Source: Negaprion brevirostris
Taxonomy: Eukaryota
Direction of reading: 5' to 3'
NCBI GenBank assembly: GCA_030324005.1
Contig: JARDVH010000084.1
Span: 39,142,465-39,206,464, forward strand
DNA length: 64,000 nt
Shown: positions 1 to 64,000 of the stretch, piece by piece
How positions within the stretch are numbered: the first letter of the stretch is position 1
Layout of the letters: each line of letters starts with the position of its first letter
Made by a program: the position numbers and the translations under genes
Notes under the pieces: model-generated
Seen by the model: the letters and a program-made list of their open reading frames with translations, nothing else
Database searches by the model: none
What the model was told of the DNA's origin: nothing

Positions 1-698
1 GCTGGAGAGGATGCAACATTTATTTATGGGACAAATTAATGATGCTGAATCCAAGTTAAATATCCAGCATTAAAAAAAACTGAAAGGAAGATAGTTCATC
101 GATAAGCAATATGAACTAATTTTTAAAAAATGCAATTTCTCAGTCAAGGATCAGATGTCCGACTACACAATCATTTTACTTTAAGCCACTTACATAGAAT
201 TATCAGGGCACCAATATTCAGTGCAGTGAGGTGAAGTACTCAGCCACTGAAATCACTAGCCCAAAGATAAAAGACAGAATGTTATTTTAGCAATAAAATG
301 CCCTAAATACAATACTGTACCATTTAATTTTTTTCATCTATGGATCAATAATTTCGATGACAATTACATAAATTCTTGGTGAATACATTAAGGTCTTGAA
401 ATAATTTAAATTCTCAGTGAATACAAGGTCTTGAAACAATTTCAACAATTTCATGTTTTCCTTTAAAATTGATAACTTTATAACACTGATTGGGCAACAA
501 ACCACAAATTTCCTCATAAATACATCACAGCAATTTGAATGAACACTCTATGCTTCTTTTCAGTGCTCTCAGGCATCACTAAGAAATTAAAACTTAGTGT
601 GCCAAGCTGTCCAATTAACAGTTCATAGTCACAGTCACTTATGTTCTTCTTTACTATTATGTTAACCTTATTTGTTAGTGTTTATTAATATTATTTAC

Positions 699-876
699 CT
701 CAATAATTTTGTCCCCTGTCTTCAGAGCTTTGGATCTTCCAGCTGGACTGTCCTCTAACACATGTTTAATAAAAATTCCNNNNNNNNNNNNNNNNNNNNN
801 NNNNNNNNNNNNNNNNNNNNNNNNNNNNNNNNNNNNNNTTCCAAGTGATTCTCCCGGTTCTCGCCAAAGCTCAACC
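699..876 (-). CDS. PATJ: PATJ-like exon, PDZ equivalent to PATJ PDZ6 / MPDZ PDZ7 ([12 protein letters not shown]-[gap][27 protein letters not shown])
   Basis: ttctag|G acceptor, GAG|gtaaat donor; 178 nt, phase 2/0. ALKTGDKI is PATJ-type. Internal 59-N gap preserves frame. Confidence 0.92.
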
Positions 877-1862
877 CTAGAATAAAGATACATTTGCTTG
901 TAATTTAGGCTGTAATGATGAGTGCATCTCATTGCCTAATTTCTGTTTTGCCAAATTCAAAACCATCCATTAAATAATATTCAAAATATTTCAGTATTTA
1001 CAATGAGGTCAAAGTTTTTTTTGGAGGAAAGGCCTTCTTTATGGCATTTTACGTCAAGTTCAAAATTCATGGTTTGTGGTTTCAACCTATAAAAATGGAA
1101 TACATTGCCAAATGAATACTTCTATGGAAGAATGTTTTCACAGTACTGAAAAAAAATCAACATTCAAAATGCAAAAATGAAACAAACGGAAGTATATAAA
1201 GATAAAAGTGACATTCTAAAGAAAGATGGTCACTTTATGTTACAAGATTTAACTCTCGATACTGGATACTACAAACACAAAAGGCTATCTCATCTTGCAA
1301 ATGCTAATTAGTATATCTGTGATGACAATGGAGCAAATCTTAGTTCATGCATTGATTAGATTGACTTGGCGAATGCCATGTCAATCCACCTCAATCATGC
1401 AAGAGTTGCAGTGGAGATCCCACTTTCATAAAGCGCATGGCAGCAACCATTGTCTGAGTGAAGCTAATGGAAATAGAGGCAGTTATCGAGATCACATAAA
1501 ACATCCAACACATAATATTTCATATTTTAAAAATTCCTCAATTTAAATTCAAATGCATTAAAATGAACATTGCACCACACACCTGCAAAACTACAAAACA
1601 TCTCTAACAGTGTGGTTCCACTTGCACCCCTATACAGTGCATATATTAGAGAGAGTCTTGAATTGTCTAAGGTGCTCCCCCTTGATCCCATAAAAAAATT
1701 GACAGGTTGTGTGGCTTTATCTTTACTAATACCAGTACTTTTCTGGCTCAAACAAATAAGATGCAATGAGTTGGAATCAGGTGCAATGAAATAAAACGTT
1801 ATGAAAGAGATCTGTATTTTAATATGTACAGGACACTGTAATAACATTTAAAACCTTCATGT

Positions 1863-2056
1863 GTTGTCTACTTCATACACTGCAGAAAAAGACGTCCTGA
1901 GGCATGGTACATCGGCAAGGCCATGCAGACGCTATGACAATGGATGAAAGACCACTGTCTGGAGCATCACCACGTAAGAGTGTTCCCTTCCAGTCAGGAA
2001 ATACTTCAGCAGTCAGGGGCATTCAGCCTCTGATCTTTGGGTAAGTGTTCTCCAAG
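1863..2056 (+). mobile_element. Penelope-like element GIY-YIG endonuclease remnant
   Basis: Translates VVYFIHCRKRRPEAWYIGKAMQTL*QWMKDH...CSLPV..YFSSQGHSASDLWVSVLQ: VVY/YIG motifs with stops and a frameshift. Confidence 0.8.
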
Positions 2057-2063
2057 ACTTCAG

Positions 2064-2123
2064 AGGGGAACCAATATCCTGGGGGGTAAATTTGCAAAGG
2101 CTATGCAGGGAGGTTTAAACTGA
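2064..2123 (+). mobile_element. CR1 LINE ORF1 (esterase) C-terminal fragment
   Basis: RGTNILGGKFAKAMQGGLN* resembles the recalled end of CR1 ORF1. Confidence 0.55.
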
Positions 2124-2852
2124 TTNNNNNNNNNNNNNNNNNNNNNNNNNNNNNNNNNNNNNNNNNNNNNNNNNNNNNNNNNNNNNNNNNNNNNNNNNNN
2201 NNNNNNNNNNNNNNNNNNNNNNNNNTACAGAAATAACGAGGGTACAAAGTAAACTGGAACAATTCACTGCAAACAGCACAAGAGGGTAATCTACATCGTT
2301 CACTGTTTAGCACTGATAGTCAAAGGGAATGCAAATAAATTCTTAGGATGCAGAGTTTAAATAAGGCAGCACATAACCAAGGGCATGATAATTAGATTGG
2401 ATCAAGATCAGATTCCTGTCCAGCTTGTCTCCTGTATCCTGTTCTGGGCAGTACACCATGGAGTGGACTAATCCCCCGCTTTGGTGGAAAGAAAGGTGAT
2501 AAATGGGATTAGCCAACTGAGCTGCGAGGGAAGATTAAGAATAATTGATGTGTTGATATTGGAATAAAAGTAGCCATGGCAAACCTCTTCAAGAATCATC
2601 AAGGAAACGGATAAACGGGATCCCAGCATGACCAAGATTAATACAAACTCAAAGGTCAACATTTGCAATGGCCTGTGGTGGCAGTGGAATTGGAGAACTT
2701 TGAAGACTTTTAGCAGAGCAACTGATACTTTTTTGATAATAGCAGAGGTAGAACAGATTAAGAAGCCTGTGATCTCTGAGACAGGCCCAATGTGATAACA
2801 CCCAGGCCTGTTTTGTTGTGTGTTGCAAAGAAAGAAGTCGAGAAATATAAGC

Positions 2853-3143
2853 TTTTAAGTTTATTTATTAGTGGCACAAGTAGATTTACATTAACACTGC
2901 AATGAAGTCACTGTGAAAACACTCCGGCGCCTGTTTGGGTACACTGAGGGAGAACTTAGCATGGCCAATGCACATAACCAGCATATCTTTCGGACTGTGG
3001 GAGGAAATTGGAACACCCAGAGAAAACCCACGCAGACATGGGGAGAATGTGCAAACTCCACACAGATAATGAGTTAAGCCAGGGATTGAACCCGTGTTCC
3101 TGGCGCTGTGAGGCAGCAATACTAACCACTGTGCCACCGTGCT
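2853..3143 (-). mobile_element. tRNA-derived V-SINE (HE1-like), near full length
   Basis: Minus strand has a tRNA-like A/B-box head (gcacggtggcacagtggttag...ggttcaatccc), central ggtttcctcccacagtcc domain and an AT-rich tail. Multiple copies in the window. Confidence 0.85.
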
Positions 3144-3834
3144 AAGGTAGACATGGTTTAATATATGCAATGTTTAATGATGCATCATGAACTTGTTTGA
3201 TTTCTTTTGGAGGTTGGGAGTCCCAAAAAATTATTGACTTGAATTTTGATTGGGGTCTTTCCCTATTGGTGATATTCACTCCAGTGTTGCATTTCCAACC
3301 TATCACAGTTTCTTCTGACAGCTCACCGTGTTATGAACATTGTATAAGATTCTTCCTTCCTGTGCAAAGCCGAACAAGTGATTTAGAGCAACTGCAACAT
3401 GGTAAATAATCAGCATCATTACAATGCAGATTCATTTTGTCCACTACGTTCTGAGTCAGATGATTTACCAAACTTTAGTATGTGAAAAACCTGCAGTGTG
3501 TTCCCTGATATAATGCATTTTCATTGTTTGCCAGATTTATATTTCATTTTTGCTTTGAAGGCAATAATAATAACTGAGATTTAAGTCTTCCAGCAAAGAA
3601 AAAAAAGAACATTTGCTGCTGCACCAGGAATATTTCACAATTATATCTCCATGTGTTTGACCCCTTGCAGGCCGCTTGACAAACAGGCTGGATAGTATCT
3701 TACAAAGCAATTCAAACCTCACCAACTCCCAGCTTTGAACACCCACCTCGCCCGTAGTGTTGACTTGTTCAATTGTTTAGCATTCATGATGTGAGTCTGG
3801 TAACTGATCCACGCTTACTGTATTTGATTGCGTT

Positions 3835-4042
3835 AAGAAGACTCACAACACCAGGTTAAAATCCAACAGGTTTATTTGGAATCACGAGCTTGTGGAGCAC
3901 TGCTCCTTCATCAGGTAAATCGCCTGATAAAGGAGGAGTGTCCCAAAAACTCGTGAATCCAAATAAACCTGTTGGACTTTAACCTGGTGTTGTGAGGCTT
4001 CTTACTGTGCCCACCCCAGTCCAATGCCGGCATCTCCAAATC
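3835..4042. mobile_element. Penelope-derived palindromic short element with two decayed hammerhead motifs
   Basis: 3835-3916 is an inverted repeat of ~3922-4003. Both arms carry CTGAT(G/A)AAGGAG-hairpin motifs. Confidence 0.75.
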
Positions 4043-4641
4043 ATTCCCTTTATTCTCAGCAATTTTATGCAGTGCCTTTGATATGCATGCAGCATTTCAA
4101 GAAGGCGACTCACCACCACCACCTCAAGGGCAACTCGGGATAGGGAATAAATGCTGGCCAGCCAGCGACGTCCATGTCCCATGCACCAATAAAAAAATTG
4201 CGTGTGAAAATACATACACCTAACACCCCTTGTATTTCTTTCATTAACACTCCATTATTTCCTCAAAGAACTCTACTAGAAATGTCAAAAATGAATTACT
4301 TTCCACCATATCAATTGTCCTTAATGAAGCTAGGCTTTAATTTCATCTGGGTTTGTGTCCTCTTGGCGGCTTCAATTAACAAAGCATTTTACTTCAAAGG
4401 CAAGTTGTGAGAAATAACTGAAAGTTATTTCGTAAAGTTATTAACTGAAATAACGAAGTTATTCCTGAAAGGCACATTCAATGAACTAATTTACGCCTTC
4501 TTTCTAAACACTCTGCACAAGTCCATTGTATCATCTACAATCTAGGTGTTGTGGTTATGTAGCAGTAAAAATATCTACATGGTAAAACAAGTTAGAAAAT
4601 TCTTGAAGAAACAAATACCAAAACTTCTGATGCCCTCTTAC

Positions 4642-4713
4642 CATCTTGGTGCCTCCCAGTGACTTATGACTGGGGTTTCTTCTCCCTCGCCTTCTTCTCT
4701 TTCAGGCAGTTCA
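4642..4713 (-). CDS. PATJ: PATJ-like exon ([23 protein letters not shown])
   Basis: ttttgaccag|T acceptor, TG|gtaaga donor; 72 nt, phase 2/2. Close to recalled human [27 protein letters not shown]. Confidence 0.92.
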
Positions 4714-7439
4714 CTGGTCAAAAACAGAATAAAACCATGTTGGAACACAATATAATGGTATTTTTAATATTAGGACAATGAACTTCAAATAAGGTAAACA
4801 AGCCAGATTAATGGATAGAAATGTAACTTTAAAATGAGACCAACCAAAACATATAATATTTGAATGAACAATATTCATCTTTAAATCTAATACTAATTCA
4901 TCAATCTTGAAATATAATTAGTGGCACCTGTGAAAAGGACTTAAATTTGGCAATGAATCCCATACTTCTATGGGAAACAATAAAAAAGAACTGCTAATAA
5001 CAGGTGACTTGACTGTTCACAAGCAGAGCAGCTTAATGAACACAGCGCAGGACAGTATTATAAACACTATGATGGTTGCTGATAGACACAGCCCAAGCTC
5101 CAATCAAAGCATAAGTCAAGTCATTGTAAACAAAAAAAGAAATTGTTGAACATTTAATGGAGTTTCATTGGCATCCATGAAGTGAAAAAATATATAAATG
5201 GTTTTTGGGGAGACACTTCATAAAAATTAGACAGAATATTAACTCTTTTTTCCCCCCTCTTATCGGGCATTGCCAGTTCTGCAGTATATTTTCAGTATTT
5301 TCTGTTTGTTGTTCATAATTTTGTCATTTGCAGTTTTCCCTTCTTAGATCTACAGTTCTTCACTCATTTCTGATATCAAAGCTTCCTCCAACTTGTGAAA
5401 ACTGGAAAAATGAGACTGTAAGGTCAGTAACTGACAGAAATAAAATTAAGGTGGTGTCTTTGTTGCAGAAGGTCCACAAAAGAAAAAGCCAGATATAGTA
5501 CAGTAACATTGTGAGAGAATTAACTGACACTGGGAGTGGATTGAGACCAGTCTAATTTGGAATCCATATTCAAAAAAGTTGACAAAATTGAAATCAGCAA
5601 TGACAAAACGATTAGTTAACTTCAATTCCATCTAAAACAGTGCAATTAATTATCAGGAGAAAATCTGAGGAATAGCTGTTCAAAACAACTTTCTTCATTT
5701 CTCTGAAGGTGTGACAACATCAGTTGATTGTGGCAAATCCAAAAGTGCTTTGTACTTAGACTTTCAAAAAATCTTTCACAGATTGAAACGCATGACGTGC
5801 TGTAGTCTTCCTCTCTCGGATATGGTACATCGCTCTCATTGAAGGATTCTGTGATCGATAATTGCTCAGCATTACAAGCACTTAATAATCACAGGCCTGA
5901 AATCTTTGAAAGTACTTAATATTGGCATCAATACATTTCTGCTAGCTAAGCTAGGGCACATGAGAAAAAGCTGATAAATGGAGTTGAGATAGATCATCTA
6001 TGATCTAACTGAAAGGCAGAACGGGCTTGAAGAACTAAATAGTCCTGCCTTGTTTCTGGCTTATAAAAATTAACACTTTTGTAAGGTGCCAGGAAGTTGC
6101 CAATACAAGCAGAGGATTTCCATGAATGTATTATGATTGTCACATTCAAGTAAAACTGAAAGCTACAATTTTAAAATATGTTTCCATCAATTTAAAGACT
6201 TCAAATCCCACAGTTTACCACTATACTCCTCAAACACATGAAAACCATGCACCAACAAAAAAATGAAGAATTGTCTGATAATGTGGCCTAGTAAAAATAA
6301 ATGAAGCAATATTAAATGACAATAGTAAAGCTCCAAAGAACTTGCGGAGGACATTTGTCAAAGTATTGAAAATTTGTTTTGGGATTCCATCTCATACTGA
6401 TGAAGTTTGTGTGTGTTTCGTGTGTAGCATTTAGTAAAAATTTTGAATAAAATGAAAATTATTTCTCAAATTATTTGCAAAATACAAATTATAAACAAAG
6501 TAATCAATTATGATGACTATGTGTGCAACAATCAAATGTAATATACAGCCTAGAGTACAAATAAGACACTGATCTCAACTGTCTTTCAACCATTAATCAA
6601 TATATACCACTGTTAAAAGCTTTTGCATAATAGCTATCAAGAACTCAAGGCAATGGATCAGTAGTACCCATAATAGCCACTTAAACTGCTGCAATTTATT
6701 CCATTAGAGTCTATGTTCAAAGCTGGGCATGAAACATTTTTGCAAATGTGCTTTGATATGCAAATTAGAGATTATGATCCACAGTAGAGATTTGTGTTTA
6801 ATGTTTCTCCACAGGTAATGTTCAGCTATCGTTTGTGCAAATGCAACTGTTCCAATGTTGAAAAATTGTAATAATGCGCTAAGTTTAAATATTTACAAGA
6901 TCTATTCAATTTTGTTTCACCGTAGATATTTAGAAAAATTAATTGCTGCGAAAGTCAGCGTTGTACTCAATTTAGAAAACATTAACAAAGCTACTTCTTC
7001 AGTACATTTTCTTTATCTACTTTTCCACTCCATAGCACCATAAACTATACTTTCCAACACTGTTTTGCAAAGTTGCATTGTGCGAAGTTCACACAAATAC
7101 ATACACGAAAAAGGTTGGATAACCGCAAGGCAGCCCAATCTCATTCACTCCAATCCAAACCTGTCCGGACCTCTGAACCTGAATTATGCTAAAAGTTTGT
7201 ATGAATATACATCTTCCTTTCTTTAAGTTTATGTTGCAAATATATGACACTACTTCGTAAGTACAAACTGAAAAACATCAAAATAATGAACAGCTACCCA
7301 ACCTTAAACAATTTATAAAAAAACTTGTCCTCTTTCAACAAGTAACCTCTTTGCTTGAGCTGTTGTTATTTTGAAATGAAATGTCTTAAAAAATTAGTTG
7401 TATTCCAAAAACTACTTAATGTGATTGGAAAATGAAAGA

Positions 7440-7660
7440 CTGACATTCATAATGGCACTTTTCATTCCCACCAGATGTCTGAAAACATCTTTATGGCAAG
7501 TGAACCACTTTTTGATGTGTAGTCATTATTGTTATGTGGCAGCTAGTACAGTGTGTGCACAGCAATACCTACAAACAGCAATGTGACAGTGACCAGTTAA
7601 TCGGTTTCTGTGACTTTGAAGGATAAATATTGGCTAGGATATGAAGGATTACTGCCACCG
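7440..7660 (-). mobile_element. Old SINE fragment with L2-like tail (possibly Deu-type)
   Basis: Diverged match to a recalled common shark SINE (gtgtagtca...cacagcaa..acaaacagcaatgtga...ggataaatattggc). Confidence 0.4.
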
Positions 7661-7746
7661 AAGCACCTTGAAATAAAATTTCAATCCAAAAATATTATTA
7701 AAAATTTGCTGTCTTTCAATTCTTAGAATATGATTAACGTAAATAC

Positions 7747-7866
7747 CTGACAGCAGTTTTCATCCTGGTTTCTGATGCCAATATTGCAGCACTACCGGGC
7801 CTGGTTTGTTTTGATGAAAAACTTCTTTTATAGTCTTCCACATCTTTTGCAGGTACATAGGTAACC
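7747..7866 (-). CDS. PATJ: PATJ-like exon (VTYVPAKDVEDYKRSFSSKQTRPGSAAILASETRMKTAV)
   Basis: ctag|G acceptor, AG|gtattt donor; 120 nt, phase 2/2, matching both neighbours. Resembles MPDZ ITYVPAEHLEEFK, the end of PDZ6. Confidence 0.8.
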
Positions 7867-8392
7867 CTAGATTCCATACCCACCCCAAAGGAGAAGAAGT
7901 TATTTAAAAAAAACACTTTAATCAACACATACAAAGGTTAGATCACAATACGCAATGAGACACTGGTCTCCACAAAGTCCACTCCACTAACAGCCCAACT
8001 AATTTAGAGTAGGCGGTCAGATCAAGAAGCTGTGATTTTTGATCCTTAGACTAACTGTTCTGATGTAAGGAAGCAGGAGAAGTGCTAAAATTTGCCTCAT
8101 GAATCAGCGAGGATAAATAAATGAACAAGTCATTTTTACTTCCACTTTTTATTTGACTGCAAGTATCTGCATTAGGGTAGAATTGGGATTGCTATGATCA
8201 AAACAACACTGACATTTAATATTAAGCCTTATAAATGAACCACTGTCACTTGGGAAAGCTAAGGGTTCCAGAAGGCATCAGGATGTATGATCACAAGCAA
8301 ATGGATGGTGTTTTCAGGTTAAGAGAGAAGAGGAAAAATTGGCAGACAAAACTGGTAGGCTTTCTCCTAATAAATTCACTAGTACCAAAGTA

Positions 8393-8720
8393 CATAAGAA
8401 CATAAGAAATAAGAGCAGGAGTAGGCCATCTAGCCCTTCGAGCCTGCCCCGCCATTCAATAAGATCATNNNNNNNNNNNNNNNNNNNNNNNNNNNNNNNN
8501 NNNNNNNNNNNNNNNNNNNNNNNNNNNNNNNNNNNNNNNNNNNNNNNNNNNNNNNNNNNNNNNNNNNNCATTCCATCCGGTCCTGAGGACTTGTCCACAA
8601 TCAGTCCCTCCAGTCTGTCGAGCACCGCCTCTCTAGTAACAATAACGTCACTGAGACCCTCCAGTCCTACCGCCTTTCCATCGCTAACACCCGGCAAATT
8701 ATTCACGTCCTCCTCCGTGA
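8393..8720 (-). mobile_element. CR1 LINE fragments (3' tail and ORF2 linker), split by a gap
   Basis: (cataagaa)n tail with aggccatctagcccttcgagcctg. Minus-strand translation LDRLEGLIVDKSSGPDGM is typical CR1 pre-RT sequence. Confidence 0.8.
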
Positions 8721-8723
8721 GTA

Positions 8724-8778
8724 CAAACATATATAACAAACATATATACAAACATATAAAGTACAAACATATATAAAA
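8724..8778. repeat. Short imperfect tandem repeat (ACAAACATATAT-like) x4
   Basis: Directly visible. Confidence 0.7.
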
Positions 8779-10002
8779 CTTCACTAATACCTACAATTTA
8801 AATAAACTATTAAAAACAAACACACAAAAGCAGCATTCACTTTTCTTCTCTTACAGCCTCCTAACATGTATCAAGCTCACCACTTTTGCAATGCACACAG
8901 GCACAGTGAAATTAGTGATTTAAGGACCAACAAAAGTTATCAGGCCAAAGATTTTGCTTATCCATAACAAAATCAACTTGCATTCATATTCCAATGTGTT
9001 TAACAGAGGTGTAATTTGACAAAAATGATGAGCTTTGAGCTATGCTATCTTATGACTTACATCAAGGATTGCCCAGTCTCCATTTGGAAGGTGGCCACAA
9101 GCAATAAGCTTTTACTAAACATCTGAAACTGCCTTTTACAATCTTAACTTTCAGCCTTTGTCAGTTTGTACACAACTACGTAACTGCAGCTAATCATCTC
9201 AACCAGACCCTTCCCTTTTGGAGACATAATCCTTATTAGAAGTATCACATTCTGTCATCTTGATTGATCCCTCTGGTTTGCCCCTTACCTCTGCTCCCTA
9301 AAGTCAATGGATGCTAAGTTCATATGTCGGCAATCCGTCTACCCATTCACTATTAGATCTGGCGGTACCACACAAAGCTCTATCAGACTTACTCTCATCT
9401 GGCAAAATTGCTCACTCTAATCTAGGATGATCTTGGAATAAAGCTAATAACCAGCTTTGGTTTAGCAAATACTTTAGAATGATCACACTCCAGTGAAGCA
9501 TCTTGGAACACGTTTCTAGGTTAATGGCACTGTGCAGGAAAAAGTTATTGTTTGAAACTCTGGTCAGATCTTGAAACATCTTCAGTGACTTTCGAGTAGC
9601 ATCCATTCAAGCATTGGAATTTTGATAATTCTACTTAATCCTCATGCAATACTCATTCTTTTTCATTGAATGTTCCGGTATTGGTCACCATTACCAGAGC
9701 TGTAAGCAATTAGTTTAGTTTAAATTGATCCGATGAAAGGAGAATTGAGAAGGTCGAGAATTAATTCTCAATACTACACTTTTATCTTGGACAGATTCCA
9801 CTGTTATACATAATCTACCTTCCAACTTCAACAATATATTTTAGTATAGTTACACAAAAAGACAAGCAGTCAACAGTGCACCAACTATAGTACTCCACCA
9901 TAAACATCAAAAATAATTAAATTTAGTTCGAGCAAAATTGCTTACTGACAAATGGAAATGTGTAAACTGAAATTTAGTTGCAATATTCGAACCAGTTGTT
10001 TT

Positions 10003-10322
10003 CATAGAACATTACAGCGCAGAACAGGCCCTTCGGCCCACGATGTTGCGCCGACCAATTAAAAAGCAATGACCCTCTANNNNNNNNNNNNNNNNNNNNN
10101 NNNNNNNNNNNNNNNNNNNNNNNNNNNNNNNNNNNNNNNNNNNNNNNNNNNNNNNNNNNNNNNNNNNNNNNNNNNNNNNACCTCTCGGCCCAGCTCTGCA
10201 ACTTGTCCAAGTCTCTCTGTAAACTATGACACCCCTCCTCACTATCTACCACACCTGCGACTTTGGTGTCATCAGCAAATTTACTAATCCACCCAACTAT
10301 ACCCTCATCCAGATCATTTATA
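10003..10322 (-). mobile_element. CR1 LINE RT C-terminus and 3' tail, gapped
   Basis: [33 protein letters not shown]; tail catagaacattacagcgcagaacaggcccttcggccc. Confidence 0.85.
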
Positions 10323-10633
10323 GATTTTCATCCACAAATTAAAGCATAGTGCGGTGTACTTTGGGTTACAAATATGAGCAAGCAAGAATTTCCAATTTGA
10401 AGTGAACCACAAAATAAAAGGCATCTATTGAATTGTCTTAGCGCATCATTTCTCAATTTCTCTATTCACAAAAATAAAGTGTATTTATTTCACAATCAAA
10501 ATCCTCTTGACATTTGTTAAATGATTCAGGTTTGTAACAAAAACATGAGCAGATCTACTGTCATGAAACTAATAATTTATAGCAAGTTGAAGGGGAGAAA
10601 AACAGCTACCAGTACAACACAAGAAATACTCAC

Positions 10634-10829
10634 AAAATTTTTTCAGTTAAGGCTTTGTTGGCAAAGACAAAATGTGTCTGAGCAGAATTTAGACCACAAA
10701 TGGATTCCTTGTTCACAGCAACAATATAATCTCCTTCCTGGAGCTGTCCATCTTTTCCAGCAGCCCCCTCATTATTAATACGCTTGATAAATGCCCCAGG
10801 TCCTCTCTGATCATTTTTTATATTCAATC
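10634..10829 (-). CDS. PATJ: PATJ-like exon, body of the extra PDZ (GLNIKNDQRGPGAFIKRINNEGAAGKDGQLQEGDYIVAVNKESICGLNSAQTHFVFANKALTEKIL)
   Basis: ttttacctag|GA acceptor, TT|gtgagt donor; 196 nt, phase 1/2, matching both neighbours. PDZ signature GAAGKDGQLQEGDYIVAVN. Confidence 0.88.
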
Positions 10830-11233
10830 CTAGGTAAAACAATAATAATATTCATACAAGGATATTTTGCTGCAACTTAAAATAACACAACAGAGGATGA
10901 ATGCATTCTATGCTGTACAGACTGATTATTCTGTAAGTGCAAATATACACAAAAAAAGGCAAAGCACAACTCCTATGGCCACAAACACCAAATTCCACGC
11001 CAAGCCAGATACAACAGATAACATAATTAACAGTCACTTACAAGAACTTTCATATGACAGTTAAAAGATAATCCTTTATTAGCAAGTGAAAGCAAACAAG
11101 CAGACAGGAGCTTAGATTTTATCAATGTTATTTTAAAAGTTCCCTTTTCAAGTGAGTGAGTAATTGTCAGAACTGAGATTAATACTGATTAGGAGAACCC
11201 AGATTCCAGATTTCTAAAGATACTGGCACGGAG

Positions 11234-11331
11234 GTTTTCTGCTCCAGCTAAAATGGTGCATCAACTACTCTATCCATAGTGGCCTGGAGTCATGCCGTTT
11301 CCCATAAGTCGGTGGGAGGGGAGCAGAAAAC
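11234..11331. repeat. Small MITE-like element with 12-bp inverted repeats
   Basis: gttttctgctcc (11234-11245) and ggagcagaaaac (11320-11331). Confidence 0.4.
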
Positions 11332-11522
11332 AGCTGTAGCTGGATGTGTGACTCGCAACCTTGAGTAATATACAAGATTATTAGCTACATTATCTCTGAA
11401 AGAAACTAGCAAAAATGTGTATTACAAACTTAGAAAAATAAATTTAAAAAGCATGAAAATATTACAGATTAGAAATAGAGATGGCAATACATCTTTGCAT
11501 TCTAATTGATCAGAGATCAACA

Positions 11523-11831
11523 GGCAGCACGATGGCACAGTAGTTAGCACTGTTGTCTCACAGCATGAAGGACCCCGTGTTCGATTCCCAGCTTGGGTCA
11601 TTGTGTTCGGAGTCTGCACATTCTCCCTGTGTTGGCATGGGTTTCTTCTGGGTGCTCCGGTTTCCTCCCACAGTCCGAAAGACGTGCTAGTTAGGTGCAC
11701 AGGCCATGCTAAAAAACTCTCCCTCAGGATACACAAACAGAAGGGAGAGTGTGGCGTTTAGGGGATTTTCATAGCAACTTGATTGCAGTGTCACTATAAG
11801 CCTACTTCTGACAATAATAAATAAACTTAAA
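11523..11831 (+). mobile_element. tRNA-derived V-SINE (HE1-like)
   Basis: Same family as 2853-3143, opposite orientation. Confidence 0.85.
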
Positions 11832-12824
11832 ATATATGTAAACATAGATAGTCACGTAGCAACTTGGAGTAGTTACAGTTATTGTCTAGATAGACAAGGA
11901 GCAATTTTGCCAGGCCTTGCCTTGCTCTCCATCACTCCATTCAAGGAGCACCTTGGATAATTTTCAGGCACTGGGCCAATATATGACTAGATATAGGTCA
12001 AACACCCAATTAGAACTGTTTGAGGTATTTGGGTTGTCCTAAGTGCAGCAAGGAACATGCTTCCTCCACTCAGGTTTTTCATGCACATATTGCTTGAAAC
12101 TGTTTCAATAAATGCTTTTGTTTGATGAAAATCTTAGAATGAAGCAATTCTAAGAGAACACAGTAAAGAATTTCTTCACTTATTGAACTTGATCAGTGGA
12201 AAGCATCCCACAATGGTATGACACTATGCTAACTTTCAAACAGCTGATTTTTAAAAAATCAGCGATGTTCAACCACATTTCAAGCTGTATCTATCTCTTA
12301 CCCATTCTTTCATGTACAAGTGCCAATGAAAATCTCTATTTCGAATATTCCTTTTTAAATGTTAAAATTACAATTAAATGATCAGTATTTCCAACACCAA
12401 ATGTTAGCACCCTACGATGGAACACACTTCAACAGATCCTATTTGATTCATAATAATGCTTATGTAGGAGCTATTGGACATTGTAGTTAATACAAAATTA
12501 CTCAATGAACATTTTGCCTTATTGCATTCATCATAGTAGATGTTACTTCCCATAACTGATGTATTTCTTCAGCTGCCAATTAAATGAAATGTCATTAAAG
12601 TAAGTCAAGTAACACTCCCTTTCCCCAACCAAATCCTCTCCTTCCTTTCATATCAAATGAACAATTATCACACTTACCCTGCCTGTTAAATTTTAAATCG
12701 TCATGGATGTTGAGTGCATATCCATGCAAATTCAGTATAATTCAGAGACAGATCTGAAGAATGAAGAAAGAAATTCCACATTCTAAAATAATAAAACTTT
12801 CCTGAAGGAATAGTATAGTTGTTT

Positions 12825-13365
12825 TTCTTATTCTTTCATGGGATGTGGGCATCTCTGGCAAAGCCAGCACTTATTGCCCATCCCTAATTACCCTTGAACT
12901 GAACATTTCAGAGGATGGTCAAGAGTCTACTACATTGTTGTGGATCTGGAGTCGTATGTAGGCCAGAACAGGACAGGGACAGATGATTTCGTCCCCCGAA
13001 GAATATTAGTGAACCAAATGGATCCTTGCAATAATCAACAATAGTTTAATGCTCACCATCACAGACTAGTTTTATGCAGCAGATTTATTAACTGAATTTA
13101 AATTCCACCATAATTGTTTTTTACCCCATTTCACAGAGTTTTAGACTGGGCCTCGAGGTTGCTAGTTCAGTGACATCACCACAATCCTTCACTGTCGCTG
13201 GGTCAAAATCCTGGAACTCTTTTCCTAATAGCATTGTCAGTGTATCTACACTACATGGCATGCAGTGGCTTAAGAAGGTAGCTCAACACCACCTTTTCAG
13301 GGGCACTTGCAATGGAAAATAAATACTGGACTAACCAGTGATACCTATACATCATGAAAGATTAA
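12825..13365. mobile_element. Second tRNA-SINE family (minus, ~12825-13180) plus LINE 3' fragment (plus, ~13185-13365)
   Basis: ttattgcccatccctaattacccttga tail; matches the plus-strand SINE at 57870 and the LINE tail at 19000-19170. Confidence 0.6.
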
Positions 13366-14384
13366 AAGTGAGTGACAATCGAGTTTGTGGAACTGTTGTA
13401 TGTTCAATGTGTTTGTACATCACAAAACATGCTAACTAGATTAATCTCAAGCTATGCATTGTCGCCTTTTTAGTCAAAGTTCACTCTCTAAATTTTCCAC
13501 TGATATCAAAATTAACCAGTCACATGTTGAGAAAGCTTTGTCGAAATATCTGCCATGTCACTGGCATATGTCACTCCCATTATATATTTTAGAAGTCACA
13601 AAATGTATCCACTCAACCCATATGCCATTTAAACATATTCCTAAACATCTTCTTCTTCTCTTAGGCTTTCCTATTTGTTCTCAGCTTTGATTATTTCTGC
13701 TAGTCTTTTGTCATGATGTACCATCTTCTTTTCCTAACAGCATTGTGAATGCTACACCAGACGGACTGCAGTGATTCAAAAAGGTGGCTCAAGGGCAATT
13801 AGGAATGAGCAATAAACGACGGCCATGCAAGCTGTATTCACATCTCATAAAAGAATTTAAAAATCGACAAGCAAGCTTTTCCCACCCTTCTCACCAGCAG
13901 GATCTTCTTGCCCTGTCAAGGGCGCACCCCTGCTGTGGGTTTCCTGGTGTAGTGGGTTTCCTGGCAGCAGGGGACAGATTCAATTTGAAATTCCTTTGAC
14001 AGCTGTGGAATTAGAAGATCCCACCACCATTCAATGACAGGCCACCCCCCTCTACTAAGCTGCCAACTTCCCTTTTGAACAACTGTAGCTTCATACAATG
14101 CATACACATCACATTTCAGACATCTGCATATCCACATCCAATCATTTTCTGCATCTTCGCCCAAGATCGTCACAGCAGCAAGAATAGCTATAGCTTTCTC
14201 ATTATCCAGAAGCAATGTGACTGTTCTCTACAACAAACGTGGCAGCATTCTCTGTTCAACGCAGCTATGATATGTACTATCTTTCTCCCCAACACAGATG
14301 TTCCAGATATTTCCTTGGAATGTTCTTAGACCACTGAGCCATGCTTCCTGGCCACAAATTTCCACCTCCCCAGTGGGGGTTCAG

Positions 14385-14980
14385 AATTTGATTTCATTTC
14401 ATTTATTATTGTCACATGTATTAATATACAATGAAAAGTATGTTTCTTGCGTGCCAAATAGACAAAACATGCCGTTCGTAGAGAAGGAAACGAGAGAGTG
14501 CAGAATGAAGTGTTACAGTCATAGCTAGGACGTAGAGAAAGATCAATTTAATGCAAGGTAAATCCATTCAAAAGTCTGACAGCAGCAGGGAAGAAGCTGT
14601 TCTTGAGTCAGTTGGTACATGACCTCAGACTTCTGTATNNNNNNNNNNNNNNNNNNNNNNNNNNNNNNNNNNNNNNNNNNNNNNNNNNNNNNNNNNNNNN
14701 NNNNNNNNNNNNNNNNNNNNNNNNNNNNNNNNNNNNNNCTTAAAAACTTGAAGATCTCCACTCTTTCCACTTCATCCCCATTGATGTAAACAACGGCATG
14801 TTTTTCTTTATGCTTCCTGATGTCGATGACAATCGCCTCCGTTTTATTGACACTGAGAGAGAGATTATTGTTGCCGCACCAGTTCACCAGATTCTCTATT
14901 TCATTCCTGCACTCTGTCTTGCTATTGTTTAGGATCCAATCCACTACAGTGGTGTCGTCAGCAAATTAAAAAGTCGAATT
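14385..14980 (-). mobile_element. Rex1/Babar-like LINE RT and 3' end, gapped
   Basis: FADDTTVV; EIENLVNWCGNNNLSLSVNKTEAIVIDIRK..VYINGDEVERVEIFKFL. Same tail recurs at 54684-54910. Confidence 0.75.
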
Positions 14981-15910
14981 GGAAGGCAATAGGTCTCTTC
15001 TCAACTGATGACTGCAATCCCCTTAACCCCAGAGCATATTGTTTACCATGCTTGTGCATAATTTGCTTTATAGTGAAGCAAAGAGATAGAATTCAAATAC
15101 AAAAATACAGCAGCATGCATTGGAGATGTAATGGTGGCATATCTCAGACACAACCTTTCCTAATGCCCTAGTTTACTTTCAACATTTTCCTCTGTCATAA
15201 GTAATTGCAGATAGGCTCACGATTTTACAGTAGAATGCAGTTAAATATTTTTCAAAGTAATTTTCTTATTTGCGGACGAGAAAATTTGACTATTACCAAA
15301 TGGCAGTTCTAAATACAAGTTGGTTGCCTCCATGTGTTTTGGAGAAGTGAATATAGTGCTATGTTCCTGACTGCCTATACTTATATTTTAATAGCATCCT
15401 GAAGTTCTTGAAATACTGCCATATGAAAGTTTGTAGCCTCACTGTTAAAATTGACAGTTTTAATGAAATATGAATTATCTTCTGACACAGTGCTTAGATG
15501 AGCTGCATTTATATGCTGCACTCCACATGGAGAAACAGCCTAAGGTGCCTCTGTGCCAATATCAAGAGAAGAAGCCGAGCCCCCAAAGAAGGAGATTTAA
15601 GAAGAGGCATTTAAAGTCTTGGTTGAGGAAGCAGGTCTTAAGGATGAACGTTAAGATGGAATTTTAAACACCAGTATCAAGAGTTTAAAAAAAGGTATTT
15701 TGCTAATGTGGGACAACTGAGGAAGCTATATAAAATGGGCATAGTCAGAAGTAGTGGGCCGGCGGAGAAGTTAAAGGGATAAAAGAGCTTATAGACAAGG
15801 GGAGGGGTTCTTGAGAGCAGATTTATTACAATGGCTTTGAAATGGAGAGAGAATGGCAATAAACCATATCCAATGCCAGCCAACAGGGGCCAAAAAATAG
15901 ATTTTATATA

Positions 15911-16190
15911 GTTTTTATTTTCATTAGTGTCACAAGTAGGCTTACATTAATGCTGCAATGAACTTGCTGTGAAAAATCCCTTAGTCACCACACTCTTGCC
16001 CCTGTTCAGGTACACTGAGGGAGAATTTAGCACGGCCAGTCTTTTTGACGGTGGGAGGAAACCAGAGCACCCAGAAAGAAAACACGCAGATGTGGGGAGA
16101 ATGTGCAGCCTCTGCACAAGTAGTGACTGAGGCTGGGAATCGAAGCCCGCTCCCTGCAGCTGTGAGGAAGCAATGCTAACCACTGTGCTG
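15911..16190 (-). mobile_element. tRNA-derived V-SINE (HE1-like)
   Basis: Same family as 2853-3143, with an internal deletion. Confidence 0.85.
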
Positions 16191-17359
16191 ACAAACTTCC
16201 CCAAAAGAGAAGTGGCCGGAAGTCAAGCACAAATATGGTCAAAACAGCAAGAAAGGATTATGCCAAATGTGTTTAGAAGGGCTGAAATGATGGTGGCAAT
16301 TGTTGCCAAAAGAGCAGAGCTGTTGCTAAAAGTTACGGCTGATCTACAAGTGGTTAATTCCCCACAATTCACAAGCTATCTAATGACATTGAAGAGACCT
16401 TGTTGAAAATTTCAGAAGTACTTTCAGTCACGGCAGCAATAGCTATTCTTGTAAGTGGTTTGAGCAGCTAAGTTTCAAGAGTGGGTCATTGTTGTTGAAA
16501 ATCCAATCATACAGTAATGTAACTGAGGAGCATAACTATAGAAATCTTGTGATCAGCTGGAAATTGCGTCTTTCATACAGGTACTTCCTTAATCTTTGAG
16601 CACAGATTAAAACACTTAGCTTGGCGGAGGGGGGGGGGTTAGATGTGAAGAGATATCCAACTGAATAGCCCATATTTAAAAAATAAATAAAAATTTACCA
16701 AACCATTCTGATTAGCCAGGTTCACCTAATGACTTTATGTATCTTGGCACGCCTCACTTCTCACCAGCTCCGAGTGTCAGAGGAGCAATTTACCCTGGCT
16801 AGGCTAAGGTTCCTGCCCAGTCCAACCTTGCTGCACATATATCCCTTTTTGTCTGTGGCCTCTCTGTGTTCCAAGCCAATTGAAGGGCAATCATTCTAAT
16901 TTCTTCCTCAATCAATGACTTTGCAAGGAGATCTAGCAATCAGACATCTTCTCCTCCCTTGGCAAGCAGGTTTAATAAAACATTTCCTATCCTTAAAATG
17001 AACTGCATGTCATTTTATGGATCCCAAATTAAATAACTGAAACTCATGGTCACAGTTCGAAGCAGATATTGAGCCACAACATTCCAGCTAGCTTCAAAAC
17101 ACAATATTGATGTTTGCAACATTTGTTTAAATATATGTAAACCCACTTTGCTTTAAACCACTTAAATAAAACTTATTGTTAAATCTTTCCTTAGAGGAAC
17201 AAAATTCATCAAAAATCCCAAAACTACCAGGAAGTGGCCAACCAAATTCTGTTTCTTGTGTACCATTCTTTGAGACAGTGGAGGCTGTTGTTACATCTTC
17301 TAAATACTCACACTTACAATATCGAAATGGGTTCCTTTCAGAATACACCAAAGGTCTTA

Positions 17360-17590
17360 AATAAAAACAGAAAATCCTGGAAAACTTAGCAGGTCTGTCA
17401 GCATTTATGGAGAAAAAACAGACTTAATGTTTTGGGCCCATATGACCTCTGGAGCACTGAAGTAGGCTCATATGGACTTGGAATGTTAACTCTGCTGTTC
17501 TCTCCATAAATGCTGCCAGGTCTGCAGAATGTTCCAGCATTTTCTGTTTTTATTTCAGATTTCCAGCATCTGCAGTTTTTTTACTTTTAT
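17360..17590. mobile_element. Decayed palindromic element of the family seen at 21081-21612
   Basis: Arms aaataaaaacagaaaatcctgg...cagcatttatggaga and tctccataaatgctg...ccagcattttctgtttttattt, with a decayed hammerhead-like centre. Confidence 0.7.
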
Positions 17591-17619
17591 TAAAGCAGAG
17601 GTTTTAGTTGGTCCTGTTT

Positions 17620-19172
17620 CTGCTGGGATCACTTGGCTTCAGACCTCATTACAGCCTTGGTCCAAATATAGAGAAAATTGTTGAATTCCAAAGGTGAGTT
17701 GAGAGTGACTGTCCTTGAAATCAAGACCACATTTGTCCAAGTGTGGTATCAAGAAGATGTAATAAAATGAAAGTCAATGGAAAGCAAAGGAAAACTCTTC
17801 ACTGGCTGGACTCATAACTGGCTCAAGGGAAGATGGTTGTGTTTGAGAATGGTTTAAAATACCTTTTAAAAAAGATCAACATGACTGTACACTTATTTAA
17901 ATAAACATTGTAGGTATTATGGCTATGATTTGAAGCCAGATGAGCCAATTAACTCAGTCACAGATATTGCTGTTGGTGATCCTCAGGCAGTGTCCCAGGC
18001 TCAACCTCTTCGGCTGCTTCATAAATAACTTTCCTCCACCATAAGTGAAAGTTGGGATGCTTGCTGCTGACTGCAGTGTTCAGTTCCATTTGCAATTCCT
18101 TAGATAATGAAGCAGTCCATGCACACGTGTAGCAATACCTGGACAACATTCAGCCCTAGGCTGATAAGTGACAAGTAACATTCATGCTATGTAAGTGTCA
18201 GATAATCACCATCTCCAATACCCGAAAATGGAATCATCTTCCAATGACATTCGAAGGCATTATACCATTGTTAAATACCCCACAATCAATATCACTGACT
18301 GTCAATTATATCACAGTTGAGTGTTTTATTTAATGGTGGATATTAACAGGGGTTTCAATTAGGCAACTGGAACATATATTGAAGGCACACTGTTGGAGTT
18401 ATTCTGAATCACATCCTAGCCACCTAGCCAAGTGAGTTAACCAGCCCTTTGTGAATAGACTGAAACTCATTGTTGGTGCAGGAGGCATATGCTTGTAATT
18501 TGCATCCCTGTAAATGAAGACTTGAAAGATTAGGCTTCAGTTCTATCCTTCTCCTCTTAGCTATATGACATAGAACACTGACCAGAAACAAAACTGGATC
18601 AGCCATATTAATACAGTGGCTATAACAGCTGATGAGAGGCTGGGAATTATGCAGTGTGTAACATGCCTCCTGACTCCTCAAACCCAGTCCACCTTCTACA
18701 AAGCTCAAGTCTGGTGTGCAATAGAATACTCCCAACTTCCTTCAACAAAACTCTCAAGCACAAGACCATTTGGGTCAAAGCAGCCGCTCGATTGAACTTT
18801 CACTCCTTCCACCATAGCACACGGTGGCAGCAATGTACTATATACAAGATACACTTCAGCAACTCACCAAGACACCTTCTACAGCACCTTCCAAATCAAC
18901 AACCTCTATCAGAAGGGCAGTAAGCACATGGAAAAGCCACCACCTGAAAGTTTCGAAGTCACACATCATCCTGACCTGGAAATATGCCCCCATACCTTCA
19001 ATATCCTTAGGTCAAAATCCTCGAACTCTCTCCCTAACAACAATGTGGGTGTCCCATACACGCAAACTACAACAGTTCCAGAAGGTACTTCATCACTACC
19101 ATCTCGAGTACAATTAGGAATAGGCAATAAATGCTGAGCCTGCAAAGCCTGCAATCCTTGCATGAATAAAAA
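17620..19172 (+). mobile_element. Degenerate CR1-clade LINE (second family) RT and 3' end, interrupted
   Basis: Fragments DLITALVQ..LNSKGELRVTVLEIK..F.QVWYQ and QGSVPG, plus a tail with ggcaataaatgctg. A related minus-strand piece lies at ~36215-36730. Confidence 0.6.
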
Positions 19173-19429
19173 GGTCTTGGAGCAGTTCTGATTTAAGATA
19201 GCAAGTTTGAGTTAATGCTTACCAGAGTTGGGGAGGGACAAAGGTCAGCTTTGTCTATCCATGCTCTACCAAAGACAGTCTTCTGGGAGTTGACATTTTA
19301 AAACAGATAGAGAACCTCATTTTTCTAAGGTTAGTGCCAGTCAATTCATTAACTACTGATTTGTAAACTGAAGCCTGAATTAGGAACAGATTGGAACACA
19401 GTTCCAAATTAAAACGAAGGGTACAATTT

Positions 19430-20142
19430 TGAAGAAGCTGCAGGAACAGAGGGGCTTGGGTGTACATGGGCATAAATCACTGGAGGTGGCAGTGCAGGTT
19501 GAGAGAGCAGTTAAAAAAGCATATAACCTCCTGGACATTATTAATAGGGACACATAATTCAGAGCAATAATTCAGAAGCAAAGGGGTCATGTTAAAATTG
19601 GTTCGGCCTCAGTTGAAGTATTGTGTCCAATTCTGAATGTCACACTTTAGGAGGCATTAGAGTGCAGAAAATATTCATGTGAATGGTCCCATGGATGAGG
19701 AAATACAGTTATTTGTGATAGATTAGAAAGGATAGGACTGTTTTCCTTTAAGAGAAGGTTGAGAGGAAATGTGTAGAGACATGCAAAAGCATGAAGGGTC
19801 TGGATAGAGTAAATAGAGAAAAACTGTTCCCATTCATGGAAGAATCAAGAACAAAAGAACACAGATTTAAGGTAATTGGTAAAAGAAGCAGTGGAGACAT
19901 GAGGAAAAAATTCCATATAGCGATTGATTAAGATCTGGAATGCACTACCTGAGGGCATGGCGGAAGCAGAGTCAACTCAGACATTCAAGAAGGAATTGCA
20001 TTATTATCTGAAAAGGTAGAATATGCAGGGTTAAGGAGAGAAGATGGGGAGAGGCACTAGGTGAGTTGCTCATTTAGAAAGCCACTGCAGATGCAACAGT
20101 GTGAATGGTCTCCTCCTGTGCTGTAACAATTCTGTGATTCTG
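19430..20142 (+). mobile_element. CR1 LINE 3' portion
   Basis: LGVH.HKSLEVAVQVERAVKKAY; VRPQLKYCVQF; CR1-type tail ggtctcctcctgtgctgtaacaattctgtgattct. Confidence 0.8.
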
Positions 20143-20531
20143 AAGACTAAGTCATGAGCTTTGTTAAAGAGAGTTAGTATTCATAGGGAAAATTGAGGTT
20201 TATGAAGGAAAATCTGAATCATAGAACATTACAGCGCAGAACAGGCCCTTCGGCCCACGATGAAAACAAACGAGCTTTTCACTTGATTTACTGATTTGTT
20301 TATTCTATTAGCATACCTTGCACCCATTTTACACCCAAATAACAGGCAGAACATATGCCAATTCCTAATAGAAATGTTGCACCTGAAATGCTATTGCAGT
20401 TCTGGAAGTAGTAAGTACTGTACCGTTACTGAATGTTTTGAGCATTTTTGTATTATGGATGTATTCATTTATTGAAAGAAGACAAGGTGACAATTGAACA
20501 CAGTACATAAGTTATTTAACATGGGTCAAAC

Positions 20532-20679
20532 CTAGATCAAGGCCATTTCTCATGATGGTGACAGTTCGTTCATAATCTTCAGACACCAGCCTTTGGTCAC
20601 TGCCTTCTGCATATGTAAGGGAAGACAAGGAAGCTCCACTGAACTTCCCTTCNNNNNNNNNNNNNNNNNNNNNNNNNNN
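20532..20679 (-). CDS. PATJ: PATJ-like exon, start of the extra PDZ (...EGKFSGASLSSLTYAEGSDQRLVSEDYERTVTIMRNGLDLG); 5' boundary uncertain (within N gap 20653-20679, or at 20699)
   Basis: Donor CTA G|gtttga (phase 1) joins in frame to the exon at 10829. ERTVTI..LDLG resembles MPDZ ERTVTIAKG..SLG and the PATJ remnant SLDLG. Confidence 0.75.
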
Positions 20680-21124
20680 GCACTTCAGCAGCAAATTATC
20701 TAGAATTTAGTTCTGACATCAACACAGATTTAGATTATTTTAATATGAAGAATATATAAAGTCCAAATGTCTTCCAATGACACCCACTTCAACCTTTGCT
20801 GATGGTGTAGGAGATCTTGGCACGTCCTTTATTCGGTTTCTTGAAATAGTGAAATGTATTTATATCATTAATCTTGAAGATTAATAAATCTTATTCACAT
20901 ATTTCATGAATAATATTGATGCTCAAACAAAATGAATACTCGGCTACAGCAATTTAAAAAGAAATTTACTATCATCCTTGGGAATAACTTAAGTTTTGTG
21001 CAACACTTCTGAAATGGATTCAGCAGAATCAGTTATTTTTCATTTACTGAGAAGTTACATTAAACAGCATTTCATTGGCAACAAAAACAGAAAATGCTGG
21101 AGAAACACAGCCAGTCTGACAGAT

Positions 21125-21423
21125 GGGCAGCATGGTGGCACTGCTGCTTCACAGCACCAGGGGTCTGGGTTCGATTCTAGGCTTGGGTCACTGTTTGTGC
21201 GGAGTCTGCATGTTCTTTCTATGTCTGCGCGGGTTTCCTCAAGGTGCTCTGGTTTCCTCCCACAGTCCAAAAGATGTACTAGGTAGGTGCATTGGCCATA
21301 CTAAATTCTCCCTCTGCATACCTGAACAATTGGAGGGGTGTGGCGACAAGAGGATTTTCACACTAATTCCATTGCAGTGTTAATGTCAGCCTACTTACGA
21401 ATAATAAATAAACTTAAAACTAA
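21125..21423 (+). mobile_element. tRNA-derived V-SINE (HE1-like) nested in the palindromic element
   Basis: Family match. The flanking arm sequence rejoins across it (tctgacag | atctgtg). Confidence 0.85.
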
Positions 21424-21439
21424 ATCTGTGTAGAGAGAA

Positions 21440-21484
21440 CAGAGCCAATATTTCGAGTCAGGATGACCCTTCATCAGGGCTCTG
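21440..21484 (-). ncRNA. Minimal type I hammerhead ribozyme motif
   Basis: CAGAGCC-CUGAUGA-A-GGGUCA-UCC-UGACUC-GAAA-UA-UU-GGCUCUG: 7-bp stem I, 6-bp stem II, intact core, palindromic AAUAUU in place of stem III. Confidence 0.7.
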
Positions 21485-22929
21485 ACAAAGGGTCATTCTG
21501 ACTCGAAACGTTGGCTCTATTCTCTCTCCACAGATGCTGTCAGGCCTGCTGAGCTTTTCCAGCATTTTTTGTTTTGTTTCAGTTTCCGGTATCCACAGTA
21601 TTTTGCCTTTGTCTTCGGATTTAACTTGGCAACTTCTGTTTAAAGACCTGAAGAGATTCAAATACAATTTCTATTACATGCTGTTGTGACATCAAAGGAA
21701 ACCTCAATCTTACAATACACATTTGCCTTCAGCATTCGCAACATCCCAAAGGATAACACACATGCCGATTAACACAGGATTGGTCTGGATTTTTCTGGAC
21801 TTATCAAAAATAAAATGCCCTGGAGGAGCCAGAGAACTTCCACCTGTCCTTGTGATTCCAGCAACACTAGACCACACTTTCCTTGAAAAGAGTCTAATTT
21901 AGTATTCAGGATGAGGATCCCACTTCTGACTGTTGCTTCATCATTGGGAGAGAGATAAGTGCTATCAATTTGCAGCAGCTTTGAGAGCCAGGAGTACAGC
22001 ATTTCAGTTAGCAGAGAAAGAGAGCACGAAGTGAGAGGGGAAGAAAAAACTAAATGAGAATGAGAAAACAAAAACAAAATGACAAAGAGTCTATGGGCAG
22101 CAAAAAAAAGTCAGACATGAAAGAGAGGGAGATGAAAAGAGGAAACAAGAAAGAGTTAAGTAAGACTAAGTAAATGCATTAATTGACCATCAAGCTGGTG
22201 TTACAGTCCAAGTACAAAGTGGAATGGCAGGAGGAGGAATAACATCGGACTGGTCTGCACTGGCCAAAACCCCAAATTTTCCGAAGCTGAAGTGAGGGTC
22301 GTATTGCTGAGCCAAAGTCAATGAGAGAGGTTCTTTGGCATCAAGGAATGGAAGCCTCAGAAGAAGTAGGTTCAGGCAATCAACACTACTTCATCAACGG
22401 CAATTCAGTGTCATATACAAAGTAAAGGTTGATCAAGGCAGATTGAGGAACAAATCTCCAATGCAGACACTGAAATAATACTGGAAGTGTGGCTCAACTC
22501 CAAAGGACTACATAGTCTGAAAGAACAGATGAATGAGACGGCTATTAAGCACAGGATGCCCTCACCAAATTCCCCACTCCCACCCTCAGCCAAATGTCCT
22601 TCTCCTACCACTGCACTATTTCATGCCCCATTTCTTGCAGAGTCTAAATGAAGAATCAACACCTGGTTGCACTGTCTGTACCTAAAATATACAATTGAAT
22701 GATTATATTCACCTAGCTTAAATTAAGTTATGTTCAGTCTTGGTGGCGGACGGCTTCCATTTCCAGCCCTCCTGGGAGATAATTTTATCACATAATTTCC
22801 TCCCAGTTCCCCCTGCTCATTAGCTGTGCAAATCATCCTGTGTATCACTGTGTACTTCCTCCACAGTAAATAGCTCCATGTCCTGAGAAGGATTAGAGAT
22901 ACTACGAAAACAAGGTAAGCAATAATCAA

Positions 22930-23047
22930 ACATAAAAGCAAATTACTGCAGTTGCTGGAATCTGAAACAAAAGCAGAAATCGCTGGAAAATCTCAGTAAG
23001 GCTGACAGCTTCTGCGGAGAGAGAATTGAGTCCAGATAACACTTTGT
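22930..23047 (-). mobile_element. Partial copy of the same palindromic element, running into a gap
   Basis: aaagcaaattactgcagttgctggaatctgaaacaaaagcagaaatcgctggaaaatctcag is the reverse complement of 21540-21610. Another partial copy at ~62090-62172. Confidence 0.65.
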
Positions 23048-23309
23048 NNNNNNNNNNNNNNNNNNNNNNNNNNNNNNNNNNNNNNNNNNNNNNNNNNNNN
23101 NNNNNNNNNNNNNNNNNNNNNNNNNNNNNNNNNNNNNNNNNNNNNNNGAAGAATAATCAAGGTCTTATGCAAGTACAACACTTGCTCACGGAATAAATTT
23201 AACCTTTCTCTTGGGAATTCTCAACATGATCAAAAAATTGGTGGTCTCTGTTTTCTTCCACTTGGCTTTCTGCAGTTGTAAGCTCTGATTATTATAGTGG
23301 CCAAATGAT

Positions 23310-23900
23310 GAAGGATGCAATAAGCCACTAAAATTTTTACAGTGCTGGTGCACTGTACTACAGGAACACCTTTGATCTAACCAGGCAATGGAAACAAAAC
23401 TGTAGGATTCCAGTTCTAATGCTTTTGCCCTTGAATGGAACATCATCTATGGTTAAAGTAACCACTGCTATCAGCAATTCTGACTCACTACTCTGATCAA
23501 TATTCCATTTATCCATGATATATATTGCCTGAGGATAAAGGAATCAAGGCTATATGACAAAATTGACATAAAGAATGAGGTGGCTTGCATTCTTCTCAAT
23601 CTATCCAGGAAGCTTTCACGATTCATTTATATGCAGGCATGGTTTGTGAAATTCTCAAACAAGACCTTTATTGCCATGAGAGTGGCATCAGTGGCACCAT
23701 GCACTTAGAGAAATCAAACCACTGTAGAGAAATTAATTGGTGCCTCTCATTGCTTTGCTGGGACCATGACAGGAGTACCTGAATAGAACACCCATCATCA
23801 GTAATGCACTTATGCACTGTTGACTGACTAATGTGAATAATGTCACCAGAGGCCATTTGGAAACATTTAATGCATAAAAATGTAGTACTGTTATCCCCTT
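23310..23900 (-). mobile_element. PIF/Harbinger (HARBI1-like) transposase pseudogene
   Basis: Fragments FQMASGDIIHISQSTVHKCITD, KVHGATDATLMAIK, DSFILRQ and DS.GY in Harbinger DDE order, with frameshifts. Confidence 0.7.
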
Positions 23901-24845
23901 CAGAGTCATTAAAAGGGTTGTATCCCAAGCGAAACACGGCTGCAGGTTAGGTTCAAACAACTGGCATTTCTCTGCCACACTGTCAGGAAGAAAACAGTCT
24001 TCTCAGATAATAAAATGCAAAAAATCCATATCGGAATGCTGTGTTCTGTCACTTGTATCACACAGGTGGCTGTAAGTATTGCCTGCATGGTCTTCTCCAC
24101 TATGCCTTCAATATCCTTCCCCTCAAAGCACATGAACGGTGTGTTATGCATTTAAAGTGGTTACACCTTCACTGGTATAACATCATGTGACCTGTAGTGA
24201 CATAAGCAGAGGAATTTGAAGCTTCTGAGGTTCTGCCATCTTGGACCTGGAACAAGTGAAACCACATGGTTGACAGTAAGACTTCTTCAAAGCATGATGG
24301 GAAAACAGCCAACTACACAAACATCAGAACTATAAAAAACTGAGTTTGAGGTTCAGTGTACAGCAAGAAAAAACATGAGAAGTGAAGACAGGCAGTTGAA
24401 TGACGAATGTCCCTGCAATAAGGGTCATTTGACCTTTATGGTTGCAAAGGTTACTATTGATAGGTAACAATGGAATAGATGTCCTGTTTTTATGACCCTT
24501 GGACAAATGATCTCAACACTGGGAGAGTCTTGGACAAACAAGCATTTTGGAGCAGAAGTAGTATAAAGGTGGAAGTCTCAAGGTATCACCAGTGACAACC
24601 CGGCCAGGCCATCACAAAGGAAGATGCTGACCTCATAACTCAGAGAAGACTACAGCTCAGCGGAACATGACCAATTCATCATACATGGATAGTATTTTAA
24701 ATCCAAAAAGGGTCTCGTGACCTGTCATAAAGAAACGCTAGAGTACTGAGTTAAACATATGATCTTTAAGAAGGAATGTATATTGAGTTTTTGTATGTCT
24801 TGTGTCTTCAAGTATTACGAATGAATTGAACCAGCTTACAGTCTG

Positions 24846-25123
24846 ATGCGCAGGTTAGGTTGATTAGCCATGCTAAAGTGACCCTAGTATCAGAGGGATT
24901 AGCAGGGTAAATGTGTGGGTTTACAGGAATAGGGTCTGGATGGGATTGTGGTCAGTACAGGCTCGATGGGCTGCATGGCCTCATTCTGTACTGCAGGGAT
25001 TCTATGATACTCTGGTGTCTTTTTCTGATATGAGAATTAGAAAATAAACAATTGACATCTAAAGACATCCAAAGATGTGCAAGTTAAGTGGATTGGACTT
25101 GCTAAATTGCCCATTAGTGTTCC
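24846..25123 (+). mobile_element. Partial V-SINE copies with CR1-type tail
   Basis: gatgcgcaggttagg...gcctcattctgtactgcagggattctatga, plus a second short piece at 25069-25123. Confidence 0.7.
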
Positions 25124-25301
25124 AAGAACAAATTGCCTCTTGGTGTCAAGTGAACAGGAGTACTTGAACAATTTGCAAGCTATATTGGAACATCTGCAAA
25201 AATATAATCTCCGGGTCATAAAAAAAGTGTGACTCTTTCATTTTTCCCACGGGTCACATCATTAATAAAGATGGTTTGCATAAAGTACTCAAAAAGATGA
25301 T

Positions 25302-26233
25302 GGGCAGGATTCTCCCAAAAAATTCTAAGTGCCGAATTTGCTTAAAAACTGGAATAAATCTCGCTAGTTTTTTTTTCGCAGGAGTTTCAAAATGAATCTC
25401 CCACACTCTTAAACGTCACATAATGCCCTAGCATGAATTACTCCAAAAATCAGAGGGCAGGTCTATCTCCGCTGCAGAGGCCAGCAGCACATCACTGAAG
25501 CAGAAAGCACACTGGAAATGTGAACATTATCTGGGGTAAATTGGAGTTTTGAGTTGCGTTCAGGGGCAAAAAAGGATCACATTAAAAATATCATGCTTAT
25601 GACTGTCAAAGTCAGAGCGGAGATCGGCGAATGCATAGTAATCATGCATTGCCGGCCTCTAGATTGCCGGTCAGCACAGGAACCCCTCATCATTTCCCCA
25701 CTAATCCCCTAGCCTANNNNNNNNNNNNNNNNNNNNNNNNNNNNNNNNNNNNNNNNNNNNNNNNNNNNNNNNNNNNNNNNNNNNNNNNNNNNNNNNNNNN
25801 NNNNNNNNNNNNNNNNNNNNNNNNNNNNNNNNNNNNNNNNNNNNNNNNNNNNNNNNNNNNNNNNNNNNNNNNNNNNNNNNNNNNNNNNNNNNNNNNNNNN
25901 NNNNNNNNNNNNNNNNNNNNNNNNNNNNNNNNNNNNNNNNNNNNNNNNNNNNNNNNNNNNNNNNNNNNNNNNNNNNNNNNNNNNNNNNNNNNNNNNNNNN
26001 NNNNNNNNNNNNNNNNNNNNNNNNNNNNNNNNNNNNNNNNNNNNNNNNNNNNNNNNNNNNNNNNNNNNNNNNNNNNNNCCACCACCCCACCCCCCCACAC
26101 TCCTGGCAGGGGAGGGAGGGAGTGAGTGGCTAATGGGCCAGAGACTTCAGTATTGGACCAACTAATGATATTAAAATTGTGATTTAAATATTTTAATCAG
26201 TTAATATAGCATAGCAGCTGGGAGAATCGCCTC
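25302..26233. mobile_element. Non-autonomous DNA transposon (MITE, probably Harbinger-type) inserted in the Gypsy RT
   Basis: Ends gggcaggattctccc and gggagaatcgcc are inverted. The Gypsy RT reading frame rejoins across it (KKM | TAIL). Confidence 0.6.
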
Positions 26234-27223
26234 AACAGCGATTTTAGAAACATATCCTCAAAATGTGACGCAACTGAGATAATTTCTCAGATTAATGAAC
26301 TATTATGGTAAATTTGTTCCAAGCTTAGCAACACTATGAACATCAATAAACACTTTGCTACGTACCAAACAGGCATGGCACTGGACAAAATAATGCGAAA
26401 CAGCAAATAAAGAGGTCAAAAAATTCTTGAAGTAGTCAGAGCAATTAGTCTACTTCAAGCCCAAACTGAAGTTACAACTTGCTTGCGGTTCTTCCCTTCA
26501 CAAACTTTTACTAGCACAGAAACAAGTTATGGCTCAGCTGGAAAAAGCAGCTTTGGAGGGAGAAGATTCCATCACCACCTTCATGGGTGTTATTTTACAC
26601 TTTTGACAGATCACCTGCCTTTTGACAACAACAGTCCACTATATAAAGGTATTCCTTCTTTAGCAGATCATAGGGTACAGAGATGGTCTTTGATATTATC
26701 CGCACACACCTATGATAGTAAATATTGTCAATCAGAGCAACATGCAAACACTGCTGTTTTGTCAAGATTGCTAATACAAATCAAGCAAGAANNNNNNNNN
26801 NNNNNNNNNNNNNNNNNACCTTTCTTACAAGCGAATAGTGTACCTGTGACTTCATCTCAACTTCAGAGACACAGAAGAACTGATCCAGTGATGAGGAACG
26901 TTATGAAAGGAACGATGACAGAAGGACAGTGTAAAAACCCAAATCTCAAGCCTTACATCAGAAGACGACTTGAGTTGACAGTCCAGAGTGGTATTTTGTT
27001 ATGGGGAACCGAGTGAATATTCCTCCTTGCTTGCGTAGAAAAATCCTTGCACAGCTGCACAAGGGACATCCAGTTGTGGTGAGAATGAAGGAACTGACAC
27101 TTAGGTATTTCTGGGGGCCAGGATTAGATGCACAAATCAAAGAGAATGTGGGGCAATGTCAGTCCTATGCAAAGCTAGGAAACACTTCACCGCTACAATC
27201 CTGACATCAACGGGAATGGCTGA

Positions 27224-27321
27224 AACACAGTAAGAAGTCTCAGAACACTAGGTTAAAGTCCAACAGGTTTATTTGGTAGAAAACGCCACAAGCCTTCGGG
27301 GCTCTGCCCCTTCGTCAGGTG
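27224..27321 (-). mobile_element. Penelope terminal fragment with a near-intact hammerhead motif
   Basis: Same family as 3835-4042. Minus strand reads CAC-CUGACGA-A-GGGGC-AGA-GCCCC-GAAG-GCUU-GUG. Confidence 0.7.
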
Positions 27322-27617
27322 CTTTTGAAGAGATAAGAGCAAAATTTGATCTTCTCATACCATCTGATACTTCANNNNNNNNNNNNNNNNNNNNNNNNNN
27401 NNNNNNNNNNNNNNNNNNNNNNNNNNNNNNNNNNNNNNNNNNNNNNNNNNNNNNNNNNNNNNNNNNNNNNNNNNCATACCATCTGATACTTCAGAGATTA
27501 TTGAATGACAACAAAAAGCACAGGCTTCTGGAAAGGACCAGAACTCTAAAAAGGAGAACAAGTACAAACACTACCAATGGAAAATGGCTACCCGCCAATT
27601 TCATAGGAAAAACAAGT

Positions 27618-29475
27618 CAAAGACAAAGACAAAGACAAAGAACAGTACAGCACAGAAACAGGCCCTTCAGCCCACAAAGCCTGAGCCAACACATGACCCC
27701 TTTCTAAACTAAAGACCTTTTGCTTCTATGCAGTCCGTATTCCTCTATTACCTGCCTATTCATGTATCTGTAAAGATGCCTTTTAAATGTTAATACCATA
27801 TTTGTTTCTACTACCCCCTTTGGTAGCACACTCTAAGCACTTGCCATCCTCTGCGTAAAAGACTTGCCTCTCACATCTCCTTTCAATTCTCCCAATTTTA
27901 CCTTCAACCTATGTCCCTTAGTAAATGATATTTCTACCCTGGGAAAAAGACTCTGACTGTCCATTAAATCCATGCCTCATAATTTTATAAACTTCTATTA
28001 GGTTGCCCCTCAGCCTCTGATTTTCAAGTGAAAACAACCACGTTTGTCCAAACTCTCCTCATAGCTAAAACATTCTAAACCAGGCAATATCCTGGTAAAT
28101 CTTTTCTGCATCTCTCCAAAGCCTCCACATTCAGCTGGTAGTGTGGCGACCAAACTGTATGCAGTATTCCAAACATGGCCTCACTAAAGTTCTATCCATT
28201 TATGGCATGACTTGCCAATTTTTATACTCTATGCCCCAACTGATGAAGACAAGCATAGCATCATTTTCTGACCACCTTATCCACTTGTGTTGCCACTTTC
28301 AGGGAACTGTGGACCAGTACGCCTCAATACCCCTGTATGTTAATGCTTCTTAGAATTCTGCCATTTCCTGTGCACTTCCCTCCTGCATTAGCCCTTCTAA
28401 AATGCATCACTTTGTATTTTACGGGATTAAATCCCATTTGCCATTTCTCCACCCAAGTCTCCAACTTATCTATATCCTGCTGCATTGTGTGGTGATCCTC
28501 CTCACTATCCGCAGCTCCCCCAATCTTTGTGCCATTCGCAAATTTACTAATCAGACCACCTACATTCTCCTCCAAAGCATTTTTTAATATATATATTGTA
28601 AACAACAGGGTCCTAGTGCTGATCCCTGCAAAACACCACTGTTCATAAATCTCCAGTCAGAATCTCCAACATTATTCGCTATCTTCTATGATCAAGCCAG
28701 ATTGGTAACCATTTTACCAGCTCACTGCAGATCCCCTGGGACTTTACCTTCTGTATCAAGAGGTCCCTTGTCAAAGGCCTTGCTAAAGCCCATGTAGACA
28801 ACAACCACCACCACCCTGCCTTCATCAATCATCTTTGTCACTTCCTCAGAAATCTCATTCAAGTTTGTGAGACATGGCCATCCCAGCACAAAGCCATGCT
28901 GCATATCGCTAACAAATCCATATTTTTCTAAATGTAAATTTCTGTCCCTAAGAATCTCCTCCAACAATTTCCATACCACTGACATAAAGCTTGCTGGACT
29001 GTACTTTTCTGGATTATCCCTGTTGCCATTCTTAAACAAGGGAACAACATTGGCTATTCTCCAGTCCCCTGGGACCTCTCCTATTGCTAATGAGATACAA
29101 AGATTTTGTATAAGGCGTCAACAATTTTCTCCCTCATCTTCCTCAGTATTCTGAGATAGACCCCATCAGATCCTGGAGGTTGTCTACCTCAATGTCTTTC
29201 AAAGTACCTTACACCTTTTTATATTGACATGTCCTAGAATATCAACACACTCTTCTCTAGGCCCACCATCCACCATGTCCTTCTCCCTTGTGAATACCGA
29301 TGCAAAGTATTCCCTAGGACTTCACCCTTCCTCCAGCTCTATGCATAAATTTCTTCCTTTGTCCTCGAGTGGACTTACCCTTTTCCTAGCTACCCTCTTG
29401 TTCCTTATATGTGTATAAAACATCATGGGATTTTCCTTAATCCTGTTTGCCAAGGTCATTTCATGGGCATTTTTA
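27618..29475 (-). mobile_element. CR1 LINE ORF2 (RT) and 3' tail, 5'-truncated and frameshifted
   Basis: FKNGNRDNPEKYSPAS..VVWKLLEEILRD, QHGFV, VYMGFSKAFDK, LISKFANGTKIGG, WQMGFN; (caaaga)n tail. Confidence 0.9.
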
Positions 29476-30439
29476 GGTCCAATATCTTACACTGCACAGG
29501 CGAATAATGAGAGAGTTTGGCAACATCATAGTGACCAGATACTTCCCTCACTAAGTGAAATCATTGATGCTTCACAATAAGTACTGACATTGGAAATGCT
29601 AAGTTAGTCTAGACAAATCCAGATTCTGTTTCTGAAGAATCTTCAATACCAATAGAAACTGACACTGAAATAGTTTCACATGAGGAATTACCAACTGAAG
29701 AAAAACAGGACACTTCAAGGGTCTCAAGTAGCTAAATTCCAATTGAATTCGGTACAATGCAAAAGAAAGACATCCACCTAAGAGAATGTCTTATTAATTG
29801 TTTACGTGGGAAATCATATTTAATTCAGTCTGTTGGTAAAACATTAAGAAAGATTGTCGCTTGCAGACAAAAGAAGTAAAACAGGAGGTATATTATGTAT
29901 TTAAAGTTGTTGCATCTCTGCTGGTATAACATTTTGTGGCCTGGAGTGATATAAGCCGAGGGATTTGGAGGCTTTTGAGGCTCTTCCATCTTTAACCTGG
30001 AAAAAGCAACATCTCCAAAATAAACCTGTATTGCACTGACTTAAACACACAAGTAAAGCACCTCATTATTTCTCTCTTTGTCGTAATTCCTGATCAATGC
30101 ATAATGCAATGAAATTATATAAGGGAAAGTCATTATTTCTGTAAAAAGAACTCTTAGGTTTGCTGAAAATTTAAGCAAATACCTTTTGGCATAAAAATTT
30201 TGCAGCTGTTCTATGCTGCAAGTCACTCTGAACCAGAAGCCCATTGTACGACCATGACCAGTTAGGAAGAATATGAGAGCTAAACAGAGACACAGGGGAG
30301 AAAAGGCTGGGAGTTTGTGATGACAGAGAAAGAGAAAGCAAGGATAAAACATAGACATGCACAACTTCCGGGATTCGTTTTGGCTATTATTGGCCATGGA
30401 AGAAATTCCTACCCATGAGAACATGATTCTTCCCGCTTA

Positions 30440-30805
30440 GAAAGGATAGCAGGACTAGAGGGCACAGCTGGCAGCACAGCAGTTTAGATCAGAGTTGAGA
30501 AGGAACTTCTTCACTCAAAGGGTGGTGAATCTCTGGAATTCTCTGCCCGTTGAAGTGGTGGAGGCTACCTCGCTAAANNNNNNNNNNNNNNNNNNNNNNN
30601 NNNNNNNNNNNNNNNNNNNNNNNNNNNNNNNNNNNNNNNNNNNNNNNNNNNNNNNNNNNNNNNNNNNNNNNNNNNNNAAGGGTTATGGGGAGAAAGCGGG
30701 AAAGTGGAACTGATCCACTTCAGATCAGCCATGATCTTACTGAATGGTGGGGCAAGCTCGAAGGGCTAGATGGCCTACTCCTGCTCCTATTTCTTATGTT
30801 CTTAT
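30440..30805 (+). mobile_element. CR1 LINE 3' end
   Basis: RRNFFTQRVVNLWNSLP and (ttcttatg)n tail. Confidence 0.85.
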
Positions 30806-31436
30806 GGTTATAAATTGTAAAAATATTACATTACTTCAGAATTTTTAACATTGTGCACAAACAAAATTGTTCTGGCCAGTCCTGTAGCATCCATAATTCA
30901 GTTAAATTTATTTCAATAGGATACATATGGTAAGAATAGCATGTTTTAGAGGAGCTGGTGTTTTTGAACACATGATTCCGAGAACTTTTCGTCACTAGAA
31001 GATTTCCTCATCTTATGTCTGGGTCTAATGTATGACAATTGATCGCAACAATTCCATCATCATTGTATCATACAATTACTACAATGCATGAAGGAGACCT
31101 AGATGAATCACAGTCTTGATTCATTAAGCAACTTCCATGTTCCTAGGGTACTATCCAGTATTCTTCTGGCAAAGTGGAATATCAAAGTAGTTACTGTCCA
31201 AGGTACAGGGAGAATTATAACTTAGAAAAGAAATAGATTTAAAATAAGAGCACCACGCTTCTCCATAAAGGAAGCAAAGTTGCAGGAGGATGTGGCTCAT
31301 GTGCTTCTAATTACTATACTGCATGTTTATGGATTGGGATGAATCAACTTACTGACACTGAGTACTTATCAATTTTTCAAAAACACTTAGTTGTGATATT
31401 GCAAGTGCATGTTACACTTAATAACATTATTCTTAC

Positions 31437-31775
31437 CTCGCTTGCATTATTGTCTTGCAATAATTGTGAAGCATTAAGTATTTGATCATCAGCTGTTTTT
31501 ATGTTTGTTGGGATTGTCAGCTCAGAATATTCCAATTGATCGTTTATATGTTGCTTGTCAACATTTTCATAAATTAGCTGTTCTAGCTCATTCTCATCAT
31601 CCACCAACATTTCCCGCTCTTCATTTCCCTGGCTCCACTGATCTCTTGCAAACCTCTCTGTTGGCCCAAATTTAGCTTCACTGCCAGCCCTGCTGGGACA
31701 TAAATCCAACAACTCTAAATGCGGCTCAGGTTCATCAACTAGTTCTTCTTCGGAAAATGAAGCATCTTCAAATTC
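31437..31775 (-). CDS. PATJ: PATJ-like acidic linker exon (EFEDASFSEEELVDEPEPHLE...GNEEREMLVDDENELEQ...LLQDNNASE)
   Basis: ccaatag|GAA acceptor, GAG|gtaaga donor; 339 nt, phase 0/0. EELVDEP and EEREMLVDDENEL match recalled human PATJ EELVDEP and EEREILVDEEYEL. Confidence 0.88.
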
Positions 31776-31859
31776 CTATTGGAAGTAACAAAAAAAAGCG
31801 AAGTTAGAGTTCATTTATAATGTAACAAAACACTTATCTGTTTCCCATCCTTCTCCAAC

Positions 31860-32406
31860 TTAAATTCAGGAGCCCACCTGCAAAAAAAACCATTTGCCCC
31901 GCAACCATTTAATACTCAGCAAGGCATTTACTGGCTCAGGGCAAGACTTTTGCCCCCAACTTGGAAGGAAGTCTCACCTTAGAGAGCTTTCTAATCTGAT
32001 TGGCCAGCCGCTCTGTAGTCCCAGCAGCACCAGATTCAAGTGGTGACAACCGTTAGGTCCACAGCCAATCCTCACAGAAGAGGAGGCCAGACTGAAGTTC
32101 AGTCTGTTTTATCTCTGGGTCCAGGCTGGTAGGCCTCGCCGAGGAGGCGGTGGGGAGAAGGGCCATATATGAGAGACAGTGTGGTGGGAGGGAGAATCAA
32201 TGGGGTGGATATGATCTTGACGGGATAGGCTGCTTCCGATGAGCACAGGAGACCACAAAAGTGGTCTCCCCATCGATACCCAACATCAGGTTGCCCACTA
32301 AAAGCTGCTGGGTGCTCTGCTTGGCATGGACCTTCCTCAGAAGAAAGGATAGACTGTAGGATGCTGCATTCAAGCGCACCAGCAGCGTAGCATAAAATCC
32401 AGCCCT
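31860..32406. mobile_element. GC-richer non-autonomous DNA element remnant
   Basis: Ends in cataaaatccagccc, a MITE-type terminus; compositional shift from flanks. Confidence 0.35.
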
Positions 32407-33434
32407 TAATTTAGCCATTAGTACAATAATTTCACAATAATTTTGAATGTCAAAAACTATTTTAGCCAAAGTTTGATAAGGAAACATACTATTTATCTGA
32501 ATTCTAAGCGTAATTTTGCCACACATTTTATATGCTGTGCCATATTTTCTCCTTTACATTTGAAATATTAAAAAGATTTGATGCCATTAAGAAATCCATG
32601 TCATCCCTAATGATGAGTGGGCACTGTGAAAAGATCTATTTGTTGCAAGCATTATCAGTTTCTATTTTATTAAAGCACATAATTCAGACAACCATATTGT
32701 ACATGCAAGTGCTGAATTTCACAAATCTTTTTCAATAGGAAAAAATGAAACCAACACGGTACATATCAACAGAAGCTTCAAACAGTGAATACTAAGTTAA
32801 CTCTAAATCAGCTGTCATAGTGCATATATTACATTGATGCTCTGGAGCATGCTTATAACTCATGGCTGGTCTGACCTGAATTGTGACTTCAGTCATTAGT
32901 TATAAAGACCTTACTTTTTTCACAACAGAGGGTGCCAGTTGTTATTTAAATAATAATGTTAAATTGCATGCAGGCAATTGCATTAACTGGGGCATTAGCT
33001 GGGGATTCACTCGTGCGCTTATGAATAGAAACAAACTAAAACTGTGATAACTAGATTAGAAGCCACATGGTTCTAAATGTATATCTTTAAATAAAAAAGT
33101 ACATAAAGGCTGACTCCAACTCTATCCTTCACTACTTGACTTTCTGGAGTACAACACCAGTGATGTGGAGTAGGTCTGTTAATGTCTCGCAAGGAGAGAA
33201 CAATGCTGACCATTTTGGTGTAGACTATTCAACAAAACAGTTCCAACAGGAATTTGTGATAAGGATGGCAGTCTATTGTTCCTCTTCATGCATATCAGCA
33301 TTCTTTTTTACATTTCAGATCACATGCATCTGCAGAATCTTTCTCTTTCATGAATTTCTCCTATTTTCTTGCCTTATTCTCATGCAGATTTTTCCCATGT
33401 TTTTTTCATTACTTTGGCAAGATGAATAATCTTT

Positions 33435-34535
33435 ATACATAGGAACATGAGAAATAGAAGCACCAGTANNNNNNNNNNACCAGTATGTCATTTGGCCCCT
33501 GGAGCCTCTATCAATAAGATAATGGCTGACAGATTGTGACATGAACTCAATTTTACTGCCTGCCCTTCAAACTGTTGTCTCCCTCGCGATCCAAAATTTC
33601 GTCCAATTCAGTCTTAAATATATTCAGTAATAATATGCCCAGCGTCCATTGTTCTCTGGGATAGAGAATTACAAAGATTTACCCTGTGGGAAAAGATTTT
33701 CCTCATTCCCTTCATCTTAAAAGGGAGAGCTTGTATTTTGAACCTGCATTCTAGTTCTAGATTCCTCCGCCGGGGAATCCTCTCAGCTTCTAACCATTCA
33801 AGCCCCTTCAGAATCTTACATGTTTCAACAGATCACCTCTCATCCTCTGAACCCAAATGAACATGACCCCAACCTGTTCAACATTTTCTCAGAACACAAT
33901 CCCTTCATCCCAGAATCAACACATTTAACCTTTTCTGTACTGCCTCCAATGCAATACAGCATTAAATGAGGAGCCCAAACTGTATGCAGTACTCTAAATG
34001 CGATCTTGAGGGNNNNNNNNNNNNNNNNNNNNNNNNNNNNNNNNNNNNNNNNNNNNNNNNNNNNNNNNNNNNNNNNNNNNNNNNNNNNNNNNNNNNNNNN
34101 NNNNNNNNNNNNGAATGGCGGGGCAGGCTCGAAGGGCTGGATGGCCTACTCCTGCTCCTATTTCTTATGTTCTTATGTTCTTATGATCCCACCAAGGCCC
34201 TATACAGCTCGACTTCCCTACATTTAAACTCCATCCCCCTTGTATTCTACTTGCCTTCCTAATTATTTGCTGTACCTGCACGCTAATGCTTTGTGATTTA
34301 TCTACAATGACATCCAGATCCCTCCGTTGTCTCTCTCCATTTAAATAATATTTCTTTTCTATTCTCACTACAAACTGTTCCGCACCCCAATAGCCAACTA
34401 CATTTGTTTCCACATGATTCTCCATGTGTCAAGCTTTTGCCCACTAATTTAACCTATCTATATCCCTTTGCAGGCTCTTCGTATTCTCCTGAGTACTTGC
34501 CTTCCTATTTATTTTTGTCTTGTCAGCAAATTTAG
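33435..34535 (-). mobile_element. CR1 LINE 3' portion with a nested plus-strand CR1 tail (~34010-34185)
   Basis: CR1 RT C-terminal motifs. Insert gaatggcggggcaggctcgaagggc...(ttcttatg)n interrupts it. Confidence 0.75.
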
Positions 34536-34860
34536 CCGGAAGAAAAATGCACTGTGTTTGACTTATGTGGGGAGATTGTTACATTTGATATGAATTTATA
34601 TAATTAACTACATACTAAACAAGAATGATTCTTCTGAAACACTGCTCCCACCAAGCACCACCCATCCCATCCCCCGAACCCCTGCGTGCACAAATAGGTC
34701 AATTCTGTTCTTAAGTCTGTTAATTCTAGTGAGTGGCATTCACCACTGCTTTGTCCAAGGTGAAGTTCCTTCTGAAAAAGGTTCAGGTATATTTAAAATT
34801 CATGCAGGCAAATACACATATTATTAAAGTAATTTAAAATGCAAATATAGAAGCACTTAC

Positions 34861-34980
34861 ATGGGGTACTGGTAGATTTGAGGAATAATCTAAATCCAAT
34901 ATTTCTGAGTCATCCCTTTTATTCTCTGTGGTAGCAGTTATGCTAGTGAAATCTGAATTGTCATTTTCATTTGCTTCCGT
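34861..34980 (-). CDS. PATJ: PATJ-like linker exon (TEANENDNSDFTSITATTENKRDDSEILDLDYSSNLPVPH)
   Basis: ttttcttctcag| acceptor, CAT|gtaagt donor; 120 nt open frame, phase 0/0. Size and position fit the ~40 aa acidic segment that follows PDZ5 in human PATJ. Confidence 0.75.
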
Positions 34981-36759
34981 CTGAGAAGAAAATACTTGAT
35001 TGTAAATTAAGTGAGAGTCTTTCCTGCCTTCACTCCAACTTACACATGTTCACAAATACAGCAAAACAATCTAATCAAGCAATATTTATAATGAGATATG
35101 CATCGCCTCACAAAGGCTTCAACTTTGTCACTTTGTTGGGGTCAACATCTAAGCACCTCAGAAAGGTCCATGATTTTCGTACACATTCTGATGAATGCGA
35201 TTATTATATAATCTTTATAAATTAATGACATGCTTAGATTATGCATAAATTCAGATGTCTTAAGAAGTTCAAACCTCGTTATGATTGATTTCAACGCTTC
35301 ATTAAAACAGATCCTTATGGATGAAAGTAATTGCAGGAGTGAAATCATCTGACAGGTAGTGGGGCTGGGGGGAACGGTGAAGGTATATGAGACATTCCAA
35401 TAGGATTATGAATCTCAACTGACTTTATTTTTTAAAAAAAGGATTTTTTGACAACTTAGTGAATCAATACACAGCCTGGCAGTGAATTGAGGCATACACA
35501 ATTGCAAAGGTTGTATTTGAATCTCTATTTTGTACACAGTTAGTTGATTTTTATCGAAGGATAAGAGGAGCATTATCCTCATTCTCAACCAATAAAATGC
35601 AAAACATTTCTTGCCAGATTCTTGCTTCTGATCACTACACTGTGACTCTGATTGAAGAAGTGCATATGCACAGACAGATATAGTTTGCAGTCGTGTCCTC
35701 TATCTTTATTTAACCAATGTCACTGTCACACAGGAATTGAGCAAGATACAACAGAGTAAGACAGAATAATGTCAAGGAATAAAAACCTGTAAGATAATAT
35801 GCCTGTGCACATTCTTTGAAAGAGCTAAACTATCAGCTCCAATTTCCAGCTCTATTCCCACATTCTCACCTGCACTTTTTCCTTTCAAATACATATTCAA
35901 TACCCTGTCAAATTTTACTAAATCTGCTTCCACCATTTTTTCTCTCGGTACATTCCAACTCTTAATAATTTGCTTTGCAAACAAAAAATCATAACCTATC
36001 TGAATCTTTCTCAAATTACCTTGAATTTGTTTCCTTGAGTTACCCACCCTCGTGCCAATAAAAGTAGCATCTCACCATCTACTCATATCAAAACCCCTTG
36101 GAACACCTCAATAAATCTTCCCTTAACCGAATAATAAATCAGCTTGAAAGATAAAAATGATAGTTTTTCCAAATATTGCACATACTGAAGTCTTTGCCCT
36201 TGCTACAAGAATACAATGCTATTAGGGTTGGACTTCCAGGATTTTGACCCAGTGGCAATGGAGGAATGGCAATATATTTCTAAGTTAGGATGGTGAGTGA
36301 CTTAGAGGGAAACCACTAGGTGGTGGTGTTCCTGTGTGTCTGCTGTCCTTGTCCTTTTAGATAGTTGTGGTCATGGGATGGAGCATGCTGTCTGCCTCAG
36401 TGAGTTCCTGTGGTGTGCCTTGAGAATGGTACATACTGTTGGCCCTGTGCATCAGTGGTGGAGGGAGTGAATATTTGTGGATAGGATGCTAATTATGTGG
36501 GCTGCTAACCCCAAATAGTATCGAGCTTATTCAGTGTTGCTCGAGCCACACTCATCCAGGCAAGGGGAGAATATTCCATCACACTCTTCACTTGCGCACT
36601 GCACATTGTTGACAGGCTTTAGGGATTAGGACTGAGTTGCTCACTGCAGGATTCTTAGCCTCTGACCTGCTCTTGTAGCCATAGCATTTATATGACCAGT
36701 CCAGTCCAGTTTCTGGACAATGGCAACCCCAGAATGTGAACTCCAAGGTTTCTCAGTTT

Positions 36760-37675
36760 CCACAGCCCATGTATAAACAGATTATACTGATATATATTCT
36801 TCCTCAAAAGCTGCATTCCAAAATGTTGTACTAGAACTGTATGATTAATCACATATCTATGCAAATACTAAATGTGAATGGCTTTATAACCAATTTCTCT
36901 TGATTCTGGAATTGCAAGCCACAAGACAACATCAGCCAGTGTTAAACACAATTCAATAATAGTCAATATCCCTGTTGTTTAGCAAATCCATATTATTATT
37001 CTTCATGTTGTCCAAACTGTCGTACATTGCAAGATCTGAGCATTTTATCATATTGTCTTCTCTGTTGCAAAGTTGTAAATAAAGTTAGTTCAATAATGGC
37101 TGCCTGCAGTTGAGGATGTAGTCATCATACTCTGTGCAATACACAACCAAAAGATGACAACAAGACTGGGTTAGAATTTTCTTCACATTTAATTTAAGAA
37201 ATTAAGGACAAAACAAAATTGTGACACATTTTGGAACCCCTAATGTCGAAGAAGTTAGAGCAATTTGAAAGATTGCTTTATGTACACATCATGAGTCAGT
37301 ATTGCAATTAATTGCAAAATTGGTACAGATGGTATAATTGGGGACAACGGGGAAATTCAACCCTAACTTGGAAGACTGGTGTAATTACATATTTGGCTGA
37401 AAGGGAACAAAATCGTAGATGAGGAAGAACGAAATGTTTTCCTCATCATGAGGGGCCAGAGGCTTTTGAGTTGGTATCTAGCTGGCTGATGTTGTTCTGG
37501 GGCTTGCAATTCCAGAATCAAGGGAAACTTGTTATGAAGCCATTCACATTTAGTATTTACACAGACATGTCAGCAGTCATACAGCTCTAATACAACATTT
37601 TGGAATGCAGCTTTTGAGAAAAAATGGGTGACAATATAATCTATTTATGTCTGAGAGACCCCAGAGCTGTGGATT
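36760..37675. repeat. Inverted repeat, arms ~36760-36940 and ~37479-37675
   Basis: ctcaaaagctgcattccaaaatgttgta...ttgattctggaattgcaagcc..caacatcagccag and its reverse complement; high identity over ~140 bp core. Confidence 0.85.
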
Positions 37676-38960
37676 ATTCTGAAATTAATGAGATTCTGGA
37701 CTCGTTCTAGCACAACCAAGAATGAGATTACACTGGGCACATGCTCCATCAAAGGAAATAGATGCTGAGCGACACAGTTATAGATTACACTTTCAAATTA
37801 AATAAATTCTCTTGTCACACAGTATGGCACAAACTTAGAAATCAATCGTTGAGACAGGTTTACTGGAGGCCTAAAGAACAATAAAATCCAGGCCAAGCTT
37901 CTGAGCAGAGGCAATGAGCAGATGTCAAAGGATGGTTGTACTACAGCCAGAACTATGAAAACGTGATGGCTACAAATTGCAAGGGAGTCTGTTTCCTGAT
38001 TCAGCAGAAGAGGTCCACCAGATTTTAGCAGGATCCAGCCAAGTTCAGTTTCAGAGACAGAAATTTAGATGTTACCACTGCCATGATAACCACCAACCAA
38101 TTAAATGCCTAAATTTCAAGCCAAAATGGACAAGTCTGTCACGCCGGGATGGCATCAAGGTTTAGAGGAAACAATCACGTCCCAGGTCACGGGCAGGCAT
38201 CAGGTCAAGGGCATGACAGATCTAAAACTAGTTTGGGAGTCTGTAAATCCTCAAATGTATATATGATAGATAATGGAAACAGAAATAAATGTTATCAAGC
38301 AAGAAGGTCAAAAGTTGTATTTTGTCAGACAGCAAGAAAAACAGAACATGAGAGATGAGAATAATAGGCCGAACACATAACTCCAATGCCTACAGCAGAA
38401 ATGAAAGTCAGAGATTCACAATTGTTGATAAGAGCTGTAAGGGTGTTATTTCAGAAAGAGTGTACAAAAAAAATCTCAAGTCACTTTCCTTAATGCAAAA
38501 CTGATGTGAAATTGATTAATTATTCCAATAACAGTGTTCCAGTGCTCAGTCAAGTTAATGTGAAGGTGGAATTTGATGAAATATCCTAATAGTTGCCATC
38601 GGCAGGAGTAGGAGGGAGCAAAGTCTACCTGATAGAAAGGGAAAGCACAACGTGGTCTTTGAACAGGGAGAACCAAATGACAAATTAGCCATATGTTCTT
38701 CCAAGATTTCCAATTATGATGGATTCATTTCTAGCCATTGACCTACTTAATTACTTTAGACGCAGAAATGTCATACCTGAGAACGCCAGACAAATTAGTG
38801 AAGAAACTCACAATGGTGTGGTACTCAGTAAAATGCTCACTTTATGTCATGAATGAGAGATGATTAAAAATTGCATGAGTATTTCAGTCACAGAGATGAA
38901 CTGAGTGTAGATCAAGCTGTGTCCAATGTCACCAAGATTTGGAAAGCGAAATCGTTCAAG
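37230..38960 (+). mobile_element. Degenerate Gypsy-type gag and pol fragments
   Basis: GKFNPNLEDW, GPEAFELV, RDRFTGGLKNNKIQAKLLS and zinc knuckle CYHCHDNHQPIKC. Confidence 0.6.
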
Positions 38961-39720
38961 GAACTTCATCAAGAGTTAAATTGTCTCTTAGTGTCAGGGG
39001 ACTTATAAGGTAAATGCATGGCTGTTACAGGGATCAGGCCTGGGTGCGTTTGCAGTGAGTTCAGATTTGTTGGGCCGAATGGCCTCCTTCTGCACTGTAG
39101 GAATTGTATGATTTTATACTGCTTTCATTAAAAATTCAAGGCCATTTCAAATTTGCTGATAAGTGGCTGTAGAAAACTTCCTATGACAAACAGAGTCTTC
39201 CACTAAAACAATGCAAATATGGTCACATTTCAGCTAATAGCAAATAAAGTCATAATTTCAAGAAATTTCATGCACCTTAGAAAAATAATTTGCTAATGTT
39301 CCAAGTTTTGTGCTGAAATATAAAACATTTGGGCTTTTTAGAAATGGGAGAGCCATCAAATTTAATCTTTTAGTTTTTATTGTATTTTACACATGTTGAA
39401 GGTACTCAGATGAAATTGTAATCATTACCTATTCTACCAATGAAAGGATTAACTTGTCACTTCAAATTAAATGGTAAATGAACATATTTCAAATGAAGGA
39501 CTTTACTGAAATATTGTGGTCTCTTATGCAGAAAAAAGCCAAAACAATTACTTCAGTTATATTTCAAATGCATTCAATTTTGGAAAATCTATAGATATCC
39601 TTGGTAACAAAATAAATTCCAAGTTTTTGTCTTGCACAAGCATTTTCATAGAAGTAGAAATTCTTTTATAACCATGAAGTAATTAAGTTTTTGTATTTCA
39701 TGAACATTTTTGCTGCTTAC

Positions 39721-39930
39721 CACCATTGGTTTGCAGATGCCAAGGCGGACTTTGCCAGTCGGAGCGTCTTTCAGAGCCTGAACAGCTTCCCCCAAAGCAG
39801 TATTCTCTAGATTGTGGTCATTGACAAAGACGAGCCGATCCCCGGGTAGCACCCTGCCATCACATTCAGCAACCCCACCAACCACCAAAGAGCGGATAAC
39901 AATAACAGTACGTGCGGGATCTAAAGGATC
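39721..39930 (-). CDS. PATJ: PATJ-like exon, C-terminal part of PDZ5 ([70 protein letters not shown])
   Basis: ctgcag|GAT acceptor and GTG|gtaagc donor; 210 nt, phase 0/0. Clear PDZ motifs. DPLDP and GICKP match recalled PATJ PDZ5 rather than MPDZ (DPIDP...GVAKP). Confidence 0.92.
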
Positions 39931-40708
39931 CTGCAGAGGGAGCCAAAGACCAGAAGAAGTAAGTTAGATTATAAAGAGATTTAAAGCAAGCTCAGACAAA
40001 GGTACACAGCACACATAAAATGCACCCATAGCTATAAGAATATATTAATTCCACATGCTTTTGTTGTAATGCACTTTACCAAGGCATTAATCAACAAATA
40101 TTCCTTGGAAAGTGTATACTTTCCAGATCGTTTATTTTGCATAAGCATGCCAGACTAACAAAGCCATTGTTAAGTTCAGCACTTCTTGTGAAAAGGAGAA
40201 CCAAATGCTTAACAATATTAATAACATCAAACAACATCTATCGGTCAAGGAAAAATGCCAAAAAGGAAATTCAAGCAAGCATAAGGTACGCTGTGTCACT
40301 GTACCAGCAGTGTCACTGAATTATAATATGTAATTCAACATGCAATTAGCTCCTAGTCATAGCAATACCATTAGAGAAGAACTACGCTCTCTCAGGAAAG
40401 AAGGGGGTTACTAAAGGGGCAGTCCTCAACTCGAATCACCTATGCCTTGCTGCGCTAGGGACCCAGGTTGAATTCCCATCTTGGGTCCCGGCAGAGACAT
40501 GTGTAATAAAGTTATTAAACAAAAGCTGCAGTAACTATTACAAGTTACAAGGCAACAGTCATTCGTAAAAAGAGACTGTGTCAGGGACAGCAAGCAGCTC
40601 CTGGTGAAAATATGGTTCAAACAGCTTCTCCTGATTTCACAGTGGAAAAGGTATATATTATTGTATAATACAACCAGCAGTCAATGAATAAAAGGCCAGT
40701 TACCATAC

Positions 40709-41118
40709 AAAGTTTATTTATTAGTCACAAGTAAGGCTTACATTAACATTGCAATGAAGTCACTGTGAAATTCCCCTAGTCGCCACAATCCAGTGCCTGN
40801 NNNNNNNNNNNNNNNNNNNNNNNNNNNNNNNNNNNNNNNNNNNNNNNNNNNNNNNNNNNNNNNNNNNNNNNNNNNNNNNNNNNNNNNNNNNNNNNNNNNG
40901 TCACTGTGAAATTCCCCTAGTCGCCACAATCCGGTGCCTGTTCAGGTCAATGCACCTAACCAACACGTCTTTCAGGCTGTGGGAGGAAACCAGAGCACCC
41001 AGAGAAACCCATGCAGACATAGAAATAACGTGCAAACTCCACACAGACAATGACCCAAGCCAGGAATCGAACTCAGGTGCCTGGTACTATGGCACAGCAG
41101 TGCTAACCACTGTGCCAC
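40709..41118 (-). mobile_element. tRNA-derived V-SINE (HE1-like), split by a gap
   Basis: Family match; gap flanks are duplicated. Confidence 0.8.
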
Positions 41119-43299
41119 ATGTATTTGAGCTAGCAAATGTGAAGTTCTGTTTTCCCCCAGTTAAAAGCAATGTGGGTATGCAGTACGCTAAACATAGCCC
41201 ACGCTGTACTACATAGTACAGTGCGTTTGCAGCTTCAAACGAACAGAATATTGCACTCTCTGCAACCATATTTCAGGAAACAAAAAGCATCAAAAATAAC
41301 CAACATGGAAAAAAGTATCCATGCAATATAACATTAATAAATTTGACTTGTTCTTATAGGTGGAGATCACAGTTTCCCACATTGGGAGAAGCAGAATTAG
41401 TAGTCTGAGAAATTGGATTTTGGAACTTCCAGTAGCTCTATGTAAAACATGTAAATGTTAATAATGCAAATATTAATCATTATTATCACAAAGCCTTTGT
41501 TAATTACTTATTATTCCATTTGCTGTATTTCTATGAAATCTTCTGAAACCAAATGTTTTTAAATGTTAATATTATTCTGTTTATGCCTATTAATATGTTG
41601 GTAAAAATAACAATATAAATTTATAACAGATAATTAATGTTTGCAAATTAACATACACTCTTTACGTTATTGGTTGACCTTCTGGATTGCTTATGAAAAA
41701 GCAACTAACCCAATCCCGTTTCTGCATTATAAAAAAGTTTTCCATTGTGACAATTGTGCACTAATAACATACGAATCCATACGAGTCACAACAGAATCAG
41801 GTCTGAAGATATCCTGTTACACATTCCCTCAGTTTATTCAAAATAACATGCACAGTCTACAAAACTGAACTACTCATGCACTGGAATCAGCTCGTAAACA
41901 TGTATGAGAAGTTAAGAAATTTACAATTCAGTTAAGTAATCTAGAAAAATATTTTTCAGACTTCTTACAGTGAAAAGGCTGATAAGATTCCTGGAATGGA
42001 AATTTTCTGAATTTTCTTATAATTTATTCCTCAATTGGACCTTGTGACTGGAAACATACTGGGCTAAAGCAACTTTTGTACTTAAGCAATTTATCAGGCT
42101 TTAACTCTAAATTAATACTTTTTCAAGTAAAAATTTGTAAAACTCCTGCGCATTCTGCCATAAAGATAAGGAAAACAGAATAGTCAGACCTCTGTGATGT
42201 GAGCTGTTAAATTTTAGCGATGTGTATATCTGTTCCGTCCACACATATATCAAAATTGTATAACGGAATATGAATACTTGTAAAAAGTCGCCAATTCTCC
42301 CAAATGTCATTACTCTTAATTGTGAATTTGGTTAACTTATAGCTAAAGTGGAAGACAGTGAATTTAAAATACAGTAAAGGTTGTCACACACTTAAAAAGG
42401 CAATTTGGTTATTGTTTGTCCTTACCGAAACAAAATTATTCTTTAAATAATGGCCTCCTGAGAAAGTCGAAACTTATTAGATGAGCGTAGGAATCTAACA
42501 GTAGGCCATTTAGCCCTGCAAGCCAATAATCAATGAGATCATGGCTGATTCTGCGACAAAGCTCCATATACCCTTCACTAGCTTTACACCACTTAGAAAA
42601 CATCCTATTGTATCCCTTCATGTCGAAAGTGGATAATGTCATAATTGTTTAATACTGAACTTCAACTGACAGTTTTGCATACTCATGTCTATCCATATCT
42701 CTTTGTAATGTTATGCTTCTATCCACACTGCTTTATACATCATCTATCTTTGAGTAATTGGCTGTAACTTTCCAGCTCCTGGCCTCAGATTTGGGTGGGT
42801 ACCCCAAGTATGTGCTGTGGAACCACTCTCAGAAGTTCCCAGCTAAGGGAAAAGATGGCAATTGCTAACTTCCTCCAGACAATTGCACTGCGCGGGGAAC
42901 CATCAAAAGCACTTCTAGCTTCAATGTAATTATTTTAAAGATCCAGACCAAATCTCCAGGGACTCCCCCCCCATCCCAAGTTATTCCCCACGCCCCACTC
43001 AATTTGACCCCCAACCCGGCCAGACCCCCAAACACATGACTCAACCCACCCCCAACGTCCGGCCCGAACCTCATCCTGTTGAATGTCCAAATCAAGAAAC
43101 CCCAGATATCCGACTAGTGACGCCTCCTCGATGACAATGCCAACTCCCCCCGATATCCAAACTCCCAGCCCTAATGTCCGACGCCCCATCATCCCACATT
43201 CCTTGCACTAACTCTGGATCTTTCCTGCTCTCTGGCCGCTTATTTTCTTTTCTTTTAAACATTTTTAAGATTTTCCATTTTACCCCAAAATCCACTGCA

Positions 43300-46200
43300 G
43301 CACAATAATCATCATTCCACTTATGCACACAGAAAAGGCTGGCAAATATCTGAACAATTGGTTTCGATTATCAATTACAATTCAGTGCCTCCCTTTGCAT
43401 GGATGACGAAAGGATATTGCAAAGAGTGGGGATATCAGGGTAAAGCCATGAGTACAATGGTGCACATCCTTGCTCACAGGATAACAAGGACCGAGCTACG
43501 TAGCATAAGAGAGCTCCTGTGGGGTTAAGTACAACCATTTGGAGTGTAAAAAGCACCCCAAAATCTCCAAACAATGAAAGGGTACCCAGAAAGAGAGAAA
43601 TATCAAGATAAACTCCAAACCCAAGACGTGGTGTTGACAGTGTACACTCTCACATACAGGATAACAGGAGCAAAGCTACACAGCCTCACAGGGAGAGTGC
43701 TGATAAAACAGAGCCCAGGTATCTAAACTTATCCTCAGCCCCACCCCAATAACAGGGCACATTCCACTAGAAGTATAATCTCCACATCTTTGAAATACCT
43801 GCTACCCTTGCCTACACAGCTTAAGAAAGTAAGTGATACTGAGACGGATGAAAGAAGAGCCAAAAAGCTAAGGATTCTAACACCCCACTTGGGCTCACCA
43901 CAAAATAAGTCTCACTCATCTCCAGTCACACTAGGGGTGCTGCTCAAGTCCCACCATCAGTCGGAAGATTGAACCTGTTTCCCCATGAAGGAGACCCCCA
44001 CCAACCAGAAGAAGGAGAACCATCGAACCATTCATTCACAAGCTAGATAATCTCAGGGAGATACAATCCTCTCCTCATGACATGATGAGGGAAACCCTGT
44101 AGGACTAAATATAACTAGTCAGAGCCATTATCATCATGCCACTTAGCCAGATAACAAGAGGAAATCTCAGAGAGAGAGGAACACCAGGATAAGACCATAG
44201 GCATAAGACATGGTTTGACAATGTATACTCTCGAATGCAGGGTATCAGGAACAGAGCTACATAATCTCAGAGGAGAAACGCAGAACCCAAGTAACTGGGC
44301 TCACACTCAGGCCCTGCAAAAAAACAAGATACTATTCTCCCAGGGGAACCAAACCCCCCAAAGGAGGGTGGACCAGAAGTCCTCAAAACGGAACGTCTCT
44401 AGGGAGGTCAACCTACTCCCTTGCCCAACATATCTTCCACAGGATCTGGGAACGGATAATCAGAGTTGCTACTGCCCTAACTTACTCAGCCAAGGAAAGC
44501 AATTACACAATTAAAAGTACTGACAGGCCAGCATGACTTACACCACCCCTGGGCTTCAATAAAGCAAACTTCCCCAATCTCCAGTCACACCAGAGGTGCC
44601 ATTCAGGATCAATAGGTTTCCAACAATCGCCCCTCCATCAAGGAGACCCTAGCAACAGAGGGAGGAGTTGTCCAGACATCCACAGCAAGGATATCCCTGG
44701 AAGGACAAGCATCTCTTCCCCCAACAAGATGATGTGCTCGCCATACACTCTCAAAGCCAAACTACTAAGTAACCATTGTTGCAACCCACTCATCCAAGGA
44801 AAACAACCCAAGAAAGGCCAGACAACCAAGGACTCCCCAACCATACTTGGGCTTGCACCAGTAAATATTTCCCCAAGCTCCTCAGAGGTGCCAACAAAAA
44901 TAAAACTCAATCTCTTCCAGGATAGACGATCTGTCTGCACCTTCACCTTTAATCCCAAAAATAACAAAAATACAAAAGAAAATCCAAAATCATTAGTTCT
45001 ATTGGAGGTTTTCCTCACCCACTATGAGAACTTATAAGGCCATACCCACCAACTCTACATCAAACCGCTTGCTCACCACCCTGCAGTGGTGCTGGTCATA
45101 TTATACATTAAAGCAAAATATATTATATCATGTAATCTTCCATTATAAATGCCATACAAAAACAAAAACAATCAATTAGTAAATTTTGCACAACCCTAAT
45201 GCCATACAACTATCCCAGCTCACTCCCCAATAGAACGATGGAAACCCATTAGCAGTCCACAAGCAAAGGAAATATCTGTGTCTTACAAACAATAGGCTGT
45301 GACAATTTAAATTTGACACAGGGCCAGAGCAAAGTGGGCAGACTCACTTACCCACCCCATTCCCCCGGAACCACAAGGGAAGACCAAGATTGAGTGTAAG
45401 TAAAACACTTAAAATCAAGGTCTTCCTCACTCCATTGTCAAAGTATACCAGTGGATAAATTCCATAATAAATAAGTGGATATCCCTGGGCTTTCAGAGGA
45501 TAATAGGATTACATATGACACATGCCTCGGTGCTCATATGTCACACCAACACCCTTGTCAAGATAAAAAGACAACATCACAAAATCAAGATTATAATCAC
45601 AAAGGAAGTAGTTCAGGCTTAATGATGAACTGCAGAATACAGACATCCACAAAGCTTGAAAAGGCCAAAGCCTTGACTGCACTGCTGAGCAACATCAAGT
45701 ATCCATCCATAGTTTCACCGAGGTCTCTAACACCTCCATTTTGTTATCGCTCAGAAGCCCCAGCAGAACAAGCGGCCTTGGCCCCAGATGAGGTCCCATC
45801 GTGTCCGGCTGCCTCAGCCCTTCTCAATAAACACTGAAGTCAAGACAATGTATGACCAGCAATTGGTATCTATAAGCCACCCCAGATCTTGAAGATCAAA
45901 TGCTGTATGTCTCTTCTGAAAAGCCCAGCTTTCAAATCATGATTACGAAACCATGGCAGCTAGTTCTCAAATTCAACAGGAAATTTATCCTCAATTCCCT
46001 TCGGGAGATCAGGCGATAGTTTCTTCAGTGGAGGCACACCTTCAGCCCTTGAAAATCCTGCTATATGGTATCTCAGATAGACATTCTGGTTAAATCGGGC
46101 AGGTGGGGCTGGAGAAGGAGTATCCGTCTTTCTGACTTACAGGATTCTTTTCTCCACTTCAACCATTTTATTTCAAATAGTTTGCAGTTTATCAATGTGA

Positions 46201-46350
46201 GCAAAACTTATTTGTGCTAAGGAGCCAAGACTATTATCCACAACCTTACTCACAATGCAGCCATCATCTTGATGTCTATAACATTGCCAGAGCACAAGTC
46301 CATTCACTAGCTAAACCACCACTGCAAACAAAGCCCCACCCTGGCAGTCT
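43300..46350 (-). mobile_element. Probable highly decayed DIRS/Ngaro-type retrotransposon
   Basis: Minus-strand fragments TDISFACGLL and GVSWD (cf. DIKSAFRLLP..LLG..W), RNase H-like FTGASPS, and pre-RT FLCDY..LDKGVGVTY. Confidence 0.4.
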
Positions 46351-46859
46351 CTGACCATCTTGNNNNNNNNNNNNNNNNNNNNNNNNNNNNNNNNNNNNNN
46401 NNNNNNNNNNNNNNNNNNNNNNNNNNNNNNNNNNNNNNNNNNNNNNNNNNNNNNNNNNNNNNNNNNNNNNNNNNNNNNNNNNNNNNNNTGTAACTTAAAA
46501 TGGGATCTTTAAACTCATCCGCTTTAGAGACGTAAAAAAAGGTGGCCTGTCCTCTTTCACTCCACTTCTTTTGGACTTTGATGCTAGAACCAGGGATGTG
46601 CTGTGCTGCCTGAATCTCACCCAGATTGAATCAGTAAGGTCAGGCAAGACAAGCACTTAAGAGCTTTAGAGCAGATAAATGGGCATGGAGTGGCAATATA
46701 ATGCTAGTTTTCACTCCAAGGTGGTTATGGCCCATTAACACAACTCTGTTTCTTTCCATTCATGGCTGAACTGGGTTCATAACTTGCATTCAACACCATG
46801 GGCTTCAACTTTAGCAAGAGTCTCTGACGAGGTGCTTGAGCAAATGTTGCCTGGAAATC

Positions 46860-47880
46860 CATCAAATAACATTTAAAGACATTCCCCTGTCCATTGCTTT
46901 AGTTACCTCTTCAAAAAATTCAATCATATTCATCAAGCATGACTAATTGTTCACAAATCAATGCTGGTACACACAGATCAGGTGGGAACTCATAAGGCGT
47001 TCAGTCACCCTGCCCTTAATTATAGAGTCTAGCAATTTCTCGATAACTGCTAACAAATCTAGAATTCCCTGATTTCCCTCCATCGCCTTTCTTATATAAT
47101 GGGAGTGCCATGTGCAATTCCCCAATCTAAAGGAATGATTCCTATGTCAGGAGAACTTTGGAAAGTTAAAGTATAGTCAGGACATCTGCAATGTTCACAT
47201 CCATCTCTTTTCAAACCCTGAGATAGAAACCAATGGATGTGGCACCACTTTGTTGTGCCATTAATTTCTCCATTACTGTTACCTTGTTTATGTTAATTTT
47301 GTTGAGTCCACGATTCAATGATCATTCTCATGGGATGCCTGACATCTCTTTTTCAACTGCAAGTACTGACACAAAGTAATACTTTAGCATGTCCACCATT
47401 TCTTTATTTTCATTGAAACTGATAATTGTGATTTTGTCAAAGTTCCCTCATCATCCTATGTTCCCAATTTAATTGGAAAAATTTTGTGTTGATTTTAATG
47501 TCCCTTGTAAAGTTCCTTTCGTACTGTGTTTTTATAGTTTATACAATCCCTTTCGTCCTTTTGTATTTTTCCCAGCTTCCAGGATCTGTGACGTTTTCTC
47601 AATTTTTATTTATTTTTTCTTTTACTTTGATGTTGTCTCTTACCTAAGTATCCATGGGGGTGATATTTTTTGGCAAGAACTCTTGCCCATTAGGGATATA
47701 AACTGGTTCTGCAACACATTTTTTGCATACCTTCCATTAATAATCTGTTGTTTAACTCATTAATATAGTTGTCTTTTGATGTGATCCAACTGAAGTCATC
47801 TTTACCTAAATCTAGAGTTTCAGTAGCTGTTTCATATTTCTCCCTTTCAAATACTACCCTGAATTTGATGACACAATTGT
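46860..47880 (-). mobile_element. Old CR1 LINE ORF2 fragment
   Basis: Degenerate match to the RT-upstream region of the 27618-29475 element. Confidence 0.5.
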
Positions 47881-50809
47881 TATTTGATAAATGTTGTAAC
47901 TTAAATTATAAATGAGTGCTAACTAAAAAAGCAGAGTCACATTCATAAAACAAAAAGATTCAACTGCCAAAATCCTTGCACTGCACATTATCCCAAACTT
48001 AAAAAGTGGTCAAAAGATCTGCGCTCAAACTGATGCTGCTGCTGTACAGAAACATATCAGTTGAAGAGGCACAATGGTGTCTGAGGGTAACTGTCCAGGC
48101 AAACTTTTCTTCCTGCAGGCACTTGTGCACATGCATCCACTGCTCTAACCTAAACTCTAAATCATGACAGAACAGCTGTGATTGGTCATTGACGAATTGA
48201 CAGCTTGCAAGCATCCTGTTACCACGTGGCACAATGTGTTTCTGGTCCAAAAACTTGCAGAAATCACAACTCTCTGGGCTGCAACATTCTCAAAATCTGA
48301 TGTGGTTCAATATAAAGCTCTTTTTTGGCTTTATCGTTATTGTTGCGTCATTAGATTGGGCAATACCATGAGATATAATTCTCTGTATCAATCGCATCTA
48401 CATTATTTGTATATATCAATGACTATTCTCAACATAAATCAAAAGCATGTCACACACAAAAAAAAATCAGTTGCCTAATCAAACTCACAATAAAATATAT
48501 TTTTGCCAATTGACTTGTTGGAACTGCTTCAAAGAATGGGTTTAAAAGTTGCATGTGAGCAAAATTTCCTATTCTTTCAGTAGGCAAATGTAATTTTCAG
48601 ATATGCCTTATGTAAATTCCATCTATAATGGATGCTGCAATTATATTTCCCTTCATCTGATTTACAGAACACAAAATATTGGTTTAACATTTCAACACAT
48701 TGGCCCAGATTTCACTTGGAAAATAATGAAGAGTTTTATGTGCATGCTGTTATAAGTTATAAATAACCCAGCAATTTATGGTGTGAAAGGGACACACCTC
48801 GTTGCAAATCACCACAAATTGCTGGACTATTTGAGCAGCTAACTTAACATGAACATCTTGAAAATGACAGCTCAGCACCAAACTTCTTGCATGTTTCAAG
48901 AATTTACTGCATTTATGCATTTAAAATAAATTAAAATCACCACAGAGTTAGGGTTTAGACTGAACAACATAACAATCCATTTGATGATAAGATTTATGAT
49001 CCTGACACGCCACTCAGTCCCTCCAGTCAAGAAGAGAAACAATTGAAACTTTAGAGTCTTACTTCTGCATTTAACAAACTGCTTTTAGAAATGTCTAAAA
49101 TGTGCATGTTATTTTTTTTAAAATTTATATCTTTTTATCTCTCTTAATACAATCTTCTTTCCCTGTGCTTTATTTGTCTCTAACACACTCTATTTACCTT
49201 TCAATCTCTACTCTTTTCCTCTATCATCAAATCACATTGGTTAATCAGGTAAGCCACTGGTTCCATCAATCACCAAAATCTTAGATGTCCCAGAATCAAC
49301 TGCACTACCAGTAAATTGCTGTGCAAAACATTTTCAAGGTGAAAAGTGGAGAAAGGATTCTTATAAATGGTCTGTGCTTCAGGAAATTATGAGTTGTGCA
49401 GTCACTAGTAGGCCTCCCATTATGGACTCAAAGACCCTGCCATAGAACAATTGAAAAAGTTAACATTCTACTGAAAAGTTAATATTCTGCTGAAATCCTA
49501 TTTTTCATATCGAATACTTGACAAAGTTTTAAAAATGCCACAAATTATTCATGTCACCCACATAAAAAATTATAGTGGGAGTTTTATTTCTGAAATAATT
49601 TGCTCATTAAAATTAAAAAAAACAAAAGGGAAAAAATGAAAAGCATTTCAATGATGCTTACAAGTCCTCTTTAAGTATGTGTTTTTTGTAAGGTAATGCT
49701 CATACTATCCAGATGGTAAATACAAAAAGAAAATACACTCTGTTTTACAGCTGGTGTCAATCACATTCTCTGGACCCCGGGGAAATGGTCTGCATACAGA
49801 AAGACAGCATTTCATCTGGAACATGCGCTTAAATGCATAGTTAATTTGTATTGAAAACTTTACTCTGTGCTAAATAAAGTACAATTTATAGGAAATGTCT
49901 TTATTCCAAGGTTATTATAACCTTGTTGACCAGTTTAAATTACAAGCAACTTAAATTTTCCACTGTATTATGAATGATCTAAATTGAATTATTAAGGTCA
50001 GAATATTCTGTTTCTTCAGTTAACTCTTAAAAGTTTGAGTAACGGGTATGCTTGCAGCACTTTCAACAAAAAAAGGAAAACTTGCTGCACAGATTCAATT
50101 ACACAATGAACTAAGTTTGACACTTCTGGCAGCAATAGTTATGTCTTCTAATTCCAAAATTATGATAGTTCTCTCATTAATTGTTCTTAAATTATTTTCC
50201 CGTCATTTAATTTATCATTTTCAATGCTATTCTTTTTCAGCTTTTTCCCTACAAATCATCACAAAAGTAATATATTTTATCGTCATACTTTCTCAATTCC
50301 TAATTTCCAGCTTCAGAGTTCATAATAGTAGAATTCAGAGTTCCTTATACTTTTAAGTTTCTTTGTTATGCAATGTTTTTGAATATGTTTAAAATCTTTT
50401 ATATTTCTTTGTATTGGCCATACCTATTTGGCAGAACTGTCATCAAAATCTTTGGTCAGAAGCTGTTTTCTATCCAGCCAGAGTACATCCAAAAATTAAA
50501 CAAGTACCAGAAGTCAAAACCTTGTGTTTAAAAACAGCTTCTAGCTTGGCAAACAAATAAAAATTGAAACAAATCAGTTAGCCAAATTCTACAGTTTACT
50601 TTAATATGTGATCCTACCACAAATGATACAATTTTAAGTAACTAAACATTCTTTTCAAAAGATGTAATTTAATAACAGACCAAATTAGTTAAGCCAACCA
50701 AGCTTACACGTCATACAGACCCCACGCAAACATGAAATGCTACACATAAATTGTTTAGAAACCAATGTGACTTTTTAATAAATGAAACAATAGAAATATA
50801 GAAAGCTTA

Positions 50810-51830
50810 CATCATAGAAGGAAGCCATTCAGCCTGTTGTGTTCTTGCTGGTTCTCCGCAAGAACAACATTGCTGATTACATACTCTCATCTTTCCCCAT
50901 AACACAGTATTTTTTTGTCTTAGGTACTTATGCAATTCCCCTCTGGAAGCCGCAGTGCATTCCATGTCCGCACCACTTGAAATGTGAAGTTTCTCATGTC
51001 ATTGTTGTTTCTTTTGCCCTCTGGTTCTTGACCCTGCTGCCAACAAAAACAGTCTCTCCCCATCTGCTCTGTTGAGGACCTTCATGATCTTGAACACCTC
51101 CATTCAATCTCCTTTCAATCTTTTCTTCTCTAAGCTTAGCAGCACCAGCTTCTGTGATCTATTCTCATAAACAAAGTCTCTCATCTTTGGAACCATTCTC
51201 ATTGACATTTGCGTTACCCTCTCTAAAGCCTTCACATCCTTTCTTTACTGTTCCATCCAGAATTGGACATAATACTCAGGTTCAGGCTGAACCAGTGTTT
51301 TATAAAGATTTATCTTAACCTCCATGCATTTGCATATTTATCAAGCACAGGATGCAAATACCTTTTAAACCATATTCCTAACTTGTCTTGCTTCTGAACT
51401 TCTTATATGGAACCTGGTTCTCATTTGCATTATTAACTTGACATCTATTATACACTCCCTTACACTGTTTCATCTTACTTTTTATTCCTTTTGTCATTAA
51501 GGAGTTGGTTGATCTACCTTTCTACCTTGGGTAAACATATCTCAACCGTACCTGAACTATTTCCAATTTTAAGAGAGCCCATTGCTCCTTTTGTCTTTCA
51601 AGTATTCAAATTACCCAAGGCATATCCATTCTCATCCCACTGATATTGGCCCTTCACCAATTAAGTATTTTTAGTCTGGATTGCTTCATGTCCTTTTCCA
51701 TAAATAACCTAAACCTTATGACACCGTGATCATAGTTCCCTAAATGTTTCACTCCTGATATTTGATCCACCTCATTTCCTAGAACAAGATCGAGCAATGC
51801 ATCTTCCCTGTTGGGCAAGAAATATACTGA
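50810..51830 (-). mobile_element. Old CR1 LINE fragments (3' end and endonuclease part)
   Basis: aggaagccattcagcc tail; ccagaattggacataatactc; gtgatcatagttccc (APE SDH-like motif on minus strand). Confidence 0.6.
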
Positions 51831-52169
51831 TCCTTAAAATATTCTTTTTTAATGATGGCATTTATGGAGGGCTGAAGGTCATAAACTGAGCTCAAAAGAT
51901 TTGTTAAATAAATATTCTAAATTCAAAATTGATAAAACTGAAAAAAGGAAACAGAATATGTCCATCATAAACAGGAACAAAATCCATTACAAATATTGTA
52001 GAGATAGGAACTCCAGAGAGATTACTAAATTATTTCCAAAATTCTATCCCAATGATACTTGACCAATTAGCTGCTTGGAAGTTTTAGCAGAAACTTTTAC
52101 CAGGGTTGAACTTGTTAACTAATTCTCTATCATAACCAAGGAATTTCTTATGAAAAATGGGTAACAACT

Positions 52170-54530
52170 TTTATAGCACCTTTAATGTAACAAAAAATAC
52201 CAAAGCACTTCACAGAAACGTTTAACTTAAAATTTGACAGACAGCAAAAAGGCAATATTGGAACAAATGACCAATGACTTGGTCAAAGTGGCACATTTTA
52301 AAAAAACCTCTTTGTTAGGTAGAAAGAGAGGTTGTGAATTAGTGAGGTTTAAAGAGGGCATTCTAGAGCTTAGAGCCTAGGTTACTGAAGGCAGGGCCAC
52401 CAGCTGTGGAGCAAGTAAAATCAAGGACACTCAAGAGGCCAGAATTAGATGATAGTTATCTCAGCGGGTTGTGGAGCTGAAGGAGGTAATAGAGGTAGGA
52501 AAGGATATGACTTGGAAGAATTTATAAGCAAGGAAGAGAAGTTTAAAATGGAGTTGATGCTTGATCTGGAGCTAATGAAGGTCAGCATTCACAGGACCAA
52601 TAGCTGAATGGGATGGTGCAAGTCAGGACATGGGCAGCAGAGTTTTGGATGACCTCAAGTTAATTGAGGGTATTATGTGCGATGCCAGCCAGGACTCATC
52701 AAATCTGGAAGCAACCAGGGCATGATTTGAGGAGTTCATGAGCAGTTGAGCTGAGGCTGAGGCAAATTTAGGTAATGTTACACAGAGGTGAAATACTGAT
52801 GCCTGGCTATGTGGTCAGAAGATCATGTCTATAACACCAAGGCTGAAGACAGTTTGCCTTGGCTTCAAACTGTTACCCGTGTGATGATAATGTGCTATTT
52901 TTATATTTTATATTTCTGTAGAATGTTTTAAGATTCAGTGCTTTGTTTACAGGCAGTTGGAGTGTCTGGAAAACATGCAGCTCAGATTCTAGACAGGAGA
53001 ATAATTACTAACTTTAGCCATGTAATGTTTATTCAGGAGAATAGCCTGTGATAATAAATGGAGAATATCCCTTTTTTTTTAATTAAAAGAATGGAAGATC
53101 ATGGAATGCAAGATCATGTGATGTAATTAAAGGGGGGAGCTGGGTTTGTAGCAGAGAAACAGCTTTCTGTTTCAGTTTAAAGCCTGGGAGAACCAAATTC
53201 AATGGCTTCCATTTTCCTAATATTTAACTGGAGGCAATTCCTGCTCTGCCAGTACAGTATAATTTACCAATAGTGAAGGTGTTGAGAGGGGTGATGGTGA
53301 GGTAGGGCTGGATGCCATCTCCTTACACTTAAAAACTAACGCCTTTCATCACGGAGTAGTATGTGGATGAGAAACAGCAAGGAGCCAAGGATAGATTCTT
53401 TGGAAACACCAAAGGTAACTGTGCAGAATTAGGGAATTAGGGCTGGATAATAAATGCTGGTCTTGCCAACAGCCCATGAACAGAGAAGCCATTGTGAGCA
53501 ATTCTCTGACTACGATTGAATAACAAAGAATGGAACCGAGCAATTGTAGACCTACACAGCTGGATGACAAGAAAGGACATTTTGCCTTCATCACGGTCAC
53601 GTAGAGTATCATATGTGACTTCAATAAGGGCTATTTAGGCTGGGACAGAAACGCAATTGGAGGGATTCAAACATGGAGTTCCAGGGAAGATTAGCATGGA
53701 TTTGGGAAGCAACAATATATTCAAGGACTTTGAAGAGAAAGGGAGGTTGAGAGTAGCAGTGGTTTGCAAAGATGATGGAGACAAGTAGTGTGTTTTTTGA
53801 GGAGAGGGATAATGACAGCAGACATAAATGAAAGAGGTACAGAACCTCAGAGGGAGATGGAAGCAGAAAGTGAGAAGGATGATCATTAAGAAATTTCCTT
53901 CTTCTAATTGTTGGATAGCAACAGGTCACTGTAAATGTCTTAACTGATTATATATTTGTCATTTGGGTATGCACTATACACAAATGTTGATGAATATCAA
54001 AGGAGCATAATACTTAAGCATCAGGGAAGAATGGCACTTTGTAAGGATAGAAGAGTCAAGTGTGTTTTTTTTCCACAAAGGAGATGGAGATATTTTTTAA
54101 ATTGGGGATAAAAGTGAGTTCTTCACAATTTCAGTTAGTATGGAACCAGGAAGGAAAGTTAGATGGTCAGTAGTTTAAATGAGAATAAGGTCAGGAGAAT
54201 ACAAGGTGACGAACAAGATAACAGAAGCTGCAAAAAAGTGGGGACAGACATAGTCTCAGAATTAAAGCAGGTAAATCTTGGGGATGCTTAGCTGGCAGAC
54301 AAGGAGAAAGGAAGAAATGAGTTGAAGCTGGCAATTACAGTCTCAGCCTTAGTGACAAATCCATGAATTCCTCATACTTGTTGGATGTAATGTTGGAGGG
54401 ATGAAGAGGGATTCAGGAGATAGCTTGGTAGTGAAAGAAAGAAGCTAGGGATCTCTTTATATTTCAGCATGATTCTGGATTTGAGGGTGTTTTTAGCAGA
54501 GGAAGGTGAAGCCAGAGGAAGCTGCTAGAA
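52170..54530 (-). mobile_element. L2-like LINE, degenerate, with a possible solo-LTR-like insert at ~52880-53200
   Basis: L2-type 3' end tttatagcacctttaatgtaacaaaa..ccaaagcacttcacag; LPFLFKVLEYIVASQI...ESLQ..F RT motif. Confidence 0.65.
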
Positions 54531-54683
54531 GAGTAAACCACCTTTAGCAGAGAAGAAGCCATCTAGTCAGCTTCCCCTTTTTGTATTTCTAGTAATTCTG
54601 AATTCCATTTGTTGAGACGAGTTCCTTCTGGCAAAACTTTAAGACCTCTTTTTCCAATGTCTGAATCAGTAACGTTTCCCAAA

Positions 54684-54910
54684 ATTTGATTTAATTTACT
54701 ATTGTATAGGGATACAGTAAAAAGCATTGTTTCTTGTGCATTATACAGATAAAACATACCATTTATAGAATACATAAGGGAGAAAGAAAGGAGAAGGTGC
54801 AGAATATAGTATACAGACATAGCTAGGGTGCAGAAAAAGATCAGCTTAATATATGGTCAGTCCATTCAAAAGTCTGATGACAGCAGGGAAAAAGCTGTTC
54901 TTGAGTCAGT
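54684..54910 (-). mobile_element. Rex1/Babar-like LINE 3' tail
   Basis: Clearly homologous to 14390-14620. Confidence 0.7.
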
Positions 54911-56504
54911 TAACCTAGTCAGTTTAAAAACCTGTTCCTCCATTTCTTATCTTTTTTGTTGTCCAATATGGCAAAGTGCCTCTGAAAAGCTCCGTTGAAC
55001 TGGTATGTTATAAATCTTATTTTTAACAACATCTTACACAGCTGAAATTAACCTGGAGTATTATACAGCTTACTACCGCTGCTACTTGCTTGGAGATGCA
55101 TTTTGTTAAATTTTATATAAGATTAATAGAGTCTTTTTTTTATAGTCAGGAGGTTAAGTTTTATTATGCACTGTACAGTTAATAGTACAAATCTTGCAAT
55201 AACTGCATACGTTTTAAATTAAAAATGGATTGAGAAGGAACAACCCAATCATCATGTGGTTGCACCACCAGCTTACCAACCAGATGGTCACAAATTCAAG
55301 ACTTGGCACTGCCTGTCATTTCAGTCTAGCAGCTACAGCTAGGATGAGTTTGATCAGCCATAACTAGGCTGTAGAATGGACGAACGACTATTTCACTTTG
55401 AAAAACCCATCTACCAGCTCAATACCTGTTGGCTGACCACAGAACAGGCTTCCCCTTGTGCTATTGACAACGTTACAGTGAGAAGGTCATGCTGAGACAA
55501 CAGGAACTAAAATATTGGAAGAAAATAGTGCTGAGAATCTTGTCAATAATTTAGACTTCATTGTTGAACTGATTAAATTATTCTGAAGTGTCAGGTTTTA
55601 GGGATAGGTTGTTCAACTGATTTCAGCCTGGTCACATGGTTACCTGAGACACACTTCCATCAAGTGCATCAAGGCATATCTCCACTAAAGGGGTGAGGTA
55701 GGGCAAACAGATCTAAAGCTCTCTGGATGATGGAGGAGACAGAGATTAAAAAGAATAAAAAGTATACTTATGATAGATAGCATGTGGATTATGCAACTGA
55801 GAATCGACTGCATTTAGAACTCATCAGTTCACAAGCCAACCTAAGCAATGGAAGCATGGGGACTGGTGTCCTCGCGTGAGGGGGAACAGCTATCGCCAAA
55901 TTCACCCTTGCATAAATTCACAAAAATAGCTGCCTTAACGAATCTAGCAGGGGAAATAGTATTCCTTTACTGGTACTGAAAGCATTGCAGCACAGCTCCA
56001 TGACAGCTGTAAAGTTTATTGGCATAGGCACAGAAATTGCCACAGACCATACACTGCAGTCAACCACATCTCCAGTCGTCTTGACTTGTCAAATCACTGG
56101 AAACAGATGTGCAAGATCAGGAGAGTGGGACTGGCCAAGCACGATCCACCTCCACTACAATCAACTCACATGCAGGCACTTCTGAGAAGCAAGCTGTATC
56201 AATTCCTTCACACAAATCCCATCATGTTCCAAAATGCACTCGATTATTATTCATCCTAACATGACAGTATATTGCAGGCAAGACAAAAGAAGAAATGGGG
56301 ACTCTATTTAGATTCTTGGAATGAACAAGCTCTACCTGTTAAAGACAAGAGCTACCTACCCCAGCACAGAACTGCTCTGGTTGGCAGGGAGTTATCATGA
56401 TACAACATTGACAGTGCTGCTTTAAGTAAAACACTGAGAAGAGGGCCAGTTAACAGAGCTATCAGCAGGCTATATATTCTTCTGAATAGGCAACCAGAAA
56501 ATGA

Positions 56505-57022
56505 GAACATAAGAACATAAGAAATAGGAGCAGGAGTAGGCCATCTAGCCCTGTGAGCCTGCCCCACCATTCAATAAGATCATGGCTGATCTGAAGTGGA
56601 TCAGTTCCACTTTCCCGCTCCTCTCCCCATAACCCTTAATTCCCTTGTCTATCAAAAACTTATCTACCCGTGACTTAAATATATTTAGCGAGGTAGCCTC
56701 CACCACTTCAACGGGCAGAGAATTCCAGAGATTCACCNNNNNNNNNNNNNNNNNNNNNNNNNNNNNNNNNNNNNNNNNNNNNNNNNNNNNNNNNNNNNNN
56801 NNNNNNNNNNNNNNNNNNNNNNNNNNNNNNNNNNNNNNNNNNNNNNNNNNNNNNNNNNNNNNNNNNNNNNNNNNNNNNNNNNNNNNNNNNNNNNNNNNNN
56901 NNNNNNNNNNNNNNNNNNNNNNNNNNNNNNNNNNNNNNNNNNNNNNNNNNNNNNNNGAAATTCCTCCTCATCTCTGTTTGAAAGGATCGTCTTTTCAGCC
57001 TGAGGTTATGCCCTCTGGTTCT
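56505..57022 (-). mobile_element. CR1 LINE 3' end, gapped
   Basis: Near-identical to the reverse complement of 30495-30805. Confidence 0.85.
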
Positions 57023-57059
57023 AGTAAGAGCTGACTATGAGGCTTGGGATACTGCCCTG

Positions 57060-57860
57060 GGGATTCAAGGTGCGGGAAAATACAGCAGCAGTGACAGGCT
57101 TCTCCCACGCCTTTGCACCCACTGGATTATGTTAATTGCCAACACCAACTTTAAACAGAAGACAAAGTACAAAAAAATTGGATGCACCCAAGATTTAAAC
57201 ACTAGCATCAAACATCACTTGGCAGAGCAACATAAAAGATGTTATGATCACAAGTGTTACGAGAGGAGCAAGATCACTGCAGGTGACAAGATCCAACGTC
57301 CCAAGATGAAATCTACTAACTCAACAGAAAGAAGACCAACATGTACGAGATCCCCAGTAACTTGAAGAGACTAACACCCACAGCGTGTTGCAAATAATTC
57401 AGGCTTCGACTTAAAGAACTGCTCTCCTTCAAAGAAAAGTCAAGTAATGATGATGAAGTGGTGTGCTCAACTATCAGTAGCTCTGGAAGCTGCCAATGAT
57501 GTCCTGAGTATACATAAAATAAATCACTGAAATTGGTTTGATAAAAACAGTGATCCAGTTGAAGAACTCCTGTGGTAGAAAATTGCAGCATTTGTAGCAT
57601 GGCTTGGAAACAAAGATACAGCTGGTGCTACAAAGTTACTCCAGAAGAGCAAAAGGAACCTGCAACAGAAGCTGCATTCTATACAAGGTGTATGATGGCC
57701 AACCAAGTCAGACAGTTTCAGGTTTACTGATCAGCACATCATGAAGAATTGCTATAACGCCCTGAAGATGTGTACAGTGAATCCTCACATGGCTACTCTC
57801 AGCACTGATGGATGGGTGGACTGTTATCAAAAAGCACTGGGCTGAGCATTTTAGAAGTGT
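57060..57860 (+). mobile_element. RTE-clade LINE, endonuclease-side remnant
   Basis: LIANTNFKQKTKYKK.WMHPRFKH resembles the RTE APE motif (NT.F....K.SW.HPRSK.WH). Confidence 0.6.
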
Positions 57861-57869
57861 GCCTCAAGA

Positions 57870-58105
57870 GAGGCAGTGGTGTAGTGGTATTACCACTGAA
57901 TTGGTATTCCAGAGACCCAGAATAACGCCAGGTTTGAATCCCGATGTGGCAAATGGTGAAATTTGAATTCAATAAAAATTAAAAGTCTGATGGTGATTGT
58001 CAATTGTCGTAAAAATCCATCTGGTTCATTAATATCCTTTACGGAAGAAAATCTGCTACCTTTACTTGGTCTGATGTGTATTTGACTATTGACCCACAGC
58101 AATAT
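57870..58105 (+). mobile_element. tRNA-derived SINE (second family)
   Basis: A box ggtgtagtgg, B box ggtttgaatccc; homologous to 12825-13180. Confidence 0.7.
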
Positions 58106-58296
58106 GGGGATCTCTCAAATGCCCTGGTAAACCACAGTAGAATCAAATTGCTTATGAAGTCTATAAGGAATGAACCACTTGTCATTAACAGCCACATCAA
58201 CTGTACAAAGTCCTCCTTACTAACATCTGGAGACTTGTCCCGAAATTGGGAGAGTTGTCCCACAGACTGGTCAAGCTTGACAGAGTCATCCTCACA

Positions 58297-58622
58297 TACA
58301 TAGAATCATACATAGAATCAAAGAATCCCTACAGTACAGAAGGAGGCCATTAGGCCCATTGAATCTGTACCGACCATATCTCACCCAGGCCCTATTCCCG
58401 TAACCTCACACTCAATCTGCTAATCCTCCTAACATTAGGGTCAATTTACCAGGGCCAATCAACCTCGCCTGCACATCTTTGGACTGTGGGAGGAAACCAA
58501 AGCACCTGGAGGAAATTCACACAGACACAGGGAGAAAGTGTAAACTCCACATGGACAGTGACTGAGGCCAGAATAGAACTTGGGTCCCTGGCGCTGAGAG
58601 GCAGCAGTACTAAACACTGTGC
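58297..58622 (-). mobile_element. HE1-like V-SINE with CR1-derived 3' tail
   Basis: Same head and central domain as the other V-SINEs, but tail ggcctccttctgtactgtagggattct(atg)n. Confidence 0.85.
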
Positions 58623-58749
58623 CTTTGTGTTGCCCTTACATAATGTCACATATCACCATTTCCCAGGTTTCTCCTGTCAGTGGGGCAGCAGAGGTTGCTC
58701 AAAGTGGTAAGGGTTAATATGCGGGACTGGATAAACAACCACGTACATA

Positions 58750-61450
58750 ATGACAGTGACAGCAACACATGTTGAAGAATCAAGATGGAAAATGCTTGAG
58801 GCTTGTACTGAGTAACACCAGTAATCTATGCATCTGTACATAGTTATAGTTGTTATTCAAACATATTCTTCCTTAGCCAGTCACAATTACCATACAACAT
58901 GATGGTAGCAATAAAGGACCCTGAAATCTCCAAAAATGAACTTTAAGAAAGCAACTGTGAAGAACCCCAAAATCACTGAAAATCAATGTTTTAAAAAGAA
59001 ATTTGCAAGTCTGATCTAAAAAAAAGTGCCAAAACTGAAAACCTTGGCAAGATATTTGAAAGCCTCCAAAAGAGCTCCATAGAAGACATGGAGGCACAGA
59101 GACACATAAAAATTAACTGTTTAGTTAAATAACGCCTACGCATAGCAAACAGCGGTCCATGAAAATGTCCCGATCCATCAGTTGTGTCAAGAACCCAGCG
59201 ACGATCATGGAATAGTGAGCAAACCTCAAAAATGGCTCAAAATCTTCAAATTAACTATGCAGTAAGCAGATAGCACTGAGCAAATTCCATTTTTAGTTCA
59301 TACAGGTTCAAGGTCGATGACATCACACATGATGACCGTGAGTCAGCAATTGAAAAAAAAAACTGGCTGCTCAGTCACGATTCCCCAGCAGGAGGAGTTT
59401 AATAATTATTTCCAATGATTAGTTTAAAATCCCTACAAAGTTTAGGAACAATTTCCAAAAAGCTTTAGTGACCACAACAGGTCTCAGTGAAAGGCCGAAC
59501 AGTGCAGGAAAACTTAATTACTGCAATGGAAGTTTAAAAATTCCAAGCAGACCTAAAAGCTTAAAACAGCTATGAATTCCAAATCCATTTTGCCAAACTG
59601 ATTTGGGCTGATGGAAGGGGCAGATCAAGCACAATGGAGGACAGTGTTCCACTAATCGGTGTCGAATGATGCTGGACTGTTGGAAAACATCCATTCAATA
59701 TTTAGGTCACATTGTGAATAGCATAGTTGTGCTGGTGGACCTACAAAAAACTAGCGCAATCAGTGAATTTCCAACCACGTCATCCATTCCGGATCTTCAA
59801 TGATTCCTTAGTGAGGCAAATTCATTGGCAAAATTCCAGCCAAGCTCCGTGCTAATCATAGAGCCATGAGACACTTATAGAAGAAGGCTCAAGCATGGAG
59901 TTGGAATGTACACCAAGAACATGCATTCCAACAGATTAAAGACATGCTGCTCTCACCAGATATCCTAGCTCACTATGACCCATTCCTGCCAACCACAATC
60001 AAAGCTAATGCCTCATCTACAGGACTAGGGAAGTCCTGTTTCATAAGCAACCAAATGAGTGCCATAGACAAATCAGCTACACATCTCTGGCATTATTTGA
60101 CACAGAAATGAGGTATATAGTCATAGAGAAAGAGGCTCTCACAGTCACAAGGGCTTGTGAGAAATTCTCCAACGAAATCATTGGGCCAAAAGTAGTCATC
60201 AAGAATGACCATAATCTATTCTTCTAATTACTGAATGACAAGGAGCTTGCCAGAATGCCCCAAAGAATCTAAAGATTCTGTTTGCAGCTAATGCGCTTCA
60301 CTTACAAGTCAGTGTATTACTAGGACAAAGTACAAATCTCTGCAGGCACATCTTGCAACACAGAATGCTAATATTGTCAACGAGACATTGTTCTATCCCC
60401 AGTTCATGGCAGCACAATTGCCAGTGGACTTAAAAAAGCTACAACAAACATGCCAAGAGCAGATGCAGGATGAGGACTACATCTGTATTAATCAATACTG
60501 CATGCAAGGTTGGCCACAATAATGTCCTGGATGAATGGTAATGAAAATATGCTTGGAACAAAAGAAAACTTTACCATCATTAATGACCTGTTGGTGGACA
60601 ATGACCAGGTAGTAATTCCCACTTCACTTCAGCTAGAGATTCGGGAAAGAATCCACCAGGGCCACATGGATATCACAAAATGCAGAGCAAGAGCTCAGTT
60701 ATGATGGCTGCGAATATGGAGGTCGACAGAAGAAATGATTTCACATCGAGCCCTTATCCCCACTCAATTCCTTATGTATAATCCTTCCTTTCATTGTCAG
60801 TGCTTCTCCAGGTGGATCAAGGTGAAACACTTATAAACCACAACCATGGAGTCAGTGATTGAGTCACTGAAAGAAATCTTGCAGTACATAGCATTGTAGA
60901 TCAGGTGTTGTTCGACAATGATCTGCAATTCACTACTTCACCCATTTTGCCAAGAACTACGGATTCCTACATCTCACCAATTCCGCAAGATATCCCCAAA
61001 TCTAGAGTATATCAGAAAGGAGCATACTGCAACTTTGACTGAATGCCAATCAAGTCCAACCTAAATCTAGAGGAGACTACCGATTTTCCAAATCTAAAAA
61101 GAACACAATCAGAGAAAGTCATGAAACCCCCAGATGGATTAAACCAATGAAGTCAAAGGGTTGGGGGAAGACAGGATATGTAAAATATATTTGGGCAAAA
61201 ACTATTCGGGGCAGGTGGGGGATTGTGGAGTTAATGTGAAAGGCTTAATGCATGGGACTGGAAAAATGATATCACCCTCAAGATGATGCAAGAGATAGAC
61301 ACATGACTAAGAGATGAGAAGCATTCATGTGACTTAGAGTAAGTAACACCTATAGTCTTGTATATCTGTTACATACCTTCAATAAATCAGTTATTATTCT
61401 GACATACCAATGTCTCTGCAATCCTTCTTTCGTGAGTCACAACCAACAAA
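58750..61450 (+). mobile_element. Degenerate Ty3/Gypsy LTR retrotransposon
   Basis: RNase H (LAHYDPFLPTTIKANASSTGLG; RYIVIEKEALTV.RACEKF), integrase (VVIPTSLQLEIRERIHQGHMDITKCRARA; FSRWIKV; FDND.QFT), and diverged terminal repeats ~58770-58900 / ~61300-61450. Confidence 0.75.
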
Positions 61451-61599
61451 CAGCACTGGTGATACTTAACCTCCTATGAGACAAGGCCTAAGCCAAAAAT
61501 ATTAAGCAGCCGGACAGGTTCAACGTAAGAAATGCTCAGGACGCACAGGCATCAAATGGGAGGACAAAGTGCCCAACATTAGCATTCACCATCAGAGCC

Positions 61600-61990
61600 C
61601 AGTTCAGATGGAATGGAAATTCCACTGCTGACAAATGAAATCCTTAAGACAATCATGTATTCACAACTTAAACCTGAATGTCATCTGCGAGGTAGCCAAC
61701 ATTAAGATTCAAAGACTCCTTGAAAACGAACCTCATAAAATGTGGCATGTCCACCACACGTTGGGAGAAAAATATGCCAGAAAAAGCTACGTGGGGAGAA
61801 ATCTCAAGGACTGGTGCTTTTTCCCTTGAACAGCAAAGAATAACGACAGCAAAGGACAAAAGGCAAGTTAGGAAGACAGGGCATTCCCAACAAAATTAAA
61901 CAATTCATCCACACCGCACTGTTGAAACTATGCGGGTCTATGATCAGGCCCCACAGCCACATCAGAATACACAACACATGACTCCATGCA
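61600..61990 (+). mobile_element. RTE-clade LINE C-terminal remnant
   Basis: KTIMYSQLK and RFKDSLKTNLIKCG..WE, typical of the RTE ORF end. Confidence 0.55.
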
Positions 61991-64000
61991 CACAAAAATG
62001 TCTATCTTCAATAACCAATTCAAACCAACACTGAATTAAACTTATAACTATGCATCTAATAAGTGATGAAATCCAACATCTACCACATCATAAATGCAAA
62101 TTACTGCAGATGATGGAATCCAAAACCAAGAGAAAATGATAAAAGATCTCAGAAGGTCGGGCAGCATCTGTAAGGGGTGTGTACCACATTATGATCCCTC
62201 TGGTACTATGAGCTCACTACCTTCTTTGGATGGCAGTCCTTATAAAGTCAAGCACTTCAGATATGAAAATACACTGTTCTCTTTCAAAAGGAAACTGGCA
62301 ACATATGCAAAGGATTAAATTCATTCTCGAGTAAAGGAATAAATATATGGTGGCTCAACATTTAACAAACTATTGCATGATATTCTAAGTTTTCCCACAG
62401 CTCAGCAGCTTAGAATTAAATCAAGTTAATATCCTTCAATCCTAACCAGTTTTACATAATAAATCACTCAATATTTNNNNNNNNNNNNNNNNNNNNNNNN
62501 NNNNNNNNNNNNNNNNNNNNNNNNNNNNNNNNNNNNNNNNNNNNNNNNNNNNNNNNNNNNNNNNNNNNNNNNNNNNTAAAACAAACTTTGCCATGGTCTT
62601 GCTTATGTTTAGACAGCAAAAGCATTCGTGATTATGTGCAATGATGTAGAGAAATATGCCCAAATGACTTCAGAGAAAAGACAAAACTATATTGCTCCTC
62701 TGTTTTTGCTATCTCTAGGTTGTCTTTAATCCTCCTCATGCTACGTCATTACCCAATGCCAATTCCATGCTGAACTAACTTACAACAAGTCAATTCGCCT
62801 TGTGATTTAACTTTCTATTCAAAACTACAGCTTGGTCTACACCTTAGTTAAGTAACTGGACTTAGAACAGAATCATCACACAATAATCACAAAAATACCC
62901 TTTAAACTGAAAGTGATTAAATCATTAGAGATACAGTTTAAAAAACATTACAAACATAACCAGTGATCTTTCTCCTGGTCAACTCAGTCCAGACAATGTG
63001 CAGATTTGACTGATGGTATCTGTACACTCGAACAAAGCTACTTTAGACTCTTGGTGAAAGGCAAAAAACCGAAACAATTTTTCCAAGATTGAGACTTATT
63101 GAAACCACAATAAGGGTATTACATGCACCTCCTTTCCAACAATAGATTACGAGCTTGAAACTCATTACAGGTCGTGCAATTCTGCTGCCTCTTTTTAGTA
63201 TCATTATGGCATATTTTTCATGTTTGCAATCCCAAACACTGATGGCTCACAGTCAATAGATGTGAACTCACCAACAAGCTGCTCAAGCAGCTGAATTTGC
63301 TAAATGTGTCATGAGTGTGTCCATCCTGTCAATGCTACCACAACCTTCCTCACTTGAACACTGGCAGACCCAAGCACTGCCTTTCAATGGACCAGGACTC
63401 AATCCACAGACTTTGTGGACTGCAGGTGCATGGCAAACCTACCCAGATCATGGGAACCCCTCTTCTTTACTCTTCCCATACAAGAATACTCATTCTCCAG
63501 TGCTACAACAAACTTCATCTGTGGTTCCTGAATTCTGATTAGCTCCCTTTTTTAACTATTCAGGCTCTCTCACAATTCATTCCTGACCCAGGGCTATTCC
63601 AAAAATTCCCATATCTTAAAATCAAGTGCCTTCCCAAGTTCACCCACTCCTATGGTCTTGCATCACAGATTCCAACACCAATTTGATGCTTGTACACTTC
63701 ACAACTACCCACTTGTTGGGACTCCTAGAGACAATGCTTTGCATACCCAGCTGCATTAGGACTAAATGGCTTTTTTTTCCATCAAGCTCAGTTACATTGT
63801 GGGTAATTGCTGATTAGTTTTAATACAAACTACAGGAAGCCCAATGGCTCCCAACATTTAAAATCTCATGCACATTGTTGGGAGTGAAAAAAACACTCAG
63901 AAGAATACCCCAGAAAGGGTCAAAAATCTGCTTGAGGACCCGGGAGCCAAAAAATTAGAATAGCAAATAAACAAGAGGCTGTTTTAAAAAGAAGCATAAC

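Follow-up and report, generated by a model that had tools for sequence, protein, structure and literature searches.

The textbook difference between the scaffold proteins PATJ and MPDZ lies in their PDZ domains, 10 in the former and 13 in the latter. MPDZ (MUPP1) comprises an L27 domain together with 13 PDZ domains. The same number, in the same order, is found in the single-copy MPDZ/PATJ proteins of invertebrates (amphioxus, crinoid, Lingula, and Mytilus), which represent the outgroup predating the PATJ/MPDZ duplication and in which each domain forms a clade with its vertebrate equivalents. Human PATJ (INADL), a scaffold of the Crumbs complex, consists of an L27 domain and 10 PDZ domains, and the published count of 10 applies to this human form (PMC2173254, PMC9006659). 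As far as the excerpt of one study goes, the two proteins share partners, yet tight-junction formation needs PATJ, while MUPP1 is dispensable (PMC6928914).

Does PATJ carry 10 PDZ domains in all vertebrates? We analyzed a 64,000-nucleotide stretch of DNA from the shark Negaprion brevirostris (the window), in which an earlier note had proposed that PATJ retains a complete extra PDZ domain, equivalent to MPDZ PDZ6 and encoded by three phase-compatible exons. When joined by their coordinates, three minus-strand exons (A, B, and C) gave a stop-free, in-frame peptide (phases 1, 2, and 2) that was the same as the one first read, and the expected splice ends were present. The start given in the earlier note, 20679, is not an exon boundary; readable coding sequence begins at 20652, and the acceptor of exon A is unreadable because its 5′ end enters a short N stretch. 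The PATJ-diagnostic exons said to flank the domain were located by their motifs: GICKP (39741-39727), EELVDEP (31748-31728), EEGEGEETP (4697-4671), and ALKTGDKI (728-705). EELVDEP was missing in both aligned MPDZ rows (n = 2). RefSeq models already include the extra domain, and our search of the literature found no description of an extra PATJ PDZ domain. Our best explanation, which we consider probable, is that these exons are spliced into the shark PATJ transcript and code for PDZ6 of an ancestral set of 13 domains; this paralogous counterpart of MPDZ PDZ6 is predicted still to be folded, likely to have lost its ancestral ligand specificity, and under relaxed constraint.

Table: Exons of the shark PATJ gene in the window, in the order of transcription
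Feature	Position	Strand	Properties and support
Exon carrying PDZ5's 3′ part (GICKP motif at its end)	39721..39930	-	210 nt, phase 0-0; Pfam PDZ 39.4 bits; tblastn 91-92% to shark inaD-like proteins; AG/GT ends
Linker exon following PDZ5	34861..34980	-	120 nt; tblastn 75-78%; AG/GT ends
Linker exon with PATJ-type EELVDEP motif	31437..31775	-	339 nt; tblastn 73-75%; AG/GT ends
Exon A as far as readable: linker, then betaA and the carboxylate-binding loop belonging to the extra PDZ	20532..20652	-	phase-1 donor, GT after 20532; sequence; joined to exon B in 4/4 contigs
Exon B: betaB through alphaB and start of betaF	10634..10829	-	196 nt, phase 1-2; PF00595 35.2 bits; 10 shark inaD-like proteins match at 71-89% identity; contigs; AG/GT ends
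Exon C: end of betaF, predicted C-terminal helix, linker	7747..7866	-	120 nt, symmetric phase 2-2; sequence; contigs; model helix 90-103; AG/GT ends
Exon with a 12-residue motif (letters not shown) ahead of PDZ7	4642..4713	-	72 nt; tblastn 89-96%; AG/GT ends
First exon of PDZ7 (equivalent of human PATJ PDZ6), partly unreadable	699..876	-	tblastn; where columns are readable, 90-97% identical to elasmobranch PATJ

The identity and history of the domain form the part of this explanation that we regard as nearly certain. With profiles built from MPDZ and invertebrates only, the window domain scored best on position 6 (57.9 bits versus 43.9 for the next position). It sits between PDZ5 and PDZ7, as MPDZ PDZ6 does, and in a tree of 92 domains it fell in a clade with MPDZ and invertebrate PDZ6 (100/100), with a PATJ-PDZ6 subclade that includes coelacanth (100/98). 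The proposed equivalence to MPDZ PDZ6 was thus borne out by per-domain phylogeny, and the domain is ancestral, being carried by amphioxus, crinoid, brachiopod, and mussel. Identity between the shark PATJ and MPDZ domains is just 31 to 33%.

Sequence and structure prediction both point to a PDZ fold. Exon B on its own scored as a PDZ domain (PF00595, 35.2 bits against a cutoff of 23.2; E = 1.6e-8), and scanning with the same profile revealed 13 PDZ stretches in three shark relatives. The full fold claimed from the letters is predicted by AlphaFold2 for the equivalent stretch of catshark PATJ, rather than for the window's own spliced peptide (pLDDT, 86.5; pTM, 0.78), with six strands, helices alphaA and alphaB, and a C-terminal helix. 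All Foldseek matches listed for this catshark model were PDZ-bearing entries, with TM scores of about 0.7. A PDB sequence search returned generic PDZ matches and no MPDZ PDZ6, and an ESM Atlas search returned only generic PDZ clusters and no model. Among representative proteins, exon B mostly drew multi-PDZ proteins through sums of weak hits, of use for outgroups alone. Among elasmobranchs, 18 of 21 core columns were hydrophobic in all 10 sequences, and we counted no indel patterns in the 81 residues of PDZ6 versus 15 in the 184-residue upstream linker. The carboxylate-binding loop, homologous to GLGF, reads D-L-G-L in 10/10 elasmobranchs compared with S-L-G-M in MPDZ PDZ6; its Leu and Gly were invariant in all 17 rows aligned. 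These data predict that the extra domain of sharks and rays folds normally.

All 18 of the 18 clusters from sharks and rays contained the extra domain, and the complete set of 13 MPDZ-type PDZ domains was seen in 13 of them. The earlier note therefore understated the architecture: elasmobranch PATJ adds whole counterparts of both MPDZ PDZ6 and PDZ9 to the known PATJ, and keeps PDZ13 too. The suggestion that the domain was kept in cartilaginous fish holds for sharks and rays but not for chimaeras, whose PDZ6 was broken in all nine gene models spanning the region. Likewise, a short remnant is present in birds and mammals, with the LDLG motif still in place in mammals, as expected from erosion in the mammalian lineage, but the erosion is not specific to mammals, as none of 19 bony-vertebrate rows sampled had a whole PDZ6. 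Coelacanth PDZ6 is partial (truncated); the coelacanth, paddlefish, and chimaera states are those of gene models rather than of DNA. Because the chimaera copy is broken and the bony vertebrates sampled have no whole copy, it is elasmobranchs that are characterized by retention, and the erosion greatly exceeds the mammals in both age and breadth. Eight full-length models from teleosts, frog, gecko, bird, and mammal have 11 PDZ domains, without 6 and 9 and with 13 kept; the hamster model, besides these, is incomplete and was set aside. In the models from Podarcis and Denticeps, the PDZ5 region is shortened or broken, which makes scores near PDZ6 uninterpretable, and they were also set aside. The same applies to the lamprey protein, a long branch without domains 4 to 6 and of unsure orthology. 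It is thus likely that sharks and rays still have PATJ in its ancestral form with 13 domains.

We then compared the rates at which the domains have changed. Shark-ray identity of PDZ6 was 67%, the lowest of the 13 domains (others, 78 to 96%). Identity to amphioxus was 40% for shark PATJ PDZ6 versus 59% for MPDZ PDZ6. Stem branches in the 92-domain tree measured 0.53 and 0.49 for PATJ PDZ6 versus 0.22 for MPDZ, and change in the shark domain has run at roughly double the pace of MPDZ PDZ6, if not faster. In our ancestral-site retention test, conservation in MPDZ and invertebrates did not make a site more often invariant in elasmobranchs (19/40 versus 18/44; P = 0.66). These comparisons favor relaxed constraint on PDZ6.

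Changes are also seen in helix alphaB, where, by an alignment and one predicted catshark model, the peptide groove can be read. Elasmobranch PDZ6 has Ser in place of the ancestral Asn at alphaB1, while Arg has given way to His (sharks) or Gln (rays) at alphaB5 and to Ala at alphaB9. Ser at alphaB1 and Ala at alphaB9 were each found in 10/10 elasmobranchs and Phe at alphaB8 in 9/10. These invariant and near-invariant residues fit a selected new function as well as they fit a relic. Class I PDZ domains have His at alphaB1, according to the part of the source consulted (PMC7138185), so elasmobranch PATJ PDZ6 falls outside that class. The D-L-G-L loop and the non-His alphaB1 had both been noted as hints of an unusual ligand class; both were observed in 10/10 elasmobranchs, but the latter is no shark novelty. 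Vertebrate MPDZ PDZ6 carries Asn at this position (Asn or Ile in four invertebrates), and non-His is therefore ancestral. Two other candidate roles were considered. A Homer-binding PxxF motif derived from the PDZ6 remnant was rejected, the motif lying about 150 residues upstream, and a lipid-binding role is unsupported, human MPDZ_6 having low phosphoinositide affinity in the portion of the source available (PMC3563628).

From the alignment and the model, a folded relic with weak or no canonical binding appears to us somewhat favored, at a lower confidence than the identity of the domain. A different explanation, which we consider rather unlikely, is that PATJ PDZ6 gained a new ligand in elasmobranchs after the duplication and has been held by selection since. 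This would be consistent with a long stem (0.49) that leads to a short crown (0.09 to 0.22) in the 92-domain tree, with the fixation of the rewritten alphaB residues across sharks and rays, with the intact Leu-Gly-Leu loop, and with near-constitutive inclusion, the whole domain being present in 81 of 85 elasmobranch RefSeq isoform models spanning the region. Set against this are a conservation that is the lowest of the 13 domains and close to linker level, the discordance between sharks and rays at alphaB5, and the differences listed between the window and public run contigs, of which 4/5 inside the domain change a residue versus 2/7 just outside, a tiny and incomplete list. Less probable still is that PATJ PDZ6 does the same as MPDZ PDZ6, making shark PATJ redundant with MPDZ there. 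The two domains do have their position, fold, non-His alphaB1, and betaF-plus-helix tail motif in common; however, shark PATJ and bird MPDZ are only 31% identical at PDZ6 versus 47 to 85% for the other 12 domain pairs, and the basic residues at alphaB5 and alphaB9, conserved from mussel to mouse, are gone.

In textbooks, 13 PDZ domains are what distinguishes MPDZ. Could the gene be MPDZ, or could gene conversion or exon shuffling have returned the domain from MPDZ to PATJ? In raw identity, the PDZ5 exon of the window is closer to bird and mouse MPDZ (72 to 75%) than to bony-vertebrate PATJ (60 to 69%); thus, only the tree, and not best hits, assigns the gene to PATJ. In a tree of the 11 shared PDZ domains (6 and 9 omitted), the PDZ5 and PDZ7 exons of the window fell among sharks inside PATJ (100/100), as claimed at first reading, and grouping elasmobranchs with MPDZ was rejected by the AU test (P = 1.9e-36), in a tree from which shark MPDZ was absent. 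A quick tree of whole proteins likewise gave PATJ. The homologs retrieved were dominated by bird and rodent MPDZ, and shark MPDZ, human PATJ, and proteins of gar, bichir, and lungfish were absent from the comparison. PATJ-type motifs (GICKP, EELVDEP, and ETP..SHW) flank the domain where MPDZ differs, the domain's partner in the domain tree is coelacanth PATJ PDZ6 rather than MPDZ PDZ6, and a matching remnant lies at the same place in mammalian and bird PATJ. All 18 closest clusters are named "inaD-like protein" in RefSeq. Scanning three shark relatives showed the L27 domain in all of them, the N terminus lying outside the window, and no neighboring gene was identified within the 64 kb. An MPDZ origin by either route is thus largely refuted and very improbable.

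The splicing of the three exons was followed in public run contigs and isoform models. Positions 7747-7865, 10633-10828, and 20531-20652 were back to back in one contig in 4/4 public runs (four studies, four organism codes), the one-base shift reflecting a G that can be assigned to either exon at each joint; no matching run is recorded as RNA, the RNA type of these four is guessed, and contigs carry no inclusion levels. Exon C was absent from 4/85 elasmobranch isoform models, in four species. The view that the exons form an unspliced open frame, dead or due to chance, to which the unreadable acceptor of exon A and support from contigs rather than raw reads would lend some room, is refuted by these contiguous joins and by the domain's presence in all 18 elasmobranch protein clusters.

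Returning to a folded relic under relaxed constraint, the most likely history is as follows. After the PATJ/MPDZ duplication, MPDZ would have retained the job of PDZ6 while the PATJ copy drifted at once. Elasmobranchs would have kept the fold, with its hydrophobic core, Leu-Gly-Leu loop, and lack of indels, probably since an unfolded piece of 90 residues separating PDZ5 from PDZ7 would come at a cost or since weak binding persists, and helix alphaB, which lines the peptide groove, would have been rewritten. In chimaeras and bony vertebrates, PDZ6 very likely collapsed to a linker at least two independent times, through different lesions, and PDZ9 very likely took the same path later, in bony vertebrates only. 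More tentatively, and with rather doubtful odds as a whole, chimaeras, ray-finned fishes, coelacanth, and tetrapods could have lost PDZ6 in parallel, every one of them through a different lesion; a stepping stone could have been the skipping of the betaF exon, which is symmetric and already missing from a minor isoform of four elasmobranch species, with PDZ9 following later and only sharks and rays keeping a 13-domain PATJ. PATJ would then offer a natural time series in which folded domains decay to disordered linker, and elasmobranch PDZ6 would have a groove rebuilt outside class I and a ligand specific to it.

We see in this locus a clean case study rather than a new system, since a slowly evolving lineage retaining an ancestral domain is expected in kind. 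Domain counts can misname PATJ and MPDZ genes, and part of the mammalian PDZ5-PDZ6 linker is a fossil PDZ. The natural 13-domain PATJ of sharks and rays is usable in rescue tests. The split between PATJ and MPDZ started with both copies complete, and the difference of 10 versus 13 domains arose long after the duplication, as domains 6 and 9 gradually eroded in place.

Is the multi-PDZ gene in the window PATJ or its paralogue MPDZ? The proteins nearest to it were 18 shark and ray clusters, all named "inaD-like protein." In a gene tree built on the 11 PDZ domains that every vertebrate PATJ shares (domains 6 and 9 excluded), from proteins that include no shark MPDZ, the window PDZ5 and PDZ7 exons grouped among sharks within the PATJ clade (support 100/100). 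Just 11% of the tree columns are covered by the window row, which over these columns is 97 to 99% identical to two sharks. The clade mirrored the species tree, with chimaera sister to elasmobranchs, followed by coelacanth, opah, frog, and amniotes. An AU test rejected constraining elasmobranchs with MPDZ (P = 1.9e-36), and a quick whole-protein tree was concordant with the PATJ placement. The earlier note had proposed that shark PATJ keeps an equivalent of MPDZ PDZ6, and its assignment of the gene thus held against MPDZ. By raw identity, the window PDZ5 exon lies closer to MPDZ of bird and mouse than to PATJ of bony vertebrates, a reflection of rate differences.

Searches by tblastn with shark proteins as queries located eight coding exons of this single gene on the minus strand, bounded by AG/GT sites. 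The exons encoding the extra domain, A, B, and C, have phases 1, 2, and 2; once joined, they stay in open frame and reproduce the spliced peptide read earlier from the sequence.

Exons encoding PDZ6 between PDZ5 and PDZ7 (window positions)
Exon	Position	Length	Strand	Remark
A	readable from 20652, donor after 20532		-	acceptor within short stretch reading N
B	10829-10634	196 nt	-	
C	7866-7747	120 nt	-	

Exons A, B, and C were contiguous within one contig in all four public runs (four studies; the RNA type of the contigs is a guess), with 0 to 5 letters per exon differing from the window. Since the introns are missing from these contigs, the spliced form exists. Repeats in the intron bins drew very high depth in this comparison, and by eye, intron open frames at 28656-28327, 14965-14546, 10327-9977, and 8790-8317 resemble LINE reverse transcriptase fragments. 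A tblastn search of window 40000-64000 (24 kb) gave no PATJ exon further upstream, so either a long intron precedes the PDZ5 3' exon or the upstream exon sits inside an unreadable stretch. The PDZ5 3' exon (39930-39721) is symmetric (210 nt, phase 0-0), and several shark and ray models, shorter by ∼70 residues, lack a PDZ5 hit, suggesting that some isoforms skip this exon. A PxxF motif (PHEF) straddling the 34861/31775 exon joint aligns with the Homer-binding PKGF motif described for mammalian PATJ (PMC13389695).

Exon B by itself cleared the Pfam PDZ model (PF00595) at 35.2 bits. Against 13 position-specific profiles built solely from 10 MPDZ and invertebrate proteins, the window peptide scored best at position 6 (57.9 bits, profile positions 2-85; runner-up, 43.9). 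Each of the 13 positions formed a separate clade in a 92-domain tree. The window domain fell in the position-6 clade (100/100), where it joined catshark, sawfish, and coelacanth PATJ (100/98), separate from MPDZ. The domain was thus inherited vertically from a 13-domain ancestor, an arrangement shown by amphioxus, crinoid, Lingula, and mussel. The stem of PATJ PDZ4 (residues 552-626 of protein P0001) was also very long in this tree (1.11), which makes PDZ4 a second domain strongly diverged after duplication. The full PDZ fold claimed for the peptide was supported by a prediction for the catshark counterpart (89% identical over exon B), which AlphaFold2 modelled from a 17-row alignment as a complete PDZ domain (pLDDT 86.5) with an additional C-terminal helix encoded by exon C. 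Foldseek searches with this model returned PDZ structures.

The position-6 domain was present in 18 of 18 elasmobranch clusters (45.6 to 62.6 bits). Thirteen clusters carry all 13 PDZs, four carry 12, and one is truncated. Among 85 elasmobranch isoform models across the region, 81 include the domain in full; the other 4 come from four species and leave out exon C. Elasmobranchs and chimaera likewise have a whole PDZ9; the coelacanth copy is degenerate, and paddlefish, birds, and three of four mammals retain a remnant. This counterpart of MPDZ PDZ9, which lies outside the window (P0001 1402-1482 and relatives), is well conserved (91% shark-ray identity). A PDZ13 counterpart was found in full-length bony-vertebrate PATJ models, and most therefore have 11 domains: frog, teleost, gecko, bird, and non-rodent mammal models (P0136, P0137, P0386, P0388, P0390, P0391, P0393, and P0396) end in it, in contrast to the textbook 10.

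None of the 21 non-elasmobranch PATJ rows contained a whole PDZ6. The coelacanth copy covers profile positions 2-73 of 99 (60.9 bits), has lost the Asn and Glu that follow betaD and are invariant elsewhere, and is missing exon C in both RefSeq releases. Only the first third remains in chimaera (11 bits; 9 of 9 models across the region), and paddlefish has a weak loop region and a visible piece of exon C, with the middle gone. Mammalian statements are based on camel, bat, anteater, and hamster, human PATJ not being among the proteins. In all 4 mammals and in 5 of 6 birds, a short loop-betaB remnant scored low (2.8 to 11.1 bits) yet above every one of 200 shuffles; the same scan did not detect it in opah, three frogs, or gecko. 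The mammalian linker (281 to 291 residues in three full models, versus 318) is not shorter by a whole domain, which indicates erosion in place. With chimaera as the sister group of elasmobranchs, PDZ6 must have been lost independently at least twice; differing lesions in unchecked gene models suggest more than two losses. A lamprey protein (P0132, P0401) lacking domains 4-6, with PDZ9 present, joined PATJ on a long branch in the quick tree.

PATJ (10 PDZs) and MUPP1, or MPDZ (13 PDZs), are described as paralogues in PMC2173254, PMC9006659, PMC8405222, and PMC3162930, and PMC6300352 equates PATJ PDZ8-9 with MUPP1 PDZ10-11. No description of a shark or 13-domain PATJ was found in the literature searched, whose coverage stops short of subscription papers and supplements. 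Alignments or domain tables in Adachi 2009, reportedly the main PATJ/MUPP1 comparison, or in supplements could be relevant to novelty. RefSeq models include the domain already, and automatic Pfam counts give 13; PDZ6 in shark PATJ is thus annotated, if apparently unremarked.

What might this domain do? Here PDZ elements are named, and alphaB residues numbered, from general knowledge of the fold as applied to the catshark model. Across 10 of 10 elasmobranchs, 18 of 21 core columns are hydrophobic; the loop Leu-Gly is invariant, and the domain has no indels, versus 15 indel patterns in the upstream linker. PDZ6 thereby keeps its fold requirements. Its shark-ray identity (67%, versus 78 to 96% in the others) is the lowest of the 13 domains, and it is only 31% identical to bird MPDZ PDZ6, whereas other domain pairs reach 47 to 85%. 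In 6 of 7 MPDZ and invertebrate rows, positions alphaB1, B5, and B9 hold Asn, Arg, and Arg, where elasmobranchs have Ser, His/Gln, and Ala; residues likely needed for the ancestral specificity have thus been replaced. The earlier note was right that alphaB1 is not His, but this is the ancestral state rather than a shark novelty. Several MPDZ domains also have a non-His alphaB1 (PMC7138185).

As part of the Crumbs complex, PATJ serves as a scaffold at tight junctions and uses its PDZs to bind partners (PMC6928914, PMC2173254). On these sequence comparisons, PDZ6 is probably a relic that still folds, is under relaxed constraint, and has little or no canonical binding. The main rival reading, acquisition of a new elasmobranch ligand, draws on the fixation of the altered alphaB residues in elasmobranchs and seems rather unlikely. 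Whether or not the domain is such a relic, it is well supported that elasmobranch PATJ retains a real and full ancestral 13-PDZ array, of which PDZ6 is the fastest-changing member and is broken in all other jawed lineages sampled.

Follow-up and report, generated by a model that had tools for sequence, protein, structure and literature searches.

Two hammerhead motifs in an intron of shark PATJ belong to one head-to-head insertion of a Penelope-like element

The two hammerhead motifs that lie back to back at 21440-21518 in a 64-kb stretch of the Negaprion brevirostris genome (the window, i.e. the whole of the DNA that was analysed) represent both arms of a single head-to-head pLTR insertion, which extends over ~21083-21615 and is split by a SINE. 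This layout is already known, the insertion being an inverted-pLTR stub, now decayed, from a shark Penelope-like element (PLE). We are highly confident that a single old insertion is involved, whose intact-looking ribozyme is likely a survivor of CpG decay and is predicted to be locked in a hairpin. Remnants of an ORF bearing reverse transcriptase precede the same end, the tail is confined to one arm, the target duplication is degenerate and the SINE arrived later. For PATJ itself, the insertion is most likely of no consequence, and the family to which it belongs provides an extensive natural data set for two open questions, the role of the hammerhead and the formation of inverted pLTRs.

The two motifs and the insertion in the PATJ intron

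Both motifs are present exactly where the initial annotation had placed them. The first, on the minus strand at 21440-21484, retains the entire core (CUGANGA, GAAA and UH), with C3 at 21477, an extra A after A9 at 21470 and an AUU site, where cleavage is predicted to fall between 21447 and 21446. As had been claimed, every core nucleotide is there, stem I has 7 Watson-Crick pairs and stem II has 6 bp, one of them G-U. The second motif, on the plus strand at 21476-21518, has a GUU site, a stem I of 6 bp including two G-U pairs, and indeed an A in place of G8, which faces C3 and breaks the conserved core, a mismatch likely due to CpG decay. Helix III is absent in both and its place is taken by a short palindrome, AUAU in the minus motif and ACGU in the plus motif. 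Folded alone, the minus 45-mer forms the hammerhead stems (z = -3.75, with none of 200 shuffles as good); for the plus 43-mer z is -1.54 and 16 of 200 shuffles are as good. When the window was scanned loosely (CUGAnGA, at least 4 bp in stem II, GAAA), two exact-core matches came up, the minus motif and one without stem I at 20582-20546, while Rfam at gathering scores gave no match in these 64 kb. The motif is not a chance occurrence and, as proposed, it belongs to a repeat family: a pattern for this family has 1,230 matches and the reversed control pattern none.

The minimal hammerhead was defined by Cervera and de la Pena 2014 (PMC4209133), who found monomers inactive and dimers weak and who also reported pairs on opposite strands, separated by 100-700 bp, and, in Schistosoma, a U3-A8 variant. 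The initial assignment to this Penelope type was right. Both the additional nucleotide that separates 9 from 10.1 and the G10.1-C11.1 pair, as in the minimal type I, are found in the minus motif, and the likeness to the PLE motifs of that report extends to the core, a long helix II, a parental helix I of 4 bp, the helix III palindrome, the position in the pLTR and a prevalence of solo truncated copies. The shark case is unlike them in its host, in motifs that overlap at the apex without a spacer and in the U17 of the subfamily. The 7-bp stem I, although present, is in part a by-product of the inversion: its first three nucleotides (CAG) are supplied by the other arm, being its CUG read backwards, and the extended stem amounts to these three bases together with two transitions away from the form most common in the family, the helix I of the parent having 4 bp.

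Around the motifs runs an inverted repeat of 54 bp, 87% complementary, whose apex (21478-21481), by family comparison, falls on what in the parent is the 5' strand of a 4-bp helix I. According to the family profile, the right arm (21480-21615, plus strand) is full length and ends in a 30-40 bp tail at ~21581-21615. The tail-less left arm (minus strand) falls into an inner part at 21424-21479 and an outer part at 21083-21122 (profile positions +55 to ~+100 from C3), so that the right arm, which alone bears a tail, is ~35 bp longer. Between the two parts lies the SINE, a later insertion on the plus strand at 21125-21423, and the claim that a SINE splits the left arm is thus upheld, its label apart, the arm resuming beyond it at 21122-21083. 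By its resemblance this SINE may be a V-SINE; ARAGORN detected no tRNA in 21125-21423, and the same sequence has 7 further matches in the window, as at 2853-3118, 11547-11832, 15909-16176, 40710-41103 and 58437-58608. Without the SINE, the arms together measure ~230 bp, with no ORF between them. The unit is flanked by a degenerate target-site duplication of 14-15 nt with an exact 8-nt core (left copy 21069-21082, core 21075-21082; right copy 21619-21633, core 21626-21633).

A shark InaD-like (PATJ) protein maps to the window as eight minus-strand exons, among which those at 31437-31775 and 20524-20652, for about residues 827-939 and 941-983 of the shark homologue, bracket the insertion; the protein likeness also marks the host as a cartilaginous fish. 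The host intron is thus 20653-31436 and, because the PATJ exons are on the minus strand, it is the pre-mRNA strand that carries the minus motif, ~800 nt ahead of the exon that follows, in agreement with what had been annotated. Unique contigs from three related organisms enter both outer arms from the flanks, and the insertion is therefore older than their split; these contigs break inside the repeat. Since the insertion is common to two related organisms besides the host, it has not been purged. That the palindrome is an assembly artefact, i.e. a fold-back chimera, is a suspicion fed by the many gaps in the window and by the trouble that inverted structures cause in short-read assemblies (PMC8557442), but we give it next to no credence: the arms are 87% alike rather than identical, one of them contains a SINE, the unit is bordered by a target duplication and a 61-nt contig over the apex has no difference in run X1 (possibly the source sample) and two in X2 and X4.

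Other remnants are scattered over the window. PATJ introns also hold a second palindrome, of the AACU subfamily described below, in which the core of one arm is deleted (17354-17589), a family arm interrupted by an assembly gap (22930-23047) and a family stub without ribozyme (62089-62174). There are, in addition, broken reverse transcriptase (RT) pieces that are LINE-like, presumably CR1/L2-like, and an integrase-like piece that we assume to come from an LTR element (8291-8790, 9974-10327, 14543-14965, 28324-29117 and 26411-27016).

The parent element and the structure of its copies

A broken ORF lies upstream of the same hammerhead at locus L033. With a 97-aa piece of this ORF as genome query, 6,690 candidates were obtained and 150 scored, and in 9 of 29 independent loci the hammerhead was found downstream of the ORF fragment, i.e. 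in a pLTR that follows a PLE ORF, eight times at 0.7-1.2 kb and once after an internal deletion. It is absent in the other ORF loci, many of which are interrupted by gaps, contig ends or the limit of the 1.5-kb flank, and extension of 12 ORF-locus stretches added new hammerhead cases in two. Pfam gave no match for the three broken ORF pieces of L033 or for L123, and a 367-aa open stretch at L110 matched RVT_1 below the curated cut-off. The 60 homologues of the latter mostly have RVT_1 and PF26215, and some also a C-terminal GIY-YIG domain (PF01541). As read from these sequences, the parent is an endonuclease-bearing (EN+) PLE with the hammerhead in its 3' end. Its clade can be narrowed down by the linker after the RT, for which a CxxC zinc-finger-like motif has been given as a Neptune character (PMC8557442). 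Such a linker (CX2-5CxxC, between RT and GIY-YIG) is found in four of the five inspected homologues (P0010, P0017, P0019 and P0024), and a CxxC linker occurs in the open frame of L123 too, which points to Neptune or Nematis; the parent is probably of the Neptune type, an assignment made by motif rather than by tree. The C-terminal GIY-YIG of the homologues and the linker are as in Neptune EN+ PLEs, whereas the shark family is known from broken copies, those recovered including no intact full-length one, and the linker is common to Nematis.

The family is very large. The central 157 bp used as genome query gave 3,071 candidates at first pass, of which 40 were scored, and a random genome sample (twenty evenly chosen 10-kb stretches with 166,207 called bases) contained 12 insertions, or ~1 per 14 kb, which corresponds to ~160,000-190,000 copies in the genome, all subfamilies taken together (roughly 80,000-340,000 once sampling error is allowed for). 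An expansion of Penelope has been reported in whale shark introns (10.1101/443036), and a search of research papers on hammerheads, Penelope, inverted pLTRs and sharks found none on the shark family.

How these copies are built bears on the proposal, made in the initial annotation, of a non-autonomous family whose members bear one ribozyme per strand, in which the palindrome would be a self-standing element that spreads as a unit in the manner of a retrozyme or a SINE. Consistent with it, 72 palindromic loci retain both stem II regions, 47 of 49 arms among the best matches to the PATJ copy have an inverted partner (a set biased by the palindromic query), and the two arms of a palindrome share the +16 allele above chance (23/11/16, p = 1e-4, in a hand tally of 50 listed of 72 palindromic loci). 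However, only 20 of 60 unselected arms have such a partner, many with junction deletions, and among 52 loci selected by the ribozyme core alone and classified by eye 7 are inverted, next to 13 with the parent's upstream region, 26 single-arm stubs and 6 unclear cases. Palindrome centres vary in length and sequence (again among 50 listed of 72), so that the uniform structure and junction of an element copied as a unit are not seen, and each of the three subfamilies has members that remain attached to the upstream region of the parent. In addition, a near-perfect hairpin would be predicted to mask both ribozymes. As for retrozymes proper, the non-LTR retrozymes described in a preprint (bioRxiv 10.64898/2026.07.22.740005) are likewise ORF-less, derived from a PLE pLTR, endowed with a type I hammerhead and present in a cartilaginous fish, but they form head-to-tail arrays with two same-strand ribozymes. 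At the PATJ locus the arms are head to head, with one ribozyme per strand, and a head-to-tail array is absent. We thus consider the unit-spread element largely refuted, and very improbable.

The head-to-head pLTR insertion, for its part, has close precedents. In EN+ PLEs, a 5'-truncated inverted pLTR has been described beside a direct one, where the tail of 30-40 bp is confined to one end, palindromes occur at the junction and target duplications are short, and solo pLTRs are known as well (PMC8557442, PMC3846280); the tail has been explained as the interval between two RT start sites, the protein cutting and extending both target strands (PMC11167929). The PATJ insertion has the same head-to-head 5'-truncated arms, one-arm tail and target-site duplication. 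Across the shark family, arm ends are bimodal, 28 of 57 falling at +86..105 and 22 at +128..140, and in 15 palindromes picked by their centres alone out of the 72 matches the full tail was on exactly one arm in 14 and on both arms in none. This one-sided tail and the bimodal ends match the layout of the former two reports (PMC8557442, PMC3846280) and the two RT start sites of the latter (PMC11167929). For the single-arm stubs, 19 of 26 had a placeable end, and 6 of these 19 had a target duplication score of at least 8, compared with 1.8% of mismatched pairs. The closest parallel is with insertions of the Adineta Pen2a_Av type, which share the head-to-head arms, the junction palindrome, the one-arm tail, the short target duplication and the solo pLTRs; unlike these, the shark family has no ORF between the arms, a very high copy number and junctions that concentrate at the ribozyme's 5' edge.

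CpG decay, selection and the prospects of cleavage

The family pattern left the three CpG sites of the motif free, and their states were tallied by hand in the 100 listed of the 1,230 matching copies, the first 30 being checked by script. In these 100 listed copies, the N7/G8 site reads CG in 23, TG in 40, CA in 34 and TA in 3, the C11.1/G12 site CG in 33, TG in 27, CA in 39 and TA in 1, and the stem III site CG in 25, TG in 25, CA in 45 and TA in 5. Lethal and benign directions of decay are alike (p = 0.56 and 0.18). Given this symmetry, the CUGAUGA and CUGACAA of the two PATJ motifs are likely two decay products of one CUGACGA. Nor does the CG-to-UA difference in stem III, originally noted as a change that keeps the pairing, look like a selected compensatory change, since UA occurs in 36 of 1,230 copies and two control CpG sites give 4 of 200 (p = 0.64), which is no excess, and C3, G8 and G12 are all kept in only 10 of these 36. 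Copies as intact as that in PATJ make up 8 of the 100 listed. The intact-looking core of the PATJ copy is, on these comparisons, likely a chance survivor of CpG decay, and this copy appears to have evolved since its insertion with no sign of selection. There are two counterpoints, namely that its stems I and II are stronger than those of the family and that a minority T closing the sixth stem II pair is found on both its arms, a both-arm case seen in 1 of 50 listed palindromes. For ribozyme scans in general, a caution follows: CpG decay alone yields 'intact' cores and seemingly compensatory changes.

The parents are another matter. In a sister subfamily with 956 matches, 96 of 100 listed copies have U3 and 99 have A8; the site is GUC, position 17 being C, the stem I 3' strand reads AGCU in 15 of 20 loci, and stem I is a Watson-Crick AGCU/AGCU helix. 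Examples of this U3-A8 subfamily are found at L159-L178, L111, L112, L115 and L119. A third subfamily (163 matches) has AACU as stem I 3' strand and, in decayed copies, a mixed AGUU/AGCU 5' strand, counts that were made without automated position binning because many copies carry indels. Such covariation among sister subfamilies, which affects U3-A8 as well as stem I, argues that the ribozyme of the parents was under selection, and the U3-A8 subfamily indicates that their catalytic core was nonetheless kept working. The family-wide conservation that had been suggested as a check therefore gave a split answer, with covariation among parents and neutral decay among copies.

Whether the PATJ copy might itself have been co-opted, as an intronic ribozyme that acts in the processing of PATJ pre-mRNA, has to be asked because co-opted intronic hammerheads, such as those in amniote RECK, are known (PMC6155905). 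The intact core on the transcribed strand ~800 nt from an exon, the strong stems and the presence of the insertion in three related organisms would fit, but several findings make this very improbable. About 8 in 100 of the pattern-matching copies are equally intact without selection, and a 61-nt contig of the centre from a related organism, whose orthology is inferred, has 2 differences, much like the flanks (7/210 and 9/493). The minus motif lacks a monomeric stem III, and U at position 17 makes a poor cleavage site (NUH rule). An intact same-strand partner with which it could form a dimer was found nowhere in the 64-kb window, and PLE minimal hammerheads are, in the account already cited, inactive alone and weak as dimers (PMC4209133). 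Furthermore, the complementary arm, which is transcribed first, pairs across the whole motif. For a transcript with both arms, the predicted 54-bp hairpin (-83.9 kcal/mol) is favoured by 44 kcal/mol over the best fold that keeps the ribozyme (-39.6 kcal/mol). The predicted probability of the ribozyme pairs is 0.008 already in 21430-21495 and 0.000 with both arms, in line with the earlier remark that the inner arms can pair and mask the ribozyme, and the ribozyme fold is thus predicted to be inaccessible in the pre-mRNA, in contrast to the RECK type. These values are equilibrium predictions, which exclude proteins and A-to-I editing. According to this model, the intact-looking motif is likely locked in the hairpin and probably inactive, and cleavage of PATJ RNA by it is unlikely.

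Start points and a proposed mechanism

Where the copies begin was determined from the alignments. In the 26 single-arm stubs, agreement with the parent upstream of C3 is 22/26 at -1, 21/26 at -2, 18/26 at -3, 11/26 at -4, 10/26 at -5, 11/26 at -6 and 1/26 at -7. Capture of host exons upstream of the stubs was unsupported where it could be checked (the 19 of 26 stub ends that are placeable), since target duplications place target DNA there. Among unselected arms, 22 of 52 start at -10..+5 and 2 of 52 at +29..+35, around the cut site, these being alignment starts blurred by decay, and 5' ends made by cleavage were rejected as the main class on this count. Stub starts and palindrome apex thus coincide at the 5' edge of the ribozyme, away from the cut site. 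In the parent, the sequence here is a run of pyrimidines that ends in CAG and can be read either as an initiator or as a splice acceptor. For Penelope of Drosophila virilis, an intron has been mapped as ending where helix I begins on its 5' side (PMC4209133), and an internal promoter has been placed upstream (PMC2377424). That the copies retain the ribozyme in full, beginning at its 5' edge and not at the cut site, fits the report that in vitro uncleaved RNA is the main template; the hammerhead studied there needs the protein (PMC11167929).

The origin of the two arms can be approached through their alleles. Fully independent templates were rejected because of the concordance at +16 mentioned above, even though the +17 allele behaves as independent between arms (39/10/1, p = 0.71, same tally). 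Shared +16 alleles together with varying centres indicate that each palindrome was likely made anew, mostly from one source, and the arms could have been joined by fold-back or by two-strand priming. For the head-to-head insertion, a mechanism can be outlined in which the RT/GIY-YIG protein of the element would cut the target, after which uncleaved RNA would be copied from two start sites 30-40 nt apart, giving a tailed and a tail-less arm. Copying would run up to the 5' edge of the ribozyme, and there the two halves would be joined or one folded back. As a dimer, or assisted by protein, the parent ribozyme would probably be capable of slow cleavage. A more specific reading is offered tentatively, and we regard it as somewhat doubtful. 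In it, transcripts of shark Penelope would begin precisely with the first base of helix I, at a site resembling an initiator or a splice acceptor; uncleaved RNA would serve as the normal template, and the element would prime on both target strands from its two start sites. If true, the stubs and mirror-image pairs would form a genome-wide record of this mechanism, and the vertebrate U3-A8 subfamily would show that the ribozyme is still required at another step.

Three minor observations concern the ends and edges of the copies. At +17, the edge between loop and stem II, an A-to-T change that closes the sixth stem II pair is present in 12 of 100 palindrome arms and in about one fifth of the single matches listed, and this position is perhaps a mutation hot spot templated by the hairpin. 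Target duplications of ~8-14 bp often overlap the first bases of the element (L031-L052, L129-L158), which suggests joining by microhomology at the 5' end. Finally, at L040 and L104, which are internally deleted, the ORF is joined just past the RT straight to the 5' edge of the ribozyme, a junction that could be due to splicing to this edge or to a microhomology deletion.
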